A stretch of DNA of 64,000 bases, from sequence record NC_070882.1; one strand, 5' to 3'. Positions 1 through 64,000 of the stretch are shown here, in pieces; positions within the stretch are counted from its first letter, which is position 1; every line of letters starts with the position of its first letter. The notes beneath the pieces are model-generated. The model made no database searches. It had not been told where the DNA came from and saw only the letters and a list, made by a program, of their open reading frames with translations. The translations under genes and the position numbers were made by a program.

Positions 1-195
1 CTCTATTTTTCCAGTTGTTTATTGCGTAAAACTTAAGTTGATGAATTCTAACATAACTAAAACCACGCAAGTATTTTTACGATCCGTCTGTTTTAAAAAG
101 TTAAAATCTTCTAACAGCATACCATACGACACCTAAAAAGAAGAACTACTCAGCTGGAAAAGGATATGCTATTTATTTCAATCTGGAGAATACAA

Positions 196-549
196 ATGCC
201 TTATTATCAAGCTATTTTACCGCTCGTAGAAGCGCACCAGTGGTTTAAAAATGGTGACCATCCCATGGATCGCACTGTGAATGGAATCAACGAAGGTGCA
301 GTGGTTGGACGCCATATCAGTTATGGTAGTGTCCAAGGTGGAATGGACTGCCCTGTCTGCAATTGTAAGATGGCTCTTCATGGAATTCTTAAAGTTCGTA
401 TCGACGATAGTCCTTCTGTTGTCTGTCCCGGTGACTATATCGAGTTCATTCGAGATGATAAGAAACGCATCCTAAGTTATAGACTCCACCATAAAAAAGA
501 ATTTGAATCGATCTTTGAAAAAGTTATAGCAAATGGAGCTAAGAAATGA
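196..549 (+). CDS. Conserved phage protein of unknown function, possibly Zn-binding
   Basis: VEAHQWFKNGDHP...CPVC...HG...VCPGDYI pattern, recalled from a widespread phage family. GGAG RBS favours ATG 196 over 166. ATGA overlap with the next gene. Confidence 0.7.
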   Translation: MPYYQAILPLVEAHQWFKNGDHPMDRTVNGINEGAVVGRHISYGSVQGGMDCPVCNCKMALHGILKVRIDDSPSVVCPGDYIEFIRDDKKRILSYRLHHKKEFESIFEKVIANGAKK

Positions 550-1127
550 CTGCTGTTAATTACCCATTCGTAGATACCATGGATAAGTTTGATAAGATCA
601 CGAAAGGTCTTATCTTTGAACATCAAGCTGAAGGTGAAAGTGAAACTATGATTTCACATGAACTCTCTATTCTTGATAATGATGGAGTTGTTCATTCTCT
701 CCACTTCAATCAAATTACGAGTCTCATCGATACCATCACTGGTAAACATCCTTCACTTGAACTACCTCCACAATTATTTCTTATCACGCAATATTTGCTG
801 GAAGATCTTAAGGAAGTTGGGGAGAAGGGTTTTGTAATTACTGAATATTTTATTGATGTTCTTCCGTCTGGTAACAAAGCTATTTTCCGTGGTACACTTG
901 CACATAAATCCACTGTAGATGGACATCCCGATTTTGATCCGGAGTCTACGGTCGGTAAGAAAGAATTTGAATTCTCCCTTAATCAATTCAGTATTCTGCA
1001 ACAGATTGCACTGAGTCACTGCATCGCCAATCTCCATGAAGAATGTGCTGTTTTCCGTGGTACCTTTGATGTGGAATATACGTTCCATTGGACACCCTTC
1101 TCTTTCAATGTTAAATTCGCAGAGTAA
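546..1127 (+). CDS. chmB: Chimallin-interacting phage-nucleus protein ChmB (gp2 family)
   Basis: 193 aa starting MTAVNYPFVDTMDKFDKITKG; recognised from memory as near-identical to PA1C gp2. Lies next to DHFR. Confidence 0.8.
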   Translation: MTAVNYPFVDTMDKFDKITKGLIFEHQAEGESETMISHELSILDNDGVVHSLHFNQITSLIDTITGKHPSLELPPQLFLITQYLLEDLKEVGEKGFVITEYFIDVLPSGNKAIFRGTLAHKSTVDGHPDFDPESTVGKKEFEFSLNQFSILQQIALSHCIANLHEECAVFRGTFDVEYTFHWTPFSFNVKFAE

Positions 1128-1138
1128 GTGAGTTAGTC

Positions 1139-1660
1139 ATGCCCACTCTAGCAATGATTTTTGCTGTGTCTACCAATGGTATTATTGGAATCAATGGAAA
1201 TATCCCATGGCATATCCCTGAAGATTTTAAATGGTTCAAAGAGAAGACTTTGGGACATGCGGTTATAATGGGACGAAAGACCTGGGAGTCTCTTGGTAAT
1301 AAACCTCTTCCAGGTCGTACTAACTACGTTCTGTCTTCTAATGGCAATTTGAAAGGTGATGGGTATATCCATGTTAAATCTCTAGATGAAGCATTGGAAT
1401 TATCTCAAAATGAAAAGAAAGTTTTTATCATTGGTGGAGAACGACTATTTAAAGATGGTCTCTCTCGTTGCAGTGAGTTCTATCGCACGGTTGTGGATAT
1501 GGACATTGATTGTTCTTCCGATGACGTAACTGAAATTGCTAAGTTCGAAGAATACATTGATCCGATCAAATGGCGATTTATTTCCTGTCACAAAGGTGTA
1601 ACTACTGCCTCTCGTAATCCTGGTCTCGGTTATAGTCTTCAGTACTGGGCTAGACGTTAA
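1139..1660 (+). CDS. folA: Dihydrofolate reductase
   Basis: IGINGNIPWHIPEDFKWFK, VIMGRKTWESL, PLPGRTNYVLS and VFIIGG motifs. Confidence 0.97.
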   Translation: MPTLAMIFAVSTNGIIGINGNIPWHIPEDFKWFKEKTLGHAVIMGRKTWESLGNKPLPGRTNYVLSSNGNLKGDGYIHVKSLDEALELSQNEKKVFIIGGERLFKDGLSRCSEFYRTVVDMDIDCSSDDVTEIAKFEEYIDPIKWRFISCHKGVTTASRNPGLGYSLQYWARR

Positions 1661-1691
1661 CACAATCTTCTGTAGTTAATGGAGATTGTAA

Positions 1692-2186
1692 ATGAGTAGC
1701 TATACTAAGTTCAATGCTAAGATGTCTATCCAGTATGATGATGACGCATCAGCTATTCTGGGTGATGACTATTGGCGGATTATGGAAACATTCCAATACG
1801 ACATTGGAAGTGAAGGTTCTGGTAAATTTGTTATTGTTAACAAATGCTTCCTAACCGATGGTGCTTCTATTCCACGTCCTGTACGTTGGTTGATTCCTCG
1901 ATTAGGTAAACATGGTCAAGCAGCTGCATTACATGACAAGTTGTGTGAAACATATACTATCTTCCAGATGGTGGCAGGAGTTGCAACGGAGGTTAAGATC
2001 ACTCGAAAAGAGATCGATCACATCTTCTATGAAGCCCTTAAGGTATCTAAAGTCAATCCGATCATCCGTGGTCTGATTCGTGTTGGTGTAGATGGTTACC
2101 GAATTGTTGCTCGTCCAACCAAGCCGAATGTTAAGAAAGAGAAACGTCGTCTTGAACAGCAGTGTTCTTTAGGTCAACGAGATTAA
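1692..2186 (+). CDS. DUF1353-family protein
   Basis: FLTDGASIPR..W......GKHGQAAALHD signature. Confidence 0.8.
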   Translation: MSSYTKFNAKMSIQYDDDASAILGDDYWRIMETFQYDIGSEGSGKFVIVNKCFLTDGASIPRPVRWLIPRLGKHGQAAALHDKLCETYTIFQMVAGVATEVKITRKEIDHIFYEALKVSKVNPIIRGLIRVGVDGYRIVARPTKPNVKKEKRRLEQQCSLGQRD

Positions 2187-2189
2187 CGG

Positions 2190-2222
2190 CATAAAGCCTT
2201 CCCAAACGGGAAGGCTTTTATG
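2190..2222. terminator. Bidirectional hairpin between convergent genes
   Basis: CATAAAGCCTTCCC-aaac-GGGAAGGCTTTTATG. Confidence 0.8.
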
Positions 2223-2229
2223 TTGTCTT

Positions 2230-4416
2230 CTATCGACCATAGAATCCACGAGAATGGATACTGCGGTCTTGTTGGAAGCGAGAAGTACGAACACGTCTGA
2301 CTCGATCGTCACGCACTTGTTTCAACATAGCGTCAATACCGACACCAGTTGTTTCTTCCATGTTAATACTCTTAGATAGATTACGGAGGCGCATTTCAAG
2401 TTTTGTGATTACGAATGGATTTGTCTCACCTTTGAGTTGAGCAATCAAATCTTCGAATTCTCCTTTATTTTGCTTCTCTTTATCTTCACGATATTTTTCT
2501 AGAGCAGTAAGCTCTACATCACGAGTAACAGCACGGGAGAAAATAGTCGCTGGGTTAATACCGTAGTAAGAAAGGTTTTGACCACGAATACATACCCAGT
2601 GAGCCAACAGCATGGAAATTACCATGTCGTCGTGGTTATCGCGGGTATGGTCAATCCGTCCATTCTTAATTGTCAAAGCCAGTAGTTCTGTAATCAGCGT
2701 CTTATCCGCCATTCTTCGACTACCATAATCCATGGCACTCGGTAGTGCTTCAAGGAACAAACTGTTACGAGAATACCGACCAGAACCGGAGGTATTGAAA
2801 CCAAAGTAACGTTTGAATCGATCGTAGAACGATGCAGGACGTTGAGACAACGGAGTCTGAATATCCCGAAACTCAGATTCTAGTACCGTATGCTCATCCA
2901 CGATTCTGTTAAAGATTCGCCGGAACGGATCTATACCAGCTTTGTGTAGTTGCATTACAACGAAGTCGATAAGTGCAGTACCCATCGATTTACGTTCAGG
3001 TACCCAAGTAATCGTTGAGTAACGGATTAATAGATTACCGATGAAAGCCGCAATGACAGGAACGGAAGTTTCATTATAACAACCAGCAGCCACTACCTCG
3101 TGTGTCTCCACATCAAATACAACCATGCCAGTGGCGTCGTTGTCAGACCCTAGAAGTTCACTGGGGTCCATTCCCATCATAAAACGACTTTCAGCCATTC
3201 TCTGATCAACTTCGTGTTTAGGAATGTACCAACGAATTGTATAACCGTCCGGTGTAATCTCTGTCCAGATTGGTTCACGCTCAGATGATTTCAATTGCTT
3301 TTTGTGTTCTGGTGATAATGGCGAACCTTCACCACCGACAGTCCAGATATTAAAGAAGTCTCGGTCAGCGATCTCGCCAAACGAACTAGATTCTTTAAGT
3401 TCCTGGAACAACCATTCATCTGTACGACCCAACTGGCGATGGTTAAAGGCTCCATAAATAATCGGCTTCTGATCGGCCTTGGATCCTTTCTCCATTACTA
3501 ACACTGCCATACGTTGGTTGACAAGATCAAACATCGTCTCAGACCAAGTGTGGCCACCAGTCATGAACTTATATGCGAACGCGCCGTCACGAGTGGTAAT
3601 GTTACCGGCAGTTGTTGTGAAGATGTTGCCGTATGGTTGGCCTTGACGCTTAGCTTCAGCACGTGCAGCAGAACCAGATGCCAGAGCAACAGGAAGAGAG
3701 ATCTCAATCAAGTTGATGTATGCAAATTCGTCGAACTGCATGATCGGTACAGTAAGACCACGACCAAGTTTGTCAGCAGCAATTTTATCGTTACGGCCAA
3801 CAGCTGTCTTGTATCGATTACCTAAACGAATACAGGTCATCAATTCATTGTTGTCTACATCGTTCGGGTTTGCCCAATGAATGTAATCGGGTAATAGATC
3901 TCGCATTACCTTAAGACGTTCAATGTTTGCTGTACGAAGTTTATTATCTTTAGTGATCAGGTTGATAGTGGTGTTCTCACCCCAGATATACATCATACCT
4001 GTCATCAAGATGTCAGTTGAAACAGATTTACCAGTCTGACGCGGTTGCAACAGACCAAAGTCTAGGTGGTTAAAAAAGCACCAGAAAAGTGCAATGTTAC
4101 CACGGTTAGCACGGAATGCGTTCGGAACGTTACCAGATGTCGCAGGGACTCGGGCAACTTCACGGAAGTAGTACCATGGATTGTATTTACATTCCAAGGC
4201 GATTTTCATTTTTGTTGCATCATCTAGATCGGGGTCATAGGGATCTACCCCCTGAAGATCTGGTTGAAGCAACGCTAGAATGAATTTCCAGTTTGCTATT
4301 TTAAGCTCATCTCTATAAAGAGCTGCTAATTTTAAGAATGTTTTATTTGACGTTTTTGTATCCGCTATCGCTGTTGGGAACTTCTCCCAATCATCGCGGA
4401 ATAAAATAAGTTCCAT
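2230..4416 (-). CDS. terL: Terminase large subunit (phiKZ gp25-like)
   Basis: Walker A QPRQTGKS, Walker B IMQFDE, C-terminal RNase H-like nuclease motifs (MGMDPS, HDDMVISMLL); 728 aa. Confidence 0.93.
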   Translation of the reverse strand: MELILFRDDWEKFPTAIADTKTSNKTFLKLAALYRDELKIANWKFILALLQPDLQGVDPYDPDLDDATKMKIALECKYNPWYYFREVARVPATSGNVPNAFRANRGNIALFWCFFNHLDFGLLQPRQTGKSVSTDILMTGMMYIWGENTTINLITKDNKLRTANIERLKVMRDLLPDYIHWANPNDVDNNELMTCIRLGNRYKTAVGRNDKIAADKLGRGLTVPIMQFDEFAYINLIEISLPVALASGSAARAEAKRQGQPYGNIFTTTAGNITTRDGAFAYKFMTGGHTWSETMFDLVNQRMAVLVMEKGSKADQKPIIYGAFNHRQLGRTDEWLFQELKESSSFGEIADRDFFNIWTVGGEGSPLSPEHKKQLKSSEREPIWTEITPDGYTIRWYIPKHEVDQRMAESRFMMGMDPSELLGSDNDATGMVVFDVETHEVVAAGCYNETSVPVIAAFIGNLLIRYSTITWVPERKSMGTALIDFVVMQLHKAGIDPFRRIFNRIVDEHTVLESEFRDIQTPLSQRPASFYDRFKRYFGFNTSGSGRYSRNSLFLEALPSAMDYGSRRMADKTLITELLALTIKNGRIDHTRDNHDDMVISMLLAHWVCIRGQNLSYYGINPATIFSRAVTRDVELTALEKYREDKEKQNKGEFEDLIAQLKGETNPFVITKLEMRLRNLSKSINMEETTGVGIDAMLKQVRDDRVRRVRTSRFQQDRSIHSRGFYGR

Positions 4417-4468
4417 GACCGTTTCCTTAAAGAAACAAAAGGTTCATACCTTTAGGGTTAATTTACGA

Positions 4469-4499
4469 CATAAAGCTTCCCCCGAAGGGAAAGCTCATG
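4469..4499. terminator. Hairpin of the CATAAAG family
   Basis: CATAAAGCTTCCCCCGAAGGGAAAGCTCATG. Confidence 0.65.
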
Positions 4500-4502
4500 T
4501 AT

Positions 4503-5153
4503 CTAGATTAACTCTAGTACCGGGCGCCAACCATAACCAGTGTTAGGTTGAGATGGTGCGTTCTGCCCCCATCCAGTTACGCCATTTGGTCCACCACGTA
4601 AGACTTTGAACCTAGGAGACCCTGTATTACCATTAGTAGGTGTCCATGTCCAAATACCGAGGTTACTTGGATGTACAAACCCAAGATCCTCATTACTTAA
4701 GTTCTCCCAAAATGTTCCAGTTGGATCATTTGCCGATACACGGTACATCAACTGACCCCACTCCGAGTTAGCTGGAGATCCACTGGCACCACCAGACAGA
4801 TAAACTATCTTACAATCAATATCCTTTACTTTTGACGTATTAGTATTAAAGCTATTGATAGCTGCTTCTAATTGATTAAAAGCCATTGAATGTCGAATAG
4901 TTTTAGTAGCAACTAAAAGCTTCCTGTCGTTTAAAGAGAACATTAACCAATCTACATCTGTTTGATCTGGCATTCGTGTTCCATATGGATTACCAGAAAA
5001 ACCATGTACATCGTTCATTTGTTCAGCGCCAATAAAATCGGCAGCTGTGACTATACCGTAATAACCTAGACTTGAATCACCAGCTATTAGTTCGGTAGGT
5101 AAAACACTTGGTTTAGCTCTTTTAGAGTTGACCGACAATAAAATTTCAATCAT
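4503..5153 (-). CDS. Putative virion structural protein (jumbo-phage multigene family)
   Basis: N-terminal IAGDSSLGYYG and C-terminal GWRPVLELI typical of phiKZ-like virion paralogues; lies in the late-strand cluster. Confidence 0.6.
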   Translation of the reverse strand: MIEILLSVNSKRAKPSVLPTELIAGDSSLGYYGIVTAADFIGAEQMNDVHGFSGNPYGTRMPDQTDVDWLMFSLNDRKLLVATKTIRHSMAFNQLEAAINSFNTNTSKVKDIDCKIVYLSGGASGSPANSEWGQLMYRVSANDPTGTFWENLSNEDLGFVHPSNLGIWTWTPTNGNTGSPRFKVLRGGPNGVTGWGQNAPSQPNTGYGWRPVLELI

Positions 5154-5186
5154 GGTCCAGCTCCTATTTGTTACATACTAAAACGA

Positions 5187-5218
5187 CATAAAGCCGTCTC
5201 TAATGAGACGGCACTATG
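5187..5218. terminator. Hairpin of the CATAAAG family
   Basis: CATAAAGCCGTCTC-taat-GAGACGGCACTATG. Confidence 0.65.
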
Positions 5219-5220
5219 CC

Positions 5221-6885
5221 TTAAGCACGTTTCAGTACTGGAATACCAGTCATTGCCAATTGAAGATCAGTATCGTACTCACGACGAATCCATTGGATGT
5301 AGAGAAGCTCTCCATCAGCAAGATCGTTGTTAACACGTAATTTATCTTTCCATTGTTCAACACTAAACTCGTATTTGTTGTGCAGGAAGTGCAATACAAA
5401 GTGAGTCGGTGTAGGTGCAACAACTTCGGAATCCGGATTCACCAGAGGCTCAGCTGCTTCGTACATTTTCCGCAGCCATGCTTCTTTGGTATTAGCGCCA
5501 TTCTGAAGACGCAGATCCCACGCGTTAGTCTGGATGTATTCCAGATCTGCTTTCAAACCACGACCATAAGCTGCATCTACATCTGGACGAGTATAGATTT
5601 CCCAATTAGCATCGCGGTTTTCACCGGAGGTCAGGAGTGCAACTTGGAACGTAGTAACAAAGCGGTGCGGTGCGAAACGGCCATCGACCTTGTTCAGGTT
5701 AACTGCATACGTCAGAGTCTGGAGATTACCATAACCTTTCGGATTGAAAGGTGCAGAGTTAACGCCAAGCTCCACCAAAGAAGTAACGTTGTAGAAACGT
5801 TGACGATCCAGGTTATAAAGCCAGAATTCCAGACGATAACCAGCGGTGACGTTTTGCCATACCGGGTATACGAACAGACGACATTCATATGCACCGTCAG
5901 CGGCTGTTGTACGAGCGATGTAGTTTTCTGTAATCCGTCGATTTGCTGTTGGTGTAAGAGCATAGGAAATTTCATCTTCTGCTAACTGGTAAGCAAGAGT
6001 AAGCGGGAACTCTTGTCCAATTTCAGTAGCGATGTAGTTTTCCATGCCAAACAAGAACATCGTCGAGTTATCAATACCACGACGTACTTTAGAACCACCA
6101 CGATAGTTAATCATACCAACCATCGGAAGAGATTCAACGTTTACGTTCAGCGGGAATTCAATAACCTTAGGATCGGCAGCAGACAGGAACGGACTCTCGA
6201 TCTCGATACCGGCAATGTACTTCTTCGAATTATCAGACTGTCGAATTGCTTTCGTGTTTTGTACGAGCAACTGTGCTATCGACACAACCCCGCCAAGGTC
6301 ATCGTAGGCCACCAAGGTGCAACGCTCACCGTCATCCATCTCCTCGGCTGTAAAACCAACCATAGGGGCCTTAATGACGTTCTGAGAGCCATTACCGACG
6401 GTTACTGTCTCAACTGGAATAAGTGGACCCGTGTAATCACCAGAGGGAGTGAAGAAAGCAGAGATGATCTTACCAAATTCTTCAGAGATATCACTACCCT
6501 TAAAGACTTTGTAACTAGCAACCATCGAGCCATAAAAATGCAGACGTTTATCGGGTGCGAGAGTATGGGGAATAACGCTGGTATCAAGGAACAGACGGTA
6601 GCTTTCGGAGCTATAGCCTGGACCTACGCCCACCAGTACGTTTTCTTCGCCATCGGGGTCAACTTTGGTTGGAGGATACCATTCTTTAAGAGTAGCTACG
6701 TGAGTACCCTCTTCGACATCCTCAACTGTGAACCAGCCATTCTCGCGGTCCCAAACGAGGTCCCCAATATTGGGGACCCACTTATTTACTTGTCCAGCTT
6801 GCTGGACGATATCTTTGCGGTTCCAAACCCACCAACCCCTATTAGGGTCCATGTAGTCGGAATTCCCGTATGGTACAGGAAGCAT
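5221..6885 (-). CDS. Virion structural protein (phiKZ gp26-like)
   Basis: 554 aa; synteny between terminase and the sheath block. Confidence 0.75.
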
Positions 6886-6886
6886 G

Positions 6887-9583
6887 TTAAGTCCTCGTTA
6901 GGTATACGAATGGCGCGATGTCCATAGGGCGCTGTAAATACAACTTCAGTACACGAATGTAGAAGTCATACTGATCAGTATCTAACCCAATAGGATCACT
7001 ATGCCAATGTGGATAAACTACCACATGGTTGGTGTTGTAATCTGTGTTTAGGATATCAAACGGAACCAACCACTCGTAGGATGCCATAACCCGAGCAATA
7101 TCCATCTCGTTGTAACGACCATTAACCAGCGGTGGCTTCAGCGTACCCTTAACAATGTCATGGAGAACTTTGTTAGAGAATGCCGAATATACCACATAAC
7201 GACGTGTAACCGAGTCAACTTGATCGCGTGTTCTCTTAGGGAAATACGCTGTCATGTAATCGGAAACTTGTTTATCACGTTCGTCATCTGCGATACGTGC
7301 TTGCTGATCAGTATCGTAAACATCACGGAAAGTGGATTGCGGTGTTTGGATTTGGAAGGGTGCACCATTTCGTTCATCGGTAATCAGAAGAGAATTATTA
7401 TCCTCCTCAAACACCAAATCTTCACGGGCGCGGTAATGTCCATCTACAATGATCCTTTGCATTTTGTGCGTATGGATATCGTAAATACCATTATTGGAAA
7501 GAACATTATACTCTACCCAACCAACTTCACCAGGTTTATAACGCTGAAGATCAGGAGTACAGTAACCGGTACCTCGTACAAGAACGGTATTAATACCATC
7601 AACCAAATACTCATGGTTATTCAGTACAGTCATAATACCTTTATCAAAGTAATCGAGACCATTTATGATCGGTCGATTATTTAAGAAGATATCTAGTTGT
7701 CCGAATGGGATCTCCATGAGCTTGTTGATTAGTTCACCGTTATGCTCTTCCCAGTTATCGATTCCAAATCGAATAATACCCTGGTCTTTAGTAAACCGCA
7801 TTTCCTTCAGGTAGAAGTAGTTATCCATACGGACATAACCGTACCATTCATTTGGTAAAGCAGTCCATGTCCATTTAGGATGTTCAATATCAGTTGTATC
7901 ATGGAAACCCCAATCATTTCGATTAGGTAGGTCAGTGATATCAATCCATTCGTTGGTTGGTACACCAGCCCAGACTTTACAGACGTAAAGACGGAAGTTA
8001 TAACCTTCCGAAAGATCGACTGTTCCATTACCAAATACACCATGAAGATTGGTATCACCTTTACCAGTAATACATTCTACCATCTTACATTCGGTTTGAT
8101 TTACCACGCGGTATCGGCGCCCTGCGACATGATGGTAATAACCCAACAAAATCCCTTTCGAATCATATTCGAAAACAGTAGCATTCTCCCAATAGTTGTA
8201 TGGAAGACTTGCATATACTGTACCTTGGTCAACATGGACCTTGGTTGGATTATGTGCCTGAATATCTGCGGCTTTATGGTAACCGAATACATCACCGGCA
8301 AAATTCTGGGCATCTATCTTACCCTGAGATATCTCATCAGGATCTTGGAAAGCGATAGGGTAGATTACATCTGGATCAGCGGACATGAATTGAACGTAAG
8401 CCGATTGTTCAAGATTCTCTGCTCTCCATAATGGGCAAGTAGCGTCTGCTCCAGTCATGGCCCTAAGGATATTATCCGAGGATAAACGATAGAGTTCTTG
8501 AATGCGACCAACATCGGCTACCAGAGGTCGTTCGTATCCAGAATGACGAATGTAAAGGCGAAGGAACTTATCTTCAATACCTGTCCATTTGTCGGAAGGC
8601 CAGCGCGATGGATCATTTGCATGGCGTGGGTCTTCAGGGTGACTTGTGATGAAAGACTGAATTCGATCAACAGGAGCCGAATAGTCTTTATGCGTCAACA
8701 TTCGAAGCCAATTACCTTCATTGTGGTGATACATCACACCACTGAACCGACCAGGCAATGAACCCCTTTTGCAAAGATAAACATCTAGATCGTCGAAGTA
8801 CTCAATCGTGTTGACATTCTTATCGTCGTAGTGAAGGATATATTTCCTTTCTTTATCGAGCGTAGAATTGAATGTTTTAAGATCACGTAGATCTAAATCG
8901 ACTACACGTTTAATACTTGGATCAAGGATGAATTCACAGTAATCACCCGGACCAGCTGTTACTAACGATATCTCTTGTACGAACCTACCGTTAACGAAGT
9001 ACTGGGGGTAACCACCTTTAGTTTCAATCAAGTCCATAATTTGAATTTGGAATTGACGAAGCTCTTCGTTAGAGTTAGGTGTCAAAGTCATCACATCGAT
9101 ATAACGGGCTGCTGCTATATCGCTACGATCAGAGTTGAAATACGCGTTGTGATAAACATGGAGATATGGATTATTCTCGGCTTCGTCCAAATCAGGGAAG
9201 CGATCATTTCGTCGAATAGCTACAAGCAAGTTTTGCGTTTGGGTTACCAGGATATATGTTTCAGAACGTGGGAACTGAATTCCATTACTGACATAAACTT
9301 CCGCGAGAGTATGTACCTCTTTACCCAGTTGCTCAAGGCTGATCCAGTTATTCAACAGCTTTGGAATACCAAGATGGCGAGGAATAACCTGACCGATTTG
9401 GTAGATATGCCAGAAGTCACGAGTAGAGATTTGTGGAAGTTTATAACGTTCGTGCTCCACCACGTAACTACCCCGTACACCGTAGCGGGGAGTTAATTGA
9501 CGGAGCTTATATACGAACTGTCGATCCTGAGTAGGGTTACACCAAACGTTCTCAATTGCGTAGCGCAATAGATAGTCGTTCAT
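6887..9583 (-). CDS. Virion structural protein (phiKZ gp27-like)
   Basis: 898 aa; [17 protein letters not shown] start; synteny. Confidence 0.75.
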
Positions 9584-9593
9584 TAATCACCCA

Positions 9594-10529
9594 TTACTGA
9601 TGCAGACGTGTGAATTGCTCGGAAACCGCTTTGAAAACGAGGTCAGTAAAGACTTTAAGCTCGTTTCCACGAGCTAACGATTCTACTCGTTGAGTAATTA
9701 CTGTTTTACGGTATGAGCGTTCTGCAATTGCCATGTAAAGCAATGCAATGAAAGTCGGTAAATGTTCGAGGGCTACACCCACGTTTTCACGGGAGTTTAC
9801 ACCGAACCAAGAAGTCGAGATCAATGCAAAAAGATCCCCAAACTTCAATACAGCGGTACGCTGTTGACGGGAGTTAACTGACATCTCATGAATGAGGTCA
9901 GAGGCATTCTCCAGCTTACCCATCGTTGCGGCAACATCGAGTACAAATTCTGGCGGCACCGAAGTGCAGCGAGAAATAATCGGTGCAAATTTTTCACGCT
10001 CTTCACCCGGTTGACGAAGTTCAGGGGTGGACATGGCGTAATAGTAATAAGCCGTAATGACAAAGAGTGCCATCTGCGATTCGATCGGTAGATTGTAGCG
10101 TGTAACCAATACACCGCTAACCCAACGATGGAATACTTTTGCAGGTAGGTCCGATAAGCGATTAAAGAAAGCTTCGTCGCCAGAAAGCAGGCGATTGTTC
10201 AAAGCTAGACGAACGCATTGGAACTGCCAGTCGTTTTGAGCGATCAAAGAATACTTCTGAGATCGAGCGTCAAACTTCATGTATTGGCGGCTATCAATAA
10301 GAAGCCGTGGTTTATTGGGTTCGCCCACATTGATAATCTGAGTGAAGTTCGGAATTGCTTCGTGTTCTTCACGAGGTGTTACGAACGCAGAGTTCATTAA
10401 CTGATTTCCACCGGGTGTTTCTACCAGGGGGAATGGCAAATCAATTTCTGCCCGACGGGCTGCTGCGATCACCTGTTGATATTTAGGATAGATCCCACAG
10501 ACTGTTGTTTGATACGGTAGCGAAAACAT
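9594..10529 (-). CDS. Virion structural protein (phiKZ gp28-like)
   Basis: 311 aa; divergent from the sheath gene; synteny. Confidence 0.7.
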   Translation of the reverse strand: MFSLPYQTTVCGIYPKYQQVIAAARRAEIDLPFPLVETPGGNQLMNSAFVTPREEHEAIPNFTQIINVGEPNKPRLLIDSRQYMKFDARSQKYSLIAQNDWQFQCVRLALNNRLLSGDEAFFNRLSDLPAKVFHRWVSGVLVTRYNLPIESQMALFVITAYYYYAMSTPELRQPGEEREKFAPIISRCTSVPPEFVLDVAATMGKLENASDLIHEMSVNSRQQRTAVLKFGDLFALISTSWFGVNSRENVGVALEHLPTFIALLYMAIAERSYRKTVITQRVESLARGNELKVFTDLVFKAVSEQFTRLHQ

Positions 10530-10660
10530 TACCGTTTTACTCCTTTCATGGGTAGGGAAAAATAACTATCACAGCCAACTATGAACAATATTTATGATTG
10601 ACTGTTAGTTAACACTCATAACATCGAGTTTAAAGCTCCACATCTGGGAGAAACATAAAG

Positions 10661-12754
10661 ATGTCCACGTACTACAACGCTGTTCCTAAGGTTGTGTTTA
10701 ACGGGATTCGAGATCGTAGCCGTCGGGCGTTCATTCGTCCCGAGATTACTTTCGCCCAACACACTCCTCTGCTTCGTCTCTTCACTGAGACTGGCCCAAC
10801 TGAAACCACTTATGTAGGTGATTCCGAAGATGGCTTCGCGTCTATCTTTGGTCAAAGCTCTCTTGATCCACGCAGCAAGTATTTTAACCAGCAATCGCTG
10901 CTGGCGCTGAACCTGCTTGGTCAAGGTAACGGTTTCTATGTTAAACGCCTGAAACCCGAAGACGCTGGTAACCCTGCTCGAATCACTGTGGCCCTGGAAA
11001 TGGTCCAAGACATGATTCCTGCTTCTGTGACCCGTCTCAGTGGCTTTAACTATCCTGATGCTGTAACTGACACTGGTAACGGTCCGATTGCTTCTGGTAC
11101 CGATACTGTTGAAGGTTATCGTGCGCGCATCGTTCTGATTGCTGATAACCAATCCGAAGTGGGTACTCAACGGCGCCTGCCGGGTACCATGGTCTCCGGT
11201 ATGGACGGTAGTCAGTCCACTGTATATCCGCTGTTCGAACTACCCGCTTCGTTCTTCGGTCAGCCCGGTAATAACCTGGGCATGCGTATCTGGGCACCGA
11301 CTCAGCTCGATCCGGATGGCTACGATGAATTCACCGGCCAGCGCTTCAAGACTCGTCTGTATCGTGTTCAATTCGTTGAACTCATGGACGGGACAAGCAC
11401 TCCGATCATCATCAAGACCAAGACCGATGAAGACTACGTCAACGTATCGTTCGACGAAGGTGTTTGGTCGGAACAGTATGATCGTGATCTAACCATCGAT
11501 GAAGTTCTTATCGATCAGTATAACGACGACGGTATTGAGTCGGGTATGTCCCCGCTTTATAGCCCGTTCTCGCAGTGCTATGTATATCGTGACAACGTAG
11601 AACTCGTTCGCGAGATTATCTACGATGCAGAGACCCGTGTAAACCCGGCAATCAATGCACATATCGATGCACCTGGTCAGATTGACTTCCTCACTATGCT
11701 TGGTGAAGATGGTGACCCGTATCAATCCATCAAACTGGAAGGTCCGATTGAAGGTGGTGTGCTTCTAGGTAAGAACGCTACTGTCTACGCCCAAGGCGGT
11801 AAAGACGGTACCACTACCCTGGATGAATACGTCAAGCTTGTTGACATCGAGAATACCAACTTTGGTAAGCTTGGTGATCAGTACGAAAACGTTGCGCTCT
11901 ATCAATTCGGTATCCTGTACGACACCGGTCTGCCGATGGCCTCGAAATATAAGGCAATGCAAGTATTGTCTGCTCGTCGTGACGTACAGTACTTCTTCAC
12001 TACCTTTGTTGAAGGTGAGACCCGTCTTCCGACGGCATCTGAAGAAGTATCCCGTGTACAGGCTCTGATGACTCGTCTGAAGGCTTTCCCGGAAGCTACC
12101 CTGTATGGTACCCCTGTGTGCCGTGCGATGATTGTAATGCAATCTGGTAAGCTTGTTGGCGGCGGTTACAATAAGTTTGTTCCGCAGTTGCTCGACGTTG
12201 CCATGATGTGGTCGCGTTATGCTGGTGCTGGCACCGGTATCCTACGTGCAGGCGCTGAAATGGACGTTGATCCGAATAACCGTGTTACTATGGTTAAGAA
12301 ACTTAACGTTCCGTTCTTCAACGCTCGTACATCGGCTAACCTCTGGGCCAATGGTGCAACTTACTCCACTTCGTACGACCATCGTTCGAACTACTATCCG
12401 TGTCTGCGTTCGGTATATCTGGACGACACCTCGGTACTACTTAGCCCGATCACTGTGAATATCTGCTGCGTTATCATGCGTCTGATTCACAAGATCCACG
12501 CTAAGTTCTCGGGTAACGCTTTCCTGACTAAAGAACAGCTTGTTGAACGTTGCGACCAAGAGATCCTTGATCGTACTCGTGATCTGTTTGGTGGTCGTGT
12601 AGACGTGATCCCGCGTACCGAGATCACCGGTATTGATGAGAACAATGGCACCAGCTGGACTTGCACTGTGACTGTTGCGGCTAATAACCCGCGCACCACT
12701 CTGAACTTCCAACTGGAAACCGTTCGCCGCGAGAACGTTACCGAGCAGCAATAA
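10661..12754 (+). CDS. Tail sheath protein (phiKZ gp29-like)
   Basis: 697 aa; [15 protein letters not shown] start, FGILYDTG, C-terminal [11 protein letters not shown]; codon usage of a highly expressed gene. Confidence 0.9.
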
Positions 12755-12786
12755 GCTCGGTAACTACTCATTTTTGAGGAATCGAA

Positions 12787-13662
12787 ATGAAACGTTATAA
12801 TGACCCGATGGCTCCTCAGTCCGGCTACGGTGCAGGTGGTTCCAAGAACACCATCAACCTGGCTCAGGCTGGTACGGATGTCTTTCGTCCTGATCTGGCT
12901 AACCTTGCGAGTAACACTCCTTACGTTAGCCGGAACCTCGTCCCGTTCCTTCTGGAAGCTCCACGCTTCTTCCAATACGCTAGCAATAGCCGGCAACTAG
13001 TTCGTTCGCTTAAAGCCCTGGTAGAGAACCATGTTCGTACTATCGATGGTCTACAGCAGACTGTAACTGTTGATACCGCAGAAGCTCCTTGGGGTGGTTC
13101 TGGTGAAGCCATCCAGGCTGCCACCAACGTTACCCGTGCTCGTTCGACTCCGTCGTTGGGTTGCTGGGAACTGCAAGGTCGTGCTATCCAGCGTTACCTG
13201 AAGTGGTGGATCACCTACGGTATCGGTGACGAGAATACCAAGATCCCGCGTATCGTTGCAGAAGGTAACGTTCCGCCGGAGAAATACGATGCTACCTTCT
13301 ACGGTGCCACGATTCTATTCGTTGAACCAGACCCGACTTTCCAAGACGTTGTTAGCGCATATCTCTGCACCAACATGTTCCCGCTGTCGACTGGTCAATG
13401 GGAGAGCCGTAAAGACGCCGCTCAGATCGGCCAGAACCTTGACCTCAGTATTGAGTTCTCGGCGATGACTGACGTATCTGAAGGTGTTACCATGTATGCT
13501 CGTCAACTGTTCCGTACACTGAACATTAAAGGGATGAACCCGAACGAACAACGTGGTTGGATTGAATCCATCTCTGCTGACGTACGTGCTGCCAACATTG
13601 GTCTGCGTGATCAGCTGGAGAAATCCGCTACTAACCGTGTAACCTACGATGGTGCTGACTAA
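12787..13662 (+). CDS. Tail tube protein (phiKZ gp30-like)
   Basis: 291 aa directly after the sheath gene; myovirus sheath-tube order. Confidence 0.85.
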
Positions 13663-13874
13663 TGGCTAATCCCCTTAAGCTAGATGATGCTTCGACGCAA
13701 ACTCCCGCTCAAGGGGGTTCCGTTGAAAGGTACAACGATTTGATCTCTGCTGATGTCGCTGCTGAAGATAATGGTCTTTGGCATCGTATTAATCGAGTAG
13801 CTGCTTCTGTAGCTACCGATGCAGATAACATCGCTCGTGGTTTACCCGTAGAAGCAAACGCACAGTACGCTTGA
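13662..13874 (+). CDS. Hypothetical protein, coupled to tail tube
   Basis: TAATG overlap with the tube stop; 70 aa. Confidence 0.6.
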   Translation: MANPLKLDDASTQTPAQGGSVERYNDLISADVAAEDNGLWHRINRVAASVATDADNIARGLPVEANAQYA

Positions 13875-13880
13875 TATATG

Positions 13881-13906
13881 GCCCAGCTTCGGCTGGGCTT
13901 TATGTC
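13881..13906 (+). terminator. Intrinsic terminator
   Basis: GCCCAGC-ttcg-GCTGGGC-TTTATGTC. Confidence 0.8.
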
Positions 13907-13933
13907 GGCTTGTATTTAAATATATTAAAAACC

Positions 13934-13941
13934 TATATTAC
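13934..13941 (+). promoter_or_regulatory. phiKZ-type early promoter
   Basis: TATATTAC with AT-rich upstream sequence, 35 nt before ATG 13977. Confidence 0.8.
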
Positions 13942-13976
13942 AAATGTGAATTCAATACCACAATAGGGATCTACAA

Positions 13977-14336
13977 ATGCACCTCAATAAAGAACTTCTC
14001 AAAGAACTGTTCACTGTTATCGAAGACAATATGCGCACCAAAGGTGAGTACTTCGATAAACAAGTCCGTATCAGTACCTTCGGTGAACTGGAGATTCGTA
14101 CCTTCGCCGGATCGTTCATCTTCTACAAAGCTGGTACCTCTGAACAGTATGCCATGTTCAGCGTGGAGTTCGATGCTACTGGCAAGATCATTCGTTTCAT
14201 TGCACCAGCGCTGCTGCGTGCCACTATCTACTGGGATATGGTAGAAGACGAGAACTCAGAACCAGAATACCGTAAGGTCGATATCGAAGAGATGTTGATC
14301 AACGCTGTAACCAACCATTTCAAAACCGCTAAGTAA
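13977..14336 (+). CDS. Early hypothetical protein
   Basis: 119 aa with RBS. Confidence 0.75.
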   Translation: MHLNKELLKELFTVIEDNMRTKGEYFDKQVRISTFGELEIRTFAGSFIFYKAGTSEQYAMFSVEFDATGKIIRFIAPALLRATIYWDMVEDENSEPEYRKVDIEEMLINAVTNHFKTAK

Positions 14337-14347
14337 GGAACATCGAA

Positions 14348-14713
14348 ATGCGTAAACTGTTCATCGCTGTGGTATCCACTATTGCATTACAAGTCGCTGT
14401 CGCTGATCCGTTCAATCCGGTAGAATACGATGCCCAACTCTACGCTGAAATGGTAGATAGTTCTGATCTGATCTACTGTAACAAAGGTATCTGTAATTAT
14501 GTCGATAATGGTGACTTGTTCACCGAGTTTGACATGTCGCCACCTGATGGTTACACAATCGCTTTTCCTAAAGGCAAATACAGTGAACATGAAATCGACA
14601 AATATCGACCACTGTTAACTGAGTTTTATCAAACCCTGGTAGCACTGAAGACTGGTGACTGCACTGGTCCTCTGAGTGTGCAAACTAAACGTACCCTTAA
14701 ATGCATACGGTGA
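14348..14713 (+). CDS. Putative secreted/periplasmic protein
   Basis: Signal-peptide-like MRKLFIAVVSTIALQVAVA-DP; four Cys in the mature part. Confidence 0.7.
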   Translation: MRKLFIAVVSTIALQVAVADPFNPVEYDAQLYAEMVDSSDLIYCNKGICNYVDNGDLFTEFDMSPPDGYTIAFPKGKYSEHEIDKYRPLLTEFYQTLVALKTGDCTGPLSVQTKRTLKCIR

Positions 14714-14716
14714 GTT

Positions 14717-14920
14717 ATGGCCATAACAATTCCCTACACCCGACTGGCTTCCTTTAAGAACCTCGACAAGAATCTACGTTGGGGTCAAGCTTTCCATAGT
14801 CACATGGAACTTCACAAAATCACCAATCCGGAAGATAAGGAGTGGTGTGATAAACTATGGAATGCTGATGATCGGACTGCCGCTGATCTTCTCGCATCTG
14901 TAGTTGATTACAATAACTAA
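14717..14920 (+). CDS. Early hypothetical protein
   Basis: 67 aa in a tightly packed operon. Confidence 0.7.
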   Translation: MAITIPYTRLASFKNLDKNLRWGQAFHSHMELHKITNPEDKEWCDKLWNADDRTAADLLASVVDYNN

Positions 14921-15045
14921 TGATCGCTTTCGGTTTAGCTAGTCTGTTCTTTATTGCAATGATTTTAAATATCGGATATCTCTATTCGACAAAGCAATAT
15001 GAACATGAAAAGCTAGCTGGGTGTGACTCAGTTACATTGAAATGA
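14920..15045 (+). CDS. Small single-TM protein (not in the ORF track)
   Basis: TAATG coupling; MIAFGLASLFFIAMILNIGYLYSTKQYEHEKLAGCDSVTLK, 41 aa. Confidence 0.55.
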   Translation: MIAFGLASLFFIAMILNIGYLYSTKQYEHEKLAGCDSVTLK

Positions 15046-15140
15046 TCTAAGTGGTGGATACGCGTATTCAAAGGCGGGAGAAATACATTACTCGCTTTGT
15101 TCGTTGTAATCCTGGCAGACCACTTATTCAAGTAACACGA

Positions 15141-15174
15141 CATAAGCCCTCTCCTTCGGGAGAGGGCATTTATG
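15141..15174. terminator. Bidirectional terminator
   Basis: CATAAGCCCTCTCC-ttcg-GGAGAGGGCATTTATG followed by a T-run; between convergent genes. Confidence 0.85.
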
Positions 15175-15184
15175 TTTTTTTTCT

Positions 15185-16429
15185 TTACCTGGAATAATAA
15201 TTCCTGGTCATGGCGCGAAGAATAATGTAAAGCATGATCCCAGTACGGGTAGCTGCAATAACAGCTGGGTTCTTAATCTTCGTTGCTTCTTTCACCATTG
15301 CTTCACCGGTGTCCCGCATAAAGAGTACACGTGGATCTTCTGAACGCGAAGCCATCAGCTTAGCACGGATCTTCACGATAATACCGTTTAGGTCGGTATT
15401 ACGCTGTACAGAGGTTTTAATCGACTGCATGTAGTCAAACGCGTAGAGCAGACATTCATCAACTAGTTTCTCTAGATGACCCATTCTCGGTTGACCATAA
15501 TTTCGCGACATGTACTGTAGCGATTCCACTAGAAGCTTTGGAGGCATAGCTGCCATTGAGTTCTCAATCACACCCAACAGCTCAGGTCTAATAAAGTTCT
15601 GTTCGTTGTTAACAACACCATGCATGTAGCGAAGATAACCCGAATAACCGTTAACTTTATCTCTTAGTATTTGATCTCCATCAGTATTGACACCAATGTC
15701 AGAGGTCATAACCAATCTAGAACCAGATTGTAAAGTACGGATATAAACTTCGTAGTATTTATTGATCAATTCACGAATACGTGACTGCGTGTCAGTTACA
15801 ACGCGTTTCGACATATAGCCGTCTTTATCCTCGATCTTATCATGAAGATACGAGTAATAAATATTCGAAGTGTCGTTCGAAGAAATCCCCTCGGAACGTT
15901 CACGAATTAATTTTCCCCAACTACCAATAGCTTTAATATCAAACTTGTAGTTAAGGGCAGCAAATGTCGCTTCGGCCACTTCACGCCTAGCCGGATATTT
16001 AAATCGTCTAACCAATAGAGATGTTAGATATTTAAAATGTAGCACCATGAAAGCGCATGTAATTGCTTCTTGTTTGATATTCAACGGAATGTCATTACGT
16101 TTATTCAGTTGGATCGTAAGATAACCTGGAATATGGTTGAATGGATCAGATGCCACAATGTGTGTAGGATCGATACCTTCAGCTTTAACGAAATCGTGAC
16201 GGAGTAGATCGTCATCTACACGTAGCACGTCATCAAACCAAATCTCACGGTCAGTATCATAGAAGCGAACTTCTTGAACACCTAGAAGAACTCCACCAAA
16301 AAATGCAGAGTGATCTTCATTACGGTTCATGTAACGGACGGTGTAGTCGATGATTCGTTTGCAAAGGTCTCGGTCAAACTTGACATCTTCGAAATGCTTG
16401 TCAAGAACTTGACGAATAGTGAGAGCCAT
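15185..16429 (-). CDS. Conserved virion protein (phiKZ gp32-like)
   Basis: 414 aa; synteny after the tail tube. Confidence 0.7.
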   Translation of the reverse strand: MALTIRQVLDKHFEDVKFDRDLCKRIIDYTVRYMNRNEDHSAFFGGVLLGVQEVRFYDTDREIWFDDVLRVDDDLLRHDFVKAEGIDPTHIVASDPFNHIPGYLTIQLNKRNDIPLNIKQEAITCAFMVLHFKYLTSLLVRRFKYPARREVAEATFAALNYKFDIKAIGSWGKLIRERSEGISSNDTSNIYYSYLHDKIEDKDGYMSKRVVTDTQSRIRELINKYYEVYIRTLQSGSRLVMTSDIGVNTDGDQILRDKVNGYSGYLRYMHGVVNNEQNFIRPELLGVIENSMAAMPPKLLVESLQYMSRNYGQPRMGHLEKLVDECLLYAFDYMQSIKTSVQRNTDLNGIIVKIRAKLMASRSEDPRVLFMRDTGEAMVKEATKIKNPAVIAATRTGIMLYIILRAMTRNYYSR

Positions 16430-16481
16430 GGTTATACCTCTTTGATTAATCAGATCATTGCGCTAAAAAATATCTTAGATC

Positions 16482-16489
16482 TATATTAC
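16482..16489 (+). promoter_or_regulatory. Early promoter
   Basis: AAAAAATATCTTAGATCTATATTAC. Confidence 0.8.
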
Positions 16490-16528
16490 ATGCAAGCTAA
16501 ACATTCCGTTAAAAAGAGGTTTTGCAAT

Positions 16529-17491
16529 ATGTCCAATGTTGTTGTAAAAGAAGAAGCTGTAAAACACGAAGAACCCAAATTCACCTGGGAAAACTGGTCA
16601 GCTAAATATGTTGGTCTTGATCTGATCGAACCTGGTGTTCATGGTAATCTACTAGTCAGCGATTGGTATAACGCTGGTTATGAACAATCCCAAGTTTCTG
16701 TAAATCAATGCCCGAAGCTGAGCCAGTACATCTTCGATCTCAATACCCGTAAGATGATTGGCACTATTGGAATCGTACGTAAATACGATGGTGGTTACCA
16801 CGACCCTTACCGTAATGTTCTACGTGATGTCGATTTCACGAAAGTATCTGTGAGTAAAGAGCTGTCAATGCTTTATGGCGAGTATGCCGAAAAGAGTCCA
16901 GCTGGTAGTGAACTACTGACACTGCTGGCTAAAGTATCGGGTGAACTAACTGGTAAAGGCTACGCTCTGAATTACCTACACTCCGAGCAACAAGCAGACC
17001 GCTGTATTGATGCGAAGCCTTACGCCCGTGTGCGGATAGATTATACCGGTGACGATGTAATGGTACAACTCGATTCCACCATTGGTGAAGCCGCAAATGG
17101 TTTCGTTGATAAGTTGGCTCCCCTGTATCCTGACAATCTGTATGTTCTTGAAAACTACAGTTATTCGCATCGGCGTGTGGATGTCGTTAGTCAGGTTGGT
17201 GGCATTCTTAAACGTAAGTACACAATTTGTCATTTTGGTCATTACCCTGCAATCGACCAGCAAACGGCATTCGTTGAACCTCTTACTCAGGAGCGTATTG
17301 AACAACTGATAGTTAGTTACGGAAATCAGTCTCCTAGTGTTAATGCCAAAGAAATCATGGATACTCTCCATGCTCTCGGTGCCACTAAACTGGTATCTGT
17401 TTCTAAGTCCATTCGTCATTACGAGACTGTCATTAGTCTCCGTGCCTTTGACGATAACAAAGACGAAATAACCATCACCATTGATTTCTAA
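16529..17491 (+). CDS. Early hypothetical protein
   Basis: Start moved to ATG 16529 (GAGG RBS, downstream of the promoter); 320 aa. Confidence 0.75.
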   Translation: MSNVVVKEEAVKHEEPKFTWENWSAKYVGLDLIEPGVHGNLLVSDWYNAGYEQSQVSVNQCPKLSQYIFDLNTRKMIGTIGIVRKYDGGYHDPYRNVLRDVDFTKVSVSKELSMLYGEYAEKSPAGSELLTLLAKVSGELTGKGYALNYLHSEQQADRCIDAKPYARVRIDYTGDDVMVQLDSTIGEAANGFVDKLAPLYPDNLYVLENYSYSHRRVDVVSQVGGILKRKYTICHFGHYPAIDQQTAFVEPLTQERIEQLIVSYGNQSPSVNAKEIMDTLHALGATKLVSVSKSIRHYETVISLRAFDDNKDEITITIDF

Positions 17492-17500
17492 GGAGTTATC

Positions 17501-18127
17501 ATGTCTCAACCAACCCTGCGTAATGAAGATGTAACTTTCAAATCCCCAAGTAAGTCTGACGTTGTCGCACTGTATCTGGATGGAATGATGCGCAATGTTG
17601 GTTCCCGCTGGAAGTATGAGCAAGATGGGAACGTATTCCGTTTCTTGATTAATGGTGAGTATGCCAGTGACTGCATTGAAGTTTACGATAGTTCGACTAT
17701 CGAAATTCCCATGTCCGCGGTTGATCTAACTCCCACGGAAATTCATCGCCTTTGGTTAGGCTCTGGTAGCATGTCTACCTTTGCATTGTCTAAAGCGATG
17801 GCTGTCATCACGGATATCGAGATCACCGCAAATAGTCTTCACCAGAAGACTGCTGTTCGAGCTCGATTCAGTTATGATGAACTCTCTGAAACTCATTACA
17901 TCCAATGCCAGAACGTTCTGTTCGTTGTAAAGGCATATGTGGATGAGACATACATGATTCCGAACGAGGCTGTGTTTGCTTACATGTCAAATGTAGCTGA
18001 ACGTGAGATGGACGAGACTGATATCATCCGTCTGAAGCTGGATAAAGGTCTTCTTGTCATTGAACTTAATGGGGTTGATTTCAAAACAATGCTCTGGCCA
18101 GAAGCATTCGTTAAAGTGTTTGGATAG
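17501..18127 (+). CDS. Hypothetical protein
   Basis: AAGGAG RBS; 208 aa. Confidence 0.75.
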   Translation: MSQPTLRNEDVTFKSPSKSDVVALYLDGMMRNVGSRWKYEQDGNVFRFLINGEYASDCIEVYDSSTIEIPMSAVDLTPTEIHRLWLGSGSMSTFALSKAMAVITDIEITANSLHQKTAVRARFSYDELSETHYIQCQNVLFVVKAYVDETYMIPNEAVFAYMSNVAEREMDETDIIRLKLDKGLLVIELNGVDFKTMLWPEAFVKVFG

Positions 18128-18130
18128 TTC

Positions 18131-18517
18131 ATGTTAGAGATTGGTGAAATTCGACATGAAGTAATTGGTGAGTTCATAAAGGTCGAGAGGACACATGTTG
18201 TCCTCCCTGACTATCTTGAATCTCTTCTCGATTACGAGGGTAATATACGAACGTTGTTAACCAGTAAAGCTTTCGCTTGCACTAGGAAAGCCTATGGTAT
18301 TTGGTTTGATGGTGATTTGCGTGGTTATGCTATTCTCTATACACCGGAGATGCATTTGGACTGTCTGTATATAGCAGAGTCAGCCCAAGGTATGGGGTAT
18401 GGTGAACAGCTAGTACGATACATTCAAGCCAAGAAAGTTTTTGTACACAAAAAGAATGAAGCAGCTATAGCGCTTTATAAGAAAATTGGTTTAGTCATTG
18501 AGTTTGATGACGAATAA
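18131..18517 (+). CDS. GNAT-family acetyltransferase
   Basis: Motif A LYIAESAQGMGYG and motif B NEAAIALYKKIG. Confidence 0.85.
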   Translation: MLEIGEIRHEVIGEFIKVERTHVVLPDYLESLLDYEGNIRTLLTSKAFACTRKAYGIWFDGDLRGYAILYTPEMHLDCLYIAESAQGMGYGEQLVRYIQAKKVFVHKKNEAAIALYKKIGLVIEFDDE

Positions 18518-18625
18518 ATACTGAGATCCAGTATTTAATACAGGTTAGATTTCCCTGTTGTCTATTTTGCATGAACGTTGCAAACGTTTTTTTGCATTCC
18601 GCAAAGACAACATAAAGGTGAAATC

Positions 18626-18973
18626 ATGTACTTCGGTATTTTTGAAAATGAGCAAGATGTAATTTCTGAGTTCGGTCTGACTAATGGTGAACTTGATAAT
18701 GCTACCATTCTTTTTGCGTGGTATGAATACGAGGATTACTCGGGTAGTGCTTTCGTGCTCTTTGAGCGCGATGGTAAATACTACGAGGTCCACGGTTCAC
18801 ATTGCAGCTGCTATGGGCTCAGTCCGGGCAGTGGTGGCGATAATCAATGGGATCCTGAAGAATGTACCGTAGAGTCCCTGAAAAAGACTACTCAGAATAG
18901 CTACTACCTCCATGGGGTTCGCCCCGCTTGGGAGAAGTTTCTTGCTTCCCTGGATGAACAGGTGAAATCTTAA
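18626..18973 (+). CDS. Conserved phage protein (GSHCSCYG family)
   Basis: YEDYSGSAFVLFERDGKYYEVHGSHCSCYGL; AAGGTG RBS supports ATG 18626. Confidence 0.7.
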   Translation: MYFGIFENEQDVISEFGLTNGELDNATILFAWYEYEDYSGSAFVLFERDGKYYEVHGSHCSCYGLSPGSGGDNQWDPEECTVESLKKTTQNSYYLHGVRPAWEKFLASLDEQVKS

Positions 18974-18983
18974 CCTGGCATTG

Positions 18984-19003
18984 GCCTCTCCTTCGGGAGA
19001 GGC
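18984..19003 (+). terminator. Terminator hairpin
   Basis: GCCTCTCC-ttcg-GGAGAGGC. Confidence 0.75.
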
Positions 19004-19060
19004 TATATGTCGCCTTTTTCTTTTATCATGTGAACGCCAAATATAATTGAAGAGGTGCGT

Positions 19061-19822
19061 ATGAGTTGTTGTGCTCAGAGAGAAATCCCGGATACATCGA
19101 TTGACCTGGATGGACTAGGTAGCGATTGTGATGTTTGGGCCCATCTCAAAGACATGTTTGATTATCTCAAAGAAGAACGAGCTGGTGCCATTCCATGTGA
19201 TATGACCCGGTATAGCGTTCAACATTCTTTGGTTGATGCCATGACGTACTTATTCGTTATCACCGATCATCTGACTGGTGAAACGATTGAATACACCGTT
19301 GTAAAAGAATTTACAAAAGAAGGCCCGCAGGAAGCGTTTGAACGCGATTATCGTGAAAGAGAGCTACGGTATAACCGTGGTATCGTTCGCGCACTAGAGG
19401 ATCATTTAGAGGCCCTACAAGAAGCACATCCGGATGATGGATATAAGCTTCGGAGGACCAAAGATGGTTATCGTATTTTCCGACCAATCCAAAAAGATTT
19501 GGGTGTTGTTGTATTCAAGGTAGATTATGAAGTTGAAGATGGTCCTGTGATCATGCCTAGAATTGCATCAGCAACAGAATTTCCGGATGTCCCCGGTGAG
19601 CTTGGTAGATCTATTGAACTACTGATTAAACGTTTTAGTAAACTCGGGGTCGTGTTCGAGGAAGAAGTGAAAGACGAACACGTAAATGATTACCGTGAAG
19701 TATCGTTAACTGGACGCGCATTCCGATCTCCATGGAACCACATGAAGATTACGATCAGTTATCAAGAGATCGCGTTGGATGATGACAAACTTCGCCGTTA
19801 TCACGAATATTACACAATCTAA
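19061..19822 (+). CDS. Hypothetical protein
   Basis: GAGGTG RBS before ATG 19061. Confidence 0.7.
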   Translation: MSCCAQREIPDTSIDLDGLGSDCDVWAHLKDMFDYLKEERAGAIPCDMTRYSVQHSLVDAMTYLFVITDHLTGETIEYTVVKEFTKEGPQEAFERDYRERELRYNRGIVRALEDHLEALQEAHPDDGYKLRRTKDGYRIFRPIQKDLGVVVFKVDYEVEDGPVIMPRIASATEFPDVPGELGRSIELLIKRFSKLGVVFEEEVKDEHVNDYREVSLTGRAFRSPWNHMKITISYQEIALDDDKLRRYHEYYTI

Positions 19823-19831
19823 GGATTTAAC

Positions 19832-20137
19832 ATGACAACACAATTTGAAGTTACCTTGGAAGAAATAAAAGCCGAACTAGGTACCCCTCTAGAAATCGTT
19901 CCAATGGTCCTACATAAGCTTTTTCAACTTCCCTATGACTTACCCTATCCAAGTAAGATTCTCTTCGAAGAACAACGTCTGGAGAGCAATAAACCACGTC
20001 TACTGATCCGTAATAAAGATAGTATCGTAATTGGTATTGCTTTAGAACCTACAGTTGACAAAGCCTCTATCTTAACTTACATTAAGAAGGCTGCTCCCAC
20101 AGTAATGGATCTTCGCCCATGGGTTGAACGCGAGTAA
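19832..20137 (+). CDS. Hypothetical protein
   Basis: AAGGA RBS; 101 aa. Confidence 0.7.
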   Translation: MTTQFEVTLEEIKAELGTPLEIVPMVLHKLFQLPYDLPYPSKILFEEQRLESNKPRLLIRNKDSIVIGIALEPTVDKASILTYIKKAAPTVMDLRPWVERE

Positions 20138-20144
20138 TATAAAC

Positions 20145-20168
20145 GCCTCCCTTCGGGGAGGCTTTATG
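20145..20168 (+). terminator. Terminator hairpin
   Basis: GCCTCCC-ttcg-GGGAGGC-TTTATG. Confidence 0.8.
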
Positions 20169-20187
20169 TTGTATTTGTTTTTAAATC

Positions 20188-20195
20188 TATATTAC
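20188..20195 (+). promoter_or_regulatory. Early promoter
   Basis: TTTTTAAATCTATATTAC. Confidence 0.8.
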
Positions 20196-20229
20196 TAAAA
20201 TGATATTCAATCACTAAATAGGAGTTACG

Positions 20230-21015
20230 ATGAGCAATATTGATTTTAGTTTTAACGCAAAAGAATTAGGGCTCACCAAAAACCATCTAGACACCATCTG
20301 GTTCGATATTACAGGTAATGGCGCCTTGGATGCGTACAACATCCGTGTACAGGTGGAAAGCCACAGTGGTTGGAGTAAACCAACTGTCACGTTCGAAGGA
20401 CGAGATCGTTCTTACTTGAACGTACGTGGATTGAATTCTTCTTTCAATGAGGAATCGTACGTTGCCCATGTTAAGTCTTTGTTGCGTGACGTTTACATTG
20501 AAAAATGTGGGTGGATCGAACAACGTATTCAACGTGCGTATCGTGATGTAGTAGATGAGTTCTCTGACCGTGGCTTCTTGTCTAATACTACTGGTGTGTA
20601 CCAGGTGATTACAGACGCCTCTGATAAACCGGTTAATTTCCAGATCATGGGTTTGGTATCGTCCTATGTATTTGGTGATCTCGATGAAGAGACTGATTCT
20701 ATTCGTAAACTGGAAAACAATAATGTCTTACATTATCCGCAATGGGTTCGTCCAGAGGTTCTGCGTTTTGCGGAGGTAGCTAAACGACGGCTTGAATGGT
20801 TGACTGGTAGCAAGGGTGTCAAATCGTTCGTACACGTAATGAAAAACGATGCGAATGAATACACCCGTTCTGTTGTTATCGCAGTTGATGATGTCGAAAG
20901 TATCTATCATGGAGTTGCAGTTGGATTCATGATGCATCCTATCCGTTACTTTGATATGGATAGGCTGGCTTGGGATCCTAAGTTTGTCTCCATGATCAAG
21001 CTTAGTAATCGTTAA
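20230..21015 (+). CDS. Monocistronic early hypothetical protein
   Basis: Own promoter, AGGAG RBS and terminator; 261 aa. Confidence 0.8.
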   Translation: MSNIDFSFNAKELGLTKNHLDTIWFDITGNGALDAYNIRVQVESHSGWSKPTVTFEGRDRSYLNVRGLNSSFNEESYVAHVKSLLRDVYIEKCGWIEQRIQRAYRDVVDEFSDRGFLSNTTGVYQVITDASDKPVNFQIMGLVSSYVFGDLDEETDSIRKLENNNVLHYPQWVRPEVLRFAEVAKRRLEWLTGSKGVKSFVHVMKNDANEYTRSVVIAVDDVESIYHGVAVGFMMHPIRYFDMDRLAWDPKFVSMIKLSNR

Positions 21016-21017
21016 GG

Positions 21018-21067
21018 CATAAAGCCCTCTCCTTCGGGAGAGGGTTATTCCACTTTATTTTTTTTTT
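21018..21067 (+). terminator. Terminator (CATAAAG family) with T10 tract
   Basis: CATAAAGCCCTCTCC-ttcg-GGAGAGGGTTAT, then a T-run. Confidence 0.8.
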
Positions 21068-21330
21068 CGCGGGGCCGGCCGTGCATAAGTAACTTGTTGT
21101 TAAAGAATAGATATCTTTAATAAAGAGTATTTTCCTTATTAAATGCTTTTTCTTTAAAAGAAATTTTATATAAATAGTAATTATATGTGGGGGGACCCTT
21201 TGGGGGGGTCCCATATATAATTTCCTTATTCTTTAGTACGGGGTAGGGAAACAAAAACGACTATGTCGCAAAACTTGGAAGAGGGTGTCGTGGGGCTACA
21301 AAGCCCCATCCACCCAGTAGTAAAAATTAT
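21068..21330. other. AT-rich, palindrome-rich non-coding locus (origin-like candidate)
   Basis: Several inverted repeats, G6/G7 runs, a duplicated TTTCCTTATT, no credible ORF. Confidence 0.4.
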
Positions 21331-21338
21331 TTCAAATC

Positions 21339-21346
21339 TATATTAC
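21339..21346 (+). promoter_or_regulatory. Early promoter
   Basis: AAAAATTATTTCAAATCTATATTAC. Confidence 0.8.
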
Positions 21347-21386
21347 CTAGTTGAATATTAACTCGTAAAACTGGAAAAAACCGAAA

Positions 21387-21608
21387 ATGAAAACATTGAT
21401 CCCTGATTCTTTGTTCTTGGTTAACAACGACGAAGATGTCCATGAGTTGATCAAACAGATGTACATTAAGTTCAAAGTCGACATGGTCTCCCCTAAGACG
21501 ATTCTCTGTTCTTATCCGTCAGTGATAATGGCAACGGTTAGTAAAGAGTATCAATCTCCAACGACCCTGATTATTCGTGTGGTACCCATTTCTGAAATTC
21601 TAACCTGA
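21387..21608 (+). CDS. Early hypothetical protein
   Basis: 73 aa downstream of the promoter. Confidence 0.65.
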   Translation: MKTLIPDSLFLVNNDEDVHELIKQMYIKFKVDMVSPKTILCSYPSVIMATVSKEYQSPTTLIIRVVPISEILT

Positions 21609-21618
21609 GGAAGTACAA

Positions 21619-21747
21619 ATGAGCGCTATCAATTACAACCGCCTGATGCAACATGCTATCGACAACGGTGGCAAATTGGAACTGGTTATCCATGCAAGTG
21701 GTAACGGGTTTACTTTCTTGGTCCTTCCTAAAGAGGAATCGAAATGA
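21619..21747 (+). CDS. Small protein, 42 aa (not in the ORF track)
   Basis: GAGG RBS; MSAINYNRLMQHAIDNGGKLELVIHASGNGFTFLVLPKEESK; ATGA overlap with the next gene. Confidence 0.65.
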   Translation: MSAINYNRLMQHAIDNGGKLELVIHASGNGFTFLVLPKEESK

Positions 21748-22508
21748 AATCTATTGGCGAAGCACTTCCAGCCATCAAAGATATCTTCAAGAACTTCCTG
21801 GTTATTGAAAACGTAGATGAAATCACCTTTGGTGCAGTTCATCCAGTTACCAACGATATCTTTCTGAAAGTATCGGAATGGAACGTAACACAGGAAGACT
21901 TCGAACTGACCTACAAACCTAGTGAGACAAATATTGAAATCACCAAACAGAACCTAGGTTCGTTCTTCAGTGCAATTGGTCAACGTAATACAGTTCATCG
22001 ATTGGGAGAACATTATCAGAAGCTTATTGAACTGATGATTGCCGAAGGATATAAATTCTTTGACGTCCAAAGTTCTTGGAGCTTCGATACCGCCGTTCAT
22101 TCGGTTAGTTATTATAAACCCAGTGAGTGGATCAAACAGGAAATCGGTCGTATTACTTTCTACAGTAATGATCGAGTATATCAGCCTCTAGTTCCTGAGA
22201 ATACGTCATCTGCGATTAAACATGTCGAAGTTGATGAATACTGTCGTCCAAAGACAATCACGTTCTTGGATCTGAATACACTGAAGGTTAGTGAAAGACA
22301 CGAGTTTGACTTCGAGTCAATTCCGAAGATTTATCGGATAACGCCGACAATCAGGAATTTTGCTAATCTGGACAATGTATCCATTGTTAACACCATGGTT
22401 CACGATAACTGTACGGTAACCTTGATGGTAGGTTACTATCTTGGAGTCGATGTTCAGGTTAAAGTCTATCTCAATTCGTTCAAAGACCAAGAGCTAGTTC
22501 TTAGCTAA
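21744..22508 (+). CDS. Hypothetical protein
   Basis: GAGG RBS; 254 aa. Confidence 0.75.
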   Translation: MKSIGEALPAIKDIFKNFLVIENVDEITFGAVHPVTNDIFLKVSEWNVTQEDFELTYKPSETNIEITKQNLGSFFSAIGQRNTVHRLGEHYQKLIELMIAEGYKFFDVQSSWSFDTAVHSVSYYKPSEWIKQEIGRITFYSNDRVYQPLVPENTSSAIKHVEVDEYCRPKTITFLDLNTLKVSERHEFDFESIPKIYRITPTIRNFANLDNVSIVNTMVHDNCTVTLMVGYYLGVDVQVKVYLNSFKDQELVLS

Positions 22509-22531
22509 CAAATACCGGAGTTACGGTTAAT

Positions 22532-22636
22532 ATGTGTGACAATGGAGCGTTTGGTAGTATTCATTTTGGGATGAACAGCAAGACTGTGCTCAATGAACAA
22601 GAACGCGACACGCTAGTTACAATTCAAGAAGGTTAA
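22532..22636 (+). CDS. Possible 34-aa peptide upstream of phuZ
   Basis: GGAG RBS; MCDNGAFGSIHFGMNSKTVLNEQERDTLVTIQEG fills the intergenic gap. Confidence 0.4.
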   Translation: MCDNGAFGSIHFGMNSKTVLNEQERDTLVTIQEG

Positions 22637-22654
22637 TCAAGAGGAAACGTGGAA

Positions 22655-23602
22655 ATGACTAAAGTAAAAACTCGTGTATACTGCTGTGGTGGTGCTGGTC
22701 TGAATATTGGTGTAAACCTTCAATGGCATCCGGATCTGGTATACATTGACACCTGCGATAAGAACGTAAGTTCTAGTCATGATATCGATCGTGTCTTTTT
22801 GACCGAGGGTACTCGTGGGGCAGGTAAGAACCGTGCATTCATCATGCCTAAGGTTCGCCATCAGATTGCACCTTTCCTTGAACGATATCCAGCTGGCGAT
22901 TTCAATATCGTCCTGTTTTCTATGGGCGGTGGTTCTGGTTCTGTTCTTGGTCCGCTGATTGTATCGGCTCTGGCTAAAGCTGGTGAAACTGTAATTCCAG
23001 TCGTTGTCAGTGGTATTGAATCCACTGAGGTTCTGCAAAACGATATCGATACCATGAAGACTCTGGAAGGTATCGCTGCTGCAACCAACACCCCGATCAA
23101 CATCTGTCCGATCGAAAACGTGAACGGCGTTCCGTATTCCGAAATCGACAAAGATGCGGTATTTGCTGTCCATGCTCTGATTTACCTGTCTAATCAGAAA
23201 CATGAACGTCTCGATGTACTGGATCTGGATCACTGGGCACGTTTCACTAGTAAGCATAGTTACATTCAACCGCAACTGTGTGAACTGCATATCCATACTT
23301 CTCGTCAAGAAGCAGCTTCTGTCCCTGAGATGATTTCTGTCGCATCCCTGTACACAGATGCTTCCAAAGAAGTAGCTTATGGTAATCCGTTTGTTCGGAC
23401 TGTGGGTATCGCATCCCCTGACGACGAAGACGCTCTGTCTGAGCAACTGCACTTCGTTATCAACTCGGTTGGTATCCAAGAGCGGATTAAGTCTCTCCTG
23501 GATCAAAAACAGGAACATCATCGTCAGCAAGTTCGTTACACCCAACGAGCTGCGATCGTTGATATCGATGACAACCGTTCTGATGATGGTTTCGTCCTCT
23601 AA
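22655..23602 (+). CDS. phuZ: Phage tubulin PhuZ
   Basis: YCCGGAGLNIG, YIDT, GAGKNR, tubulin signature GGGSGS, T7 loop LDVLDL, acidic C-tail DIDDNRSDDGFVL. Confidence 0.97.
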   Translation: MTKVKTRVYCCGGAGLNIGVNLQWHPDLVYIDTCDKNVSSSHDIDRVFLTEGTRGAGKNRAFIMPKVRHQIAPFLERYPAGDFNIVLFSMGGGSGSVLGPLIVSALAKAGETVIPVVVSGIESTEVLQNDIDTMKTLEGIAAATNTPINICPIENVNGVPYSEIDKDAVFAVHALIYLSNQKHERLDVLDLDHWARFTSKHSYIQPQLCELHIHTSRQEAASVPEMISVASLYTDASKEVAYGNPFVRTVGIASPDDEDALSEQLHFVINSVGIQERIKSLLDQKQEHHRQQVRYTQRAAIVDIDDNRSDDGFVL

Positions 23603-23608
23603 ATAACT

Positions 23609-23630
23609 GGGGAGCTTCGGCTCCCCTTTT
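23609..23630 (+). terminator. Intrinsic terminator
   Basis: GGGGAGC-ttcg-GCTCCCC-TTTT. Confidence 0.85.
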
Positions 23631-23648
23631 ATTCCGTCTGGAGGTTTC

Positions 23649-23891
23649 ATGAGTTGGATCTTAGCTACCATTGTCTCTGCAGGAGCTATTGGCGAATTAC
23701 CTGTAGTTAAAGAAGAAGAAGTTTCTGTGTCTTCCATTGAGGTGTGTAGAGCCATCATCGATCAACACAGTTCTTTGTATACCCGGAATAATTGGAATAT
23801 CAGTTACCACCGTGGCGATAACAGTGAACTCCATGTCATCAATACAAATCGAACAACGAAGATTATCTTTGTTTGTAAGGAGAAGAAATGA
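23649..23891 (+). CDS. Hypothetical protein, hydrophobic N-terminus
   Basis: GGAGG RBS; 80 aa. Confidence 0.65.
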   Translation: MSWILATIVSAGAIGELPVVKEEEVSVSSIEVCRAIIDQHSSLYTRNNWNISYHRGDNSELHVINTNRTTKIIFVCKEKK

Positions 23892-24310
23892 TAAAGCTTA
23901 CACCTGAACGTCTTATCAAACTGGCCGTTGATTGCACTGAAGTATTGATGCGAACTGTGGCACAGAATGACCGTATTACCATTGGTGAACTCGCTATTAA
24001 CTGCGACGTCTGTAATAACACAATGCGCAGTGCATTGAAAGCTTTGCTCTCTGACTCCGAGACAAGGGCTGCACTCCAAGTACTGTTTTATTATATCCAA
24101 GCAGAGGATACTTTCTACAAACAGGAAGATCTACCGGACGATGAGTTTATTCAAGCTCTGAGTGGAACTGACCTTTATCAAAGGGATATATTGGACAGTG
24201 CCCGCATTTGGGCTACGTATGCCAGGCGCGATGCTGTTGAAATGCATGAACATCGTAAAGCCGTAGGTGAACGAGCTATAGAACGTTATCAAGGTTATAT
24301 GAAGCCTTAA
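23888..24310 (+). CDS. Hypothetical protein
   Basis: ATGA overlap; 140 aa. Confidence 0.7.
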   Translation: MIKLTPERLIKLAVDCTEVLMRTVAQNDRITIGELAINCDVCNNTMRSALKALLSDSETRAALQVLFYYIQAEDTFYKQEDLPDDEFIQALSGTDLYQRDILDSARIWATYARRDAVEMHEHRKAVGERAIERYQGYMKP

Positions 24311-24386
24311 TAACCGTCCAATCTTTTGTATCAATTAACAACAGTAAGGAATCAATAATGAAACCTGATTAAACCTCTAAGGAGGA

Positions 24387-24884
24387 ATGATGGCTAAGAC
24401 AGCAGCGAAAAAGCTCGATGAGCTAATGGCAGCTGAGCTTAACCTCGAACTCTCCAATTACACAGCGATGTTACACCATGCCGTCACCTTAGTCGGCGTT
24501 CTTGAAGGCTTTGTGTTTGTATATGACAAGAATGGAGTCACATGTTACGACAAAGTTGATGCGTGGTCTGAAGTCAATGGAATGCGTTTGAGGATAGCTC
24601 GGTTCCAGTCTAATCCAATGGTCGAGGATAGGCTTGCTAAAAGGATTTACAAACGTTGGTATGTTCATGGGGGTGGAATGTTAATTCCATTGAACATTAC
24701 TAAAGTAGATGACCTAAAAGAAAATTTCTATTTCAAGATTGATGACAACCCCGGTCATTGTACATTCACCGTTTTTACAGAGGATGCTCCGTTTATACGT
24801 AGTAAGCCATTGTTATTTAACAGAAAGAGTCATCCCGGATGGGGTGTAACATTAACCGAAACATGTAAAGAAAAAGTGGCATAA
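24387..24884 (+). CDS. Hypothetical protein
   Basis: AAGGAGG RBS; 165 aa. Confidence 0.7.
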   Translation: MMAKTAAKKLDELMAAELNLELSNYTAMLHHAVTLVGVLEGFVFVYDKNGVTCYDKVDAWSEVNGMRLRIARFQSNPMVEDRLAKRIYKRWYVHGGGMLIPLNITKVDDLKENFYFKIDDNPGHCTFTVFTEDAPFIRSKPLLFNRKSHPGWGVTLTETCKEKVA

Positions 24885-25496
24885 ATGCTCTCCCTTAGAT
24901 GGGAGAGCTTATGTCCATGGGAGATAGAAATGTTTAACGATATAGCTACCCTGATCCAGATCTGGAGACTTCTCGGCCGTCAGCGTTCTGCATGTATCGA
25001 CCCTAATACCAAACGCCATGTTCAATTGTGGTATGCGCCAAATAAAAATTCTATCCTGATGCAAGGGACGGATCCAAATAAGCGGTTGTGTCCCGATGTT
25101 GTATTTGAACTTGATCCTCTCTCGAAACGGCTTGATCGTATCAACTGTCTTTGGGCTGAAGATCAGGATAGTGCCCATGAGTTAATTTATAACACTCTCC
25201 AATTTATCGTTCATCGATCGTTTGAAAAGACAGTCGTAGATCGGGTGTCTAAACTTCCACGTCAAGCGTGGAATGATAGCGTGCATAATAACCTAGAGTT
25301 CTACAGTTCTCCTATCGACAAAGATATACTGTGGATCCGTCACACTGCCGCCAGATGGCGTCAATGGCCCGTAGAGGTCAATCTTTCAGAAAAGACCGTG
25401 ACGTTTGATTACTCTACTGAAGAACCTATCCCTACCCGTGCTGGTATCATGCTAGCAATTGAAGCGATGGAGAAAGTTAATGCAAAGTCCAAATGA
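24885..25496 (+). CDS. Hypothetical protein
   Basis: Abuts the previous stop; 203 aa. Confidence 0.65.
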   Translation: MLSLRWESLCPWEIEMFNDIATLIQIWRLLGRQRSACIDPNTKRHVQLWYAPNKNSILMQGTDPNKRLCPDVVFELDPLSKRLDRINCLWAEDQDSAHELIYNTLQFIVHRSFEKTVVDRVSKLPRQAWNDSVHNNLEFYSSPIDKDILWIRHTAARWRQWPVEVNLSEKTVTFDYSTEEPIPTRAGIMLAIEAMEKVNAKSK

Positions 25497-25758
25497 GCAA
25501 CTCAAAGAAATGATCCGAGAATGGATCGAACTTGAACTCGATGAAACCTGCGTAGCTGGTGATAGCTATACTCGTCTTGCTGTCAAAAAGAAGGATAATG
25601 TAATTACCTTTTCTAGTCGTAGTCGCGGACATACAAAGGAATATCTCACTGCCACTTTGACGGGCGATGAAATTGAACTCTCGTCTACGCAAGGTGAAGT
25701 CCGCCAGTGGATCAGTACGGCACAGTTTTGTATTGGAAAGACACTCCAAAACTACTGA
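25480..25758 (+). CDS. Hypothetical protein
   Basis: GGAG RBS before ATG 25480. Confidence 0.65.
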   Translation: MQSPNEQLKEMIREWIELELDETCVAGDSYTRLAVKKKDNVITFSSRSRGHTKEYLTATLTGDEIELSSTQGEVRQWISTAQFCIGKTLQNY

Positions 25759-25784
25759 TATGTAATCACTATAGAGTACTTAGC

Positions 25785-26213
25785 ATGTCGCAACGTGAAC
25801 ACATCATCGAGATCATGAAAACTTGGGCTACTACCAATAAGTGCCCACCTGAAGAAATGGCCCTAGGTCATCTCAGTGCAATGGTTATTTACAATCTGCG
25901 TAAAGAAGTGAATACCATTGATATCTTTTTGACACCTGCTCAATACAATCGCTGGATTGAAGCTGGTAACGAAGAGACAGAAGACGATCAAGGTAAGTTC
26001 ATTGTCTTCTATGATTTCACCCGTTTGCGCAAAATGACAAAGGAGCAACAAGGACAACTTGTTAATAGTTACGAGGTCCAAGTTCTCCATCCCCTTCACC
26101 TGAAAGAAACGTTTGAAGCCCTTGAGAAGATAGAATCAAGAGACCCTAAAGTACGGGCTAAGGATCATCGTGCTGTACAAGATCTCGATGTATTCCTTAG
26201 ACGTTATTGGTGA
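25785..26213 (+). CDS. Hypothetical protein
   Basis: ATG 25785 chosen to avoid overlap with the previous gene. Confidence 0.65.
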   Translation: MSQREHIIEIMKTWATTNKCPPEEMALGHLSAMVIYNLRKEVNTIDIFLTPAQYNRWIEAGNEETEDDQGKFIVFYDFTRLRKMTKEQQGQLVNSYEVQVLHPLHLKETFEALEKIESRDPKVRAKDHRAVQDLDVFLRRYW

Positions 26214-26219
26214 GATAAA

Positions 26220-26627
26220 ATGATAAGTCTGTTTGCGATATTTTTGTCTTTCTTCATCGGTCTTGGTATTTCCTTTACTATCATTGCGATAGATAAAAAG
26301 AAATATAGAGACGATAACAATAACCGTCATCCTGAACTGGAGCTACGTGTTAATCAGTTAGCTAATTGGTTGATAACCACGGTTGTTGTATTCATGGCAA
26401 GCGTGACGGTTGGCTTCCTTAATAAGAATGTTGATAGCATGTGGATTGGTGCGGGTATTGTTACGCTTGTAGCGATAATTGCTATTATAGGTAAACTATA
26501 TTCGATACATGTATTCAACTTAATGGAAGATGTAAAACAGAAATATAAGCCTGCTGCTGTTGAAGCATACTTATTTTCTTTCTGGGTTATCTTGCTGTTG
26601 GATAAAGCTCTTTTAGTAAACATTTAG
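26220..26627 (+). CDS. Multi-pass membrane protein
   Basis: About four hydrophobic segments in 135 aa. Confidence 0.7.
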   Translation: MISLFAIFLSFFIGLGISFTIIAIDKKKYRDDNNNRHPELELRVNQLANWLITTVVVFMASVTVGFLNKNVDSMWIGAGIVTLVAIIAIIGKLYSIHVFNLMEDVKQKYKPAAVEAYLFSFWVILLLDKALLVNI

Positions 26628-26633
26628 ATACAG

Positions 26634-26660
26634 GCCCACCCTTCGGGGTGGGTTTATTTT
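26634..26660 (+). terminator. Intrinsic terminator
   Basis: GCCCACCC-ttcg-GGGTGGGT-TTATTTT. Confidence 0.8.
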
Positions 26661-26695
26661 GTTTTTCTTTTTTACATTCAAACCAATTTAAAGGC

Positions 26696-26703
26696 TATAT
26701 TAC
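26696..26703 (+). promoter_or_regulatory. Early promoter
   Basis: TTTAAAGGCTATATTAC. Confidence 0.75.
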
Positions 26704-26736
26704 AAACGTGATAATAAACCTTAGAGGTATCACGAC

Positions 26737-26961
26737 ATGAATAGCCATGCGTACAAAACCGTAAAGGTTCTCGGTCGTGATTACCGAGTAACCAGCAATA
26801 GTAAATTTGTAACCATTCTTGATGCACGTGGTAACATGTGCTTTAACTTGAATGTAGTTGAACGTAAAGCTACACAGCCATGCGAATCTTTCCGTCGTTA
26901 TTGTGCCGGTGTTGGCGTTACTCCGAAAGCAATGATCCTGTCTATTCTTAATAACGTGTAA
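26737..26961 (+). CDS. Early hypothetical protein
   Basis: GAGG RBS; 74 aa. Confidence 0.7.
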   Translation: MNSHAYKTVKVLGRDYRVTSNSKFVTILDARGNMCFNLNVVERKATQPCESFRRYCAGVGVTPKAMILSILNNV

Positions 26962-26972
26962 GGAGATTGATT

Positions 26973-27203
26973 ATGCAAGCTTTCTTTGATAAGATCCAAG
27001 CTGAAGCCAAACGTGTTGTCGAAACTAATCCTCAGGGCCGTTGGACTTATGGGGATTGGGATGTCTTCGTTCAGGAAGATAAAGTCATCATTAATGATAG
27101 TAATCTAGAGCTTGTTGCTGAAGCATCGGCATCGAAACCTGATTTGGTTTGCATGAAATGTGATCCTGATGACGTTCTGGAATGCTTGGAGCGTTTGTCA
27201 TAA
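26973..27203 (+). CDS. Early hypothetical protein
   Basis: AAGGAG RBS before ATG 26973. Confidence 0.7.
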   Translation: MQAFFDKIQAEAKRVVETNPQGRWTYGDWDVFVQEDKVIINDSNLELVAEASASKPDLVCMKCDPDDVLECLERLS

Positions 27204-27206
27204 TGG

Positions 27207-27238
27207 CATAAAGCCCCTACCTTCGGGTAGGGGCTATG
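27207..27238. terminator. Bidirectional terminator
   Basis: CATAAAGCCCCTACC-ttcg-GGTAGGGGCTATG; between convergent genes. Confidence 0.85.
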
Positions 27239-27248
27239 CTTATTTTTT

Positions 27249-28166
27249 TTATTTTAGATAATACATGGCATTACTAGCAGCGTTGACTGAACTGTTACCA
27301 GAACCACCGAAACAATACAACCGTTTTCCATCGGATACAATACTCGAATTGAATACGATATTAGCTATATTCTTGAACAATACCCATTTATTTTCATCGG
27401 GTAAATATTCGTAGATATTTTTATTCGCGTTGTTATTGATTAAGGGTGCACCAGGCATCAGGAATATCCGACCATCCATGGTGAAGCCACTACCAACCCA
27501 AGTAGTAATTGGGAAATTACTTAGCTGTACCCACGTATTTGTGGATAAAGTATATTCCCAGAAATCATTACGATTGCTAACGCCACCGATTAAATAGAAT
27601 TTACCATTTAGATAAACACTAGCAGACGATGTTCTAGCTGGCGGGCGAAGTGTTGGTTGGGTTACAGTTTCCCAAGTGTCGGTAGCGATATTATATTTCA
27701 TTAACACGTCGTTTGACGGCGTGCCACCGTAAGTATAAATAAAGCCCGACTCATAGAACATGTGGAAATCGTAACGAGCCACAGGTGGGGATTTCAAAAC
27801 CAGTTTTTCTTTTGTTAATGGATCAATCCTAACAAAAGTGCTATTAACAGCATTACCTGGAAATGTAGCGCCGCCGAGGTGGTACAGATATGTTCCATCG
27901 TTAACGATACCAGAGAAATATACAGACGACGGAACAGTACTGAAGTTTTGATCATACACACCAGTGGCAAGATCATACGTCATTAACGTCGAAGTGGATA
28001 CACCATTTGTTCCACCTTGCGTGCCGCCACCAGCAATATATACTTTACCATTGAGTAGGGTTGCAGGTGCACCTACCCTAGTAACAGGCATGTTAGGACC
28101 CTGTACAGGGATTCCTTGCCATCCAAGATTAGTTCTGACTAATGTAGCGAGTAAAGACTCGAACAT
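27249..28166 (-). CDS. Kelch-repeat six-blade beta-propeller protein
   Basis: Six blades: KVYIAGG, YLYHLGG, FIYTYGG, KFYLIGG, RIFLMPG, RLYCFGG. Start moved to MFES (AGGTG RBS). Confidence 0.85.
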   Translation of the reverse strand: MFESLLATLVRTNLGWQGIPVQGPNMPVTRVGAPATLLNGKVYIAGGGTQGGTNGVSTSTLMTYDLATGVYDQNFSTVPSSVYFSGIVNDGTYLYHLGGATFPGNAVNSTFVRIDPLTKEKLVLKSPPVARYDFHMFYESGFIYTYGGTPSNDVLMKYNIATDTWETVTQPTLRPPARTSSASVYLNGKFYLIGGVSNRNDFWEYTLSTNTWVQLSNFPITTWVGSGFTMDGRIFLMPGAPLINNNANKNIYEYLPDENKWVLFKNIANIVFNSSIVSDGKRLYCFGGSGNSSVNAASNAMYYLK

Positions 28167-28182
28167 ATAAACACCTACGCCC

Positions 28183-28995
28183 TTACGGCGCCGCCATGAT
28201 AGTACGGATATGGTGTCGGTTACCTTCAGGGTCATTGAAGTTCCGGGATACCTTCCGCCACTTCTTCAGTTGCTCATCATAGAGATCGTTCGCTTCAGAC
28301 CATTCGTAAACTTTGTCACGGAATACACCAAGCTCTTGACCGCCAGATAACTGAGCTTCACCCATATTGATGTAAAGTTCATTATAGCAGTAGGCTTTAA
28401 CAGCATATTCAACTAGTTTAGAGAATACAGGGATAGCCTGAGGACGAATATTAAGTAACTCGTCATCATTACCCAAGCGACACGATAAATACGCGGCATG
28501 TGAAGGTAAGTAAATAAATCTAACCATTACAGTGTTATGGTTAATCAAGTTAATGTATGCAGTCTGTGCAACAGGTAGTCTTCGCGCAGAGTCTAATACT
28601 TTACGTGATTCAGCACCAATAGTCGATTCATTATAGTGCATTGCATATCCAGAGTTCTGATAACCTAGGATACCGAAGTGAATACTAAATACCTGGACGA
28701 TGGGACGCTGTTGGGTGTATTCATCCGGGATATAGTAAATAACAGTGTACGGATCGACATATTCAGACTTAACAGGAAAGTCTAGTGGAATATAAGTTTT
28801 AGTTCCACCGATCAAGTTCATGTCTGCAAAGACACGTGGCTCTAATACCGCCTCTCGAATTCTAGTTTCAAGAGAAATGACTTCACCGCAAATAGCTGCA
28901 TTAGATGCAGCTTCTTGTCCAATGAAAACAGACTCTAGAATCTGACGGGGAATTCGGAAAGGTAAATCTCGAAGTGCATATTGAATAGCATTCAT
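28183..28995 (-). CDS. Conserved virion-associated protein (phiKZ gp42-like)
   Basis: [20 protein letters not shown] start, recalled as a core jumbo-phage gene; synteny. Confidence 0.65.
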
Positions 28996-29107
28996 GTTTA
29001 AACGCCCCTAGGAAGCTCGCCAGCGAACGAACACCCATGGAGATAATACCCAGGTGGGGTATCATATACAACGGGGGTTCTGTGACGATTTTAAAAGATT
29101 TCAAATC

Positions 29108-29115
29108 TATATCAT
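29108..29115 (+). promoter_or_regulatory. Early-promoter variant TATATCAT
   Basis: ATTTCAAATCTATATCAT, same upstream context as the TATATTAC sites. Confidence 0.6.
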
Positions 29116-29144
29116 AGCTCTGAGTGATTTCCGGAATACTAACT

Positions 29145-29537
29145 ATGATTCCTCAAAGACAAGTTCAACTTCATGCCTTCGAGTTGGCTGGAGTCATAAA
29201 GGCCATTACTCAACCACCCTTCATGGCTTTAGTTAAATCTAAAGCAATTGAATCGGTTGACATGGATACTACTGACTTCTCAGGACTCCTGGTAAAAGCT
29301 AAGGAACAGTTAATAGATGATTTCATCCAGAACGCAATAAATTCGTTTCAATGTTGTTTTGTAATGGGTTACGCACCATATCGTAACACGCAGGCCGAAC
29401 TGGAATGGATGGCATTTCATAATGAGGCGCGTTCATTACTTTACGACACTCTCAATCTTCCAGTGGAAGCTTCCGGGATGCATGTTGGTTACAGACGTAT
29501 TGGTTCTGTTATCTACTTAGCAATACCTATCAATTAA
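29145..29537 (+). CDS. Hypothetical protein
   Basis: ATG 29145 preferred over GTG 29124. Confidence 0.65.
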   Translation: MIPQRQVQLHAFELAGVIKAITQPPFMALVKSKAIESVDMDTTDFSGLLVKAKEQLIDDFIQNAINSFQCCFVMGYAPYRNTQAELEWMAFHNEARSLLYDTLNLPVEASGMHVGYRRIGSVIYLAIPIN

Positions 29538-29553
29538 TAAATGGAGCAATGCA

Positions 29554-30573
29554 ATGTCGTCCAAACGGTTTGTAGTGCTTGAGATTAACCCACAGGTAGA
29601 TGTCCTGTATACATATCTCGAACACTTTACCAAAAGCAATCCGCATCTGGGTCTACCGCGCCCGACTCGTAACACCGCGATTCAACTGGTGTTCCTTACA
29701 GTCAAAGAAATCTTGACTAGTCGAAGTGCATTCGAAACAGAGATTGACTATGAGGTACATAAAGCAGGTGCCCTATTTAATTCTCCTCCAGGCACATTAG
29801 ATGAAAAACAACTGGAGGTTTATAAGATCTTTGCTAGTGATGTTATCTGGGAAGGCGTTACGATTGAAATCGATAATCAATTGGAACACCACATTGATCG
29901 ACGCACCTATACCGAATGGAAACCAGTCTGCATTGGTAACCTTATTGGGCTTGCTGAAGGTGAAGATCATAGAATCCAAGAATACTATCGCCTGACCGAT
30001 CAGCATAATGATGACAGCCATGCCGAGATTGCATTGAACTGCACTTCTCTAGTGTCGTATCTACATGGTGAATTCATGCGTACATTTGGAGCCGTAATGC
30101 GAGATCCAAATACGTTGACCCGTGCAATTGCAATGATGGGTAAACATCGTACACCTGAACGAGTTCAGAAAGTAATTGATTTCCTGAATAATCCCAACAG
30201 GGCCATGGCAGCAGTGTTCTTGGATACACTGACAACTATGTATCCAATGATAACCCTTGATCCCATTTGTCCTCAAGTGAACGATGATTTGTTCGCACTT
30301 GTTGGTATTGCTAACATGGAGGAATTCAAACAAAATTACGTGCGTAAAGTTATCACGGCTTTCGGCCTGAGTTACTTCTCGTCGTATGTTAAACGGGATA
30401 AGAAATACACGCTTGAATACAGTTCTAGTCACATTCTCGCCATATACGAAATGAAAGGGATCAGTCGTACGGAGAAAGAAATGATGGAGCTTGTTGCATC
30501 GTTCCTTCGTAACGATTATCTTCCCCCAGAACAACGGGCTATTGCAGAACGTTGGTATTTGGAAAATAACTAA
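29554..30573 (+). CDS. Conserved hypothetical protein
   Basis: GGAG RBS; 339 aa. Confidence 0.75.
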   Translation: MSSKRFVVLEINPQVDVLYTYLEHFTKSNPHLGLPRPTRNTAIQLVFLTVKEILTSRSAFETEIDYEVHKAGALFNSPPGTLDEKQLEVYKIFASDVIWEGVTIEIDNQLEHHIDRRTYTEWKPVCIGNLIGLAEGEDHRIQEYYRLTDQHNDDSHAEIALNCTSLVSYLHGEFMRTFGAVMRDPNTLTRAIAMMGKHRTPERVQKVIDFLNNPNRAMAAVFLDTLTTMYPMITLDPICPQVNDDLFALVGIANMEEFKQNYVRKVITAFGLSYFSSYVKRDKKYTLEYSSSHILAIYEMKGISRTEKEMMELVASFLRNDYLPPEQRAIAERWYLENN

Positions 30574-30601
30574 CATAGGGCCTCCGAAAGGAGGCTTTAT
30601 G
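30574..30601 (+). terminator. Terminator hairpin
   Basis: CATAGGGCCTCC-gaaa-GGAGGCTTTATG. Confidence 0.7.
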
Positions 30602-30615
30602 CCGGAGAGATAAAT

Positions 30616-31008
30616 GTGAAAGAACAGTTATTGATAACATTCAAGGCGTCGGATTTCATCGGCATGGTCGATGATAAATATTACGATGTAATGCGTAATA
30701 TCGGACGAGAAGGTCTTGTCGATCTAATTGCCACATCTATTTGCTGGCAGCTTGACTTTGATAATGAAGAACATATTGAGCTCTTTGAGAAATCAGTTCT
30801 TTTAATCTGCGGATACAAGAAAGAGTCAAATAAATCTAAACCCAAAGACACTCATGACAAGATACTCATTGAGTTCGTCATGAATAGGGTTAAGGCACTG
30901 GGATATCTTATCCCAGATTGTATCCATCTTGACTACGCAAATAGAAAAGTTTACTTAGACGAGAAATCAGATACAGTCTACTTAATCGTGGGGTATTACG
31001 TTGCGTGA
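30616..31008 (+). CDS. Hypothetical protein
   Basis: GGAG RBS, GTG start; 130 aa. Confidence 0.65.
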   Translation: MKEQLLITFKASDFIGMVDDKYYDVMRNIGREGLVDLIATSICWQLDFDNEEHIELFEKSVLLICGYKKESNKSKPKDTHDKILIEFVMNRVKALGYLIPDCIHLDYANRKVYLDEKSDTVYLIVGYYVA

Positions 31009-31375
31009 GACGATATTCGTGAGGCTATCCATGGATGTTCTTTATGGACCTCGTAGTCGGCAAATAGAAGCATGGGCAGATTTGGTTGGCTTCACGGTAT
31101 CCGATATCAACTCATTAGCTATATTGATGGCTGAGGCTGATATAGGTCATGGAACTGATCTCGATGACGATGCAATTATCACTGAAGTTTTTATGGATTC
31201 AGATATTGGTAAATGTATCGTTAGGACAATCCGACGACAAATAAAAGAGATAATATCATACCTTCCAACCGACACCATTGAACTTCGTTACTTAAGAACT
31301 TATGGAGATGCAGTGTATGTTATCGCCACCCGCGTCCCTAGTCTTCTCAATGGACCTGGGAATATTCTTCCCTAA
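31001..31375 (+). CDS. Hypothetical protein
   Basis: Part of an overlapping operon; 124 aa. Confidence 0.6.
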   Translation: MRETIFVRLSMDVLYGPRSRQIEAWADLVGFTVSDINSLAILMAEADIGHGTDLDDDAIITEVFMDSDIGKCIVRTIRRQIKEIISYLPTDTIELRYLRTYGDAVYVIATRVPSLLNGPGNILP

Positions 31376-31787
31376 TTACAACGAGCTTGAAAGATTACAT
31401 CGAGTGATCTACAAGAAGAAAGAGTTCAAGGGCTACGGTCCAGGAGGAGTATGGGATGACGTTATAACTTGGGTACTTAGCGTATCTAAGGCATTAAATG
31501 AAAATCCAGAGGTAATACCAAAGGATGTTACCATACCAAATTTTAGTTATAATGGTAAACTAGCGGAACGATATCAGGAGTTGTTTCTAGAGCACGCGAT
31601 CATATTTCTGAAAGCATTACCACGAGGAATTGTTAGTATATTCCCGATAATGTTTAAAGGAACAGCTGCTAGATTTCTGCTAGAGTACTATGGGAGTAAG
31701 TGGCAACAGCATGCGATCGTTACTGGTTTTCGAATCGAAGACTTTAACCGACCAGTTGGTAAAGGAAGAAAACGCGCTTCTAGTTAA
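31350..31787 (+). CDS. Hypothetical protein
   Basis: Start moved to MDLGIFF at 31350. Confidence 0.6.
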   Translation: MDLGIFFPNYNELERLHRVIYKKKEFKGYGPGGVWDDVITWVLSVSKALNENPEVIPKDVTIPNFSYNGKLAERYQELFLEHAIIFLKALPRGIVSIFPIMFKGTAARFLLEYYGSKWQQHAIVTGFRIEDFNRPVGKGRKRASS

Positions 31788-32142
31788 GCGTGTACTGGCT
31801 TACTTTGCCGACTGTGTTCGGCAGTACGTCGGGCACTTAAACCTACCGAGCTGGGATGGCTATTATGAGCTCTATCTGGAGGATTCTTATTTATCTCTTA
31901 TTAGTGAAGATTTTGATGGTCAGGACATCATAAAGACAATTAACGACGATGGTGAAGCTGTCGATTGGCGCCTCCGTTTTCGAGAATTGATGGATGTCTG
32001 TGTAAATGCCTATAAGGACGATATGGTATCTACCCTACGTTCGTTCCAGTCAAAATCAGAGATAATTTCTACTGTGAACATAGTAGGTTATGACAAATAC
32101 AAACTCTCAATAATGGTGATCTCCATGGAGGCCCCTAAATGA
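31690..32142 (+). CDS. Hypothetical protein
   Basis: ATGA-type coupling to the next gene; start uncertain. Confidence 0.6.
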   Translation: MGVSGNSMRSLLVFESKTLTDQLVKEENALLVKRVLAYFADCVRQYVGHLNLPSWDGYYELYLEDSYLSLISEDFDGQDIIKTINDDGEAVDWRLRFRELMDVCVNAYKDDMVSTLRSFQSKSEIISTVNIVGYDKYKLSIMVISMEAPK

Positions 32143-32933
32143 ATGTCCAAGAAATGCAACATGTGATACACGGTGTCTTCAATTCGGATGGCACCGTTGA
32201 TCTAATTGGTGTTGCTAATAGAACCCATTACATCGCCCCAACCCAGATTCAAGAATCTGCTGGTCCCCGTACTTGCGGGATAATGATCAACTCTAAAGTG
32301 ATTGATCGTCAGATTGTTCAGATGACAGATGTTGTCCGGAACAAGATGTTACAGACACATGTACCAAAAAACGAAGACGATCATGTAGCAGAAGAAGATT
32401 CTGTTATTGCACTCATGCAAGACTGTGTTAACAAACACGTCGAATATATCCTAACTGCCCCAGCTAAGGAAAACGTAGGTTTTGTACACTACGTAGAAGA
32501 ATATTTCCCGAGCATTAAGAATGATCTTATTAATGACTCTACAACTATGCTTTATCTTGAAGCTAAGTTTGCAGAGACAACGGGAATGCTCGGAGAATGT
32601 CTTCAACCAGCGATCACTGATTTGGAAAATAATGGTTGTTTAATCGATAAGATAGAGAACTTTGCTGTTGGTCAGTACGACAGCTATTATGTTCTGGTCG
32701 GTGACAATCCTGACGCTCCATACACAGATGATCCGGCCGATGGTCCACATGTACGTGAACCTTACAATCCTAATGACAATCCGTATCGCGAACAAGCTCG
32801 TCTTGAACGTGAACAGGAGCTACAGCTTGCAATGCTGCCGCCAGAGGATCGTGAGTCATATTTGCGTACAATTAATTCACCCCTTAGCGTAACTAAAGAA
32901 CAAATCGGGTTGGGATTGAACGATGATACATGA
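32139..32933 (+). CDS. Hypothetical protein
   Basis: GGAGG RBS; 264 aa, acidic. Confidence 0.7.
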   Translation: MNVQEMQHVIHGVFNSDGTVDLIGVANRTHYIAPTQIQESAGPRTCGIMINSKVIDRQIVQMTDVVRNKMLQTHVPKNEDDHVAEEDSVIALMQDCVNKHVEYILTAPAKENVGFVHYVEEYFPSIKNDLINDSTTMLYLEAKFAETTGMLGECLQPAITDLENNGCLIDKIENFAVGQYDSYYVLVGDNPDAPYTDDPADGPHVREPYNPNDNPYREQARLEREQELQLAMLPPEDRESYLRTINSPLSVTKEQIGLGLNDDT

Positions 32934-33348
32934 TCTTGTCATAGCTGGTACAATTGCAGGAGCTCAGTATGCAGAGAGATTCGGATTGCGGTTCTATCAG
33001 GATCGTTGGATGGATGAGCGGGATAAAAAGGAAGTAGATGATTCCCTGGAAGACGAATTAGCTGCAACTGTAGGTAAAGATATTAAGTTGCCGGTTGATC
33101 AAATCCGTAAGCGCGTCCTGTTCTATTTTCAACGAGAAGTAATGAACAATTTCGGGATACATATTCTCGAATCAGCCGGCGCTACGGACGATCTGTTAGA
33201 CGACGATGATATCAACGTGGTTGAGATGTATAAAGTCTTTAAAGAGTTTACACTGAATAACCCGTTATTAGACGTTCTGTCAATGTGGCCGATTGATATG
33301 AATGGATCGTTTGCATTCGTGGTTTCGCGCAAACCTATGAGTGCTTAA
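32923..33348 (+). CDS. Hypothetical protein
   Basis: 141 aa, overlapping the previous stop. Confidence 0.65.
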   Translation: MIHDLVIAGTIAGAQYAERFGLRFYQDRWMDERDKKEVDDSLEDELAATVGKDIKLPVDQIRKRVLFYFQREVMNNFGIHILESAGATDDLLDDDDINVVEMYKVFKEFTLNNPLLDVLSMWPIDMNGSFAFVVSRKPMSA

Positions 33349-33371
33349 CAATCAGTTCAACGGAGTCAATC

Positions 33372-33779
33372 ATGCCATCCATTCGTGACGTAGCAATTGG
33401 CCAGAAAATCAGTTTTGAAGTTTATCCGTCTGCACAATACGGAAACAACTTTAAGAATGTAACACTGGCCGCATTCCTAGACGCAAATCTTGTACGTATC
33501 CTGGGTTTCGATTTAATCGCCGCTCACCAAAACGTGTATCCGACTCTCCCAGCGGGTACACCAAACGATCCATCGCAGTACAGTTATGTACGCGTTGAAT
33601 TTGAAGGTGGGCAGCACCAGTATATTGGTATTCCATGGATTCGTGAAGGAAGTGTGGTCGTCAACAACGGTCAGAAAGCTACCTTAGTATTCCAGAATAT
33701 CGATCAACGACGTTTGGAACGAATCATCGAAGCTTGCAAGATGAATAACGAAGTTCCAGATTCAGTTGTCTTGGAATAA
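33372..33779 (+). CDS. Conserved jumbo-phage protein upstream of the DNA polymerase (phiKZ gp49-like)
   Basis: GGAG RBS; 135 aa; synteny. Confidence 0.7.
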   Translation: MPSIRDVAIGQKISFEVYPSAQYGNNFKNVTLAAFLDANLVRILGFDLIAAHQNVYPTLPAGTPNDPSQYSYVRVEFEGGQHQYIGIPWIREGSVVVNNGQKATLVFQNIDQRRLERIIEACKMNNEVPDSVVLE

Positions 33780-33780
33780 A

Positions 33781-33811
33781 CATAGTGCCCTCCACTCGGA
33801 GGGCATATATG
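33781..33811 (+). terminator. Terminator hairpin
   Basis: CATAGTGCCCTCC-actc-GGAGGGCATATATG. Confidence 0.7.
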
Positions 33812-33960
33812 TCGTCGCGAACTTTTACCTTATGGCACATCAATATGTGAAAGTAATTTGATGTGCTACCGCTCAATCTTTGGACATCCATTGGGTGTCC
33901 TAATTTTTTTCCGTTTTAGCGTAGCCATCTCTTGAAAGATCAAATTTTAAGAGAGGAAAT

Positions 33961-36111
33961 ATGAACCAGTGCAGTATGCCTAACCCGTTCATTCTCCCGG
34001 TCGATGAATATGCCCGTGACTTGAACATCATTGAAGGATACCTCAATGATCAGGCTCTTTATATCTCGGCAATGACGGGAGATGATTTTGAAACCTGTCT
34101 GGAGTTTGTAAAAGAACAATCTCGTCCTCAAGGTCAATTTGCCTTGAATAATCCAAAAACCTTGGTGGTTGATAAAAACCCCCATGGTGACCGTAGTCTT
34201 AAAGAAACCACTTTTATGGGTTTTCTTGGACGCGTAGAAAAACAGAATCTTTTGCTGTCGCCGAGTATGACTGTGTATCTCCCAGAATCACAGCGACAGT
34301 CTACACACTCGCAGTATATTGCTGAAGGTGTTGCTAACCGTAAACGTGTAAAGAAAGAACAAATGCGGCTGGAAGGTGAAGGTACTCCTGAAGCAGCAGA
34401 ACTTGCCCAGGTTCGTAAAGGCGAACAAGAGAACTTCAAAATTAACAATAACTCCTATAGTGGAGCAACCGTATCAGCTGCAACAATTCTGTATTACAAG
34501 TCGACTCACTCCAGTTTGACATCGACCTGCCGTACAGCAACCTCGTATGCTAACGCTAACAACGAGAAGTTCATCACCGGTAACCGTCACTATTATAGTC
34601 CGGAAATCACCAAGGCTAATCTTCTGTCGATTGCTAACAACACCGACATGAAGAAGCTGAAAGATTGCATCGAACATTTCAACATGCACTATCCGACTCC
34701 GGAAGAAGTGGTTGAGATGGTTCTGTATTCGACTGCGCACTATTGGCAGAACCGTGACTACACCGAACAGATTCGGATGTTGGTTACTGGCTTCACACCA
34801 CTACAACGTGCTGCTGTTATGTACGTAGGTGATCTGTATCATACTTACAAACATAACAAAACTTTGATTCGCGGTTTCCTGACTGAGCTTGCTAAAGTAG
34901 GTACCGATGAACAAAAGGTTACCAAAGAAGTTTACAACACTTACGATGGTGACCTCCAACTGTTGGCTAACTTCATCTGCTTTGACTTGGTTAAAGGTCG
35001 TAACTACGACAAGCTGAGTAAAGAGTCTCCTGAAGTATTCGACAAGATCTATGCAACAGGTAAGAACATCTCTGATACGCTGTGGAAATACAAGCGTCTT
35101 ATTGATGCACTATTGCTGACCAAGAACGTTCCTTCCAGCATTCATGCTTTCCCAACTGCTTATCGTCGTGCAGCTGTTATTTCCGATACAGACTCGACCA
35201 TGTTCACGATGCAGTATTGGGTAGAAGAGTTCTTTGGTAAGATCACTTTCACTGACGAAGCCAAGCGTCTAGTGTTTGCGTTGGTATTCTTGGTGTCGTG
35301 TGTTGTAGCACACATTCTAGCGATTCAATCGGCTAACATGGGCGTATCGAAAGAGAAGCTCCGCCTGCTCGCTATGAAGAACGAATATTACTTCGCGGTA
35401 CTTTCCCTGACCACACGTTCAAAACACTACTACGCGTCTCAAGATGCACAAGAGGGTGTTATGTTTGCTAAAGCACGTATGGAAGTTAAAGGTGTCGGCC
35501 TTCGAGATTCTAAAGTTCCACCGAAGATTAACAAGACCGCTAAGCGAATGATGGATGATATTATTAAATCCATTAAAGCTGAAACACCTTTAGATCTACC
35601 AGCAATGTTGAAAGAAGTAGCAGATCTGGAAAGAGACATTATCGCATCTGTACGTTCTGGTAAAGCTGAATATCTTACCACTGGTAAGTGTAAGAAAATA
35701 GATGCATACAAATCTGAAGATAATGCCACTTATGCCAAACATACTTTCTGGAAAGAAGTATGCAGTCCATCCTTTGGTGAGATTGAAGAACCACCTTATA
35801 GTTTCGTAAAGATTTCTGTAACGGTGGACAACAGAACCCGTTTTAACGAATGGGTTGAATCCATCGAAGATAAAGGCTTGGCCATGCGTCTAAAACGCTG
35901 GGCTATGGAAAATAAGAAGACTGGTATTACCAACTTCCATGTTCCAATGTCTGTTGTAGAAAACCGTGGTATCCCAGATGAGATCACACGTGTAGCGGAT
36001 GTTCGTACGATCATCTCCAACACGATGGGTGTCTTCTATCTGATCTTTGAATCTTTGGGTATCTTCCTGATCGATAAAGGTAACACTCGTTTGATTTCCG
36101 ATTTCTATTAA
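33961..36111 (+). CDS. Family-B DNA polymerase, palm/thumb subunit of the split enzyme (phiKZ gp50-like)
   Basis: KINNNSYSG (motif B-like), VISDTDST (motif C), KHYYA, KGVGLRDS; 716 aa. Confidence 0.92.
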   Translation: MNQCSMPNPFILPVDEYARDLNIIEGYLNDQALYISAMTGDDFETCLEFVKEQSRPQGQFALNNPKTLVVDKNPHGDRSLKETTFMGFLGRVEKQNLLLSPSMTVYLPESQRQSTHSQYIAEGVANRKRVKKEQMRLEGEGTPEAAELAQVRKGEQENFKINNNSYSGATVSAATILYYKSTHSSLTSTCRTATSYANANNEKFITGNRHYYSPEITKANLLSIANNTDMKKLKDCIEHFNMHYPTPEEVVEMVLYSTAHYWQNRDYTEQIRMLVTGFTPLQRAAVMYVGDLYHTYKHNKTLIRGFLTELAKVGTDEQKVTKEVYNTYDGDLQLLANFICFDLVKGRNYDKLSKESPEVFDKIYATGKNISDTLWKYKRLIDALLLTKNVPSSIHAFPTAYRRAAVISDTDSTMFTMQYWVEEFFGKITFTDEAKRLVFALVFLVSCVVAHILAIQSANMGVSKEKLRLLAMKNEYYFAVLSLTTRSKHYYASQDAQEGVMFAKARMEVKGVGLRDSKVPPKINKTAKRMMDDIIKSIKAETPLDLPAMLKEVADLERDIIASVRSGKAEYLTTGKCKKIDAYKSEDNATYAKHTFWKEVCSPSFGEIEEPPYSFVKISVTVDNRTRFNEWVESIEDKGLAMRLKRWAMENKKTGITNFHVPMSVVENRGIPDEITRVADVRTIISNTMGVFYLIFESLGIFLIDKGNTRLISDFY

Positions 36112-36121
36112 GAGGTGAATA

Positions 36122-36286
36122 ATGAGCGATCCTGAATTGAAAATGATCTATGAACGTATGCGTAAATTCACGTTTAATAAAGATGTGGTTATCGTTACAG
36201 CCAAGCAACCATGTAACGACCGCATAGTCCGTAGTGGTATTGAGTTCAAGGGACCGATCATTATTGATTACATCGGAAAACTTTAA
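36122..36286 (+). CDS. Small protein, 54 aa (not in the ORF track)
   Basis: GAGGTG RBS; MSDPELKMIYERMRKFTFNKDVVIVTAKQPCNDRIVRSGIEFKGPIIIDYIGKL; followed by a terminator. Confidence 0.65.
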   Translation: MSDPELKMIYERMRKFTFNKDVVIVTAKQPCNDRIVRSGIEFKGPIIIDYIGKL

Positions 36287-36291
36287 ACCAG

Positions 36292-36317
36292 AGGAGTCCT
36301 TCGGGACTCCTTTATGT
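36292..36317 (+). terminator. Terminator
   Basis: AGGAGTCC-ttcg-GGACTCCT-TTATG. Confidence 0.8.
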
Positions 36318-36340
36318 CGTAAATCCACAGATGAGAAAAT

Positions 36341-37510
36341 ATGATGTATAATTCCAATCCAACGCAAAATAAAGAAGTTGTATCTTTTCCTTTCGGTACT
36401 TACAATGTACTGGATGGTAATCTATGTGGTGAGATTGCTCAACCTGGAGCTAGCCGTTTCGCAAAGATCTGTACACTTGGCTTAGACTACCCCTATATGG
36501 AACAAGCATTACTGTTGGATTACAACATGTACTGCCATTTTGATGTTGCTCTACGTCAGGCATTCGCTCCGGAAGGCAAACTGATTACAGATTCTTACTC
36601 GGGTTATACACTTGCAGGATATCTACCGGATGAACTCCAAGAATTAGATGATCTTATCGCTAACTTCATGAAAGAACATGAAGAACTCTCTAAGGATCAA
36701 CTAGAAACTCTTTGGGCTGGCATGACCCTGGTTCGTCGTAGCTGGGTATTGCATGGTACAAGATCGACAACTTCGCAAAGCCAAAGACTATGGACCCAGT
36801 ACAATAACCTGATCAGAAAAAACGGTGAACTACCTGGTACACGACATGAGGCACTTATGAAAAAGATACCCACCTACGATACCGAATGTAATGAAATGCC
36901 AAAGTTCGATGGTATCGTTACTCCTCCTGAATGGTTGAGTATAAACGACGTTTTCACCAAGGGCTTCAAACCGGGCGAACTCCAAATCATTTCCTCTCCT
37001 GTATTGGACGACATTCCCAAAACGAATAGCCGTCTCTACATGTACAATAAACTTCGTGAACTAGGACATAACAACATCATGTTGGAATCTACTGATACTG
37101 AATCTGAAATGTCTACTGACCTTCTGGAACAACACCTGAGCAAAATGGAAACTGTTGAAGCTGAGCCGACCGAAATCGATTCGATCGAATCCCGCATGCG
37201 CACCCGCCGTAAGAAAAAGAAAGGTGCCAAGCGTTCCAAGCATATCACCAACTGTAAGTCCGGTATGGTGAAAGCTTTGATGGGTGGATCTATTTTGGCT
37301 AAGCTGAGTCAGATTCAAACTCAGACCCAAGATGGTATTAAACGTGAGATCCTCAAGAACCATACCTTGAGTTCTTTCGTTGAAACTGTTTCCGGCGAGG
37401 CTATCCCTGAGTATCAGAAACGTCTCCTGGATAAGTTCCAAGAGCGTGCTGATAGTAAACCCCTGAAACCTGTTGAGGAAGTCTCTGTACAGGACGGTGA
37501 ACAGGTTTAA
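36341..37510 (+). CDS. Hypothetical protein with acidic and basic low-complexity patches
   Basis: 389 aa; contains RMRTRRKKKKGAKRSK. Confidence 0.75.
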   Translation: MMYNSNPTQNKEVVSFPFGTYNVLDGNLCGEIAQPGASRFAKICTLGLDYPYMEQALLLDYNMYCHFDVALRQAFAPEGKLITDSYSGYTLAGYLPDELQELDDLIANFMKEHEELSKDQLETLWAGMTLVRRSWVLHGTRSTTSQSQRLWTQYNNLIRKNGELPGTRHEALMKKIPTYDTECNEMPKFDGIVTPPEWLSINDVFTKGFKPGELQIISSPVLDDIPKTNSRLYMYNKLRELGHNNIMLESTDTESEMSTDLLEQHLSKMETVEAEPTEIDSIESRMRTRRKKKKGAKRSKHITNCKSGMVKALMGGSILAKLSQIQTQTQDGIKREILKNHTLSSFVETVSGEAIPEYQKRLLDKFQERADSKPLKPVEEVSVQDGEQV

Positions 37511-37517
37511 CTTAAAC

Positions 37518-37543
37518 GCCCAGCTTAAGCTGGGCTTTATGTC
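37518..37543 (+). terminator. Terminator
   Basis: GCCCAGC-ttaa-GCTGGGC-TTTATGTC; same stem as 13881. Confidence 0.75.
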
Positions 37544-37552
37544 GAGGTTAAT

Positions 37553-37975
37553 ATGATCCATAACCCAAAGGTTCATGGTCCACTACTCAGGGTTAAGAGT
37601 CATTACAATTTATCTTCTAATGACTTCGTTGTGACTGGTATGGCTGCACTAGCTGTATCAGTTAGACGGCAGATCGACCCACAACACATCTCTATTTCGA
37701 TAAAGAAAGATGTATGGGATAAGCTGATCGCTAAGTACCCTAACCTAAAAGCCGAAACTGTAAAGAACAGTATTCGTAATCAGCGTTACATTCGTTTGTT
37801 GTCGGATGTATATGCTGAGTGTGAAGACGTTCCATCTAAAGATATCAATTGGTATTCTGGTTATCAGTTCCTCAAGGCTAATGTACTGAAGAAAGAACTG
37901 ATCGGTCTTCGCGCTGAGGCAACTAAGAAGAAGAATCAAGAGTTCTACGATAAACTCTTGGAACAATTCAAATAA
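37553..37975 (+). CDS. Hypothetical protein
   Basis: GAGG RBS; 140 aa. Confidence 0.7.
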   Translation: MIHNPKVHGPLLRVKSHYNLSSNDFVVTGMAALAVSVRRQIDPQHISISIKKDVWDKLIAKYPNLKAETVKNSIRNQRYIRLLSDVYAECEDVPSKDINWYSGYQFLKANVLKKELIGLRAEATKKKNQEFYDKLLEQFK

Positions 37976-37978
37976 CGA

Positions 37979-38007
37979 CATAAAGCCCCTACCTTCGGGT
38001 AGGGGCT
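37979..38007. terminator. Bidirectional terminator
   Basis: CATAAAGCCCCTACC-ttcg-GGTAGGGGCT; same core as 27207. Confidence 0.85.
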
Positions 38008-38012
38008 GTTTA

Positions 38013-39098
38013 TTATGTTTTTTTCATTTCTTCAATTAGGATAGCTACATCACGACGTAGCGCTTTAACCATTTCGGTATTACCAGCGGTTTTGAAGACT
38101 TGGTCGTTGGTAGCGTCAATCAGATCGATTAATACTTCGTTCATCTGGGAACGGTCGTAACCTGGGTTCTTCTTAAGCATGGTTACTAGATACTTAATGT
38201 ACGGTAGACGTGCTAAAGTGTAAGCCCATTCGTTTTGATACGTGATAGGTTCCCGAGGAATCTCCATAACTTCGAAAAGATTAGTCTTAACAATAGCAGG
38301 AGTAATCCAAGCTAGACCTTCCAGCTCTATGCCTTTAATAGAGTTCTCAAAGTTTACATTCTCTACGAGCTTATCAACCCGTGGAGTCATGTCAGTTAGA
38401 TAGAAAGGATGAGATACAGGGAAATTCAAACATTTGATACCCTGTGCTTGTCGAGATAACCTATTGAAGTAAGCAACATCTAAATAGCTCTCTACCATGT
38501 TGGGGAGGACGATACTCCCAACGAAGCGATAGGCATTCTCTAGTTGTTCTACACCACGTTGTTGTTGCCAACGTAACCAATAGCGATATTGAACTAACAG
38601 CATTGGAATGTTAACTGTGATAACACCGTAACCTTTACCAGCTGTAGTATTATTCATCATTGGAAGATTCACGTCTGTCCGGGTATGATAAAGATATTTA
38701 ACTGGAGTCAGATCTCTCCAGCGCTTTCCGAGACCCTCCTTCTCGAACTTCTCATAACTGGCAATAGCGACTTCTTCACAGTTGGGACCTAGTGTAATCC
38801 CCTTCTCATGAATCTTCCCTCTATTAATAGCTGAGGTAAGACCAAATACGCGTGATAAACCTTTAGCCTGATCTTCAACCTTCTTTGCCCAAGCGGCATC
38901 ATCAATCTTCCAGTCGATGATAAAATGTTGAATCATGTTGGCGAAAATATTAGCCGAGCCAACCGCTTTGGGGGCTCGACGGTAATACGTTTTTACATCA
39001 TTGATCAGTTCCCGATACGTCCTACGGAGATAGACGATCTTTGGGTCAACTGCTTGCCCTAAGCGCCGCGCTGGGGCGTCCCGGAATAGCATGTACAT
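38013..39098 (-). CDS. Conserved virion protein (phiKZ gp52-like)
   Basis: 361 aa; synteny two genes before chmA. Confidence 0.7.
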   Translation of the reverse strand: MYMLFRDAPARRLGQAVDPKIVYLRRTYRELINDVKTYYRRAPKAVGSANIFANMIQHFIIDWKIDDAAWAKKVEDQAKGLSRVFGLTSAINRGKIHEKGITLGPNCEEVAIASYEKFEKEGLGKRWRDLTPVKYLYHTRTDVNLPMMNNTTAGKGYGVITVNIPMLLVQYRYWLRWQQQRGVEQLENAYRFVGSIVLPNMVESYLDVAYFNRLSRQAQGIKCLNFPVSHPFYLTDMTPRVDKLVENVNFENSIKGIELEGLAWITPAIVKTNLFEVMEIPREPITYQNEWAYTLARLPYIKYLVTMLKKNPGYDRSQMNEVLIDLIDATNDQVFKTAGNTEMVKALRRDVAILIEEMKKT

Positions 39099-39129
39099 GG
39101 TTTTCGTCCATTAGAAATTATTTCAAATC

Positions 39130-39137
39130 TATATCAT
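39130..39137 (+). promoter_or_regulatory. Early-promoter variant TATATCAT
   Basis: AAATTATTTCAAATCTATATCAT. Confidence 0.6.
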
Positions 39138-39179
39138 AGTTTTGATATATTCACCCTAATCAAAGAAAAGGAAATTGTA

Positions 39180-40805
39180 ATGATAAATAAAGCATTGAAC
39201 AGCACGTCTTCTTATAAACTTGCTGTTGTCAATAATTCGCTCAGACGTTTCTTCGAGGAAACGATGGGTCGAATTAACACGGATCTTTTCGTGATACATA
39301 ACCCGAAATTTGTTAAAGCCATGTTCGATGAGATTTTGAAAACCCTTCCGGATTTTCATGCACCCACGGACGTTATTAATAATCACATCCGTATTCAGTT
39401 CCTTAATACTGTTTCTGATCGCGTTAAAGCGATGTCTGAAAATTTCAGTATATTTAAAGAAACATATCAGAAAAGTAATACTGGTATTCTTTTTGAAGAC
39501 TGGTATTACGAGAGACAACGCGAAGGTATCATGTTGGCTCAGTCCGGTAAATACGACGAACTTATTGACAAAGTGGAGAATAGTGAGATGCAATCCAAAG
39601 ACAAGAATATTGACATTAATCTTGCCGAAGCCATTACTGACTTCATCGCCAGCGTTATACCTACAGAACATCGCATGGATTTCATTGGGTACAACGGCAA
39701 GTTCGTTAAAGAACTGGCAGTTAAAGTAGCTATTGATCTGGATATTCGAAACCTGCCTTCGAACAAGATCCCAACTGTTGGGGAAGTACTGAACTTCCTT
39801 AATTCCAATTATAGCAAAGCTCTCGATGAACGAGCTATCGTTTATGGGAAATATATTAACTTCTATAAACGTTGCTGTGAAGCCGGCCAGATGAATGGGA
39901 TGCTGTTTGAAGATTGGTTGATCTCTACTGGTCGAATGGAGAAAAAGGAAATCAAACACGATAACCCGTACATCGTTGGTCAGTATACTTCGAAAGGTCC
40001 GATTAGTTACGCGCCCTCCCAGAAAACGAACCAACTCGGTGATGATTTCATTGCTGAAACTCGCCTTCGTTCCGTGCCTTCTATTTTCCGTGGTGGTAAT
40101 CGGATCAATACTGGGTTCGAACATGAAACAGTGAAAAGTTCGTCATACCTGCAAAACCCAGGTCTCACTGATCTCTACTATGCAGAGAGTGATAATAACA
40201 ATAATGACAAACATATAGAAGAGAATACGCATACACTTGATCGGATCTCTACTGCTTTCACGAGTGGTAAACTTTCCCCAGAGGAAGAAGCGCGTGCTGC
40301 TATCCATCGTGAATTCTCTGGTCCTTCTATTGCACAACTTCTTGTTGAAGAGGCTCAGCGTATTAGTGAAACCGCAAATAAAATTAATAAGGAAGGAGGC
40401 AATGTAAAATCGATGAAGATTGCGGCACTTTCGGCAGATAGTATTCGCCGGGGTGAGTATTTCCGTTCTCCGCTGACTATTGTTTTCTCTTCTATCAAAG
40501 ATAAGAAGGAACGAGACTGGGTATTCTCTATCGTCAAGGCGTATGTTCGGGATTGTGTTAAAAACAACACCATCGATCCAGTGACGGCCATTCAAGGTCT
40601 TCGCAATTTGCATTCTTCCTTTATTGAAGATGACAATCGTTTTGATGACACGATGCTCACTCACATGAAAGAGTATTCTTCGGCGATTGCGCAATACGCT
40701 GATCAACTCAGTAAAGTTGTGAACATTAAGAGTGCGAAGGAAATCTACAGTAAGTTGAAAGACCACTTGGATGATCTTGAAGACCTCCTGTCTGACGAGA
40801 AATAA
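39180..40805 (+). CDS. Hypothetical protein with an internal tandem ~135-aa duplication
   Basis: 541 aa; repeated KFVK...FLN...G(I/M)LFEDW. Confidence 0.75.
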   Translation: MINKALNSTSSYKLAVVNNSLRRFFEETMGRINTDLFVIHNPKFVKAMFDEILKTLPDFHAPTDVINNHIRIQFLNTVSDRVKAMSENFSIFKETYQKSNTGILFEDWYYERQREGIMLAQSGKYDELIDKVENSEMQSKDKNIDINLAEAITDFIASVIPTEHRMDFIGYNGKFVKELAVKVAIDLDIRNLPSNKIPTVGEVLNFLNSNYSKALDERAIVYGKYINFYKRCCEAGQMNGMLFEDWLISTGRMEKKEIKHDNPYIVGQYTSKGPISYAPSQKTNQLGDDFIAETRLRSVPSIFRGGNRINTGFEHETVKSSSYLQNPGLTDLYYAESDNNNNDKHIEENTHTLDRISTAFTSGKLSPEEEARAAIHREFSGPSIAQLLVEEAQRISETANKINKEGGNVKSMKIAALSADSIRRGEYFRSPLTIVFSSIKDKKERDWVFSIVKAYVRDCVKNNTIDPVTAIQGLRNLHSSFIEDDNRFDDTMLTHMKEYSSAIAQYADQLSKVVNIKSAKEIYSKLKDHLDDLEDLLSDEK

Positions 40806-40816
40806 GAAAAGAAATA

Positions 40817-40884
40817 CTGGGGCTAGTTATTTAATACAGGAAATGACCGTGAGGTCCTGACCTGCTATTTGAGCTATGCCCCAG
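40817..40884 (+). other. 68-nt extended hairpin with GNRA loop upstream of the chmA promoter
   Basis: CTGGGGC/GCCCCAG, TAGTT/AGCTA, CAGG/CCTG, GACC-gtga-GGTC. Confidence 0.55.
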
Positions 40885-41018
40885 ATCACTGCATACTGAA
40901 GTTTGAATCTTAAGGAAACAAATATGTAATACAGTATGTGAAGACTGAATGTCCTCAAATGACCTTGCTTTTATAGCGGGTCCTCCGGTCTATATTGCAT
41001 TAAAAAAAATCTGAGATC

Positions 41019-41026
41019 TATATAAC
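41019..41026 (+). promoter_or_regulatory. Early-type promoter of chmA
   Basis: AAAAAAAATCTGAGATCTATATAAC; a second variant TATATTGC at 40991. Confidence 0.65.
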
Positions 41027-41095
41027 AGTTTTGAATCCAATACACTGTTGGATCTCATTCTTGATCAAGAAACGTTACAAACATAGGAACAAATC

Positions 41096-42961
41096 ATGAT
41101 TCGTGATACCGAAACTCAAAACACTCAAGCTCAAGCCAACAACGCTCCGGCTCAAGCTACTCCGCGCGCACAACAGGAAGCTCCTCGTATGCAACAAGCT
41201 GCACCTCAAGCTCTGCAAGGCGGTATTTCCGGCCTGCCGAACATGTTCAAACGTTCCGGTCGTACTGATGGCGGCGACGCCCGTGCGAGCGAAGCGCTGC
41301 AAGTAATGACCCGCGTTGGCAAAGATGCCATCGACCATCAAGACCTGGAAAACGATTTCCAGATTCTGCGTTTCGACCGTGATGCCAACCGTGTTGGCTA
41401 CTCCGCGCTGCTGATCGTCAAGCACGCTGCTGGTGGTAACGGTATCATCGTAGTTCGTCCGCTGATCATGCCGAACCCGGCAATCACCCTGCCTCCGCGT
41501 CAGGTTACCATTCAGAACGGCATGAGCCACGATCGCTTCGATGTAGACGTCGAAGTACAAGACGTATTCACCGTTCAGTACTGGAACCGCATCTGCGAAT
41601 TCGTTCGTCAGACCACCGGTCGTCCGAAGGCTGAAGTACACCCGGCTGGCCCGCTGCCGATCCCGGCTGAATTCGATCTGAAAGACGAAGTCCTGCTGAA
41701 AGACATTCTGATCCGTTCCGTCAACCTGTGTGACGACGTTCTGGCTAAGAAAGCTGGCGAGACTCCGTTCCAGATCGCAATGCTGCGCGGCCAAGATGAA
41801 ACCCTGGCTGCCAAGATGGACTTCTCCGGTCGTCCGGTAATGGACAGCGTCGGTAACCCGATCAAGTCCGATATCGTGATCAGCCTGAACCGTACCAAGA
41901 AACAAGGTCAACAAGAGAACGAGTTCTACGAAGCAGACACCATGCTGAACCAGGTGTCGGTACAAGTAACCCTGGAGTACACCCCCACTCCGCAAGCCCA
42001 GATGTTCGGTCAACAGACCCAACCGCTGCCGCCGTTCTCCCCGGCGATCCTGGTAACCGACATTCGTCAGGCCAACTGGATCAAGGCAAACACTCTGGAA
42101 CTGTACCTCTTCGCTCTGTCGAACGCCTTCCGCGTAACCGCTGGCCAGGCTTGGGCTCGTAAGTTCCTGCCTCAAGTTGGTAAAGTTAAAGACCTGGGTG
42201 ACATCGGTGCTCTGGGTTGGCTGTCCAACCTGGGTAAGAAGATCGATACCAAGTCCGATACCTTCACCGATCAGAACTTCGCTGATCTGATGCTGAGCAT
42301 GGTTCGTCCGAACCCGTCCTTCCTGATCGATCTGGATCGCATGGGCGACAACGCAGCACTGGACGTAATCTTCCTGGATGCCATGGGTGGCCCGAACCAA
42401 CAGAAAGCTACTGCCGCGATCATTCGCGCTGTACAGAACCTGGTTGGTGGTGGCTTCGAGCGCTTCTTCGACTTCAACACTCAGCCGATCATTGCATCGA
42501 CTGGCACTGAAGTGAACAAGGGCTACTACTGGGATGGCGACGAGAAACGTGACCGTCGTGACCTGGATGCACTGGGTGCACTGAACGCTGCTGAGGGCAA
42601 CCAACAAGAGTGGATGTCCTGGTACGGTACTCAATGCAACCCGAACATCCATCCGGAACTGCGTAACAAGCAATCCAAGAACTACGACCGTGCGTTCCTG
42701 GGTGCTGTAACCTACACCACTCGTGCACATCGTGGTATCTTCAACCCGAAGTTCATCGAGGGTCTGGATAAGGCGATTGCTGCTGCTGGTCTGACTGTAG
42801 CAATGGACAACGTTGCACAGGTCTTCGGTGCTCAGCGCTTCGTTGGCAACACCATGATCCAAGACTTCGCTGTCGGTTCTACCGCACAGGTTGTCAACGG
42901 CATGGGCGTTGGTGGCGGCTACCAGATGAACATGGTAGGTTCGGTTGGTACTCTGTACTAA
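41096..42961 (+). CDS. chmA: Chimallin, major phage-nucleus shell protein
   Basis: 621 aa with a disordered Gln-rich N-terminus; FKRSGR, RFDRD, YYWDGDEKRDRRDLD motifs; immediately upstream of nvRNAP beta'; strong codon bias. Confidence 0.95.
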   Translation: MIRDTETQNTQAQANNAPAQATPRAQQEAPRMQQAAPQALQGGISGLPNMFKRSGRTDGGDARASEALQVMTRVGKDAIDHQDLENDFQILRFDRDANRVGYSALLIVKHAAGGNGIIVVRPLIMPNPAITLPPRQVTIQNGMSHDRFDVDVEVQDVFTVQYWNRICEFVRQTTGRPKAEVHPAGPLPIPAEFDLKDEVLLKDILIRSVNLCDDVLAKKAGETPFQIAMLRGQDETLAAKMDFSGRPVMDSVGNPIKSDIVISLNRTKKQGQQENEFYEADTMLNQVSVQVTLEYTPTPQAQMFGQQTQPLPPFSPAILVTDIRQANWIKANTLELYLFALSNAFRVTAGQAWARKFLPQVGKVKDLGDIGALGWLSNLGKKIDTKSDTFTDQNFADLMLSMVRPNPSFLIDLDRMGDNAALDVIFLDAMGGPNQQKATAAIIRAVQNLVGGGFERFFDFNTQPIIASTGTEVNKGYYWDGDEKRDRRDLDALGALNAAEGNQQEWMSWYGTQCNPNIHPELRNKQSKNYDRAFLGAVTYTTRAHRGIFNPKFIEGLDKAIAAAGLTVAMDNVAQVFGAQRFVGNTMIQDFAVGSTAQVVNGMGVGGGYQMNMVGSVGTLY

Positions 42962-43328
42962 GAAACAACTCCCCCGGTTGATAGGGGTGTCAGAAGGCTG
43001 GCATCCCGATTCAAATACTGCGACCCTGGTTCACTTCGGTGATAACGGTTAGGAGTAGGTTCCGCGAAGTAATCGACTAGTGGGCGTAAAGTCTAGGTCG
43101 ACCTCTCGCTACACGGGTCGTGAGTGATCACTTAACCGAAAGGAGTTACTCTTGGGTAACGTGTGATCAAACAACGATGGATGGTAAAAGGTCCTAGTGC
43201 CAGAGTGCTACAGAGAAGAGCGGAGGTTAAGCTTTGTAGACGACGCTAGATCGTGCCAGGCTCCGTTGGTGGTCCATCGATAGTAGATAAGGCGGCTCCT
43301 TCGGGAGCCGCTTCTATCTCCTTTTTTT
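42962..43328 (+). ncRNA. Candidate structured ncRNA or 3'-UTR RNA domain downstream of chmA
   Basis: No ORF. At least seven nested helices, cUUCGg and GAAA tetraloops, ending in a terminator. Confidence 0.6.
43290..43328 (+). terminator. Intrinsic terminator after chmA and the candidate ncRNA
   Basis: GCGGCTCC-ttcg-GGAGCCGC, then T7. Confidence 0.85.
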
Positions 43329-43352
43329 GTCGAGACATAATAGGAAGTAGGT

Positions 43353-44612
43353 ATGGGTCTATATGCTCAGGTTGTCAATCATGACGAGATGCTCGCTAAC
43401 CAAAGAGGTAAAGTAGTATTCGCTAACGACTTTAATACCAGCAATGCTGAACAAAAGGAGGAATTCCAACGTTATCTGTTCTCCCATTATCAGGATGCAG
43501 ATGCGATCGAGAACTCAGCTTCGTGTGACTGTGAGCATATCACAGAAGCATACAAGCTTGGGGTAATCTGCGATAACTGCGGTACACCAGTAGTAAGCAC
43601 GAGCAACCGACCCATCGTCCCATCGATGTGGATTCGGGCACCGGAAGGGGTGGATCGTCTGGTGAGTCCCGAGTTGTGGATTATGCTTTCAGGTTATATG
43701 TCGATGAAAGAATTCGACTTCCTGGAGTATCTGACCAACACCCAGTATCAGTACGATTACGATACGATCAGTTCGAAGGAAACAAAACGGAAACTTGACA
43801 AGTTACTGGCTCGCCAGTTCCCGCGTGGACTGAACAACTTCGTTCAGAACTTCGATACGATCTTCCAGTTCTTGCTCGATAGCAGTATCATCAATACCAA
43901 CAAAGGTGAGATGGCTGCATTCGTTAACCAGAATAAAGAACATCTGTTCCCGAAGAACATTCCGATCCCAACTAAACTCTGCTTCGTTGTAGAGTCTACG
44001 ACCTCGGGTGTTTACATCGATAAGCCGATCGGCGCAGCAATCGATGCGGTACTGACTATTAGTAGTATCGGTAGTTCGGCAATTCCGCTGAAACCAATCA
44101 CTGTACAAAACCGTGTAGCTCGTGCACTGAAGCTTCTAGCTATCTTCCACGAGAACTACGACAAACAACGAATTGCACAGAAACCCGGTTTGGTTCGTCG
44201 ACATGTACTAGGTGGTCGTCTTAACCTGACTGCACGTGCAGTAATTACTTCTATCAGTGATCCGCATGATTACGATGAACTTCACATTCCGTGGGGTGTC
44301 GGTTGTCAGCTGTTGAAGTATCATCTGATCAACAAGCTCAAACGCAAATTCCGTATGACGACTCGCCAAGCGAACTCGTTCATTTACGAGAACGTTCTGA
44401 AGTACAACGAAGTCATCGATCAACTGTTCAAAGAGATCATCGCGGAATCGAAGTATAAGGGTCTTCCTTGTGTATTCCACCGCAACCCGACTCTGCAACG
44501 TGGTTCGACTCAACAGTTCTTCATCACCGTTATCAAGAATGACATTCGCGATAACTCGATCAGCATGTCGGTCCTCTGTCTTAAAGCTCCTAATGCGGAT
44601 TTCGACGGAGAT
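43353..44612 (+). CDS. nvRNAP beta' N-terminal/catalytic subunit, exon 1 (phiKZ gp55-like)
   Basis: Zn-finger CDC...CDNC, RAVI, HRNPTL and catalytic PNADFDGD ending at 44612. Confidence 0.93.
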
Positions 44613-44974
44613 TTTAATTGGTCTCCTAACCTTCTTAATTGCTGGAACCTCCTTAGAGCCTAACTACCAAAGCGGGGTCCGAAAGGACGAACGTAACGGT
44701 TTGAAAAGTGTTAGGATTGGACAATCAGCAGCGAAGCTTCTACATATTACCGTGAGGTAAGATATGAAGAACGTTCAACGACTATCGAAACCGCTGCGAA
44801 AGCAGATAAGGGAGTAGAGTAGGATCAAGTGATCCGAAATAGAAGGCTTCCCCATAGGGAAGAAGATATAGTCTCACCATCTAGTGAAAGCTAGAGCAGT
44901 TACTTAATGTCGAGAGATATTAAGTGGACGGTACAGCTGCGACATGTCGCTAACGAAGCTGTACGAAGAATGTG
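44613..44974 (+). mobile_element. Group I self-splicing intron, 362 nt, no endonuclease ORF
   Basis: P1 GGAGAU/GUCUCC with a U.G pair at the splice site; P AAUUGCUGGAA (44637), Q AAUCAGCAG (44723), R GUUCAACGACUAU (44773), S AAGAUAUAGUCU (44863); terminal G44974. Splicing restores ...DFDGD|QLNLTL in frame. Confidence 0.93.
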
Positions 44975-45181
44975 CAACTTAACTTAACGTTGATGCCCGA
45001 TAACTATCTGGCTGATGCAACTGAACGAATCGCTCCGCATACTTGGGTACTGAGTCCTGATGATCCGCATGAGATCTCGGGTAACTTGGAACTACAAGGT
45101 CCGGTAGTAGAGACCATCATCAACTATGCTCACGAGGACTATCTTCCGTCCTTGGAAGAATGGTTGGCGAAAGCAGCTTAA
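44975..45181 (+). CDS. nvRNAP beta' subunit, exon 2
   Basis: QLNLTLMPD continues the DFDGD motif; spliced product 488 aa. Confidence 0.9.
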   Translation, partial: QLNLTLMPDNYLADATERIAPHTWVLSPDDPHEISGNLELQGPVVETIINYAHEDYLPSLEEWLAKAA

Positions 45182-45201
45182 CGATCCAAGAGGAGTAATC
45201 C

Positions 45202-45816
45202 ATGTTACAACAGGCATACGGCGTCGATCTGATGGACATCGTCGCTGGTGGCCATCTGGATCAAAATACCACGAACTGGTTGGGTGAACGTTCTCAGACA
45301 CTTCGTAGTAACCTGAGTTCGATGGCAACTTCGTTCTTCGATCAAGCACAAAATCTTTACCAGATGATCAGTACCAGCACAGCGGTACAGGCGATGCGGA
45401 ACATTGTTGCTAAAACGGATAACAGTTGGATGTCTAACAACATTCATGGACTGTACACGTTAGAGCAATTGCAAACCGCAAATCCGATCATGCAACGATA
45501 CATCATGGCACAAGAACGCCTGCGTGGTATGTATCTGAACAACATGGTTGAAGGTTATGCTGATTCGTATGTAAACCATCATGGTGATCGTGTTGGCGAA
45601 CGCCATTACGATTATCGTCGTGTGATGGACGAAGTACTGGTTGTCAATGATGACCACACCGTAGTCAAGCAGTTCTACGAAGAAATCCCAGAAGGTGATA
45701 AAGAGCTTTCTCTCTACGAGAAGGTTGATATTCTCCGTTCATGGAATCTTGTGAATGTTGCTCTAGATGAAAACGAAATGGATCCAACCAGTCCTGTAGG
45801 GAACTTGTTGGGTTAA
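45202..45816 (+). CDS. Conserved core protein of nucleus-forming phages
   Basis: GAGGAG RBS; 204 aa; synteny after beta'. Confidence 0.75.
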   Translation: MLQQAYGVDLMDIVAGGHLDQNTTNWLGERSQTLRSNLSSMATSFFDQAQNLYQMISTSTAVQAMRNIVAKTDNSWMSNNIHGLYTLEQLQTANPIMQRYIMAQERLRGMYLNNMVEGYADSYVNHHGDRVGERHYDYRRVMDEVLVVNDDHTVVKQFYEEIPEGDKELSLYEKVDILRSWNLVNVALDENEMDPTSPVGNLLG

Positions 45817-45819
45817 CAA

Positions 45820-45851
45820 CATAAACGGAGTCCCTTAGGGGACTCCTTTAT
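45820..45851 (+). terminator. Terminator hairpin
   Basis: CATAAACGGAGTCCC-ttag-GGGACTCCTTTAT. Confidence 0.75.
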
Positions 45852-45874
45852 AACGAGGATATAAGGAATTTAGT

Positions 45875-46297
45875 ATGATCGAACCGGTGTCGTTTAAGGC
45901 CGATCCTAATAAAGCACGTCGCCCTATTCTCGATAGTTACGCTCAAAAAATACAAGCTCAAAAAGGGCGTATGAATGTAGTAACTTACTGTGCCAATAAC
46001 CCCGATAAGATGGTTAAGATACATCGCGACGGTAATAAATGGTATTGTTGTATTGAACGTGATGGCGTCGAAGTAATTGACAAAAATGAAATAATTGTCA
46101 TGGGTCCCCCTGGATTCCCAGATACGATTCAACTACAGATTTCCAATGACCCTAATGATAAAGTACATTTCGTGGAAATTCATGATGGTCGTATTTGGGA
46201 AGCAATCAACGCTATCGGTGGCGGCTATACCCGAAAAAGGATTGAGTTGCCATTCGGACATCCTTTCTTAGACTTCCTTTTCGTGGAGTCCGATTGA
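45875..46297 (+). CDS. Hypothetical protein
   Basis: AAGGA RBS; 140 aa. Confidence 0.7.
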   Translation: MIEPVSFKADPNKARRPILDSYAQKIQAQKGRMNVVTYCANNPDKMVKIHRDGNKWYCCIERDGVEVIDKNEIIVMGPPGFPDTIQLQISNDPNDKVHFVEIHDGRIWEAINAIGGGYTRKRIELPFGHPFLDFLFVESD

Positions 46298-46364
46298 GTC
46301 CAATGATGTAGTTAGCGGAGTCTTAGGACTCCGCATACTTTCCTATTATTTTTTTGGAGTTGCC

Positions 46365-46769
46365 ATGACAGTCTCTCTCCCAACACTAGGTACTGATGGT
46401 TGGATTACCTCAATGGAATCCAAAGCAGACTACATCATCTCTACTTTCCTTACAACAAATAGGTCCATGTCAACGTTACATAGGACACAAAATACTTCGC
46501 TTCAATATCTACTGAAGGAATATGCTAACGATATCCTTAATCTGGAAATTCAGCTTCGTGATGTACTAACAAATAAACTACGAACCGTGTTTGGTGAATC
46601 AGCTCAGGCTTTGGTTAGTATTGTTCCAGCGAGTCCAGATAATCCGGATGCATTCTCCATTCAGTTTACAGGTATAGTCACTGATGGTACTAAAGAGTAT
46701 ACAGTGGGTAAACTGGTTCAATTCCAAAATTCACACATTGTGAATATTGCTAATATCAACAACGGGTAA
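46365..46769 (+). CDS. Conserved core hypothetical protein
   Basis: GGAG RBS; 134 aa; LPTLGTDGW start recalled from phiKZ-like genomes. Confidence 0.7.
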   Translation: MTVSLPTLGTDGWITSMESKADYIISTFLTTNRSMSTLHRTQNTSLQYLLKEYANDILNLEIQLRDVLTNKLRTVFGESAQALVSIVPASPDNPDAFSIQFTGIVTDGTKEYTVGKLVQFQNSHIVNIANINNG

Positions 46770-46773
46770 ATAT

Positions 46774-47364
46774 ATGTCGAATCTTGATTCTCAAATGGAA
46801 GAAGCACAGGTACTGGTCGATGGGGAATCAGATGTTAAATCTGCTCCTGACCTTAATGAAACAGATGCACTCATTCAACGAGTGGAACATCTTAATCGCA
46901 CGGTAGAACGGCTGAGCGAAAGGCTTCATGTTTCTGAAAAGGCTATTAAACAAATTTTGGAAGCACTGACCCAATCGGAAGATCTACATGAACTTCGTGT
47001 CATTAAGATTCTCTCTAGTTTCTTTGGTGGGTTGAATAATAGCCTTCATGAAAGTCTTGAGCATATGACTCAAGAAGTATCCACACGTCGTTATGGTTTT
47101 ACTATTGAAGTTGTTGATGGTGTTAACGTAACGGCACACGAGAATAGTGTAATTGCAACCAAACGAGAAGATGGTGGTATTGATTTCGCATCTATTAATA
47201 CCCCCGATCAAATCCAAAACCATGGAACCGAACCATTCGTTCAATACCTGAAGCAACATGATGAACTGTTTGAAGGTCAGAATGCAATCGTCATTAATAT
47301 CCTTGCTTCTAAAGATGCACTTGAAAAAGTACAAGGAGAATTGAATGAGCCAGTATCAAACTGA
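46774..47364 (+). CDS. Hypothetical protein, N-terminal coiled coil
   Basis: ATG 46774; heptad-like LIQRVEHLNRTVERLSERL. Confidence 0.7.
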   Translation: MSNLDSQMEEAQVLVDGESDVKSAPDLNETDALIQRVEHLNRTVERLSERLHVSEKAIKQILEALTQSEDLHELRVIKILSSFFGGLNNSLHESLEHMTQEVSTRRYGFTIEVVDGVNVTAHENSVIATKREDGGIDFASINTPDQIQNHGTEPFVQYLKQHDELFEGQNAIVINILASKDALEKVQGELNEPVSN

Positions 47365-47956
47365 TACAGCTGAAGAAATCCGCGCACGTCATGTAACGCG
47401 TGGAATCGATGATTGTCTGAATACAATCATCGCAAACGACGAGATGCAGTTGCCCATTATCCTGGAAGACAGGTTTGTGAAAGAGGTCTTACCCCTACTA
47501 GTAAGACCATGGGATACTGATAACTTAACCCGTTATCGGAAATACGTACTAGAATTGACAAATCCTCTGCGTGTAGCTTCTAATGAAGCAGAGCCGAAGA
47601 TTCTTTTTACTGTACCAGCTTTGTATCCCAGGCCAGCTACCTCATGGGCAGCCGATGCTACAACTGCATCTATTTCACATGTAGTAGATTACATTGCTAT
47701 TGAACGTGAACGGTCTCTGCAAGATCTTGAACCGTATATCACGGAGTTCTTAAGTAGTGTATCTATTACTACAACCGTGGACAAAAGTGTTCTCATTCCT
47801 TTAGCTAACATCCTGGCGATGTACAACCGCACTTTCGAAGATGAAAGTGGGAATCCATTGTACACCCTCGCCGGGGGTGTTCCCGTTAAAGGGTCTAATG
47901 GTAGTGTACGTCAACAGGCTGATACAAGCTCATTTGACGACGATTATGAAGACTGA
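47345..47956 (+). CDS. Conserved core hypothetical protein
   Basis: AGGAG RBS; 203 aa; precedes sbcD as in phiKZ. Confidence 0.75.
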   Translation: MSQYQTDTAEEIRARHVTRGIDDCLNTIIANDEMQLPIILEDRFVKEVLPLLVRPWDTDNLTRYRKYVLELTNPLRVASNEAEPKILFTVPALYPRPATSWAADATTASISHVVDYIAIERERSLQDLEPYITEFLSSVSITTTVDKSVLIPLANILAMYNRTFEDESGNPLYTLAGGVPVKGSNGSVRQQADTSSFDDDYED

Positions 47957-49091
47957 TAAAACAAAGTTCCCCGGTACATTTCGATATATAAGCCTAGGTG
48001 ATATTCACCTAGGTCATCGGACAACTCCTACCTCTCATATTCTGTTAAACTTAGATAAAGTTATTACAGATAAGATGTTAAAGGAACTCGATATGGTCAT
48101 TATTACTGGTGACCTATTCGACCGACAGCTTAACTACGGTGATGAATCTGTACACCAGATAAACCGTTGGGCAACAACGTTCATGATGCGCTGCGCTGCA
48201 AATAACGTGATGCTCAGAATAGTTGAAGGTACACCTAGCCATGATAGGGAACAAACCCAGTTCTTTGTAGAGCAAAAAGTAAACGTAAATATTCCAGTCG
48301 ATCTCCATTACTCTAAGACACTGTCAATTGAGTATATTGAGAAGCTCGATGCACATTTTCTTTATGTCCCAGATAAATGGCATCCATCAACAGCTGTTAC
48401 TTTATCGCAGGTAAAAGAACAGATGGCTTCACTGGGCATAGAGAAGGTTGACTTTGCTATTATGCATGGTGCATTTAGTTATCAGCTACCTTCCATTGTA
48501 GAAGAACCAACTCACGATGAAGAAGAATACTTAGCTTTAGTAAAACATCAGATCTTGATTGGTCATGTCCACAACATGACTATTAATGATAGAATTTACG
48601 CAGCTGGTTCTTTCGATCGAATCTGTCATGGCGATGAGATCGATAAAGGGTTGTTTCATTTTATCGTTCGTGAGGATGGTAATTTCACGGCGACATTTAT
48701 AAAGAACAAAAATGCTAAGAAGTATGTTACTTTAGAAGTTCACGGTTATGATACTAAACAACTTCTTAATAAAGTAAAAGAAACCTTAGCAGAACTACCC
48801 AAGTATTCTGCTATACGACTGCGTTGTGACCCAATGGACGTAGCTAACGGCGATATCGAAACATTTCGAGTTGAGTATCCTAACTACGAATGGTCTGTCT
48901 TGGTGGAAAAAGCTACTAAGAAAAAGAATAGTGTAGCGACAAGTCTAAAAGAATTTGACATGTCTAAGTTTATCGCTATTACACCAGAGACAATTAGTGA
49001 TCTTCTTAAAGAAGAGATTTCAAAAGTCACTGATGATCAGACCATACAAGTCCGTTGTCTTGAAAGGTTGACACAGTTCGTTAGGAATTAA
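47946..49091 (+). CDS. sbcD: SbcD/Mre11-family nuclease (phiKZ gp65-like)
   Basis: Metallophosphoesterase motifs GDIHLG, TGDLFD, EGTPSHD, MHG, GHVH; start moved to 47946. Confidence 0.9.
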   Translation: MKTDKTKFPGTFRYISLGDIHLGHRTTPTSHILLNLDKVITDKMLKELDMVIITGDLFDRQLNYGDESVHQINRWATTFMMRCAANNVMLRIVEGTPSHDREQTQFFVEQKVNVNIPVDLHYSKTLSIEYIEKLDAHFLYVPDKWHPSTAVTLSQVKEQMASLGIEKVDFAIMHGAFSYQLPSIVEEPTHDEEEYLALVKHQILIGHVHNMTINDRIYAAGSFDRICHGDEIDKGLFHFIVREDGNFTATFIKNKNAKKYVTLEVHGYDTKQLLNKVKETLAELPKYSAIRLRCDPMDVANGDIETFRVEYPNYEWSVLVEKATKKKNSVATSLKEFDMSKFIAITPETISDLLKEEISKVTDDQTIQVRCLERLTQFVRN

Positions 49092-49093
49092 AT

Positions 49094-49921
49094 ATGGAAC
49101 TCATTGAAAGAGATGTCGGACAGCTTCCAGTTAGTATCGGTACTTCTCTTGCCTTTGAGGGATTCTTAGGAATTCACCCGAATCAACCTAAGCATCCGAT
49201 TGACGTTAAATCGGTAAAAGAGATATGGGTCAATCTTCGAACATTGGCCCGTAATCTCAATTCAGCTGTAGCTACGGATAAAGTCCATGGCATTAATCCA
49301 GCTGATGCTGTTACAATCCTAATGCAGGAAATACAGACAATTCCGGTTGCACTGGGGCAACATGGATCGAAAGTCAAGGTGCGTTGGTATATCGCATCTA
49401 AAGACGCGGTCAAGTGGGAATACCCCAAGGCTATTTATAAAGAAGCCAAAACGCCAAAACAAATGGCATATGAAGTATACGAACGTTACGCGGCAATTGA
49501 ACTTCTGCATCAAATGAAAGATGCAGGAATAGAAGTGATGGAGATCAATAAAGCTCCAGTAAGGACCCAAGGTACGATCGCTTTGGTTACCCATTTTCCA
49601 CATGAGCTATTGTGGAAACAATATTTCGATCGTCTTCTTTTGTTGGAATCCCACACTGGGAAAATAAAACCGTACAACTTGTGGTACACCAAGCTTAACG
49701 GCATAAAAGAGGATACGCCCATCCCATTCACTAAATTCACTCTACAAGTGTTTGGCGATAGCGTTGTTTTCGATGCACAACCAAAAGCTATTAAGGCCCA
49801 ACTGAAACAGTTAGCTGCTTCGAGACGTTGGTCGCCTGTAACTACACAAGACAAAATCTATCATGACATTACAACTCATGGCAGTAAAGAACTTAAAGAA
49901 TGTTACGCGCTATTACGCTGA
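49094..49921 (+). CDS. Conserved core protein (phiKZ gp66-like)
   Basis: 275 aa; synteny between sbcD and chmC. Confidence 0.7.
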   Translation: MELIERDVGQLPVSIGTSLAFEGFLGIHPNQPKHPIDVKSVKEIWVNLRTLARNLNSAVATDKVHGINPADAVTILMQEIQTIPVALGQHGSKVKVRWYIASKDAVKWEYPKAIYKEAKTPKQMAYEVYERYAAIELLHQMKDAGIEVMEINKAPVRTQGTIALVTHFPHELLWKQYFDRLLLLESHTGKIKPYNLWYTKLNGIKEDTPIPFTKFTLQVFGDSVVFDAQPKAIKAQLKQLAASRRWSPVTTQDKIYHDITTHGSKELKECYALLR

Positions 49922-50006
49922 TTAGAAAGAATACTCTTCATCGATATAGTACGTAGAAACACTTTCGCGAAGTGTAAAAAATTAATCCAATTGGAGCTAA
50001 CACATC

Positions 50007-50753
50007 ATGTCTCAACAATCCCAAGGCCCTGCCCTCTCTCCGTTCTCTGTAATGTCCACTTGGCTACATGCTGATCCGGTAGAAGGTTCTCAGAAACGTC
50101 CTAACCTGCGTTTCGGTGTCTTTGGTAACGTACCTCGCCTGACCGTACGTACTAACGTTCAAGGTGATCTGAATAACGGTAAGATTGAATTCAAAACTGA
50201 CCTGGCTACTTTTGCAGCTGCAATGAAGTATGCACGGGATCTTGTCGATGGTAAAGATGTTCCTCAAGAACGTAAGTTTGTTCACCAAGATGACTTTGTT
50301 GGCGGTAAAAAGATCGATAAGATCATTCCGATCACCACACTGGTAATCGGCCGCGAACAGAACTCTGGTCGTATTTACATTGCTCTTATCTCTTCTCAGC
50401 AACAGCGCCCGCGTATTCGGTTCTTCTTCGGTCCGTCGAAATATCACACCATCCTGAATGGTGATGGTTCTCCCATCTCTCCGAAAGAGATGTCCGAAGC
50501 TTACGCTACCGGTTTCCTGGAACCGGCCACTGCAATCATTTACCAGATGATGGTAAGCAGTTTTGACCAGAACGCTAAGAACGTAGCCAACCCAGCTAAC
50601 TTTGGTAACGGTGGCGGCGGTGGTCAACGTCAAGGTGGCTATAATGGCGGCAACCGTGGTGGTAATAGCGGTGGTGCTCCTCAAGGTTACAATCGTCCGT
50701 CCTCCGGTGGTTTCCAGGACAATGGCTTTGACGATTCCATTCCTGACTTCTAA
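50007..50753 (+). CDS. chmC: ChmC-like nucleic-acid-binding protein (phiKZ gp67-like)
   Basis: Directly before the gp68-like and PicA genes; folded domain plus a Gly/Asn/Arg-rich tail ending DDSIPDF. Confidence 0.72.
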   Translation: MSQQSQGPALSPFSVMSTWLHADPVEGSQKRPNLRFGVFGNVPRLTVRTNVQGDLNNGKIEFKTDLATFAAAMKYARDLVDGKDVPQERKFVHQDDFVGGKKIDKIIPITTLVIGREQNSGRIYIALISSQQQRPRIRFFFGPSKYHTILNGDGSPISPKEMSEAYATGFLEPATAIIYQMMVSSFDQNAKNVANPANFGNGGGGGQRQGGYNGGNRGGNSGGAPQGYNRPSSGGFQDNGFDDSIPDF

Positions 50754-50760
50754 ATAAATC

Positions 50761-50797
50761 TACAGCATCTCTTTGGTAAACACCGAGAGATGCTGTA
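50761..50797 (+). terminator. Long terminator-like hairpin
   Basis: 12-bp TACAGCATCTCT/AGAGATGCTGTA stem. Confidence 0.65.
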
Positions 50798-50835
50798 TGC
50801 CCTCTATTTCCTGACATTAAAAAATATCTCAGATC

Positions 50836-50843
50836 TATATTAC
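50836..50843 (+). promoter_or_regulatory. Early promoter
   Basis: AAAAATATCTCAGATCTATATTAC. Confidence 0.8.
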
Positions 50844-50875
50844 AACTGTGCATCACCAGAACTAAAGAGGTATAA

Positions 50876-52453
50876 ATGCGCATCGACGTTACTGGGGTAC
50901 AAGGCAACGGCTTTGTGGAAGTAACCACTAGCCATAAAGGAAACGAAATCAAGTGGAGTACAAGGGCTTATAGCAAAGTAAAACTCAATGATCCAACTCG
51001 TGTTTTCAAGGAATTTAATGATTACCTAGAAAGCTGCGATGAGGCTGATCAAGATCGTATCTGGAACAGCTATGTCAAAATCAACGATCTGTTCAAGATG
51101 GACTTCGAACCGGCGCACATCTCCAGTACGCTGATCCATTACATCCATGAACTGTACTCAGCTCTGCCAATGAACAAACTCCGTCGTTGGCTGTTGACTA
51201 TTGGTAATCTGCATATTCCACCAGAGATCCAGAAAACGATCACTGATGAATCGCGCTACACCAAGCGTGAGCAGACTTATCTTCAACATGACTACATCAA
51301 CCTCGCTACTGTGGCACTTGGTCTTCGACCGATGGTTCCGATTTGGGGAGAATACATTGATTCTGGTACGGATCAAGAACTCCACAAAGAAAACGAAGTT
51401 GTTGGTTTGATTAGCCGTTGTGAAATTGCTAACTGGCCGCTACTTGAAAAAGATGAAGTGGGTGAAGATGTAGATGCGGCATTTGACAAACTGGAAGGGT
51501 ACGTCAAATTCTGCGTTGAAGATGAACCGACTACTTTGGGTAGCCTTTGGCGTGGTATGAGTTCAGTTGAAATTCCAGTACATCTTCGTTCGAAGGCTCT
51601 GGTTCGCCGACTGACAATCGTTCCTCTGAACGATCCAATGTCCCACTCTATCGTAGCTAACACGTTCCGTTACGTACGTAGCAATCTCAATCCTGCCGAG
51701 CGTAGTCCAACTGATCGCGTTAATGAAAAGCGTCCAGAAGGCGGCGGTGGTGACGACGAAGATAAAACTTCGTTTATTGAGGCACACAAGACGAAAGGTC
51801 GAGTTAGCCCAGGTGACATTGAGGCATACAACATCGATGCGATGGATTATGAGCTACTGGCACAAACGGTAGATCCTACTATCGACATGGAGAAACTGAG
51901 AAAATGTATTAGTTGCGTGAGTCAGGTCGCGAACTTTGAGATCCGTCCTCACCAAGTACTACTGGCACAATGGGTAATGGCAAAAGCTTTCCCGGCGCGT
52001 GCTTTCTATCATATCTCCAAACTGCCAGTCAATACACTGTTGGCAACTACCCAGGCTCTACTGTGGCATTGGGGTTACCTTGATGTAGCTGTGTTCCTAC
52101 AAGTCGAACCTGTTTATCACGGTGAACATGGATCGACTAATCAGCTTAGTAATACCCGAAGTGGTTCGAGAATTGCTCAGAAGTATAAGGCACAGCTCGA
52201 TGAACTCTATCCGCATATGAAACTCGCTAAGGTCCCCCAATCGGGAGAGATTCCTAAGCCAGATAACATGGCGGGTATTGCAGTGAATAACTGTAACCAG
52301 TCCATCCGCTCCTCTACTTGGATCTATCATGGTCCACCTGAGCTGTTCAAGCTTTCTGGTCAGATTGCTCAGAACAACATTCTGATTCCACCTCCAAATA
52401 TCAAGCACACGATCACCGAAGTGGTTCTACACCTCGCTCAGATCAACCAGTAA
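50876..52453 (+). CDS. nvRNAP promoter-specificity (sigma-like) subunit (phiKZ gp68-like)
   Basis: 525 aa; size and synteny; LRPMVPIWGEYI motif. Confidence 0.8.
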   Translation: MRIDVTGVQGNGFVEVTTSHKGNEIKWSTRAYSKVKLNDPTRVFKEFNDYLESCDEADQDRIWNSYVKINDLFKMDFEPAHISSTLIHYIHELYSALPMNKLRRWLLTIGNLHIPPEIQKTITDESRYTKREQTYLQHDYINLATVALGLRPMVPIWGEYIDSGTDQELHKENEVVGLISRCEIANWPLLEKDEVGEDVDAAFDKLEGYVKFCVEDEPTTLGSLWRGMSSVEIPVHLRSKALVRRLTIVPLNDPMSHSIVANTFRYVRSNLNPAERSPTDRVNEKRPEGGGGDDEDKTSFIEAHKTKGRVSPGDIEAYNIDAMDYELLAQTVDPTIDMEKLRKCISCVSQVANFEIRPHQVLLAQWVMAKAFPARAFYHISKLPVNTLLATTQALLWHWGYLDVAVFLQVEPVYHGEHGSTNQLSNTRSGSRIAQKYKAQLDELYPHMKLAKVPQSGEIPKPDNMAGIAVNNCNQSIRSSTWIYHGPPELFKLSGQIAQNNILIPPPNIKHTITEVVLHLAQINQ

Positions 52454-52472
52454 AATTCAAGAGGTAAATTAC

Positions 52473-54107
52473 ATGCACGGAATCAACATGGGCATTTCCG
52501 CTGGTGCAGCTGTCAACTCGAAGCTGTCCGTACAGAACTTTGTTCTGGTGGAAACCGGCACCTATCAAGAACAGCACATTCGACCTTTCTCGATTAATGC
52601 TAACCAAGAAGTAGCTCGTCAACTGGAACAAGCTACAAATGGTGGCATGAACCTTCGGGTAAGTGCTGTACAAGAAGTAGCTTCTTCGGTTATCACTCCC
52701 CAAGCATCGGTAGAAGGTAGTGTCGGTATTGCACATGGCTGGCGTTCTCGCCGGTTCCGCTTCTTGATGAAAGTGAATGAGCAACATCCATTCATTGCGG
52801 GAACGCTGACTCAACGTATCTTCTTTGGCTATAGTGACCACGCTGACGCATCTCAGAATTATCTGCCGGATGACATGCGTATCTACTTCAACTCCGAAAC
52901 TATCATTGCTCAAGCTATTCAACAAACCATTCATGGTCCCCAACACGTTGCGTCGATCGTAGGTTCCAACCAGATCGTTTCTCCTGTTGACATGATGGGT
53001 GGAATGAATGGAATGTTCTCTCGTGCAACTGCTCACCTGATCCGTCCTGAAGATATCTTTAGTATTGGTCAAACAGCGCATGTGGCACAGAAACTGCAAA
53101 GCTCTGGTTTGTTTGACGGAATGATCAATCGGTCCATCGACCATCGCACGATGGTTGGTGAAGGAGGAGCATACAAGTATAGCCAACGTCGAGATACCTC
53201 TCCAACTCGTTATCTGTCGAATACTCTTGGCGCATACCAACATGCTGTCAAAGAGAATGCAATGGAGAACCAAGGGGATGATCTGTTCGGGGCTCCTGAT
53301 AAAGATGTAATGTTTGGTGAAGCTGCTGCCCAGTGCAGGAACCAGCAGATCCATACTAACACCTTCTTGGCTGTTCTTAAAGATCATGCCGGGTATATGG
53401 AGAATGGCTATATCACTTTCCGTGATCTCAAGCGGCTCTTCCCTGAATGCGGCACCCAACAGGTTACTCAGTTCTCCATGAACGATGGCCGTTCAATCCG
53501 TCGTATTTCTCAGGCAGAAGACTCCGAAGTTTGGAGCGGTGCAGACTATACCTCCATTGGTGCAAGTCTGTTGGCACAGACCATTCCGTCGATCATGATG
53601 GATACCTTCCTCCGCACTTGCTCGTTTGCTGTAACTAATGGTACTGGTCCGAATAACTATTCGTTCGAGTTCCATCCGCAGAACTCTAAGGCTATCATTG
53701 ATAACCTGGACATGCGTCAATACATTCTGGAATTCGAACGCCGCCTGGCTATCGATATCCTGAACAACATCACCCGTGGTAACCAGCTGCCGTTCCGTAT
53801 CTCGATGCATTCGGACTTGGCTGGTGACTCGATCATCGATATTGCCATCGGTGGTCAGTCGCTGACTCGTTTCATTGCACCGACCTTTACGGATAGTCTG
53901 TTCTCCCCGATGATTACCCGTAACGAGCAACACCCGACTAACCTGTCTGGTGATATGCTGTGGCTGGTACAAGAAGTAATTCCCAATCCGACTCAACATC
54001 AGGCTCTTCAGTCTGTCGGTTACCAACATCCGGTAGCTGCACCCATCATGATGCCTAACGCTATTAACCAAGGAGCAAGCAATGTCGTTGATCTTGGACT
54101 CGTATAA
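52473..54107 (+). CDS. picA: Phage-nucleus protein import factor PicA/Imp1 (phiKZ gp69-like)
   Basis: 544 aa; ETGTYQEQHIRPF, GWRSRRFRFLM, LIRPEDIF motifs; synteny after gp68. Confidence 0.8.
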   Translation: MHGINMGISAGAAVNSKLSVQNFVLVETGTYQEQHIRPFSINANQEVARQLEQATNGGMNLRVSAVQEVASSVITPQASVEGSVGIAHGWRSRRFRFLMKVNEQHPFIAGTLTQRIFFGYSDHADASQNYLPDDMRIYFNSETIIAQAIQQTIHGPQHVASIVGSNQIVSPVDMMGGMNGMFSRATAHLIRPEDIFSIGQTAHVAQKLQSSGLFDGMINRSIDHRTMVGEGGAYKYSQRRDTSPTRYLSNTLGAYQHAVKENAMENQGDDLFGAPDKDVMFGEAAAQCRNQQIHTNTFLAVLKDHAGYMENGYITFRDLKRLFPECGTQQVTQFSMNDGRSIRRISQAEDSEVWSGADYTSIGASLLAQTIPSIMMDTFLRTCSFAVTNGTGPNNYSFEFHPQNSKAIIDNLDMRQYILEFERRLAIDILNNITRGNQLPFRISMHSDLAGDSIIDIAIGGQSLTRFIAPTFTDSLFSPMITRNEQHPTNLSGDMLWLVQEVIPNPTQHQALQSVGYQHPVAAPIMMPNAINQGASNVVDLGLV

Positions 54108-55401
54108 GTCTGTACTCCCCTCGTTCGCCTGCGAGTTCGATGAAGAAGGTTATATCAGCCTCCGTAATCCGGTAGGTACTGCTTCTCCTTCGACCGTAGA
54201 CGGTAAACGTCTTGTAATCCCAACCGATAAGTTCCTTCGCAAGGGATTCGGTGAAGACTTCCAGCCGTTCCACCCGCTGAGTGAAGCATTGAGTCGCCGG
54301 GGTACTTCCCCGGTGATTCAGTATCTGCAACGCGCAGCAAAAGCACACATTAGTTTCGTCGTCCACAAAATGGCCGAACAACTTCTGACCATCGCAGCGG
54401 ACAAGTCGTCCCACAAGGACCTGCCGCCGGATGCAACTGACTTCCTGAAGAAACTGGCAGATGCGGATAAAGCAACTGTCGGTCTGTTCGAAAAACTGAT
54501 GCCTGCTGCTACTAAGAAGAACCGACTGGTTGCAGTTTACTTGAAGAATGGCGGTACTTTCGATGGTAAGAAAGTAAACCGTATGGCGATCATTCGCTTC
54601 CCGATCCTGGAAGATCTTCAGGCTGAAACTGATGATGTTCTTGGTATCAAGATGGCGAAGAAACAACGTAAGGTTCTCACTGCGCTGTTCAAACTGATCG
54701 TTCCGTTTGGTGACAATCCGGAAGAGTATGCCTTTGGTACTACCAGCCGTGTTGCACCTTATTACACCAGTCTTCTGACTGCGTATCACAAAGTAATCGT
54801 GATGCTCAATCAGCTGATTAACCGGTACGCGATTCCACTGCAAATCCCCGTCAATCTTATTCCTGTGTTTGATCTGGATCTGATCGACGAGTTCCCGAAG
54901 ATCTATAACCTTATCCCTCCGCTGAATGGCAACCTCGGTGGTCGTGATGAGGATACTCCGGAAACTGCCGAAGCTGTACAAACCCAGCAACAAGCACCGA
55001 GCGTTACTGCTCCACAAGCCAGTACTCCTCAGCTGACTCGTCCCGCCGCAGTTGTTAGCAAACCTGTAGAAAAAGATACTGTCTCCATGAGCGAATTCAT
55101 GGCTGCACAGAATCCCCAACCGCAGATGATGCAGCAGCAAATGGGAATGATGATGCCGATGAATAACGGCATGATGATGCCAGGCAATGGCATGATGCAG
55201 ATGAATGGCATGGGTGGGATGATGCAACCTATGCAAATGGGTAACATGCAGCCCCAGGGTATCCAAGCGAACGCGCCCATTCCCGCGTGGATGGGTGGCC
55301 AACAACAGGGCATGATGATGATGGGTAACGGTCAACCGGCCAACCCGTACATGCAGGCTGTGGCTGGCATGCGTCAAACCAATGGTCTTGGATTGGTGTA
55401 A
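54082..55401 (+). CDS. Conserved core protein (phiKZ gp70-like) with a Met/Gln/Gly-rich C-terminal tail
   Basis: 439 aa; 26-nt overlap with picA; FHPLSE motif. Confidence 0.75.
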   Translation: MSLILDSYKSVLPSFACEFDEEGYISLRNPVGTASPSTVDGKRLVIPTDKFLRKGFGEDFQPFHPLSEALSRRGTSPVIQYLQRAAKAHISFVVHKMAEQLLTIAADKSSHKDLPPDATDFLKKLADADKATVGLFEKLMPAATKKNRLVAVYLKNGGTFDGKKVNRMAIIRFPILEDLQAETDDVLGIKMAKKQRKVLTALFKLIVPFGDNPEEYAFGTTSRVAPYYTSLLTAYHKVIVMLNQLINRYAIPLQIPVNLIPVFDLDLIDEFPKIYNLIPPLNGNLGGRDEDTPETAEAVQTQQQAPSVTAPQASTPQLTRPAAVVSKPVEKDTVSMSEFMAAQNPQPQMMQQQMGMMMPMNNGMMMPGNGMMQMNGMGGMMQPMQMGNMQPQGIQANAPIPAWMGGQQQGMMMMGNGQPANPYMQAVAGMRQTNGLGLV

Positions 55402-55406
55402 GACGG

Positions 55407-55440
55407 CATAAAGCAGGGGGCCTTAGGGTCCCCTGCTATT
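55407..55440. terminator. Bidirectional terminator
   Basis: CATAAAGCAGGGGGCC-ttag-GGTCCCCTGCT. Confidence 0.8.
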
Positions 55441-55443
55441 GCT

Positions 55444-55806
55444 TTAAAATTTTCGACTAGTGTAGAACTGTTGTAATGCACCGATCTCGTTGTTAGATGG
55501 CTTGATCAAGATATTGTTGTACACTTTGTCTAAAGGGTTACGGACATCTGCTGCAAACTGGTTTGGATTTTCCATGCCATTAACACGCAAATAAATCCAA
55601 TGGAGTTCAGGCTCAATACCGATCTCTGTTAAATACCCATAAAAGTTTCCTTCGTATTGCCAGTACAACTCATTCGGAATCTCTACTCTAACCGAGTTGA
55701 TATTACGGAGAATGTTGATATGTGTTTCGACAATTAAACGGAAAGCTGGATCATAAAACATTGATGCTCCACCGTCACCGGTTTGTTCCATAATTGTAAA
55801 TGCCAT
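55444..55806 (-). CDS. Conserved protein, possibly LysM/T4 gp53-like baseplate component
   Basis: YEGNFYGYL...LHWIYLRVNGMENP resembles the gp53/tail-X pattern; weak. Confidence 0.5.
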   Translation of the reverse strand: MAFTIMEQTGDGGASMFYDPAFRLIVETHINILRNINSVRVEIPNELYWQYEGNFYGYLTEIGIEPELHWIYLRVNGMENPNQFAADVRNPLDKVYNNILIKPSNNEIGALQQFYTSRKF

Positions 55807-55839
55807 AGAGGAATCCTACAAAAAAATAATTTTCACATC

Positions 55840-55847
55840 TATATAAT
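55840..55847 (+). promoter_or_regulatory. Early-promoter variant
   Basis: AAAAAAATAATTTTCACATCTATATAAT upstream of beta-C. Confidence 0.6.
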
Positions 55848-55879
55848 CATTCTGCACCAACGATCAACAGGAGTTATAG

Positions 55880-57991
55880 ATGCAAAGTCTACCAAATGCC
55901 ATCCGTGAAATTAACCTGCGTTTGCTCGGTCACGCGGCAATTGATCCATATTACGGAACAACCTCCGCGGCACGCGGTGCCATGTTGCTGTCACATATTG
56001 GACAATCACCAGTAGTGGAAGGGAACGAGCCACGTCGGGTAATGGCGGGTATCGAAATGCGTTATGCTGAACATACCTTCGATATTCGTTTCCCAACGGA
56101 TTGCGTTGTTCTGAATATTATCCGTAAGTATCCCACTGGTGTGGGTCGTGGATCTATTCGACATAACCCCGTAACTACGATCGTGTATGAGGAGTATTAC
56201 GACGAGTTTAAACGAATCGGTGTTATCCATGTACCAGAGTACCTAAGCTTTCACCAGGACTTTGGATTCAAACTTGAGAAGCAGAAAGATGTATGGAATA
56301 ACCTTGCCGTTGGTGAGATGTTTGCCAAAGATACGGTTATTGCACAATCCACAACTGTAAAAGAAAATGGTCTTCTGGGCATGGGCGTTAACGCCACCGT
56401 GATGTTCGGTTCTATGCCTGGTACTATTGAGGACGGTTTCGTATTCTGCGATGAGTTCCTTCGGGAGAAGATGGCTCCTCGTACTTATACAACCGCTACT
56501 GGCGGAGCTGGTAAGAAAGCATTCTTCCTCAATATGTACGGTGACGATAAAAACATCAAGCTCTTCCCTGATATCGGTGAACGTATTCGTGATGATGGTG
56601 TTATCTTCGCTGTTCGAGACCTTGACGACGATCTCTCGCCAGCTGAAATGACTCCACGTGCATTGCGCACTCTCGATCGTACGTTTGACCGTGCCGTAAT
56701 TGGTGATCCGGGCGCAATCATTAAAGACATCAAAGTGTATTGGGATGATCGTCAAAATCCATCTTATACTCCGAGTGGTATGGATGGACAACTGCGGAAG
56801 TACTATGACGCACTGGCGTCGTATTACCGTGAGATCATCAAGGTATATAAAGGTCTGTCTGCCCGCCGTAAAGATCGCCTCCATATGACCGAGGAGTTTC
56901 GTCAACTTGTAGTAGAAGCGATGATCTATCTGCCTCAAGCCGAAGGTCAACGTAAGCTGACCCGTATGTATCGACTGGATCAACTTGATGAATGGCGTGT
57001 TGAAATCACCTATGAATCGATTAAAGAACCGGGCGGTGCATATAAAGCCACTGATTTCCATGGCGGCAAAGGTGTCGTTTGTAAGATCATGAAGCGAGCA
57101 GATATGCCTCGTGACGTGAATGGTAACGTTGCAGATGTTGTTATCTTTGGCGGCTCGACTATGCGTCGTTCTAACTATGGTCGTATCTATGAACATGGTT
57201 TCGGTGCAGCATCTCGCGATCTGGCTCAACGTCTCAGAGTTGAATGTGGGCTAGAGCGTCATGGTTCCTATGAACTTGACGACGTTGTAAACCATATCAG
57301 AAACAATCCTGACTTTATCAAGTATGCCTTTAATGAGCTGCTTGATTTCTATGCAATCGTTACTCCGACAATGCATGGAATGGTTAAGGATCACCCGAAT
57401 CCGATTCAACATGTATCGCATGTATTGAGAGATGGTTTTGCGTACTTGTATTCCCCGGTTGATGACCCCGTACATTTGCCGACAGCAAGTAACCAAATCC
57501 TTAATTCTCGCTTCTGTCCAACATATGCACCGGTGACATATCGAGATCAAACAGGTAAAGAAGTAACGACAAAAGACCCAATGTTGCTTGGCCCGCTATA
57601 CATGATGCTGCTCGAAAAGATCGGTGAAGACTGGTCGGCCGTAGCATCGGTGAAGACTCAACAGTTTGGTCTACCATCGAAACTGAATAACTCCGATCGG
57701 TCCAGTACACCTGGTCGAGAAAGCGCTATTCGTTCGTTTGGTGAATCTGAGACTCGATCTTACAACTGTACGGTCGGTGCACTACCCACGGTAGAACTGT
57801 TGGATCAAACCAATAACCCCGAAGCACACATTGCTGTGATCAACTCTATCCTCACTGCGGATAAACCGTCCAACATTGAGAAAGCAGTTGATCGTTCCAA
57901 AATCCCATTCGGTAACTCCCGACCAGTTGGACTTCTGTCGCACTTGTTGGAATGCCGTGGATTGCAGTTCAAGTACGCGCCCGGTGTTTAA
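55880..57991 (+). CDS. nvRNAP beta C-terminal subunit (phiKZ gp71-73-like), uninterrupted
   Basis: TIEDG, DFHGGKG (HGNKG-like), SFGESETR; 703 aa. Confidence 0.9.
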   Translation: MQSLPNAIREINLRLLGHAAIDPYYGTTSAARGAMLLSHIGQSPVVEGNEPRRVMAGIEMRYAEHTFDIRFPTDCVVLNIIRKYPTGVGRGSIRHNPVTTIVYEEYYDEFKRIGVIHVPEYLSFHQDFGFKLEKQKDVWNNLAVGEMFAKDTVIAQSTTVKENGLLGMGVNATVMFGSMPGTIEDGFVFCDEFLREKMAPRTYTTATGGAGKKAFFLNMYGDDKNIKLFPDIGERIRDDGVIFAVRDLDDDLSPAEMTPRALRTLDRTFDRAVIGDPGAIIKDIKVYWDDRQNPSYTPSGMDGQLRKYYDALASYYREIIKVYKGLSARRKDRLHMTEEFRQLVVEAMIYLPQAEGQRKLTRMYRLDQLDEWRVEITYESIKEPGGAYKATDFHGGKGVVCKIMKRADMPRDVNGNVADVVIFGGSTMRRSNYGRIYEHGFGAASRDLAQRLRVECGLERHGSYELDDVVNHIRNNPDFIKYAFNELLDFYAIVTPTMHGMVKDHPNPIQHVSHVLRDGFAYLYSPVDDPVHLPTASNQILNSRFCPTYAPVTYRDQTGKEVTTKDPMLLGPLYMMLLEKIGEDWSAVASVKTQQFGLPSKLNNSDRSSTPGRESAIRSFGESETRSYNCTVGALPTVELLDQTNNPEAHIAVINSILTADKPSNIEKAVDRSKIPFGNSRPVGLLSHLLECRGLQFKYAPGV

Positions 57992-58017
57992 CCGGGCTGC
58001 ACGCCAAGAGGTAAATA

Positions 58018-59991
58018 ATGAATCAGTATAAAGCACGTGATCTTCTCAATATGAGTTACGATGAACTCTGGGCGATTCCAAGTGAATGGCATGAGATCAT
58101 CTTTGATGACGGGGAGAAACTCTATGCAAAAGATCGGATCACCAAGCTGTCGGTTCTGCTCTGGTATCCACTGAAAGCTTTCCCTGATGCCCCGGTTCTG
58201 AAAGATTACCATCTGGCATCTACTCGGGTTACCTCTAAATCTCTTGTGAAATACCTGAACAAAGTTATTTGGGGTATTCATGCATGGAGTGGTGAACAGA
58301 TCGATCCAGAGGTTTTGGCTAAACTGGCTATTGAAGGAAAGAATTGGCTTTATAATGAAACCACTACTCGACTGAGTGCTTACATTGCAACCCTGTCGAT
58401 CTTTGACATTATGGAAGTGTACAATCACCCGGCAGTTAGAAAGGCTAACCAAGATGTACAGCCTACTACGTACGGGATTGAAAACATTTCTTACGGGATG
58501 ATCAAAGAAGCATTCAACGACGAAACACAGTTCCGTGGTAACAGCATCATTGAGGGCCTGCGCTCGGGTACGCAGAAAATGGAGCAATTGCTTCAGGCAT
58601 ACGGACCACGTGGTTTCCCGACAGACATTAACTCTGATATTTTCAGTGAGCCGTGTACCACTGGTTACATTGATGGTATTTGGGGTTTGTATGAAAACAT
58701 GATCGAATCCCGATCGGGTACCAAAGCTCTGTTGTATAACAAAGAGCTACTGCGTGTAACCGAGTATTTCAACCGGAAGTCTCAGTTGATTGCTCAGTAT
58801 GTACAGAACCTACACACTGGTGATTGTAATGGTCACTTGATCGACTTCCCTGTAATGCAGGGTACGTTGAAAGCTCTTCGTGGCAAGTACTATCTGAACG
58901 AACAGACAGGTCAACTGGACTGGCTGAAAGGGGATGAGAAACATCTTATCGGTAAAAAGATTAAGATGCGTTCTATTTTGGGATGTGTGCATCCGGATCC
59001 TCAGGGTGTATGTTCGCGGTGTTATGGGCGACTAAGTTTCTCTATTCCAAAAGGAACTGTCATTGGTCAGGTATCGGCTGTATCCATGGGTGACAAAATC
59101 ACTTCTGCGGTATTGTCGACAAAACACACTGATGCAACCTCGGCTGTAGAACAGTATCAGATTGGTGGCGTCGAAGCTAAGTACCTGCGAACTGGATCTG
59201 CGGCTGAAACTCTTTATCTGAAGAAAGAACTCTCGGGTAAAGGTTTCCGCTTGATGATCGGTCGTAACGAAGCCCAGAACCTGGCTGATATTCTGATGAT
59301 CGATGACCTTAGTGCATATCCAGCACCGAGTGCTTCTGAACTGACCCGTATTGGTTTGGTACGGACGGTTGATGGAGTAGACGAAGGCGATGTATTGACG
59401 GTGTCGCTGTATAACCGTCGAGCTAGTCTATCGACTGAAATGCTGCAACATATCAAACGTGTACGTTGGGAACTTGACGCTCGTGATAATATCGTGATCG
59501 ATATGGCCGGGTTTGACTTTGCCCTGCCGTTCCTGACGTTGCCTAATAAGCACGTAAACATGTACGAAGTGATGAAGCGTATTCAGTCATTCCTGCACTC
59601 TGGTAGTGATACTGAAGGGTCTAAACTGAGCTCAGATAAGGTAGGTTTTACTAGCAAGACTTATCTTAAGAACTACAAAGACCCAGTTGATGCTCTGGCA
59701 GCCACTGTGTCGCTGTTGAATGAGAAGTTCTCTTTGAATGCCGTTCACTGTGAGGTTCTGGTTTATGCTATGATGGTGCGCTCTATCGCTGAACGCGATT
59801 ATCGTCTGCCTAAGCCGGGTATTACGGGTCAGTTTGAAAAATACAACAAACTGATGATGTCCCGTTCTCTTGCTGGTGCGATGTCGTTTGAGAAGCAACA
59901 TGAGCCGTTGAACAATCCTGGCAGTTTCCTCTACACACTGAGGAATGACCATCCCTACGATCTTGCGGTCATGGGAGGTAAGCTGCTCTAA
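58018..59991 (+). CDS. nvRNAP beta' C-terminal subunit (phiKZ gp74-like)
   Basis: HTGDC, RSILGC, CSRCYG, LSTKH, MSFEKQ; 657 aa. Confidence 0.9.
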   Translation: MNQYKARDLLNMSYDELWAIPSEWHEIIFDDGEKLYAKDRITKLSVLLWYPLKAFPDAPVLKDYHLASTRVTSKSLVKYLNKVIWGIHAWSGEQIDPEVLAKLAIEGKNWLYNETTTRLSAYIATLSIFDIMEVYNHPAVRKANQDVQPTTYGIENISYGMIKEAFNDETQFRGNSIIEGLRSGTQKMEQLLQAYGPRGFPTDINSDIFSEPCTTGYIDGIWGLYENMIESRSGTKALLYNKELLRVTEYFNRKSQLIAQYVQNLHTGDCNGHLIDFPVMQGTLKALRGKYYLNEQTGQLDWLKGDEKHLIGKKIKMRSILGCVHPDPQGVCSRCYGRLSFSIPKGTVIGQVSAVSMGDKITSAVLSTKHTDATSAVEQYQIGGVEAKYLRTGSAAETLYLKKELSGKGFRLMIGRNEAQNLADILMIDDLSAYPAPSASELTRIGLVRTVDGVDEGDVLTVSLYNRRASLSTEMLQHIKRVRWELDARDNIVIDMAGFDFALPFLTLPNKHVNMYEVMKRIQSFLHSGSDTEGSKLSSDKVGFTSKTYLKNYKDPVDALAATVSLLNEKFSLNAVHCEVLVYAMMVRSIAERDYRLPKPGITGQFEKYNKLMMSRSLAGAMSFEKQHEPLNNPGSFLYTLRNDHPYDLAVMGGKLL

Positions 59992-60000
59992 GATGGAGGT

Positions 60001-60037
60001 CGAGGTAGGGAGGGCTTTGGCTCTCCCTTTCCCCTCG
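60001..60037 (+). terminator. Terminator-like hairpin
   Basis: GGGAGGGC-tttg-GCTCTCCC, flanked by CGAGG/CCTCG. Confidence 0.55.
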
Positions 60038-60047
60038 TTAATTTTTT

Positions 60048-60485
60048 ATGCTACCGATACTCAAGGCTGAGCGCTATACGCATGGTGTCCGACTATCTGG
60101 GTATACTCGGGAAACGTTCGCTAAGATGCAGGGGTTTCTTGAAGGGCTTTCTTTGAAAGAACCTAAGAAGATCCCTGGTAATCGAATCATCATGGAACTC
60201 AAGAAAAAGTACTATGGTTGTTTCGAAGATCTATCAGAGACTTATATCCACCGAAATTCACTAGAAGACCTGATCGGTTATCTGGAGAACAAAGGTATCC
60301 CAAGAGAACGAGTCGAGATTGAGGATATCCCTGTCCCTAAAGCAGCAACTGCTGTTTACGAAATGTACAAGAAATACGTACTCCGGGATTATCAGGAAAT
60401 CATCCGTGAAGATATTTTGCGTGATTGGTTACATTCTGCACGGGTAGACTTGCAAACGGGAAAGGGAAAACCCTCACGAGCCTAG
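60048..60485 (+). CDS. SF2 helicase, N-terminal part (Q motif and start of Walker A)
   Basis: LRDYQ Q motif, then LQTGKGK, before leaving frame. Confidence 0.85.
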   Translation: MLPILKAERYTHGVRLSGYTRETFAKMQGFLEGLSLKEPKKIPGNRIIMELKKKYYGCFEDLSETYIHRNSLEDLIGYLENKGIPRERVEIEDIPVPKAATAVYEMYKKYVLRDYQEIIREDILRDWLHSARVDLQTGKGKPSRA

Positions 60486-61582
60486 CGTCCTTGGCTTCGA
60501 TGGGGGTAAGATGTGTTGTGATGGTTCCTCCCAAGTATTTTGGTATTTGGATTGAAGCTCTTCAGAACACTTACAAGGACATTGCCCAGAGATACATTAC
60601 CATCTCGGGTTCCGCAGAACTCCAAAAACTAATAGATCGCGGCGTCGAAAACGATCTTGAAGGGATTGACGTTATTGTAATCTCTTCTACTACCTACCGG
60701 GCATATCTAGATAACTTTGAGAAGTATGGTAACCGACTCCATGAGCTCGGATACAATGTACCTCCACCCCGGTTCCACGAAGCAATACAAGCAGGACTGC
60801 AAATTAACGACGAGATTCAAGAAGATCCAGGACTAACCTTCCGTATCGATATTTACTCTAACATTAATAAGCAGATCTATTTGTCGGCTACTCCCTACAC
60901 AGGGAACGCCTACGTGACGAAGATGATTGACAAGATGTTGCCAGCAGAGACCATGTGTCGCCTGCCCAACTACGATGTCTACATCAACTGCATGGGGCTA
61001 CTCTACACTGAACCAAAGATCAAACCGAAGGATTATCTTACACCGTTTAAGAATACGTATAACCATGCGCGTTACGAAACGGTAATGATGAAAGATCCTA
61101 AACGGATGGATGACTATTTCAGGATGGTCGGTCGTATTGCTGAGGGCGTGTATGTGAAAGATCGGTTACCTGGTCAGAAACTACTCCTCCTTTGTGCAAC
61201 GGTCGCCTTTATTGAAAAACTGGTTAAATATCTGAAGACTAAGTTCCCTGACCTTGTGGTTAACGGACATGTCTCAGGTTGCAGTTATGAACAGTTACTT
61301 AAGAACGACATTACGGTGTCCACTATTAAGTCATCTGGTACAGGTGTAGACATCCCTAATCTTCGTGAGGTAGTATTGTTACAAGCTACCGATTCCAAGA
61401 AAGATAACATTCAAATTCTGGGTCGTCTCCGTAAACTGAAAGACTTCCAAGATGTGGTACCTAGGTTGACCTACCTAGTGTGTGAAAACATACCGCACCA
61501 CGTGAGATATGCTCGGAATAAAAGTGAGCATTTCGCCGGTAAAACTCTTTCAATGGTACTCAGACGGATAGCCATGCACTAA
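60458..61582 (+). CDS. SF2 helicase, C-terminal part in the -1 frame (phiKZ gp75-like)
   Basis: GKGKT Walker A, NDEIQ Walker B, LSATP motif III, SGTGVDIP, QILGRLR motif VI. No good own start. Confidence 0.85.
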   Translation, partial: GKGKTLTSLASLASMGVRCVVMVPPKYFGIWIEALQNTYKDIAQRYITISGSAELQKLIDRGVENDLEGIDVIVISSTTYRAYLDNFEKYGNRLHELGYNVPPPRFHEAIQAGLQINDEIQEDPGLTFRIDIYSNINKQIYLSATPYTGNAYVTKMIDKMLPAETMCRLPNYDVYINCMGLLYTEPKIKPKDYLTPFKNTYNHARYETVMMKDPKRMDDYFRMVGRIAEGVYVKDRLPGQKLLLLCATVAFIEKLVKYLKTKFPDLVVNGHVSGCSYEQLLKNDITVSTIKSSGTGVDIPNLREVVLLQATDSKKDNIQILGRLRKLKDFQDVVPRLTYLVCENIPHHVRYARNKSEHFAGKTLSMVLRRIAMH

Positions 61583-61586
61583 TAAC

Positions 61587-61610
61587 AGCCCACCTTCGGG
61601 TGGGCTTTAT
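61587..61610 (+). terminator. Terminator
   Basis: AGCCCACC-ttcg-GGTGGGCT-TTAT. Confidence 0.8.
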
Positions 61611-61629
61611 ACCGTTAAGAGGAATAGAA

Positions 61630-61902
61630 ATGTCACCTGTGATCCTACTTATTGTTTCACCGATATTAACCGTCGTGATGTATGTATTGGAACTGAAGCT
61701 CCGTGAGGAGTACAGAACGGCGCACTATAAACACTTGTTACGTTTAGCCGGACAGAACATCAAACCGAAGTTAATAAAGCAGTCTATAGAGTATTCTGAG
61801 ATTGCATTGACCCGATTGATCCATACGTTCGTAAAGAAATGTTACTTGGTATTAGCTTACTTTACGCTGACCATGTTCGTAATCGCTGCATCCCACATCT
61901 AA
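61630..61902 (+). CDS. Small 2-TM membrane protein
   Basis: GAGGA RBS before ATG 61630; hydrophobic N- and C-terminal segments. Confidence 0.7.
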   Translation: MSPVILLIVSPILTVVMYVLELKLREEYRTAHYKHLLRLAGQNIKPKLIKQSIEYSEIALTRLIHTFVKKCYLVLAYFTLTMFVIAASHI

Positions 61903-61912
61903 GGAATTACAA

Positions 61913-62215
61913 ATGAATACATCTCCCGCTGCTCTCCCTTTCCCCAACCTAATGTTCCTCCTTCTGGTAATTGTTATAGCAATTCCCGTTGTGGCATACA
62001 TCTATCTACCTTATGCTGCACTGGCTATTTCAACAGGTGTACTAGCTGCATGTACCTGTGTTTTAGGTATCGGTAATGCACTAGTTGATCCAAATGCCTG
62101 CGATACACCTAAACACTGGAGAGAGTATCGTTATTATCTAATCGCTGGATTTGGGTTCTTCACTGTTGCTATGTTCGCAGCAGCTAATCTCAAATATGCA
62201 TTTAAGTTCATTTAA
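61913..62215 (+). CDS. Small 3-TM membrane protein
   Basis: AAGGA RBS; three hydrophobic stretches. Confidence 0.7.
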   Translation: MNTSPAALPFPNLMFLLLVIVIAIPVVAYIYLPYAALAISTGVLAACTCVLGIGNALVDPNACDTPKHWREYRYYLIAGFGFFTVAMFAAANLKYAFKFI

Positions 62216-62219
62216 AGCC

Positions 62220-62227
62220 TATATTAC
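62220..62227 (+). promoter_or_regulatory. Early promoter
   Basis: TTTAAAGCCTATATTAC. Confidence 0.75.
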
Positions 62228-62262
62228 AACTGTGAATATACACCCACATAAAGGACAATGTA

Positions 62263-62457
62263 ATGGCTATTATCACCAATGTATTTGCTTTCGCTATCAT
62301 CACTCTGTTCATCGTCTTTTTCCTGAAACAGGGACTTGCGGTCATGGGTGTCAAAACGAACCACCTGCCGATTAAACTGGCTAAAGCTTTCAATGCATCT
62401 GGTCCTTTGGCAGCAATCCTTCTTGCCGTATACTTGATCATGGCAACCTTTTTATAA
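62263..62457 (+). CDS. Small 2-TM membrane protein
   Basis: AAGGA RBS; 64 aa. Confidence 0.7.
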   Translation: MAIITNVFAFAIITLFIVFFLKQGLAVMGVKTNHLPIKLAKAFNASGPLAAILLAVYLIMATFL

Positions 62458-62477
62458 CATCTTTCTGAGTTGATACC

Positions 62478-62666
62478 ATGGGATGGATTGTACTGATACT
62501 CACCTTCTTCGCTTCTCTTACGGTTGGAGGTGTAATGACTTTCTATGGCTTGGTAGCTAGTAGTAAAACCTTTTCAGATAGAATCTCTATGGTTCTATTT
62601 GGCGTAGTTATTATTGCTATCACCGGCTATAGTGGATATCATTTATTCGACATGCTTCCAAAATAG
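62478..62666 (+). CDS. Small 2-TM membrane protein
   Basis: 62 aa, hydrophobic hairpin. Confidence 0.65.
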   Translation: MGWIVLILTFFASLTVGGVMTFYGLVASSKTFSDRISMVLFGVVIIAITGYSGYHLFDMLPK

Positions 62667-62674
62667 GAGTTAAC

Positions 62675-62935
62675 ATGGATTTGATGTTTACTAACCCAAT
62701 AGCGTTTATTTACGGGACACTTAGCTTTCCTGGACTACTGTTCATGACTGGCTATGCTGTATCGTGGTTGTTCGTAATGGGTGTATGCAAGTGGCTTCCT
62801 AATTGGAAGTACCTCTGCATGTTCCTCTGCGTCAGTTGGGCAATTAGCTTTGCGATTTATCTAGTAATGATCATTACGGCCCTGGTTAGCGTGTATACCC
62901 CTCTCCAGTTACCGCCGTGGACGCTCATGAACTAA
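62675..62935 (+). CDS. Small multi-TM membrane protein
   Basis: AGGAG RBS; 86 aa, almost entirely hydrophobic. Confidence 0.7.
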   Translation: MDLMFTNPIAFIYGTLSFPGLLFMTGYAVSWLFVMGVCKWLPNWKYLCMFLCVSWAISFAIYLVMIITALVSVYTPLQLPPWTLMN

Positions 62936-62948
62936 CAAGGAGTTAATC

Positions 62949-63188
62949 ATGGAAACCATCATGCTGATCTGGTGGATCTCTATTTCGATTATCGCTGGGT
63001 CCCTGTTCGTAGCAAAACTGGTAAAAGATAACGATGATGTTCGTCGAACTCGTTTACCAAAGAAAGATATCATCATGCTCGACCGCATTAATATGATTTG
63101 CACTGCTCTCATATGGGGAGCTGCTATCGTAGCGCTGATCACTCTCTTCTTGGGTGGTCTTTTCATGATGATTGAAGCACAAGTGTAA
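62949..63188 (+). CDS. Small 2-TM membrane protein
   Basis: AAGGAG RBS; 79 aa. Confidence 0.7.
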   Translation: METIMLIWWISISIIAGSLFVAKLVKDNDDVRRTRLPKKDIIMLDRINMICTALIWGAAIVALITLFLGGLFMMIEAQV

Positions 63189-63193
63189 GACGG

Positions 63194-63226
63194 CATAAAG
63201 CTCCTACCTTCGGGTAGGAGCTATGC
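63194..63226. terminator. Bidirectional terminator
   Basis: CATAAAGCTCCTACC-ttcg-GGTAGGAGCTATG. Confidence 0.85.
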
Positions 63227-63236
63227 TTTATTTTTT

Positions 63237-63659
63237 TTATTTTAATCCAAGATCTTTCTCGATTTGTCTAGCTTGCGATGTACTTTGAATAGCCTTCGAC
63301 TCTGCAAGTTCAATCATGAACAAACAATCATTAAAGGGTAGTTCAAAGAACTCTAGTAAAGATAAACCATAAATGTCATTGATCTTGTAATTGACAAACT
63401 TCCGTATCCAAGTTCTTTCAGGTCCACCTTCTACGACGTTTTCCTTAGGATGCATTCTAACCAGATCTAAAGGATCAGCCTCTGGTGAATCATGATCGAA
63501 AATACCGTAGTCTTTATGGTAGGCCTTCCTGGTCAACATTTCGGCAATAGCTGGCCTTACGGCATCTAGCGTTCGCACGAGTTCATCGAATGCACTCTTA
63601 CCATTAACAGTCTTGCGACCGAAAGAGTTCATTGTAACGTGCCCGTTGTCGTCCTCCAA
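63237..63659 (-). CDS. Conserved protein, possibly the C-terminal (T-like) part of a frameshift fusion
   Basis: Frame open up to 63806; no RBS-supported start; YGLSLLEFFELP helix pattern. Confidence 0.65.
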   Translation of the reverse strand: MEDDNGHVTMNSFGRKTVNGKSAFDELVRTLDAVRPAIAEMLTRKAYHKDYGIFDHDSPEADPLDLVRMHPKENVVEGGPERTWIRKFVNYKINDIYGLSLLEFFELPFNDCLFMIELAESKAIQSTSQARQIEKDLGLK

Positions 63660-63697
63660 ATTAATTGTTAGACGACTATGCCGGGGGTCCTCGTTGA

Positions 63698-64000
63698 TTA
63701 CTCCAGGTGCTTGGCTTTCTGGCCCGCCAACGTGAAAAATATTGCCATCATGTCTAGCGGTACAAGGTGCGGGAAACGTTCGTTGAATGCTTGGCCCTGA
63801 GGACCTTTACATTCTTTGCAGTTATGCGATGGAAGAGCTACCACAGCCAGTACACAAGAGTTAGTATACTCATGTACGGTATCAAAGAACTGTTCCGCGT
63901 ACTGCGGATCACTCAGAGTGTTCGCCAGATAATCACTAATGATTTCCTGATCGTCGGAAAGCAGTTGATCTTCGAAGTCTTCTACATCGTCGTCCTTTTC
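63698..64000 (-). CDS. Partial conserved protein, C-terminal 100 aa (tail/baseplate-assembly chaperone-like), truncated by the window edge
   Basis: Translated by hand: ...LPSHNCKECKG...LVPLDMMAIFFTLAGQKAKHLE*. Confidence 0.7.
   Translation of the reverse strand, partial: EKDDDVEDFEDQLLSDDQEIISDYLANTLSDPQYAEQFFDTVHEYTNSCVLAVVALPSHNCKECKGPQGQAFNERFPHLVPLDMMAIFFTLAGQKAKHLE

What the first reader, a model, noticed from the sequence alone, without database searches (positions are those of the whole stretch)
42962..43328. Large multi-domain structured RNA directly downstream of chimallin
Seen: 367 nt without an ORF, folding by hand into nested domains. (i) CCCC/GGGG hairpin 42968-42990. (ii) CGACCC 43021-26 with GGGTCG 43115-20, enclosing TCAC-uucg-GTGA (43031-42), a bulged helix 43050-60/43101-11 and CGAC-TAG/CTA-GTCG (43074-43100). 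(iii) A three-way junction closed by TGATCAC/GTGATCA (43125-31/43163-69) with CC-gaaa-GG and GTTACT/GGTAAC arms. (iv) CGATGGA/TCCATCG (43175-81/43273-79), enclosing CTAGTG/CGCTAG and the 8-bp CTACAGAG/CTTTGTAG. (v) A UUCG terminator. The G.U wobbles and stable tetraloops point to selection on RNA structure. It would be co-transcribed with one of the most abundant early mRNAs. Inference: an uncharacterised ncRNA or 3' domain, for example a stability element, a localisation signal for shell assembly or mRNA export, or a ligand for ChmC. I do not recognise an Rfam family.
Basis: partly seen in the sequence, partly recalled or inferred. Interest (0 to 1): 0.85.

Follow-up and report, generated by a model that had tools for sequence, protein, structure and literature searches.

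The report
Modular structured RNA downstream of chimallin
The 367 bases after the nuclear-shell (chimallin) gene of this phiKZ-like Pseudomonas jumbo phage encode a real, conserved, three-module folded RNA. It matches no catalogued RNA family, is better conserved than the essential genes beside it, and its function is unknown.

Summary
The window is Pseudomonas phage PS119XW. The stretch 42962-43328 lies between chmA and the nvRNAP beta' gene and holds no conserved ORF.

Comparative analysis supports a structured RNA on the + strand, made of:
- a four-helix 5' domain (42972-43118);
- a small three-way junction (43125-43169);
- a 3' three-way-junction domain (43175-43279) with a probable loop-loop pseudoknot;
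- the phage's usual UUCG-hairpin terminator.

In the 3' domain, 17 of 36 pairs show compensatory changes across five lineages, while the loops never vary. The modules occur separately. Uncultivated Psa21-like phages carry only the 3' domain. PhiPA3 carries the 5' domain and junction. D6 and Noxifer carry none.

PS119XW and phiKZ are 84-92% identical here, against 58-65% in the flanking genes. No Rfam family matches. No tRNA or tmRNA was found, and no copy in cellular genomes.

A published ChmC eCLIP study noted unexplained peaks in the homologous PhiPA3 gap. My best reading is a protein-binding 3' tail of the abundant chmA mRNA. The main rival is control of read-through into beta'. The function remains untested.

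The parts
41096..42961 (+). chmA (chimallin, nuclear shell protein); the element is its 3' tail
   Evidence: Pfam PF25677 Chimallin_Phikzvirus, 1101.6 bits over 1-621. RefSeq annotates it as 'nuclear shell protein'.
42972..43118 (+). 5' domain: P1 closes a four-way junction of P2/P2a, P3 and P4.
- P1: CCCG 42973-76 with CGGG 43114-17.
- P2: UUGA 42978-81 with UCAA 43011-14.
- P2a: 42984-93 with 42998-43007.
- P3: UACU 43016-19 with AGUA 43054-57; CGACC 43021-25 with GGUUaG 43047-52; UCAC-UUCG-GUGA 43031-42.
- P4: GCGAAG 43064-69 with CUcUCGC 43103-09; UCGACU 43073-78 with GGUCGA 43096-101.
- Conserved junction strands: GGUUCC 43058-63 and UACA 43110-13.
   Evidence: RNAalifold on 7 sequences. 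Compensatory changes in P1, P2, P2a and P4. Strands checked by script in PS119XW, phiKZ and PhiPA3. Covariance model R2 finds PhiPA3 at E = 4.7e-8 and nothing else.
43125..43169 (+). Middle three-way junction.
- Closing helix: GAUCAC 43126-31 with GUGAUC 43163-68.
- Arm 1: CC-GAAA-GG, 43136-43.
- Arm 2: GUUACU 43145-50 with GGUAAC 43155-60.
   Evidence: Compensatory changes: GUUGC/GCAAC in HPP-Temi, AACCAC/GUGGUU and GUC/GAC in PhiPA3, U-A to U-G in SL2, PA7 and T2P.
43175..43279 (+). 3' domain: a three-way junction.
- Outer helix: 43175-82 with 43272-79.
- Long arm: mid helix 43190-99 with 43244-52, then inner helix 43208-15 with 43232-39.
- Invariant 16-nt apical loop AAGAGCGGAGGUUAAG, 43216-31.
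- Short arm: GCCAG 43255-59 with UUGGU 43266-70.
- Invariant junction strand GGUAAA, 43183-88.
- Invariant 3' side of the internal loop between the mid and inner helices: ACGA, 43240-43.
   Evidence: 17 of 36 pairs changed on both sides. The outer helix has 6 of 8 such pairs, the mid helix 5 of 10, and the inner helix 6 of 9 (counting one extra candidate pair in the internal loop). The domain occurs alone after chmA in L066, L074 and L089. Model R1 scores 116-133 bits.
43221..43265 (+). Probable loop-loop pseudoknot: CGGAG 43221-25 with CUCCG 43261-65.
   Evidence: Perfect 5-bp complementarity that never varies in all 8 sequences, while all three flanking stems have turned over. With no variation there is no covariation proof; this is an inference.
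43286..43328 (+). Terminator.
- Extended stem: GAUAAGGCGGCUCC 43286-99 with GGAGCCGCUUCUAUC 43304-18.
- Loop: UUCG 43300-03.
- Then UCC and U7, 43322-28.
   Evidence: Stem pair probabilities are at least 0.98. The same design occurs at 15152, 18989 and 21030 in the window, and after chmA in every relative read. The simple scanner did not call it, because the U-run starts 3 nt after the stem.
43353..44612 (+). nvRNAP beta' N-terminal subunit, exon 1. This is the downstream gene, reached by reading through the terminator.
   Evidence: Pfam RNA_pol_Rpb1_2. tblastn with PhiPA3 gp054 matches residues 1-420 at 84.5% identity.

Best explanation
This is a genuine, conserved, modular structured RNA that forms the 3' untranslated tail of the chimallin mRNA. 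It is also the spacer in front of the nvRNAP beta' gene.

**Shown here.**
- Three independently folding modules plus a standard phage terminator.
- + strand polarity.
- Covariation in nearly every helix, with invariant loops and junctions.
- A patchy, module-by-module distribution among phiKZ-like Pseudomonas phages.
- No relative in Rfam or in cellular genomes.

**Inferred.**
- It is transcribed from the chmA promoters and most transcripts stop at the UUCG hairpin and U7.
- It would therefore be made in amounts equal to one of the most abundant early mRNAs. Being compact and capped by the terminator hairpin, it may persist as a nuclease-resistant 3' fragment.

**Proposed mechanism.** Each module is a binding platform for a protein, presented through its invariant loops. 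The nucleus-associated RNA-binding protein ChmC is the best current candidate. Binding would affect the fate of chmA mRNA or form a separate RNP. This last step is the weakest.
For: **Structure.**
- 98.8% of cells paired, 7 compensatory pairs, slid controls at most 1.
- 17 of 36 compensatory pairs, 0 of 500 shuffles as good.
- the comparative fold equals the MFE for phiKZ.

**Strand.** G-U pairs that would be A-C on the other strand are fixed at five positions of the 3' domain. The fold z-score favours the + strand.

**Co-transcription.**
- P1 pairs 42973-76 with 43114-17 and covaries (C-G in PS119XW, U-A in phiKZ and PhiPA3), so the RNA must start upstream of 42972.
- No terminator-like site lies on the + strand between the chmA stop codon and 43286.
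- Wicke 2020 places PHIKZ054 in a six-gene operon with an early and a middle start site.

**Constraint.** PS119XW against phiKZ is 92.5% identical in P3-P4 and 84% in the 3' domain. The figures are 58.4% for chmA and 64.8% for beta'.

**Modularity.**
- 3' domain alone in L066, L074 and L089.
- 5' domain and junction only in PhiPA3.

**Expression and partner.** ChmC eCLIP peaks lie in the homologous PhiPA3 gap (PMC11077065).
Against: - No transcript data for PS119XW or phiKZ were available here. The 5' and 3' ends and any stable fragment are inferred.
- The eCLIP evidence comes from PhiPA3, which lacks the 3' domain. ChmC showed little sequence specificity in that study.
- D6 and Noxifer keep the same gene order and terminator with only about 85 nt between the genes, so the element is accessory.
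- The pseudoknot rests on invariant bases only.
- For PS119XW alone, the nearest-neighbour MFE is 15 kcal/mol below the comparative fold and uses a non-conserved helix.
- Part of the extreme conservation at 43008-43045 could reflect a DNA-level signal (AAATACTG) rather than RNA.
Confidence: 0.55

Rival explanations
1. Read-through control. The 3' domain, or the whole element, acts in cis on the terminator right after it. It would work as a riboswitch-like sensor or a put-like antitermination RNA, and would set how much transcription continues from chmA into the essential beta' gene and the rest of the operon.
For: - In all four lineages the 3' domain ends 6-8 nt before the extended terminator stem.
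- The terminator lies 25 nt before the beta' start codon.
- In 201phi2-1 no promoter was found for the beta' gene gp107. The nearest early promoter is about 3 kb upstream, which I take to be the chmA promoter (PMC11512511).
- phiKZ gp54 heads a six-gene operon.
- Invariant junction and loop bases with fully turned-over stems is the usual signature of an aptamer.
Against: - The terminator hairpin forms with probability at least 0.98, and I found no conserved competing pairing.
- Relatives with the same terminator and gene order manage without the element.
- The idea does not explain the 5' domain or the middle junction.
- The 3' domain sits in a 3' UTR, 12 nt after a stop codon in L066. That is unusual for a riboswitch.
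Confidence: 0.2
2. A separate short transcript. An internal middle-class promoter around 43013 (AAATACTG) starts an RNA at about 43040 that ends at the terminator. This would resemble the short 5'-UTR species described for phiKZ and 201phi2-1.
For: - AAATACTG occurs only three times on the + strand of the 64-kb window. The other two sit in clear promoter contexts (40812 upstream of chmA, and 18516). phiKZ has the same motif upstream of gp54.
- Putzeys 2024 reports 42 terminators inside 5' UTRs across the six phages studied.
- The block 43008-43113 is 92.5% identical to phiKZ, more than base pairing alone would require.
Against: - The second half of the motif (TATTTAATACAGG, 9 nt downstream) is absent here.
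- phiKZ has TAATACTG, and in PhiPA3 the TACT is displaced.
- A start at about 43040 would cut off P1, P2, P2a and half of P3. Those helices covary, so they must exist as RNA.
Confidence: 0.1
3. An exchangeable accessory cassette. The modules are horizontally traded RNA genes parked in a permissive, highly expressed spot. Their role lies outside chmA and beta' biology, for example as a decoy against a host RNA-binding defence or factor.
For: - The distribution is patchy even among close Psa21-like relatives.
- The history is discordant. The flanking genes of PS119XW are closer to PhiPA3 (66.5% and 74.5%) than to phiKZ (58.4% and 64.8%), yet the element is 83% identical to phiKZ.
- SL2-type phiKZ relatives carry the PS119XW-type mid helix.
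Against: - No recombinase, endonuclease or repeat flanks it.
- No similarity to any known decoy or antitoxin RNA in Rfam.
- Its position is strictly fixed between chmA and the terminator.
- Strong purifying selection could explain the same pattern.
Confidence: 0.1
4. No function: a long non-coding gap that happens to fold, or short unannotated ORFs.
For: - Some deposited genomes annotate small ORFs here (HPP-Temi and Bobae).
- The single-sequence z-score is only -2.74.
Against: - Covariation in nearly all helices.
- Conservation above that of the flanking essential genes.
- The annotated ORFs differ in strand and position between genomes, and the indels are not multiples of three.
Confidence: 0.02

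Closest known systems
Unannotated ChmC eCLIP peaks between chmA (gp53) and gp54 of PhiPA3 (Enustun et al. 2024, NAR, PMC11077065)
   Same: It is the same genomic gap in a related phage. PhiPA3 shares the 5' domain, the middle junction and the terminator. The peaks show that this RNA is abundant and cross-links to ChmC.
   Different: That paper gives no structure, boundaries or family and simply suggests 'small regulatory RNAs'. PhiPA3 lacks the 3' domain and has a 150-nt insertion in P4.
UTR-derived phage ncRNA candidates of phiKZ and 201phi2-1 (Gerovac 2021 PMC8545117; Putzeys 2024 PMC10914365; PMC11512511)
   Same: They are non-coding species that share a promoter or terminator with a neighbouring mRNA in the same group of phages.
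   Different: Those candidates are 75-250 nt and lie at other loci (gp40 5' UTR, PHIKZ298 3' UTR, PHIKZ221 and PHIKZ302 5' UTRs, gp182 upstream). None of the papers read mentions the gp54-gp55 gap. This element is larger, multi-domain and supported by covariation.
Transcription-terminating riboswitches
   Same: A compact junction fold with invariant junction and loop bases and a loop-loop contact, as in purine aptamers, placed directly before an intrinsic terminator and a gene.
   Different: No competing antiterminator pairing was found. It lies in the 3' UTR of the upstream gene. No ligand is known and no Rfam aptamer matches.
3'-UTR-derived bacterial sRNAs (reviewed in PMC9438474)
   Same: It would share its terminator and 3' end with a parent mRNA and could accumulate as the stable 3' portion.
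   Different: Those sRNAs are short, Hfq-dependent and act through a linear seed. This is a roughly 330-nt multi-domain fold. Processing is untested.
Flavivirus 3'-UTR xrRNA/sfRNA (analogy only)
   Same: A viral 3' UTR built from modular three-way junctions with pseudoknots. The modules are duplicated or lost between relatives and yield a stable non-coding 3' fragment.
   Different: xrRNAs stall a 5'-to-3' exonuclease. From general knowledge, Pseudomonas has no such enzyme. There is no sequence or fold relation.
Large phage-associated structured RNAs in Rfam (GOLLD, ROOL, HEARO)
   Same: Large, complex folds of unknown function that are often phage-borne.
   Different: No match to any Rfam model at E <= 10. 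This element is much smaller and confined to one clade of Pseudomonas jumbo phages.

Membership tests
Any Rfam 15 family | Covariance-model score at or near the family threshold | tested here: not met
   The gathering scan of the window found only the group I intron at 44591-44896. The E <= 10 scan of 42800-43500 found only two weak terminator-like matches (E = 0.92 and 1.4). No hit at E <= 1 in the homologous gaps of 7 loci.
Group I intron | Conserved P3-P8 core recognised by RF00028 | tested here: not met
   No RF00028 hit in 42800-43500 even at E <= 10, while the true intron 1.3 kb downstream scores 75.7 bits.
Group I intron | Interrupts a gene whose exons join in frame | tested here: not met
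   It lies between the complete chmA ORF (Pfam match 1-621 of 621) and the start codon of beta'.
Terminator-type riboswitch | Conserved aptamer fold with covariation and invariant core | tested here: met
   3' domain: 17 of 36 compensatory pairs, invariant junction and loops.
Terminator-type riboswitch | Expression platform with mutually exclusive terminator and antiterminator pairings | tested here: not met
   Terminator pair probabilities are 0.98-1.0 in the full-length ensemble. By eye I found no alternative pairing conserved in both PS119XW and L066.
Terminator-type riboswitch | Binds a specific ligand | not testable with these tools
   Needs in-line probing or ITC.
Intrinsic terminator | G+C-rich hairpin followed by a U-run | tested here: met
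   A 14-bp stem with a UUCG loop, then UCC and U7. The design recurs at three other gene ends in the window. The strict scanner missed it because of the 3-nt spacer. 3' ends were not measured.
phiKZ-type middle promoter | A-rich + TACT element about 22 nt upstream of the start site (Wicke 2020). Here it appears as AAATACTG-N9-TATTTAATACAGG. | tested here: inconclusive
   The first half is present at 43013. The second half is absent.
tRNA / tmRNA | Cloverleaf or tRNA-like domain detectable by ARAGORN | tested here: not met
   0 genes in 42800-43500.
3'-UTR-derived sRNA | Shares the terminator and 3' end with the parent mRNA | tested here: met
   No terminator-like site lies between the chmA stop codon and 43286. 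P1 spans 42973-43117.
3'-UTR-derived sRNA | A discrete processed or primary species that accumulates | not testable with these tools
   The only indirect evidence is eCLIP coverage peaks in PhiPA3.

The most novel reading that the evidence does not exclude
The element would be a new class of jumbo-phage regulatory RNA that works with the phage's own transcription and nucleus machinery.

One version: the invariant-loop 3' domain is an aptamer for a phage protein or metabolite. It would set read-through from chmA into the nvRNAP beta' operon and so couple shell production to polymerase supply.

Another version: the single-stranded AAAUACUG, which matches the middle-promoter core, makes the RNA a 6S-like decoy for the still unidentified middle-promoter recognition factor.
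Probability: 0.15. Interest if true: 0.85.

Novelty: new variant of a known kind. Interest (0 to 1): 0.62.

Why it matters
phiKZ and PhiPA3 are the model systems for the phage nucleus, and chmA is their most studied gene. This non-coding stretch between chmA and an essential RNA polymerase gene is better conserved than either gene, yet it is not annotated as an RNA in any record read here.

The work gives a defined structure with module boundaries, invariant loops and a candidate pseudoknot. That turns an unexplained eCLIP peak into testable mutants.

It also shows that the chmA 3' end is a hot spot where different folded RNA modules have been gained and lost. This bears on three things:
- how these phages set the chmA to beta' expression ratio;
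- what ChmC recognises;
- the design of Cas13 or antisense tools aimed at chmA mRNA.

Tried and rejected
- **Rfam.** Gathering and E <= 10 scans of the window, and an E <= 1 scan of 7 homologous loci, gave nothing for the element.
- **ARAGORN.** No tRNA or tmRNA.
- **Coding.** The ORFs are short, inconsistent between genomes and broken by 1- and 2-nt indels.
- **Degenerate intron or repeat of the nearby group I intron.** No similarity beyond 12-mers. Those 12-mers are other terminators.
- **Second copies.** Model R1 and nhmmer found none in the 64-kb window.
- **More homologues.**
  - Two 5'-domain motif scans of IMG/VR returned only PA7 and PhiPA3 plus chance hits.
  - The 3'-domain loop pattern found L066, L074 and L089. 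The 72 metagenome and 51 genome-contig matches were otherwise chance. Most of these loci were re-scored with R1 and the rest with nhmmer only; the best R1 score was 17.4 bits at E = 0.14.
- **PhiPA3 and model R2.** R2 aligned only the 5' half of PhiPA3 correctly, because of its 150-nt P4 insertion. PhiPA3 helices were therefore checked by script instead.
- **K-turn in the 3'-domain internal loop.** Rejected, because the would-be G.A position is A in four lineages.
- **Antiterminator pairing between the apical loop and the terminator 3' arm.** Seven to eight base pairs are possible in two lineages. I judged this a by-product of similar arm sequences and not competitive with the hairpin.
- **Early promoter overlapping the terminator.** The match is poor and would leave no leader.
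- **Supplementary TSS and TTS tables.** Those of the three transcriptome papers are not held. Ceyssens 2014 could not be read.

Full report
**Identity of the window**

The sequence is Pseudomonas phage vB_PaeM_PS119XW (Pawinskivirus), and window coordinates equal genome coordinates. The ORF at 41096-42961 is chimallin (Pfam PF25677, 1101.6 bits). The ORF at 43353 is the N-terminal beta' subunit of the non-virion RNA polymerase. The finding covers the whole gap between them.

- The gap has no ORF longer than 43 codons. The few short ones are not conserved.
- The + strand folds better than shuffles (z = -2.74, 0 of 100 shuffles as good). The - strand gives z = -1.54.
- The decisive evidence is comparative. 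blastn found the stretch in 57 phage genomes, all from Pseudomonas: 8 PS119XW-like at 95% identity or more, and 49 phiKZ-like at 80-90%.
- The ChmA proteins of PS119XW and phiKZ are only 48% identical.
- By segment, PS119XW against phiKZ is 92.5% identical over 43008-43113, 84% over the 3' domain and 85% over the terminator. The figures are 58.4% for chmA and 64.8% for beta' at the DNA level.

**Structure**

RNAalifold on seven sequences gave a consensus that I trimmed of spurious A/U-run pairs. On that alignment 98.8% of cells pair and seven pairs changed on both sides. Versions with the partner slid by 1-3 columns give 0-1 such pairs.

The 5' domain has this layout:
- P1 (CCCG 42973-76 with CGGG 43114-17) closes a four-way junction.
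- P2/P2a ends in the hairpin GGGGUGUCAG/CUGGCAUCCC.
- P3 is capped by UCAC-UUCG-GUGA.
- P4 is capped by UCGACU...GGUCGA.
- The junction strands GGUUCC and UACA are conserved.

PhiPA3 keeps this architecture with different sequences:
- P2a becomes GGGGUGUACG/CGUACAUCCC.
- P3 becomes UUAGGC...CUC-GAAA-GAG...GCCUAG.
- P4 becomes GUGGUAGC/GCUAUCAC around a 150-nt insertion.
- The middle junction becomes AACCAC/GUGGUU.

For phiKZ the comparative fold is exactly its MFE. phiKZ and PhiPA3 cannot form that helix.

**The 3' domain**

nhmmer and a loop-pattern search found this domain alone, starting about a dozen bases after the chmA stop codon in L066 and L089 and after one extra hairpin in L074. Two are uncultivated jumbo-phage contigs (L066, L074) and one is a metagenome contig (L089). 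For L066 and L074, ChmA is 44-45% identical to that of PS119XW, and all three have Psa21-type terminators.

- Across eight sequences all three stems have been rewritten. The outer helix has 6 of 8 pairs with compensatory change, the mid helix 5 of 10, and the inner helix 6 of 9.
- The junction strand GGUAAA never varies, nor does the ACGA side of the internal loop.
- The apical loop AAGAGCGGAGGUUAAG is constant across its GAGCGGAGG core, and the short hairpin CCAGGCUCCGUUGGUGG never varies.
- CGGAG in the apical loop is complementary to CUCCG in the short hairpin loop. I propose a loop-loop pseudoknot, but invariance means it has no covariation proof.
- Fixed G-U pairs place the RNA on the + strand.
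- Model R1 found no other copy in the window or in 34 other loci. It also found none among the metagenome and genome-contig pattern matches that I re-scored with it.

**Distribution**

The gap between chmA and beta' ranges from about 50 to 515 nt among 26 IMG/VR loci and the isolates.
- D6 and Noxifer have about 85 nt, holding just the terminator.
- Psa21 has 435 nt of unrelated sequence.
- 201phi2-1-like phages carry a different hairpin with a conserved loop.

The modules are therefore accessory and separable. The flanking genes of PS119XW are closer to PhiPA3, but the element is closer to phiKZ. SL2-type phiKZ relatives share the PS119XW version of the mid helix. This points to exchange between co-infecting P. 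aeruginosa phages, to very strong constraint, or to both.

**Transcription context (inferred)**

- No + strand terminator-like site lies between the chmA stop codon and 43286.
- P1 spans 42973-43117 and covaries, so the functional RNA starts upstream of 42972, that is, within a chmA transcript.
- The hairpin at 43286-43318 plus U7 has the same design as three other gene-end terminators in the window. A similar hairpin and T-run follows chmA in every relative I read.
- Literature:
  - PHIKZ054 has an early and a middle start site and heads a six-gene operon (PMC8244752).
  - In 201phi2-1 no promoter was found for the beta' gene (PMC11512511).
  - So beta' is probably expressed by read-through.

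**Function**

None of the transcriptome or Grad-seq papers I could read describes an RNA here. Enustun et al. [quoted passage not shown]

I therefore favour a protein-binding 3' tail, or a 3'-derived stable RNA, of the chmA message, with ChmC as the first candidate partner (confidence 0.55 for the whole statement; the structural part alone is near certain).

The main rival is control of terminator read-through into beta' (0.2). It is attractive because the 3' domain always abuts the terminator. It is weakened because the hairpin is predicted to form at probability 0.98 or higher, no competing pairing is conserved, and relatives manage without the element.

An internal middle-type promoter (AAATACTG at 43013) is possible. 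It lacks the second half of the motif and would truncate covarying helices.

**Comparison with known families**

No Rfam family matches, and no tRNA or tmRNA was found. It is not an intron. It resembles a riboswitch aptamer in its conservation pattern and a 3'-UTR-derived sRNA in its position, but it fails or cannot be tested on their other defining features.

**Verdict**

This is a real, previously undescribed structured RNA family, restricted to phiKZ-like Pseudomonas phages. Its function is unknown.

Noticed in passing
window 44613-44974 (Rfam hit 44591-44896): The nvRNAP beta'-N gene is split by an ORF-less group I intron. PhiPA3 gp054 residues 1-420 map to 43353-44612 and residues 421-488 to 44975-45178. 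RefSeq annotates the two exons as separate hypothetical proteins, gp055 and gp056. In phiKZ the HNH endonuclease gene gp56 lies at the corresponding place, just upstream of the matching group I ribozyme hit.
   Followed up: partly
window 40812-40845 and 18516-18545; phiKZ L002 about 1855-1885: A shared motif, AAATACTG-N9-TATTTAATACAGG, lies upstream of chmA and of another gene. It is probably the middle-class promoter. Its two halves form an inverted repeat (AAATACTG...CAGTATTT at 18516).
   Followed up: partly
window 15152, 18989, 21030, 43297: Four + strand gene-end terminators share a CUCC-UUCG-GGAG hairpin top, a roughly 10-nt tail that extends the stem, and then a T-run. The simple terminator scanner missed the one copy that lay in the stretch it scanned (43297).
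   Followed up: partly
L004 about 4822-4858 (201phi2-1), L006 about 4812-4853 (Viktualia), L058, L059: Serwervirus-like phages carry a different module in the same gap: a hairpin whose 8-11 bp stem covaries and whose 18-20 nt loop, (A/G)CCUAAAU(A/G)CUGGNUAAA, is conserved. It shares AAAUACUG with PS119XW 43013-20 and with the middle-promoter core.
   Followed up: partly
L007 4795-5229 (Psa21); L061, L062, L063; L074 4861-4935: Other relatives fill the gap between the chmA stop codon and the terminator with unrelated, hairpin-rich sequence of 90-435 nt. The chmA 3' end looks like a general hot spot for folded RNA modules.
   Followed up: no
window 43314-43349; phiKZ L002 about 4385-4420: The terminator tail CUCCU is complementary to the beta' Shine-Dalgarno sequence AGGAG in phiKZ. 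The match is only partial to AGGAAG in PS119XW, and the Psa21-like phages have no CUCC. It is probably a coincidence.
   Followed up: no

What the first reader, a model, noticed from the sequence alone, without database searches (positions are those of the whole stretch)
54093..55401. PicA and its neighbour end in the same C-terminal motif, LGLV
Seen: PicA ends ...NVVDLGLV* (ctt gga ctc gta taa, 54093-54107) and the next protein ends ...QTNGLGLV* (ctt gga ttg gtg taa, 55387-55401). The codons differ, so the match is at protein level. Both follow Q/P/M/N-rich disordered tails, and PicA's motif is kept within a dual-coding overlap. Established: PicA/Imp1 is the nucleus import factor at the shell. 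Inference: a C-terminal docking code that targets import components to a common partner such as ChmA, ChmB or ChmC.
Basis: partly seen in the sequence, partly recalled or inferred. Interest (0 to 1): 0.65.

Follow-up and report, generated by a model that had tools for sequence, protein, structure and literature searches.

The report
Shared C-terminal tip on PicA and neighbour
Two neighbouring proteins of a nucleus-forming Pseudomonas jumbo phage, the import factor PicA/Imp1 and the uncharacterised gp70-family protein, each end a floppy tail with the same short greasy tip; the tip is kept and changes in step in hundreds of related phages, which gives a testable handle on how the phage nucleus import machinery is held together.

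Summary
The window is Pseudomonas phage PS119XW/PA1C. ORF 52473-54107 is the phiKZ gp69 (PicA/Imp1) orthologue and ends DLGLV*. ORF 54082-55401 is the phiKZ gp70 / PhiPA3 gp64 orthologue and ends GLGLV*.

In 120 PicA-like and 110 gp70-like proteins from genomes and metagenomes, the last 3-4 residues are conserved ([LF]-G-L-[LVI], FEGL, xGL[ILV], xxGL). The 30-150 residues before them are disordered and unalignable. Within a genome the two tips change in parallel: LGLV/LGLV, LGIL/LGIM, TSVL/DSVL, SRLL/GSRL, FEGL/xNGL. In outgroups the pairs are SGSL/TGAL (Xanthomonas) and DWKL/QYRL (Burkholderia).

In the conserved 26-nt overlap, gp70 residues 6-7 vary through changes that are silent for PicA's Gly-Leu. 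No other gene of this phage carries such an end.

Best reading (0.6): a C-terminal docking peptide on a flexible leash that puts both shell-associated proteins on one common partner. It is a two-protein motif, not a general targeting code, and gp70 is not a shown import factor. I found no report of it in the papers held here.

The parts
52473..54107 (+). PicA/Imp1 (phiKZ gp69, PhiPA3 gp63) orthologue, 544 aa: folded core residues 14-505, disordered tail 509-544
   Evidence: homology, PHROG 3141; AF2, mean pLDDT 81.6, tail under 50
53997..54104 (+). PicA disordered C-terminal tail (residues 509-544), containing the YQHPVA island and the tip
54070..54075 (+). Shine-Dalgarno AAGGAG of the gp70-like gene, read as Q-G-A in PicA's tail. 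It explains the conserved (Q)G island at positions -13 to -11 of PicA.
   Evidence: GGAG 8-10 nt before the ATG in eight phages
54082..54107 (+). 26-nt dual-coding overlap: PicA N-V-V-D-L-G-L-V-stop and gp70-like M-S-L-I-L-D-S-Y-K. The register is conserved in six phages of five genera.
54093..54104 (+). PicA C-terminal tip L-G-L-V (stop at 54105-54107)
   Evidence: Family-wide: LGLL 38, FGLL 21, FEGL 13, SGLL 11, LGLV 7 of 120.
54082..55401 (+). phiKZ gp70 / PhiPA3 gp64 / 201phi2-1 gp126 orthologue, 439 aa
   Evidence: PHROG 3520
54082..54951 (+). gp70-like folded N-domain (residues 1-290), pLDDT above 95, no convincing known fold
   Evidence: Foldseek nothing; VIA best Z 5.6 to ribosome hibernation factors; no Pfam match
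54952..55398 (+). gp70-like disordered tail (residues 291-439): uncharged, Met/Gln/Gly/Pro-rich, with conserved islands (SMSEFMAA helix, PAW, ANPYMQA, tip)
55087..55107 (+). Short predicted helix (residues 336-342, within SMSEFMAAQNP), a conserved island in the middle of the tail
55387..55398 (+). gp70-like C-terminal tip L-G-L-V (stop at 55399-55401); not overlapped by any gene
   Evidence: Family-wide: LGLI 18, SNGL 9, TGLI 8, MGLI 7, NSLL 5, LGLV 4 of 110.
55412..55437 (+). Intrinsic-terminator-like hairpin (11 pairs, then a T-rich tail) ending the transcription unit after the gp70-like gene
41096..42961 (+). ChmA (chimallin) shell protein, candidate receptor. Its own tail ends ...GSVGTLY, a different tip.
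546..1127 (+). ChmB (PA1C gp2, PDB 7UYX), candidate receptor
   Evidence: E 1e-125 to 7UYX; PMC10643120
50007..50753 (+). ChmC/Imp6 (phiKZ gp67) orthologue; its Gly-rich tail ends DDSIPDF (context)

Best explanation
The two LGLV ends are this phage's copy of a conserved C-terminal short linear motif. The motif is an aliphatic tip of four to five residues ([LF]-G-L-[LVI]-COOH and lineage variants). It sits at the free end of an intrinsically disordered tail on two adjacent, co-transcribed, early, shell-associated proteins: PicA/Imp1 and the gp70/gp64-family protein.

Most likely mechanism: each tip, with its terminal carboxylate, inserts into one hydrophobic pocket of a common third protein at the phage nuclear shell. 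Both proteins are then tethered to the same site by flexible leashes of about 35 and 150 residues. This resembles how SSB tips, clamp-binding peptides and chimallin's own tail segments dock.

Shown here: the motif, its conservation, its parallel change in the two proteins, selection in PicA's reading frame, its restriction to these two genes, and the lack of predicted docking onto either protein's own core.

Inferred: that it binds a partner, and that the partner is common to both. The partner's identity is open. My rough split is ChmA lattice pockets 0.2, ChmB 0.15, a clamp-like pocket (Rhc or host DnaN) 0.1, another conserved shell or import protein 0.15.
For: (1) Conservation. Entropy anchored at the C-terminus is 0.49/1.38/1.32/1.97 bits at positions -1 to -4 in 120 PicA-like proteins, against 3.3-3.7 bits further up the tail. 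In 110 gp70-like proteins it is 1.48/1.60/2.24 at -1 to -3 against about 3.2.

(2) Parallel change.
- 42 same-contig pairs share 2.0 of their last 3 residues, against 1.46 in shuffled pairings.
- Two odd pairs were confirmed on contigs: ITSVL/ADSVL and DLGIL/GLGIM.
- Outgroups have other paired tips: Xanthomonas RTH11 SGSL/TGAL and Burkholderia FLC9 DWKL/QYRL.
- With one pair per tip lineage, the last 3 residues show 25 identities against 11.1 when shuffled, p <= 2e-4.

(3) Selection on PicA's frame in the overlap. gp70 residue 6 is D or A (V in a metagenomic relative) and residue 7 is S, C or F. PicA's Gly (GGA/GGC) and Leu (CTC/TTG/CTT) stay unchanged. The PicA L-to-I change in L034 is silent in gp70.

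(4) Independence from the overlap. The gp70 tip is not overlapped and is followed by a terminator. PicA tips also persist where the genes do not overlap (Psa21 clade FEGL, phiKZ FQVL).

(5) The tips are always the very last residues and are free: pLDDT about 40, not docked in cis.

(6) Literature.
- PhiPA3 gp63 and gp64 both localise to the shell and both came down with GFP-ChmB.
- ChmB has conserved surface residues whose mutation is dominant-negative without affecting ChmA or portal binding (PMC10643120).
- C-terminally tagged PicA does not rescue a knock-down (PMC11087766).
- The negative Imp1-gp70 pull-down used tagged proteins (Imp1 in pET29b, 'Imp1-His', 'gp70-FLAG'). If those tags were C-terminal, as the names suggest, the tips were blocked.
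Against: - No binding was tested.
- Phylogeny-aware tests have too few independent changes to reach significance. At -2 there are 3 changes: 2 concordant, 0 opposite. At -3 there are 2 concordant, 0 opposite.
- The lineage representatives were chosen by eye and are nested.
- Part of PicA's tail conservation is explained by gp70's ribosome-binding site, start codon and Leu5/Tyr8 codons.
- PicA-sfGFP still localises to a shell punctum.
- The tip is weak in phiKZ itself (FQVL/GRLL). No paired tip is recognisable in Erwinia, Serratia, Ralstonia, Vibrio or Klebsiella relatives; Goslar's ends (KGNF/VNRF) share only a final Phe. It is therefore not a universal feature of the import system.
- phiKZ gene 070 is not among the hits listed in an antisense screen.
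Confidence: 0.6

Rival explanations
1. The tips are cohesive 'stickers' of phase-separating tails rather than ligands of a folded pocket. In this reading the uncharged Met/Phe/Gln-rich gp70 tail, with PicA's shorter tail, forms a nucleoporin-like condensate at the import site, and the aliphatic ends add valency.
For: - The gp70 tail is uncharged (4-13% charged) and rich in M, Q, G, P and N. Hydrophobic residues are spaced along it. Phabio has six FG/GF dipeptides (LFG, TFG, GFG) and the window has nine MG/GM.
- The neighbouring ChmC forms condensates through its N/G-rich tail (PMC11077065).
Against: - A sticker need not sit at the exact C-terminus, yet the motif is terminal in over 200 sequences and is not repeated within the tails.
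- Serratia and Ralstonia orthologues have highly charged R/D/E tails (58-63% charged), so tail chemistry is not conserved.
- Residue-specific parallel changes such as WKL/YRL and SVL/SVL fit a shaped pocket better.
Confidence: 0.15
2. The tip mimics a sliding-clamp-binding peptide. It would dock in the hydrophobic cleft of the host beta clamp (DnaN) or of the phage's clamp-derived Rhc protein.
For: - PicA tips NLGLL/DLGLL resemble the C-terminal clamp-binding peptides QLGLF (Pol II) and QLVLGL (Pol IV). The consensus is QL[SD]LF, usually C-terminal (PMC3716654).
- Rhc has a clamp-derived domain, was predicted and reported to bind PicA, and forms a similar single punctum.
Against: - The defining Gln is absent: position -5 is D/N/S in PicA and G in gp70.
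- Rhc and DnaN occur in or with all chimalliviruses, while the tip is confined to one part of the family and takes unrelated forms (WKL, GSL) elsewhere.
- The published all-against-Rhc screen named PicA but not gp70.
- No paper held here links DnaN to these phages.
Confidence: 0.1
3. By-product or coincidence. PicA's end would be frozen only because it overlaps the start of the gp70 gene, and the resemblance to gp70's own end would be chance.
For: - The Shine-Dalgarno, the ATG, and the Leu5 (TTG) and Tyr8 (TAT) codons of gp70 constrain PicA positions -13 to -11, -8/-7, -4 and -1.
- A single shared four-residue end in one genome is only moderately unlikely: seven gene pairs genome-wide share their last four residues.
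Against: - The gp70 tip is conserved without any overlap.
- PicA's -3 Gly and -2 Leu are kept by changes that alter gp70 residues 6 and 7.
- Tips persist in lineages without an overlap.
- Parallel changes occur in several lineages.
- Only about 0.007 adjacent pairs sharing four residues are expected.
Confidence: 0.04
4. The aliphatic C-terminus is a stability or turnover signal (C-degron or chaperone/protease tag) that sets the level of both proteins.
For: Non-polar C-termini are read by several bacterial proteases (general knowledge, not tested here). Both proteins are early and presumably needed in low, fixed amounts, given the single punctum.
Against: - The tips do not end in Ala-Ala like ssrA-type tags.
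- Lineage-specific parallel changes to WKL/YRL or SVL/SVL are hard to explain with a conserved host protease.
- No data support turnover.
Confidence: 0.05

Closest known systems
SSB C-terminal tip (DDDIPF) on an intrinsically disordered linker
   Same: A folded N-domain, a low-complexity G/Q/P-rich linker, and a very short conserved tip at the extreme C-terminus that docks into partner pockets. A C-terminal tag would block it.
   Different: The tip here is purely aliphatic, with no acidic run. Here two different proteins share one tip (many-to-one), whereas in SSB one protein serves many partners. The receptor is unknown. The ChmC neighbour, not PicA or gp70, carries the truly SSB-like end.
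Bacterial beta-clamp-binding motif (QL[SD]LF; Pol II QLGLF, Pol IV QLVLGL)
   Same: A short, mostly C-terminal peptide shared by several proteins that compete for one hydrophobic cleft. The L-G-L core is identical to that of Pol II and Pol IV (PMC3716654).
   Different: The conserved Gln is missing. The proteins sit at the shell, not at the replisome. Outgroup variants (WKL, GSL, SVL) do not fit the clamp motif.
Chimallin (ChmA) N- and C-terminal tail segments that dock onto neighbouring protomers
   Same: Same organelle and same principle: a low-complexity linker plus a short hydrophobic terminal segment that plugs into another subunit (PMC12908238). ChmA tails here also end in a conserved tip, G-x-[LFWMV]-Y.
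   Different: The ChmA tip is aromatic (..TLY..SFY..TWY), is not the same motif, and does not co-vary with the PicA/gp70 tips. Simple mimicry of ChmA's last segment is therefore not supported.
FG-nucleoporin domains of the eukaryotic nuclear pore
   Same: An uncharged, Q/N/G/P-rich disordered domain studded with hydrophobic residues (Met here, Phe-Gly in Phabio-type relatives). It sits on a protein at the boundary of a nucleus-like compartment, next to the import factor.
   Different: There is no regular repeat. Tail chemistry is not conserved across the family (R/D/E-rich in Serratia and Ralstonia phages). No evidence of a pore or a selective phase. This is an analogy only.

Membership tests
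PicA/Imp1 (phiKZ gp69) family | Sequence homology to phiKZ gp69 / PhiPA3 gp63 over the whole core | tested here: met
   tblastn 49.6% identity over 94% of the query, E 1e-155 to PHIKZ069. 67% identity to PhiPA3 gp63 (P0115). PHROG 3141, E 2e-163.
PicA/Imp1 (phiKZ gp69) family | Conserved gene block (ChmC-like, gp68-like, PicA, gp70-like, nvRNAP beta) in a genome that encodes ChmA | tested here: met
   Same gene order in the window and in the fourteen other phage records and two contigs examined. ChmA lies at 41096-42961.
PicA/Imp1 (phiKZ gp69) family | Shell punctum and a requirement for selective protein import | not testable with these tools
   Known for phiKZ, PhiPA3 and Goslar only (PMC11087766; bioRxiv 10.1101/2024.03.27.586873).
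phiKZ gp70 / PhiPA3 gp64 family | Homology of the N-terminal ~290-residue domain, and position directly after PicA | tested here: met
   48.6% identity over residues 11-290 to PHIKZ070. 60% identity to PhiPA3 gp64 (P0003). PHROG 3520, E 3e-120.
C-terminal docking short linear motif on a disordered tail | Motif lies at the extreme C-terminus of a disordered region | tested here: met
   AF2 pLDDT below 50 for both tails. The motif is terminal in all but a few fragments of 230 sequences.
C-terminal docking short linear motif on a disordered tail | An island of conservation in an otherwise fast-evolving tail, under selection in its own reading frame | tested here: met
   Entropy profile. In the overlap, substitutions are silent for PicA but change gp70 residues.
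C-terminal docking short linear motif on a disordered tail | Binds a defined pocket on a partner protein | not testable with these tools
No binding data exist in the papers held here.
Beta-clamp-binding motif | Conserved Gln at motif position 1 | tested here: not met
   Position -5 is D 52, N 25, S 17 of 120 in PicA-like proteins and G 60 of 110 in gp70-like proteins. Consensus taken from PMC3716654.
Beta-clamp-binding motif | Hydrophobic residues at motif positions 2, 4 and 5, usually at the C-terminus | tested here: met
   L-G-L-[LVI] at the C-terminus.
Mimic of ChmA's own C-terminal segment | Same terminal motif as ChmA, varying together with it | tested here: not met
   ChmA ends GTLY, GSFY, SSFY, GTWY, GMMY, TMVY in the Pseudomonas clade and FLR, SRW, FGG, NLF elsewhere.
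ChmB as the receptor | ChmB is present wherever the paired tip is present | tested here: inconclusive
   ChmB was found in phiKZ, 201phi2-1, Phabio, Viktualia, Psa21 and Temi. Even a nine-sequence profile did not find it in Noxifer, RTH11 or FLC9, which have paired tips. ChmB diverges fast (22-33% identity), so absence is not shown.
FG-nucleoporin-like cohesive domain | Low-charge disordered domain with recurring hydrophobic motifs | tested here: inconclusive
   Met 18% and nine MG/GM in the window; six FG/GF in Phabio; 4-13% charged in Pseudomonas and Erwinia phages. There is no regular repeat, and the tails in Serratia and Ralstonia phages are 58-63% charged.

The most novel reading that the evidence does not exclude
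The gp70/gp64 family is a nucleoporin-like component of the phage nucleus. Its folded N-domain would sit at the shell, and its uncharged Met/Phe/Gln-rich tail would form a cohesive selective phase at the single PicA import site. The shared C-terminal tip would be the plug that fixes both PicA and this barrier protein to the same pocket of the shell lattice. In this reading a bacteriophage has independently evolved an anchored, FG-like permeability barrier.
Probability: 0.1. Interest if true: 0.9.

Novelty: new member of a known kind. Interest (0 to 1): 0.6.

Why it matters
How the phage nucleus imports proteins is an open question. No pore has been seen, PicA/Imp1 has no known fold or anchoring mechanism, and the conserved gene next to it has no assigned function.

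A four-residue tip that is shared, conserved and changes in parallel gives a precise and cheap experimental handle: deletion, one-residue extension, tip swaps and peptide pull-downs. These could find the common docking site on the shell.

It also offers a possible explanation for two published observations. C-terminally tagged PicA is non-functional. Pull-downs with what appear to be C-terminally tagged Imp1 and gp70 found no interaction. Shell-protein interaction screens should therefore be repeated with free C-termini.

More broadly, at least four proteins of the shell gene block are built the same way, as a folded domain plus a low-complexity leash plus a terminal plug: ChmA, ChmC, PicA and gp70. 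This suggests a general assembly principle for this organelle.

Tried and rejected
No partner was tested, and this gives no verdict either way.
- No whole genome was held for the window. I rebuilt 299,999 of the 301,543 bases from the public record in six pieces.
- Mimicry of ChmA's own last tail segment was considered and rejected, because the ChmA tips are a different, aromatic motif.
- Docking of either tip onto its own protein's core is not predicted by AF2 with deep alignments. This is weak evidence only.
- Function of the gp70 N-domain remains open. There is no Pfam match and no solved relative by sequence. Foldseek against the PDB found nothing. VIA-align's best match was Z 5.6 to ribosome hibernation factors over residues 72-254, below the level the tool calls trustworthy. 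The ESM Atlas gave no usable hit.
- The word search found only three ChmB relatives, too few for a useful alignment.
- The phylogeny-aware co-variation test (treekit independent pairs) had too few independent changes to reach significance.
- The Nature 2025 Imp1 paper (Kokontis et al.) is not held. I used its preprint instead.
- A literature search for DnaN with these phages found nothing.
- Earlier scan notes on this genome do not touch this locus.
Full report
**What the window is**

The region is identical to Pseudomonas phage vB_PaeM_PS119XW (NC_070882.1) at the same coordinates. It is 99.3-99.8% identical to PA1C, phiHQ, HHBS36_1, BRkr and phiLBG22, all Pawinskivirus-type nucleus-forming jumbo phages.

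ORF 52473-54107 (+, 544 aa) is the orthologue of phiKZ gp69, that is PicA/Imp1. tblastn gives 49.6% identity over 94% of the query, E 1e-155, and PHROG 3141 matches.

ORF 54082-55401 (+, 439 aa) is the orthologue of phiKZ gp70, PhiPA3 gp64 and 201phi2-1 gp126. tblastn gives 48.6% identity over residues 11-290, and PHROG 3520 matches.

Neither protein has a Pfam match. The block order in the window is ChmC-like, gp68-like, PicA, gp70-like, a small gene on the opposite strand, then the nvRNAP beta subunit. The same order appears in every relative I opened.

**Checking the observation**

The two ends are exactly as described:
- PicA ends ...NVVDLGLV*, with CTT GGA CTC GTA TAA at 54093-54107.
- The next protein ends ...QTNGLGLV*, with CTT GGA TTG GTG TAA at 55387-55401.

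The genes overlap by 26 nt. AlphaFold2 with alignments of 119 and 106 relatives gives confident cores: PicA 14-505, and gp70-like 1-290 with pLDDT above 95. It leaves PicA 509-544 and gp70-like 291-439 disordered, with the tips at pLDDT about 40. The gp70 tail is 18% Met, 16% Gln, 11% Gly and 10% Pro, with 7% charged residues.

I rebuilt 299,999 of the phage's 301,543 bases from the public record. Among all six-frame ORFs, these are the only two real genes ending G-[LIVM]-[LIVMF]. They are also the only adjacent pair among 377 genes that shares its last four residues; about 0.007 such pairs are expected by chance.

**Conservation in relatives**

The word search returned 111 gp70-like and 120 PicA-like proteins, mostly from metagenomes, down to 27-38% identity.

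Nearly all PicA-like proteins end in LGLL (38), FGLL (21), FEGL (13), SGLL (11) or LGLV (7). gp70-like proteins end in LGLI (18), SNGL (9), TGLI (8), MGLI (7), NSLL (5) or LGLV (4).

Entropy measured from the C-terminus:
- PicA-like: 0.49, 1.38, 1.32 and 1.97 bits at positions -1 to -4, against 3.3-3.7 bits further up the tail.
- gp70-like: 1.48, 1.60 and 2.24 bits at -1 to -3, against about 3.2.

The motif is always the very end of the protein.

**Parallel change in the two proteins**

I matched 42 pairs to the same contig. They share on average 2.0 of their last three residues, against 1.46 in shuffled pairings. No shuffle out of 20,000 reached the observed value, but this test is not corrected for phylogeny.

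A tree of the two cores with tails left out shows three clades with characteristic pairs:
- LGL[LV] with xGL[ILV]
- FEGL with xxGL
- FGLL with x[ST]LL

Within these clades there are odd pairs. Two were confirmed as adjacent genes on single contigs...ITSVL* with ...ADSVL* (L033), and ...DLGIL* with ...GLGIM* (L034). Others are SRLL with GSRL, and the window's own LGLV with LGLV.

Two outgroup phages have paired tips of other kinds:
- Xanthomonas RTH11: ...NSGSL* and ...GTGAL*
- Burkholderia FLC9: ...GDWKL* and ...QQYRL*

Using one pair per tip lineage (19 lineages), the last three residues show 25 identities against 11.1 in shuffles, p <= 2e-4. Among the 12 Leu-type lineages the figures are 23 against 14.3, p = 4e-4.

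Two caveats apply. I chose the lineage representatives by eye and they are nested. The formal independent-pairs test found only two or three independent changes per position. All were concordant or neutral and none was opposite, but that is too few for significance.

No pairing is recognisable in Erwinia Ea35-70, Serratia Moabite and PCH45, Ralstonia RSF1, Vibrio Yong or Klebsiella Eowyn. Goslar's two ends (KGNF, VNRF) share only a final Phe. In phiKZ itself the tips are degenerate: FQVL and GRLL.

**The overlap: what it explains and what it does not**

The 26-nt overlap has the same register in PS119XW, HPP-Temi, Phabio, 201phi2-1, Viktualia and Noxifer.

Several conserved islands in PicA's tail are by-products of gp70's translation start:
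- The (Q)G(A) at -13 to -11 is the GGAG Shine-Dalgarno.
- N/H/Y followed by V/A at -8 and -7 contains the ATG.
- The -4 codon (NTT) and the -1 codon (NTA) share bases with gp70's conserved Leu5 (TTG) and Tyr8 (TAT).

PicA's Gly at -3 and Leu at -2 are different. They are maintained while gp70 residue 6 changes between Asp and Ala (Val in a metagenomic relative) and residue 7 between Ser, Cys and Phe. The substitutions are silent in PicA's frame and non-synonymous in gp70's. In L034 the reverse holds: PicA's Leu-to-Ile change is silent in gp70.

PicA tips also persist where the genes do not overlap, in the Psa21 clade and in phiKZ. The gp70 tip lies outside any overlap and is followed by a terminator hairpin at 55412-55437. 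Selection therefore acts on the tips themselves.

**What the literature adds**

- In PhiPA3, gp63 (PicA) and gp64 (the gp70 orthologue) both localise to the nuclear shell. Both were recovered with GFP-tagged ChmB.
- ChmB has two conserved surface residues (Q53, A159) whose mutation is dominant-negative without affecting binding to ChmA or the portal. The authors infer further partners (PMC10643120).
- In phiKZ, gp70 was listed among nuclear proteins and did not co-purify with Imp1. In that experiment the proteins carried tags: Imp1 was in pET29b and is called Imp1-His, and gp70 is called gp70-FLAG (bioRxiv 10.1101/2024.03.27.586873). If the tags were C-terminal, as the names suggest, the tips were blocked.
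- PicA with a C-terminal sfGFP still forms the single shell punctum but fails to rescue a knock-down. The authors read this as the C-terminus being important (PMC11087766).
- None of the papers I could read mentions the motif. The Nature version of the Imp1 study is not held.

**Mechanism and candidate partners**

The anatomy is that of a docking short linear motif: a folded domain, a flexible low-complexity leash, and a short conserved terminal plug shared by two proteins. The simplest reading is that both plug into one pocket of a third protein at the shell. Neither tip is predicted to fold back on its own core, which is weak evidence against a pocket on PicA or gp70 themselves.

*ChmB* (window 546-1127; PDB 7UYX is the PA1C protein) fits the pull-down data and has the unexplained conserved surface. 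However, even with a nine-sequence profile I could not find ChmB in Noxifer, RTH11 or FLC9, which have paired tips. ChmB diverges fast, so this is inconclusive.

*ChmA* is universal and has known tail-binding pockets. Its own tail ends in a different, aromatic tip (G-x-[LFWMV]-Y) that does not vary with the PicA/gp70 tips. Simple mimicry is therefore not supported.

*A clamp-like pocket.* The tips NLGLL and DLGLL resemble the C-terminal clamp-binding peptides QLGLF and QLVLGL (PMC3716654). The clamp-derived phage protein Rhc is reported to bind PicA. Against this, the defining Gln is absent and the outgroup variants do not fit.

**The gp70 tail**

Besides the tip, the tail carries three further conserved islands:
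- a short helix, SMSEFMAA, residues 336-342
- a (L/A)PW motif
- an ANP[FY]M.A motif

Its chemistry is uncharged and studded with Met here and with Phe-Gly in Phabio-type relatives. This recalls FG-nucleoporin domains. However, Serratia and Ralstonia orthologues carry R/D/E-rich tails instead, so I treat the comparison as an analogy and as the most novel reading still open.

The N-domain has no convincing known fold.

**Verdict**

- The docking-peptide interpretation is the best-supported reading (0.6), but it is unproven.
- The partner is unknown.
- 'Import components' and 'code' overstate what is shown.
- The motif appears to be unreported and is easy to test.

Noticed in passing
window 50007-50753 (+); also L001, L003, L004, L006, L009, L010, L032, L033, L034, L036: ChmC/Imp6 orthologues across many chimallivirus clades end their Asn/Gly-rich disordered tail in an acidic-aromatic tip. 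Examples: DDSIPDF here, DEDMPSF in phiKZ, FDNDIPW in Moabite, SDFDDISF in RSF1, FDGLAF in Goslar, SEDLPF in FLC9. These closely resemble the bacterial SSB C-terminal tip. The ChmC paper describes the N/G-rich and S/D/E-rich regions but never mentions SSB.
   Followed up: partly
window 41096-42961 (+) and ChmA loci L017-L023: ChmA tails in the Pseudomonas clade end in a conserved G-x-[LFWMV]-Y tip (GTLY, GSFY, SSFY, GTWY, GMMY, TMVY). This is a third kind of terminal plug in the same gene block.
   Followed up: partly
L004 (Pseudomonas phage Viktualia, PV037725.1) 4146-5570: The public record annotates the long antisense ORF (minus strand, XYH45924.1) instead of the real gp70 orthologue on the plus strand. 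That orthologue starts at locus 4146 and ends ...GNGMGLI. The window has the same spurious 437-aa antisense ORF at 54064-55377.
   Followed up: partly
window 54082-54951 (+): The gp70-family N-domain folds with very high confidence (pLDDT above 95) but matches no solved fold convincingly. A run of weak VIA-align hits (Z 4.3-5.6) to ribosome hibernation factors (RaiA/HPF) covers residues 72-254.
   Followed up: partly
L009 (Moabite), L010 (RSF1), L039 (PCH45): gp70 orthologues: In Serratia and Ralstonia phages the gp70 orthologue carries an Arg/Asp/Glu-rich tail (58-63% charged, RD/RE repeats) in place of the uncharged Met/Gln tail. The tail chemistry has been swapped wholesale on a conserved N-domain.
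   Followed up: no
window 4503-5153 (-): A 216-aa protein annotated as a virion structural protein also has a Gly/Asn/Pro-rich end finishing in a hydrophobic tip (...GYGWRPVLELI). It is the only other gene in the phage with a low-complexity tail plus an aliphatic end.
   Followed up: no
PS119XW record 199921-258856 (outside the window; L014-L016): Five small ORFs end in the same tripeptide VNT, two of them in GVNT. They are probably a family of small paralogous genes.
   Followed up: no

Follow-up and report, generated by a model that had tools for sequence, protein, structure and literature searches.

The stretch of DNA analyzed here, called the window in the following, comprises the first 64 kb of Pseudomonas phage vB_PaeM_PS119XW (MN103543/NC_070882), a jumbo phage of P. 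aeruginosa; record coordinates and window coordinates are identical. On the + strand, the window contains a gene for an SF2 helicase which is distributed over two overlapping reading frames (Table 1). In the frame of the ATG at 60048, positions 60456–60473 read ACG GGA AAG GGA AAA CCC, and this frame encodes ...LRDYQ...VDLQT GKGK PSRA before it runs into a stop codon. When the same region is read one base back from 60458, the codons are GGG AAA GGG AAA ACC CTC, corresponding to GKGKTLTSLAS..., and the frame stays open for 374 codons. One peptide that is encoded in this -1 frame upstream of Met 60500 is, for example, TLTSLASLASMGVR. A complete Walker A motif exists only after the shift, whereby the LRDYQ motif belongs to the upstream frame and GKGKT and DEIQ belong to the -1 frame. 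The joined product has 137 + 374 = 511 aa, and intact orthologues have 510–511 aa. GenBank lists two function-less CDSs for the PS119XW helicase locus; the orthologue of phage HPP-Temi is a single ORF with a 1536-nt CDS, and the PhiPA3 orthologue is likewise a single ORF of the same size. A preliminary description, which was made from the letters of the window alone, had proposed an SF2 helicase that is split inside Walker A, two slippery heptamers with X-XXY-YYZ phasing, and a protein of about 511 aa as the result of a -1 slip. The split and the presence of both heptamers in phase with ATG 60048 were borne out, and the 511 aa agree with the length of the intact orthologues.

Table 1. Features of the helicase locus of PS119XW (window coordinates).
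Feature	Position	Strand	Remarks
Entire recoded gene	60048..61582	+	Predicted XPB-like SF2 helicase; 511 aa given one -1 shift
0-frame ORF (ORF-up)	60048..60485	+	145-aa unshifted product from ATG 60048
Contents of ORF-up			N-terminal alpha/beta domain, Q-motif (LRDYQ) helix, RecA1 first strand, truncated P-loop, PSRA, stop; domain limits taken from the AF2 model of the PhiPA3 orthologue
-1-frame ORF	60458..61582	+	Walker A GKGKT, motif II (DEIQ), second RecA lobe, stop TAA 61580-82
Slippery heptamer G_GGA_AAG (heptamer 1)	60458..60464	+	Proposed -1 shift site
Second heptamer G_GGA_AAA	60464..60470	+	PS119XW only; probably incidental
Stem-loop	60470..60507	+	Putative frameshift stimulator; 13 pairs, two bulges, starts 5 nt past heptamer 1
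0-frame stop TAG	60483..60485	+	Six codons past heptamer 1

The gene is the orthologue of PhiPA3 gp068 (“RAD2/SF2 helicase”), 201phi2-1 gp131, and phiKZ gp075, and it is a core gene of the Chimalliviridae. Both pieces match PHROG 16 “DNA helicase” (8e-16 and 3e-26), and a match to Pfam Helicase_C reaches 17.9 bits, which is below the curated cut-off of 23.5. Since a sequence search of the PDB with the helicase gave no match, a fold search was needed. The AlphaFold model of the intact PhiPA3 orthologue (pLDDT 93) shows an N-terminal alpha/beta part (residues ~1–95), a Q-motif helix, strand 1, the P-loop at residues 137–141, and two RecA lobes. With this model, the best Foldseek match was XPB/Ssl2 of TFIIH (E 7e-15, TM 0.59), followed by T4 UvsW and archaeal XPB, which points to an XPB-like SF2 helicase. 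From the layout of the model it follows that the 145-aa product would correspond to the N-terminal domain plus the first RecA1 elements. XPB/Ssl2 (Rad25), archaeal XPB, and T4 UvsW likewise consist of an N-terminal alpha/beta domain and two RecA lobes, whereas their sequence identity to the phage helicase is only 11–15%. XPB/Ssl2 is the TFIIH translocase that opens promoters. The helicase gene directly follows two genes for RNA-polymerase beta/beta'-like subunits (55880–59991), with an Rpb2_6 match on 55880–57991. Together with the structural match to XPB/Ssl2, this neighborhood is a hint that the helicase may act in phage transcription and not in replication. In each of the 301 phage records with the helicase gene, it is present in a single copy and at one place, and no paralogue that would make it redundant was found in them. 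In phiKZ, knock-down of the orthologue lowered the ChmA levels and left plaque counts (PFU) and CFU unchanged (PMC12571901), so that the phage might cope without the gene under laboratory conditions. The result is compatible with a gene that can be lowered in dose, and it also leaves room for a pseudogene.

The surroundings of the locus show some further features. A perfect 8-bp GC-rich stem-loop (61587–61606) starts 5 nt past the helicase stop; its T-run on the + strand is poor, and its probable role is that of a transcript end or of a stabiliser. Behind it, six or seven small ORFs on the + strand (61630–63188; 62–100 aa) encode strongly hydrophobic, membrane-protein-like products, and the set of these ORFs differs between PS119XW, HPP-Temi, and PhiPA3. 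No tRNA genes were found in the 64-kb window.

The shift in the DNA is real. A stretch of 160 nt around the site is identical in phiLBG22, phiHQ, BRkr, HHBS36_1, PA1C, and PS119XW, i.e. in six isolates from Poland, France, Pakistan, Japan, Germany, and Russia (one source: PMC11591403), and the seven GenBank records of these isolates agree on the site. The same holds for three further DNA runs, one of which represents a somewhat more divergent strain and one of which has Nextera-type adaptor ends: their contigs cross the site without an indel, with assembler word depths from 21 to 1400. At the site, the six isolates and the three runs are concordant and show no extra base, whereby the further runs were compared at the level of contigs. 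A strain-specific, non-synonymous difference in the N-terminal part was seen at window position 60369, where PS119XW alone has an A (Lys108) and the five other GenBank isolates as well as the three runs have a G (Glu).

In order to find further split genes, the 145-aa ORF was chosen as the query, because a protein database search returns only proteins of similar length and full-length helicases drop out in this way. This yielded three proteins of 142–145 aa with 73–74% identity, which end in LQTGKGRPFRP, LQTGKEKLSPV, and LQTGKERP, respectively. A profile search added a fifth lineage (L032), whose N-terminal part is far more diverged and which shares 63% identity over the whole protein with its nearest relative, L022. 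The four further lineages are all metagenomic (L027, L028/L029, L030, and L032) and have ~40–74% amino acid identity in the N-terminal part. Their contigs carry RNA-polymerase subunit genes, then a short ORF, and then a -1-frame ORF of 349–355 aa, and the same one-base shift is found at the same spot in all five lineages. L027, L028, L030, and L032 derive from GCA_011800935.1, SRR28403170/77, SRR25400529, and SRR30140743. The preliminary description had looked to close relatives for a shared split, and such sharing was found in five other isolates, which are identical, and in four divergent lineages with the same shift, while the nearest relatives are intact. Pattern scans of viral, metagenome, and genome contigs for more split loci gave only the L027 contig again, and a scan of IMG/VR proteins gave intact genes only. 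Two groups of homologues deserve separate mention. P0005, P0006, and P0007 are fragments of in-frame homologues (60% identity) that are listed at NCBI as partial Klebsiella pneumoniae proteins from 259–377-bp contigs, and they are probably jumbo-phage DNA within bacterial assemblies. The 139-aa homologue P0011 (L033:3300-3446, JGI 3300014203 contig) diverges past residue 113 into a GC-rich contig end, which looks chimeric or mis-assembled and not like a further recoding site.

In a maximum-likelihood phylogeny of the helicase, no fewer than four changes of state (five with L032) are required to account for the split genes, and these are forced by well-supported branches. When the split sequences were constrained to a single clade, the likelihood was 450 log units worse (AU test, p 8e-44), so that one ancestral origin as a single clade was rejected. 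There may have been one old gain with many reversions or five gains. Every split lineage sits at a tip of the tree and has a close relative with an intact gene, the intact nearest relatives being HPP-Temi, 201phi2-1, and Viktualia. The PS119XW species is sister to HPP-Temi and L027 is sister to 201phi2-1 (L021). The transfer of a cassette with the shifted region between lineages was also rejected, because the protein just past the site follows its own lineage in each case, e.g. with TLSALAALAR in both L027 and 201phi2-1.

The heptamer G_GGA_AAG is invariant and phased to the 0 frame in all five split lineages, where the break always reads ACG GGA AAG G, and the flanks are ~60–80% identical. 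It is absent from every intact relative in the comparison (HPP-Temi, PhiPA3, 201phi2-1, Viktualia, and 16 IMG/VR loci); each of them has one base more and usually reads ACN GGT AAR GGN. The lost base is therefore not necessarily an A of the A4 run, as it had been taken to be, since adding one T to the split allele gives the intact sequence of L013, ACG GGT AAA GGG AAA ACG. Immediately before the site, Thr is encoded by ACG in 5/5 split lineages vs. 2/15 distinct intact sequences (hypergeometric count, p ~0.001), and the final G of this codon is the base that is needed for re-pairing of the P-site tRNA. It counts against a programmed frameshift that deletion of one base in ACG GGT AAA G automatically yields part of it. 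The string GGGAAAG occurs 10 times in the window vs. 6.2 times expected and alone is not rarer than chance, so that the significance of the heptamer has to be derived from the comparison with relatives. In E. coli, G_GGA_AAG has been described as highly shift-prone (PMC5009743). The 0-frame stop lies 3–6 codons past the heptamer in the other split lineages. The second heptamer behaves differently from the first. Nearby wobble positions vary (the next two codons of the -1 frame are GGG/GGA and then AAA/AAG), and therefore the second heptamer is not conserved: L027, L028, L030, and L032 have GGGAAGA, GGAAAAA, or GGAAAGA at its position. Furthermore, it overlaps the first base of the stem and has zero spacer before the hairpin. 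It was rejected as a functional site for its lack of conservation, which leaves heptamer 1 alone. A conserved Shine-Dalgarno sequence 10–14 nt upstream of the heptamer was not found across the split lineages; AAGGAG occurs only in L032, where it ends 16 nt before the heptamer. Such an upstream stimulator marks the dnaX subtype only and not the wider class of -1 frameshifts. An Rfam search gave no match at the site.

Downstream of the heptamer, PS119XW has a hairpin of -19.2 kcal/mol (fold; range quoted -18 to -19) with a z-score of -2.5, whose apical part contains the 0-frame stop. With this stability and the 5-nt spacer, the hairpin is strong, in contrast to the weak one that had been noted at first. 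For comparison, each gene was scanned at every third position for the best hairpin that starts 5–8 nt downstream. Hairpins with spacers of 5–6 nt and -11.9 to -18.2 kcal/mol (constrained scan) are predicted in all five split lineages, and the hairpin at the site ranks first of ~450 positions in PS119XW, L027, L030, and L032 and within the top 5% in L028. These hairpins align in register, and 7 of the 14 consensus pairs are changed on both sides in a compensatory manner. In the covariation analysis, 82.9% of the cells were paired vs. 70.5% in shuffles (0/500 shuffles as high), and once the partner was slid, at most 59% of the cells were paired. The hairpin is missing in the intact sisters HPP-Temi (-4.5 kcal/mol) and L020 (about -6 to -7 kcal/mol), and the intact sister 201phi2-1 was counted as being without it, with -8.3 kcal/mol in the 42-nt fold and -13.1 kcal/mol in the constrained scan. 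A sign test of shift vs. hairpin on independent pairs, of which there are only five, was not significant (median p 0.25) and never went in the opposite direction. Strong (top-1%) hairpins were also observed at the same place in the intact genes of PhiPA3 (L003, about 1962–2012), L022, and L010; such genes may have reverted while retaining the structure, or their lineages may be pre-adapted to tolerate the shift. Several bases of the PS119XW hairpin are common to PhiPA3 and changed in HPP-Temi, a hint of a possible reversion in HPP-Temi.

On the basis of these comparisons, the locus probably carries a -1 programmed ribosomal frameshift signal within the P-loop codons of the only XPB-like SF2 helicase gene of the phage, and we put the probability of this reading at roughly 0.75. 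The features that are usually looked for in -1 frameshifting are present: a phased heptamer at the ORF overlap, an overlapping -1 ORF without its own start for the conserved part, a predicted structure within ~5–9 nt, and a signal that is conserved across lineages together with trans-frame selection, whereby this conservation extends across separate tips and not over one old clade. Ribosomes would initiate at ATG 60048 and, when positioned on G_GGA_AAG (60458–60464), would encounter the hairpin at 60470–60507 5 nt further on. A fraction of them would slip back by one base, with tRNA-Gly moving from GGA to GGG and tRNA-Lys from AAG to AAA, and would then read GKGKTL... and finish the 511-aa helicase. 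The remaining ribosomes would go on to the TAG at 60483–60485 and release the 145-aa N-terminal fragment. This would be hairpin-stimulated frameshifting of the dnaX or lambda G-GT type, in which the full-length helicase is the shifted product. That the event takes place on the ribosome is what we infer from the DNA of the five lineages, and the shift may serve to keep the helicase dose low or to fix the ratio between the short and the long product. The programmed frameshift with a 511-aa and a 145-aa product that the preliminary description had suggested has thus gained comparative support from five lineages with the shift, the heptamer, the hairpin, and selection on the -1 frame, while the parts on an artefact, on the second heptamer, and on a weak hairpin did not hold. 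The runs labelled “RNA?” contained 9–14% of the sampled words, and in the one run that was aligned, coverage was limited to 60772–61013 and did not reach the site. In the literature, we found neither a proteomics paper on these phages nor a report of the proposed helicase frameshift, which is apparently undescribed and unannotated.

A small chance, which we consider decidedly unlikely, is that the gene is an inactivated pseudogene, i.e. that the loss of one base destroyed a helicase which the phage can do without, and that decay of the downstream frame is still to come. This would be in line with the position of all split lineages on terminal branches next to intact relatives and with the phiKZ075 knock-down, which had no effect on PFU (PMC12571901). 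However, it would require five independent events at the same base and none elsewhere in ~1.5 kb of 29 loci, each of them with an ACG codon before the shift and a top-ranked hairpin after it, in the sole copy of a core gene and fixed in isolates from six countries. In the 29 loci examined, no further stops, indels, or frame breaks were found elsewhere in the gene, and the -1 frame is open over 372–376 codons across the split lineages. Nonsynonymous to synonymous changes (N:S) in the -1 frame of the split branches amount to 1:42 in PS119XW, 0–2:36–40 in L027, and 2:32 in L028, which matches the intact sister branches. If the breaks are very recent, as they could be since the split lineages are tips, these ratios say little about the period after the shift and have limited power. 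Judging from these counts, the -1 frame is under strong purifying selection. Within the PS119XW species, the downstream part has five SNPs (four synonymous ones and one E-to-D exchange), whereby the diversity of ~0.2% is too low for decay to show. A dead recent mutation had initially been ranked as an equally good explanation; it is unlikely given the divergent lineages with the same signal and the N:S values.

The same protein would also result if the phage or host RNA polymerase added a base at GGGAAAGGG, so that some of the mRNAs would be in frame. Known transcriptional slippage uses homopolymers of ~7–9 or more bases. The runs at the PS119XW site are only G3, A3, G3, and A4, and elsewhere A3 is followed by GGAAAG or GGAAAAA. 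Moreover, slippage of the polymerase has no need for a conserved and phased X_XXY_YYZ heptamer with a hairpin at ribosomal spacing, and we regard such a transcriptional repair as very unlikely.

Equally improbable in our opinion is a genuinely split gene, in which the two polypeptides would be made separately, the second one from a downstream start at TTG 60425 or ATG 60500, and would assemble non-covalently. The GenBank annotators call two CDSs, and the TTG at 60425 indeed lies in the -1 frame of PS119XW, 11 codons ahead of Walker A, but no evident Shine-Dalgarno sequence precedes it by inspection of the sequence. The earlier statement that no usable start exists before Walker A has to be modified for PS119XW in view of this TTG, and it applies without restriction to L027 and L030. 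There, the -1 frame is closed by a stop 5 (L027) and 3 (L030) codons before the GGG with no start codon in between, so that Walker A can be translated only by ribosomes that come from the upstream frame. With the annotated ATG start the P-loop would be lost, yet the 14 codons from the heptamer (GGG 60458) to the first downstream ATG are conserved on the protein level in the -1 frame only, as GKGK(T/S)L.... In addition, the RecA1 core itself would be cut, at a point between strand 1 and the P-loop. An artefact of sequencing or assembly by which a base was dropped in the G/A-rich run had been considered equally good as an explanation, but despite the short homopolymer runs around the site and the further runs being seen as contigs only, its chance is negligible and it was rejected, because seven GenBank records from six isolates and three further runs concur, PhiPA3 has A4 runs at the equivalent place and yet reads in frame, and the co-occurring ACG codon and hairpin would be left without explanation.

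The proposed frameshift is a fresh instance of a known mechanism. With dnaX of E. coli (tau/gamma) it shares the -1 heptamer ending in A_AAG, a hairpin ~6 nt downstream, and a bacterial-type ribosome; both genes encode P-loop ATPases of DNA metabolism with two products that have a common N-terminus. In contrast to the phage helicase, which needs the shift for the full-length product, dnaX yields the full-length protein in the 0 frame and the short one by the shift. Its upstream Shine-Dalgarno stimulator has no conserved counterpart in the phage gene, and the site of the latter lies inside the Walker A codons. The lambda G/GT frameshift of the tail-assembly chaperones is not known to need a strong downstream structure and is deeply conserved and syntenic. 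It uses the identical G_GGA_AAG, is also phage-encoded, and gives a shift-dependent long product, but it belongs to another gene class, and the helicase signal comes and goes among close relatives. A third case is the “savior indel” in the thymidine kinase of herpes simplex virus, which is compensated by frameshifting (Atkins et al., 2016, PMC5009743). Here too, a one-base indel hits an enzyme gene and enough of the enzyme is recovered by frameshifting at the mutated run, whereas the phage site combines a canonical phased heptamer with a hairpin of its own, has become fixed in the species, and occurs in five natural lineages. What is unusual about the phage site is its location within the catalytic P-loop codons and its recurrence among close in-frame relatives.

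The Walker A codons of this helicase family are also a hot spot for insertions. About a third of the cluster representatives (~20/62) carry an insert of 230–350 aa exactly between GKGK and T, among them the IMG/VR contigs L024 (1445-3598) and L025 and the proteins P0009, P0010, P0012, P0013, P0015, P0016, P0022, P0025, P0026, P0029, P0036, P0041, P0051, P0058, P0059, P0062, and P0067. Three of the four inserts scanned (L024, P0015, and P0036) have LAGLIDADG and Hom_end domains. Since the inserts frequently begin with A, G, S, or D and not with C, they look like class-3-like inteins. The frameshift site lies ~10 nt upstream of the insertion point (GKGK|T), and no intein was found in the split lineages. 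Intein-bearing and split alleles are thus alike in the interruption of the same few Walker A codons and differ in that the former are repaired by protein splicing and not by a change of the reading frame. Because of this proximity, the shift could protect the allele from intein homing. It would then be a repeatedly selected “savior indel” which displaces the halves of the homing site relative to each other and makes the allele immune to intein invasion, while frameshifting keeps the protein unchanged. We consider this idea unlikely, but as the shift coincides with the intein hot spot, recoding may be tied to a conflict with a selfish element. If this were true, recoding would be an escape on the nucleic acid level from the inteins of co-infecting phages, and the gains and losses across the tree would track the intein conflict.

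For the annotation of nucleus-forming jumbo phages, the frameshift reading would mean that a core gene is filed as two hypothetical proteins and should be treated as one recoded gene, and this gap spans a whole species of P. aeruginosa phages that are candidates for therapy. It would provide a well-supported candidate for -1 frameshifting beyond tail chaperones, dnaX, and insertion sequences, in which, unusually, the active-site loop of the enzyme would be made only by shifted ribosomes. Comprising five or more separate lineages and their nearest, in-frame relatives, the helicase genes would form a natural series for the gain and loss of recoding signals, and this series would also bear on the dose of the XPB-like helicase that the phage needs.

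Follow-up and report, generated by a model that had tools for sequence, protein, structure and literature searches.

Lambda G/GT exemplifies a frameshift that is conserved in the tail assembly chaperones of tailed phages (Xu, Hendrix and Duda 2004, as cited in PMC9024508). Within bacterial translation, -1 frameshifting on the homopolymeric heptamer of dnaX, which gives rise to tau and gamma, is described as using flanking mRNA structural barriers (PMC4344849). For phage T4, the hub assembly chaperones listed include gp26 and gp51, of which gp51 is absent from the particle (PMC3004832).

We analysed bases 1-64000 of Pseudomonas phage vB_PaeM_PS119XW (NC_070882.1); this stretch of 64,000 nucleotides is referred to below as the window. 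At its right edge lie gp080 and gp079, for which the initial annotation of the window had proposed a G/GT-type -1 frameshift pair. Comparison of 57 related loci strongly supports the frameshift, the same frame relation being found in every one of them, and not the G/GT label, which fails on protein size, synteny and family matching. We consider it likely, from the comparative sequence evidence presented here, that gp080 and gp079 are one recoded gene joined by a -1 frameshift on a T run. The same evidence indicates that recoding is the native and conserved condition of this gene, which belongs to the core of phiKZ-like jumbo phages, and that nothing in it is broken. These phages (nucleus-forming and related) are heavily studied models and therapy candidates. 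Recognition of the frameshift would put right how a family is annotated for which public data contain over 1100 representative clusters, and would add a recoding event to a phage group for which, as the initial annotation had surmised, no report of frameshifting was found in the full-text literature; nor was a functional study of phiKZ gp77 found there.

The proposed shift resembles that of lambda G/GT in lying on a slippery run near the end of the upstream ORF, in that it would yield a short and a C-terminally extended form sharing one body in a ratio apparently set by shift efficiency, and in being kept across very divergent phages even where sequence similarity has been lost. The upstream protein of the G/GT family has about 100-150 aa. 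The upstream ORF of the jumbo phage, at 533 aa, is approximately four times larger, and the pair is located among RNA-polymerase, helicase and virion genes rather than between tube and tape measure. Its neighbours within 56-76 kb are RNA-polymerase subunits, a helicase, six small hydrophobic ORFs (small membrane-protein genes) and virion proteins; no tube gene and no tape-measure-sized gene was found in that interval, and relatives show the same synteny. A match to the G/GT chaperone family was sought in Pfam, PHROGs, NCBIfam, PDB and BFVD and was found in none of them, and Foldseek likewise returned no tail-chaperone family. True membership of the lambda G/GT family is consequently a very remote prospect, given its failure on size, synteny and family match, even though a -1 shift near the 3' end of an upstream ORF giving a C-terminally extended minor product, and a possible tie to tail or baseplate morphogenesis, are what such membership would entail. 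The gp77/extension pair is better regarded as analogous to G/GT in logic and not homologous to it. Recognition of the frameshift would also show that conserved frameshifts in morphogenesis genes reach beyond small G/GT-type genes. With dnaX, the locus would share tRNA slippage (tandem or single) on a run of identical bases that leads to two isoforms in bacterial translation. The dnaX shift shortens its product, whereas the jumbo-phage shift would lengthen it, and no stimulator was found in the jumbo phage.

The gp080-gp079 locus and the proposed shift

Coordinates of the features are given in Table 1. The product of gp080 belongs to PHROG 4585 (the phiKZ gp77 family), with orthologues in phiKZ (PHIKZ077), PhiPA3 (074) and 201phi2-1 (gp136); relatives in the family are 489-720 aa long. 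The C-terminal peptide of gp080 and its zero-frame stop (TAA 63700-63698, minus strand) were confirmed as initially annotated, as were the -1 frame open from 63806 to its stop at 63237-63239, its overlap with gp080, and the in-phase A-TTT-TTC run at 63740-63734. The part of the overlap downstream of the T run is coding in both frames. Codon-position variability in the overlap is flat (0.43/0.35/0.43), which matches the expectation for dual coding.

Table 1. Features of the gp080-gp079 locus (positions in the window)
Feature	Position	Strand	Remarks
GC-rich hairpin	63199..63222	.	Between convergent gp078 (+) and gp079 (-)
gp079 as annotated	63237..63632	-	131 aa; PHROG 12109; C-terminal four fifths of the -1 extension
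-1-frame extension	63237..63734	-	165 codons + stop (63237-63239)
Annotated intergenic stretch	63633..63697	-	65 nt; protein-coding in -1 frame
gp080, 3' end, zero frame	63698..64000	-	533 aa; full gene 63698-65299 of NC_070882.1, cut by window edge
gp080 stretch with -1 frame also open	63698..63806	-	109 nt including stop
Initially proposed pseudoknot arms	63703..63730	-	Present in PS119XW; conservation unsupported
Shift-prone run A_TTT_TTC	63734..63740	-	In phase with gp080 codons 520-522 (Ile-Phe-Phe)

Under the recoding model, most ribosomes would read gp080 in the zero frame, terminate at the TAA and release the 533-aa protein. We infer that a fraction of ribosomes would slip one base back as tRNA-Phe decodes the in-phase TTT TTC (63739-63734), and that these would translate 165 further codons in the -1 frame before terminating at 63237-63239. 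The resulting trans-frame protein would have 687 aa (522 + 165), comprising gp080 residues 1-522, a flexible linker and a small helical domain; structure prediction gives the extension about 40 disordered residues, as a linker, and then a helical domain. The model thus predicts a specific 687-aa protein that can be searched for in existing proteomic and ribosome-profiling data. On A_TTT_TTC, re-pairing would be perfect in the A site and 2/3 in the P site. The PS119XW heptamer is imperfect, with A in the first position and five T's only.

Between gp080 and gp079 the search revealed neither a promoter-like nor a terminator-like site, and the hairpin that follows gp079 is probably a bidirectional terminator closing a gp081-gp080-gp079 transcript; gp080 and gp079 would therefore be carried on one transcript.

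Apart from gp080, the window has 69 stop-to-stop ORFs with 150 codons or more, and in five of these the -1 frame continues across the stop for 100 nt or longer. An in-phase T5 run within the final 60 nt occurs in none of the 69, and the two features together likewise in none. As judged from sequence, the T5 run and the 109-nt open -1 frame of a single genome are not compelling, and their significance comes from conservation in relatives. A chance overlap, or a sequencing or assembly error, would be a fair suspicion had only one genome been available; it becomes negligible, and is in fact refuted, by the same arrangement occurring unchanged in 7 near-identical isolates and in 57/57 loci of distant lineages.

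Conservation of the frame relation and the start of gp079

The 57 loci derive from phages of Pseudomonas, Xanthomonas, Ralstonia, Erwinia, Serratia, Salmonella, Klebsiella, Cronobacter and Vibrio, from Halocynthia and Bacillus phages, and from uncultured contigs. The -1 relation was established at 16 loci by explicit inspection and at 51/51 loci by an HMM-based scan (36 of them from IMG/VR); the addition of six further divergent GenBank phages to the 51 scanned loci gives the total. The initial annotation had named conservation of the T run and of the overlap in orthologues as a check, and both are conserved. Each of the 57 loci includes downstream sequence, and at each the coding region that follows occupies the -1 frame, which in every case continues past the upstream stop without interruption. 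A run of five to seven T's (N_TTT_TTN) in phase with the upstream codons is present at 56 of them, and at the sole exception a T5 run is displaced by one codon position. The heptamer is TTTTTTT at 24 loci, TTTTTTC at five and TTTTTTA at one, so that 30/57 carry a full X_XXY_YYZ motif (T_TTT_TTN). The run has only five T's in PS119XW, HPP-Temi, the Noxifer group and L034. In the Bacillus phage the T run is retained while the residues it encodes differ; this change, together with the displaced T5 run retained at the exception, indicates that the run is kept for its own sake. If Phe-Phe were structurally needed, dual-coding constraint alone would preserve the T run.

The annotation of gp080 and gp079 as two separate genes implies that gp079 starts at ATG 63632 or TTG 63659, with the T run and the open frame as by-products of a conserved Phe-Phe and compact packing. 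These are the only start candidates for the -1 frame in PS119XW. The initial annotation held that neither is supported by a ribosome-binding site, which proved correct: the sole GGAGG (63656-63652) ends 19 nt before ATG 63632, and a well-placed Shine-Dalgarno site is absent at both candidates. The ATG is present in PS119XW and Met occupies its column in 8/31 sequences, which would suit a separate gene, but it is missing in the remaining 23/31. Before the T run, the -1 frame of 38/42 unique junctions contains no ATG, GTG or TTG, and a start codon at that position with a Shine-Dalgarno-like site occurs in 0/42. Several lineages lack any start codon near the beginning of the conserved region, and five junctions, including two of the phiKZ type, Desertfox and AgentSmith, have none for 150 nt past the stop.

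The annotated intergenic stretch also argues against an independent gp079. In the -1 frame, its variability at codon positions 1/2/3 is 0.40/0.32/0.62, and its mean amino-acid identity is 50% as compared with 38% for annotated gp079. A stretch that varies mostly at third positions and is better conserved than the gene it precedes reads as coding sequence in the -1 frame. The geometry of the loci points in the same direction. The zero-frame stop lies anywhere between 24 and 132 nt beyond the T run, whereas the -1-frame stop always lies 149-176 codons from it (151-176 in the 51 scanned loci), and the -1 relation persists at 57/57 loci despite many indels.

On the other side, a natural in-frame fusion was found neither among 77 gp080 homologues nor among the best 150 of 1141 extension-family representatives, none of which exceeds 186 aa; four gp080 homologues longer than 600 aa owe the extra length to the N-terminus and not to the C-terminus. 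A free C-terminal piece is furthermore conceivable by comparison with the nested second product (26') of T4 gene 26. Taken with the frame relation, the segment length and the start codons, we regard two separate genes as highly improbable, and retain the single recoded gene as the preferred reading.

Existing annotations are uneven for the downstream part. All 23 GenBank records inspected treat the products of the gp080/gp079 pair as hypothetical proteins that have nothing to do with each other, and GenBank annotations disagree on where the downstream gene starts. The downstream products of gene callers range from 80 to 186 aa, and many begin inside the conserved domain. In phiKZ, the downstream gene is an 80-aa stub, PHIKZ076.4, located 218 nt after PHIKZ077.

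Candidate stimulatory signals and transcriptional slippage

A possible pseudoknot after the T run was part of the initial annotation. Its arms do occur in PS119XW, but the proposal of a functional structure found no support as a conserved feature: 66.7% of cells were paired versus 66.3% in shuffles, and RNAalifold predicted a consensus structure of 0 pairs. Single-sequence folds revealed no consistent RNA structure after the T run in 16 lineages, with z = +1.0 for PS119XW. Long-range stems in D6, Psa21 and Noxifer (z -2.3 to -3.3) are lineage-specific and not shared. No Rfam match was obtained at the junction, and no GGAGG-like run that could act as an upstream Shine-Dalgarno-like stimulator was found within 20 nt before the T run of PS119XW. 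As neither a conserved stimulator structure nor, in PS119XW, a Shine-Dalgarno-like element was found, the efficiency of the shift could be low.

The same long protein could in principle arise by transcriptional slippage, with the phage or host RNA polymerase stuttering on the T run and so joining the two frames in a subset of the mRNAs. Such a mechanism would suit the conservation of a T homopolymer, the phages' use of unusual multisubunit RNA polymerases of their own, and the failure to find an RNA stimulator of ribosomal shifting. Five T's, however, is short for polymerase stuttering, and the run is just that long in the phages named above. In addition, the codon phase kept at 56/57 loci and the full heptamer present at 30 matter for tRNA re-pairing and not for a polymerase. 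We consider transcriptional slippage improbable for these reasons and favour a ribosomal slip on the T run.

Possible function of the gp080 family

Sequence searches of Pfam, NCBIfam and PDB returned no match for either part of the recoded gene, and the matching PHROGs are of unknown function. The AlphaFold model of gp080 is confident (pLDDT 84.6, pTM 0.82). When it was compared with BFVD using Foldseek, it matched jumbo-phage orthologues and, beyond these, over 15 proteins of some 250 aa that carry the annotation T4-like baseplate hub assembly protein or hub subunit (E 5e-5 to 1e-2, probability 0.99-1.0, target-normalised TM 0.45-0.59), predicted models being compared on both sides. Against PDB, in which no solved structure of the gp26/gp51 family was found, Foldseek gave nothing below E = 0.8.

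The comparison with T4 gp26 and gp51 that the initial annotation had suggested was thus a useful lead as far as the predicted fold goes, without confirmation from sequence profiles. As single sequences, gp080 versus T4 gp26 and gp51 gave probabilities of 1.5-2.3%. With hhalign, the gp080 family scored 5.9% against a 12-sequence gp51/gp26 profile and 14.5% (E 0.0019, 101 columns) against a 100-sequence profile. None of nine gp77-family members matched PF12322 (T4_baseplate), even at E up to 10, whereas T4 gp51 and gp26, used as positive controls, matched at 4e-52 and 9e-64. The initial annotation had also likened a distal helical motif to gp51. This resemblance was not borne out, with a probability of 0.2% for the extension against the T4 gp51/gp26 family and a best local match, on the gp51 C-terminus, that is not significant. 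A Foldseek search with the extension returned uncharacterised jumbo-phage orthologues only.

In addition to the predicted fold, conserved cysteines occur in both the gp77 and the gp26/gp51 families, and one gp51 homologue carries the annotation tape measure protein assembly chaperone. In Churi, the phiKZ gp077 orthologue was detected by proteomics and is listed as non-structural (PMC11849849), which parallels the absence of T4 gp51 from the particle. In the sequence record of 201phi2-1, gp135 and gp136 are without a mass-spectrometry note, unlike gp138. Several differences stand against these likenesses. The jumbo-phage protein has twice the length and includes an N-terminal part of about 190 aa that is specific to its family, the gp77 family falls below the PF12322 model, and the profile-profile comparison is not significant. 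Moreover, the Churi orthologue was detected 15 min after infection (PMC11849849), which fits poorly with a late role in tail assembly but does not decide for or against a role in hub or tape-measure assembly. We therefore propose only tentatively, from the predicted fold, that the body of gp080 is a T4 gp26/gp51-like hub-assembly (tape-measure) chaperone. Even so, the model would give a first clue to what the phiKZ gp77 family does, its members being possible hub/tape-measure assembly chaperones. If gp080 has this role, its two isoforms might act as morphogenetic chaperones made in a fixed ratio, with the extension as an extra binding domain.

T4 gene 26 also yields two products, 26 and the nested 26', although the second comes from a nested coding region annotated 26' and not from a frameshift. 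A more speculative idea, which we consider rather unlikely, is that a two-isoform strategy is an ancestral, universal trait of the hub/tape-measure chaperones of contractile tails. Lambda G/GT, T4 gp26/26' and gp77/extension would then be three implementations of it, and the 687-aa form would be the missing tail or baseplate assembly chaperone of phiKZ-like phages. PhiKZ-like phages modify host ribosomes, and if this principle were true, it is on host ribosomes that the 687-aa product would depend.

Frame relation of gp080 and gp079

The right-edge 2 kb of the window is 100% identical, with matching coordinates, to NC_070882.1, the 301.5-kb jumbo Pseudomonas phage vB_PaeM_PS119XW (genus Pawinskivirus; PS119XW below), so the window corresponds to positions 1-64000 of that genome. 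The initial annotation had proposed that gp080 is joined to gp079 by a -1 frameshift on A_TTT_TTC (the T run), and its statements on the stop, open frame, overlap, start codons, GGAGG and T run were all correct on inspection. Neither gene carries disabling stops, frameshift mutations, insertions or deletions; no gene is broken, and the layout in two frames is native. Of the 69 other long ORFs in the window, none had both an in-phase T5 run and a -1 frame that stays open for 100 nt or more across the stop.

Features of the gp080/gp079 locus (NC_070882.1 coordinates)
Feature	Position	Strand	Description
gp073-gp078	61630-63188	plus	six consecutive small ORFs, 62-100 aa
Hairpin	63199-63222		perfect 10-bp, GC-rich; between convergent gp078 and gp079
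gp079	63237-63632	minus	131 aa; annotated hypothetical protein
gp080	63698-65299	minus	533 aa; cut by window edge; annotated hypothetical protein
gp080 zero-frame stop TAA	63700-63698	minus	sequence inspection
T run, A_TTT_TTC	63740-63734	minus	in phase with gp080 codons 520-522
Open -1 frame	63806 to stop 63237-63239	minus	109 nt overlap with gp080
gp081	65311-65769, outside window		152 aa; phiKZ gp78-like, PHROG 14050

Orthologues of gp080 include phiKZ PHIKZ077, PhiPA3 074, 201phi2-1 gp136 and EL gp47, and tblastn matched it in 214 phage records. Junctions were inspected in 16 GenBank phages with protein identities from 88% down to 18% (Pseudomonas phages PS119XW, HPP-Temi, PhiPA3, Phabio, 201phi2-1, KTN4/phiKZ, Viktualia, D6, Noxifer and Psa21; Xanthomonas LucasX, Ralstonia FLC1-1B, Erwinia Desertfox, Serratia PCH45, Salmonella SPFM2 and Bacillus AgentSmith), in 36 IMG/VR loci, and in six divergent phages (Halocynthia JM-2012; Vibrio pir03, sm033 and Yong MS31; Cronobacter CR5; Klebsiella FBKp24). 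Counts refer to the 57 loci with downstream sequence included. In all 57, the gp079 homologue lay in the -1 frame, which was open across the upstream stop with an overlap of 46-238 nt. An N_TTT_TTN in phase with the upstream codons was present in 56, comprising 22 TTTTTTT, 10 ATTTTTT, 9 GTTTTTT, 5 GTTTTTC, 2 ATTTTTC, 1 TTTTTTC and 1 TTTTTTA in the main scan and 2 TTTTTTT and 4 TTTTTTC in the divergent phages; the sole exception, locus L034, retains a T5 run shifted over by one codon position. Between run and zero-frame stop there are 24 to 132 nt, whereas the -1 segment, counted from the run until that frame terminates, always spans 149-176 codons. The Bacillus phage retains the run despite an altered encoded dipeptide, which argues for selection on the nucleotides. 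Conservation thus strongly supports the -1 frameshift interpretation.

Across the 2-kb region, PS119XW and HPP-Temi share 77% identity, yet the ~90 nt surrounding the T run and zero-frame stop contain just two differences (window 63640-63750, minus strand, compared with HPP-Temi locus L002 4250-4360). This near-invariant stretch includes ~37 nt past the stop that are coding in the -1 frame only; its conservation exceeds the need of single-frame coding.

Coding signature and start of the extension

The extension, i.e. the 165-codon -1-frame segment that begins at the T run and covers gp079, was evaluated in 31 unique Pseudomonas-type sequences codon-aligned in the -1 frame. Mean pairwise differences at codon positions 1/2/3 were 0.47/0.39/0.65 in annotated gp079 and 0.40/0.32/0.62 between the zero-frame stop and the annotated ATG, with the same third-position excess, and were flat in the overlap with gp080 (0.43/0.35/0.43), as expected for two coding frames. 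Amino-acid identity was higher in the stop-to-ATG interval (50%) than in gp079 proper (38%), and only 8/31 sequences have Met at the column of ATG 63632.

The only -1-frame start candidates in PS119XW are TTG 63659 and ATG 63632, and the single GGAGG ends 19 nt ahead of the latter, in agreement with the initial view that no start is supported by a ribosome-binding site. Ahead of the T run, no -1-frame ATG, GTG or TTG occurred in 38 of the 42 unique junctions, and no junction had such a start with a Shine-Dalgarno-like site; five (the two phiKZ-type ones, Desertfox, AgentSmith and locus L042) lacked a -1-frame start codon for 150 nt past the stop. Public annotations place the start of the downstream gene anywhere. 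All that is annotated of the extension in phiKZ (AF399011 71442-71902; phiKZ locus L065 2405-2865) is the 80-aa PHIKZ076.4, 218 nt after PHIKZ077, although these unannotated 218 nt are homologous to the conserved -1-frame region; in Desertfox, two CDSs are annotated with a 136 nt overlap. A profile search of 1.84 billion proteins gave 1141 representatives of the extension family, and the best 150 of these were 80-186 aa long, with many starting inside the conserved domain. At the level of sequence, the start-codon, coding-signature and annotation data indicate that the extension's conserved N-terminal third cannot be accounted for by independent initiation.

Probable slippage and the search for a stimulator

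A trans-frame protein is quite probably made, mostly by ribosomal slippage. In the most economical reading, tRNA-Phe would slip -1 on the T run during decoding. An A-site TTC or TTT codon would allow perfect re-pairing with TTT, and a P-site TTT would re-pair fully where the preceding base is T (30/57 loci) and at two of three positions in the remaining loci, including PS119XW. Transcriptional slippage on the run would yield the same protein; the conserved phase of the run, and its length of just five T's in several lineages, make this less likely.

No promoter-like or terminator-like site was found between the two ORFs, and the strong hairpin after gp079, which has a T-rich plus-strand tail and a short minus-strand tail that contains T, is likely a bidirectional terminator; a single transcript is therefore expected. 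In most lineages, shuffled sequences folded at least as stably as the 70 nt after the T run (z = +1.0 for PS119XW). A pseudoknot suggested in the initial annotation was rejected, as 66.7% of cells could pair compared with 66.3% in shuffles, without covariation; RNAalifold predicted zero shared pairs after the run, and an Rfam search of the junction gave no match. D6, Psa21 and Noxifer each have a long-range stem beginning 3-5 nt past the run and enclosing the zero-frame stop (z = -2.7, -3.3 and -2.3, respectively; each locus 2394-2463), and by eye the Noxifer arms show paired changes relative to D6. Other lineages do not share this stem, as RNAalifold found nothing, so any stimulator would be lineage-specific. 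With no stimulator found, low to moderate shift efficiency is expected. In the inferred ratio, the 533-aa form would predominate and a 687-aa form (522 + 165 residues) would be the minor product.

Possible protein relatives and gene neighborhood

The pair shares the expression logic of lambda G/GT, a conserved tail-assembly-chaperone frameshift, but differs in size, synteny and family, and the G/GT tail chaperone label initially given to it was rejected on these grounds. Full-text literature searches, covering a minority of subscription-journal papers, turned up neither a report of recoding in phiKZ-like phages nor a functional study of phiKZ gp77; an earlier report may exist.

The zero-frame and -1-frame parts were handled separately in searches, alignments and models. 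Neither matched Pfam, NCBIfam models or PDB sequences, and the PHROGs matching the two parts (4585 and 8054; 12109 and 7580) are listed there as of unknown function. The AlphaFold model of gp080, built with 52 homologues, was confident (pLDDT 84.6, pTM 0.82) with residues 1-47 disordered; cysteines 301, 308, 494 and 497 are invariant in the family. Foldseek found nothing in the PDB; its BFVD matches were jumbo-phage orthologues and, after these, >15 proteins of ~250 aa whose annotation reads 'baseplate hub assembly protein, bacteriophage T4-like', 'baseplate hub subunit' or 'baseplate hub assembly chaperone' (E 5e-5 to 1e-2, probability 0.99-1.0, target-normalised TM 0.45-0.59). T4 gp26 and gp51, both PF12322 members, have been named hub assembly chaperones in a review (PMC3004832), and the record of Acinetobacter phage Berthold labels its gp51 homologue 'tape measure protein assembly chaperone'. 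The initially suggested comparison with gp26/gp51 is supported by the predicted fold and not confirmed by sequence profiles, whose comparison gave a non-significant probability of 5.9%, rising to 14.5% when the profile was broadened. The relation thus stands as a lead at the level of fold rather than established homology. Judging from the models, gp26/gp51 may be the nearest protein relatives, and a similar assembly-chaperone role is plausible, though unproven and somewhat less than an even prospect. T4 gene 26 likewise gives two products, the second of which, 26', arises from a nested coding region. T4 genes 26 and 51 are divergent neighbors and PF12322 paralogues (NC_000866 115802-117228; T4 locus L059 10803-12229).

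The extension is predicted to comprise a ~40-residue disordered linker, two low-confidence helices and a high-confidence helical domain (residues 105-161), with only uncharacterised jumbo-phage orthologues as structural neighbors. Its distal helical motif had been likened to gp51; the best alignment with the T4 family did fall on the gp51 C-terminus, at a non-significant probability of 0.2%. There, its conserved C-terminal helices (63237-63400, minus strand) pair with the conserved gp51 C-terminus (columns 220-249 of the gp26/gp51 family alignment). For the C-terminal region of gp080, a weak alignment (probability 14.5%) fell on the N-terminal half of the T4 family, and the two weak alignments are collinear, perhaps by coincidence.

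The Churi orthologue of phiKZ gp077 was among the non-structural proteins detected 15 minutes after infection (PMC11849849), so a gp077-type gene is translated; this fits a non-virion chaperone, and so early a time point agrees less well with an exclusively late function. In all relatives examined, the gp081-type gene, labelled putative virion-associated protein in the KTN4 record, lies upstream of the gp77-like gene and shares its strand; together with the two reading frames it looks like one conserved operon. The gp073-gp078 products are strongly hydrophobic and membrane-like, and their genes sit between a helicase gene and gp079; at this position relatives carry a variable set of small genes, with the gp77-like operon on the other strand.
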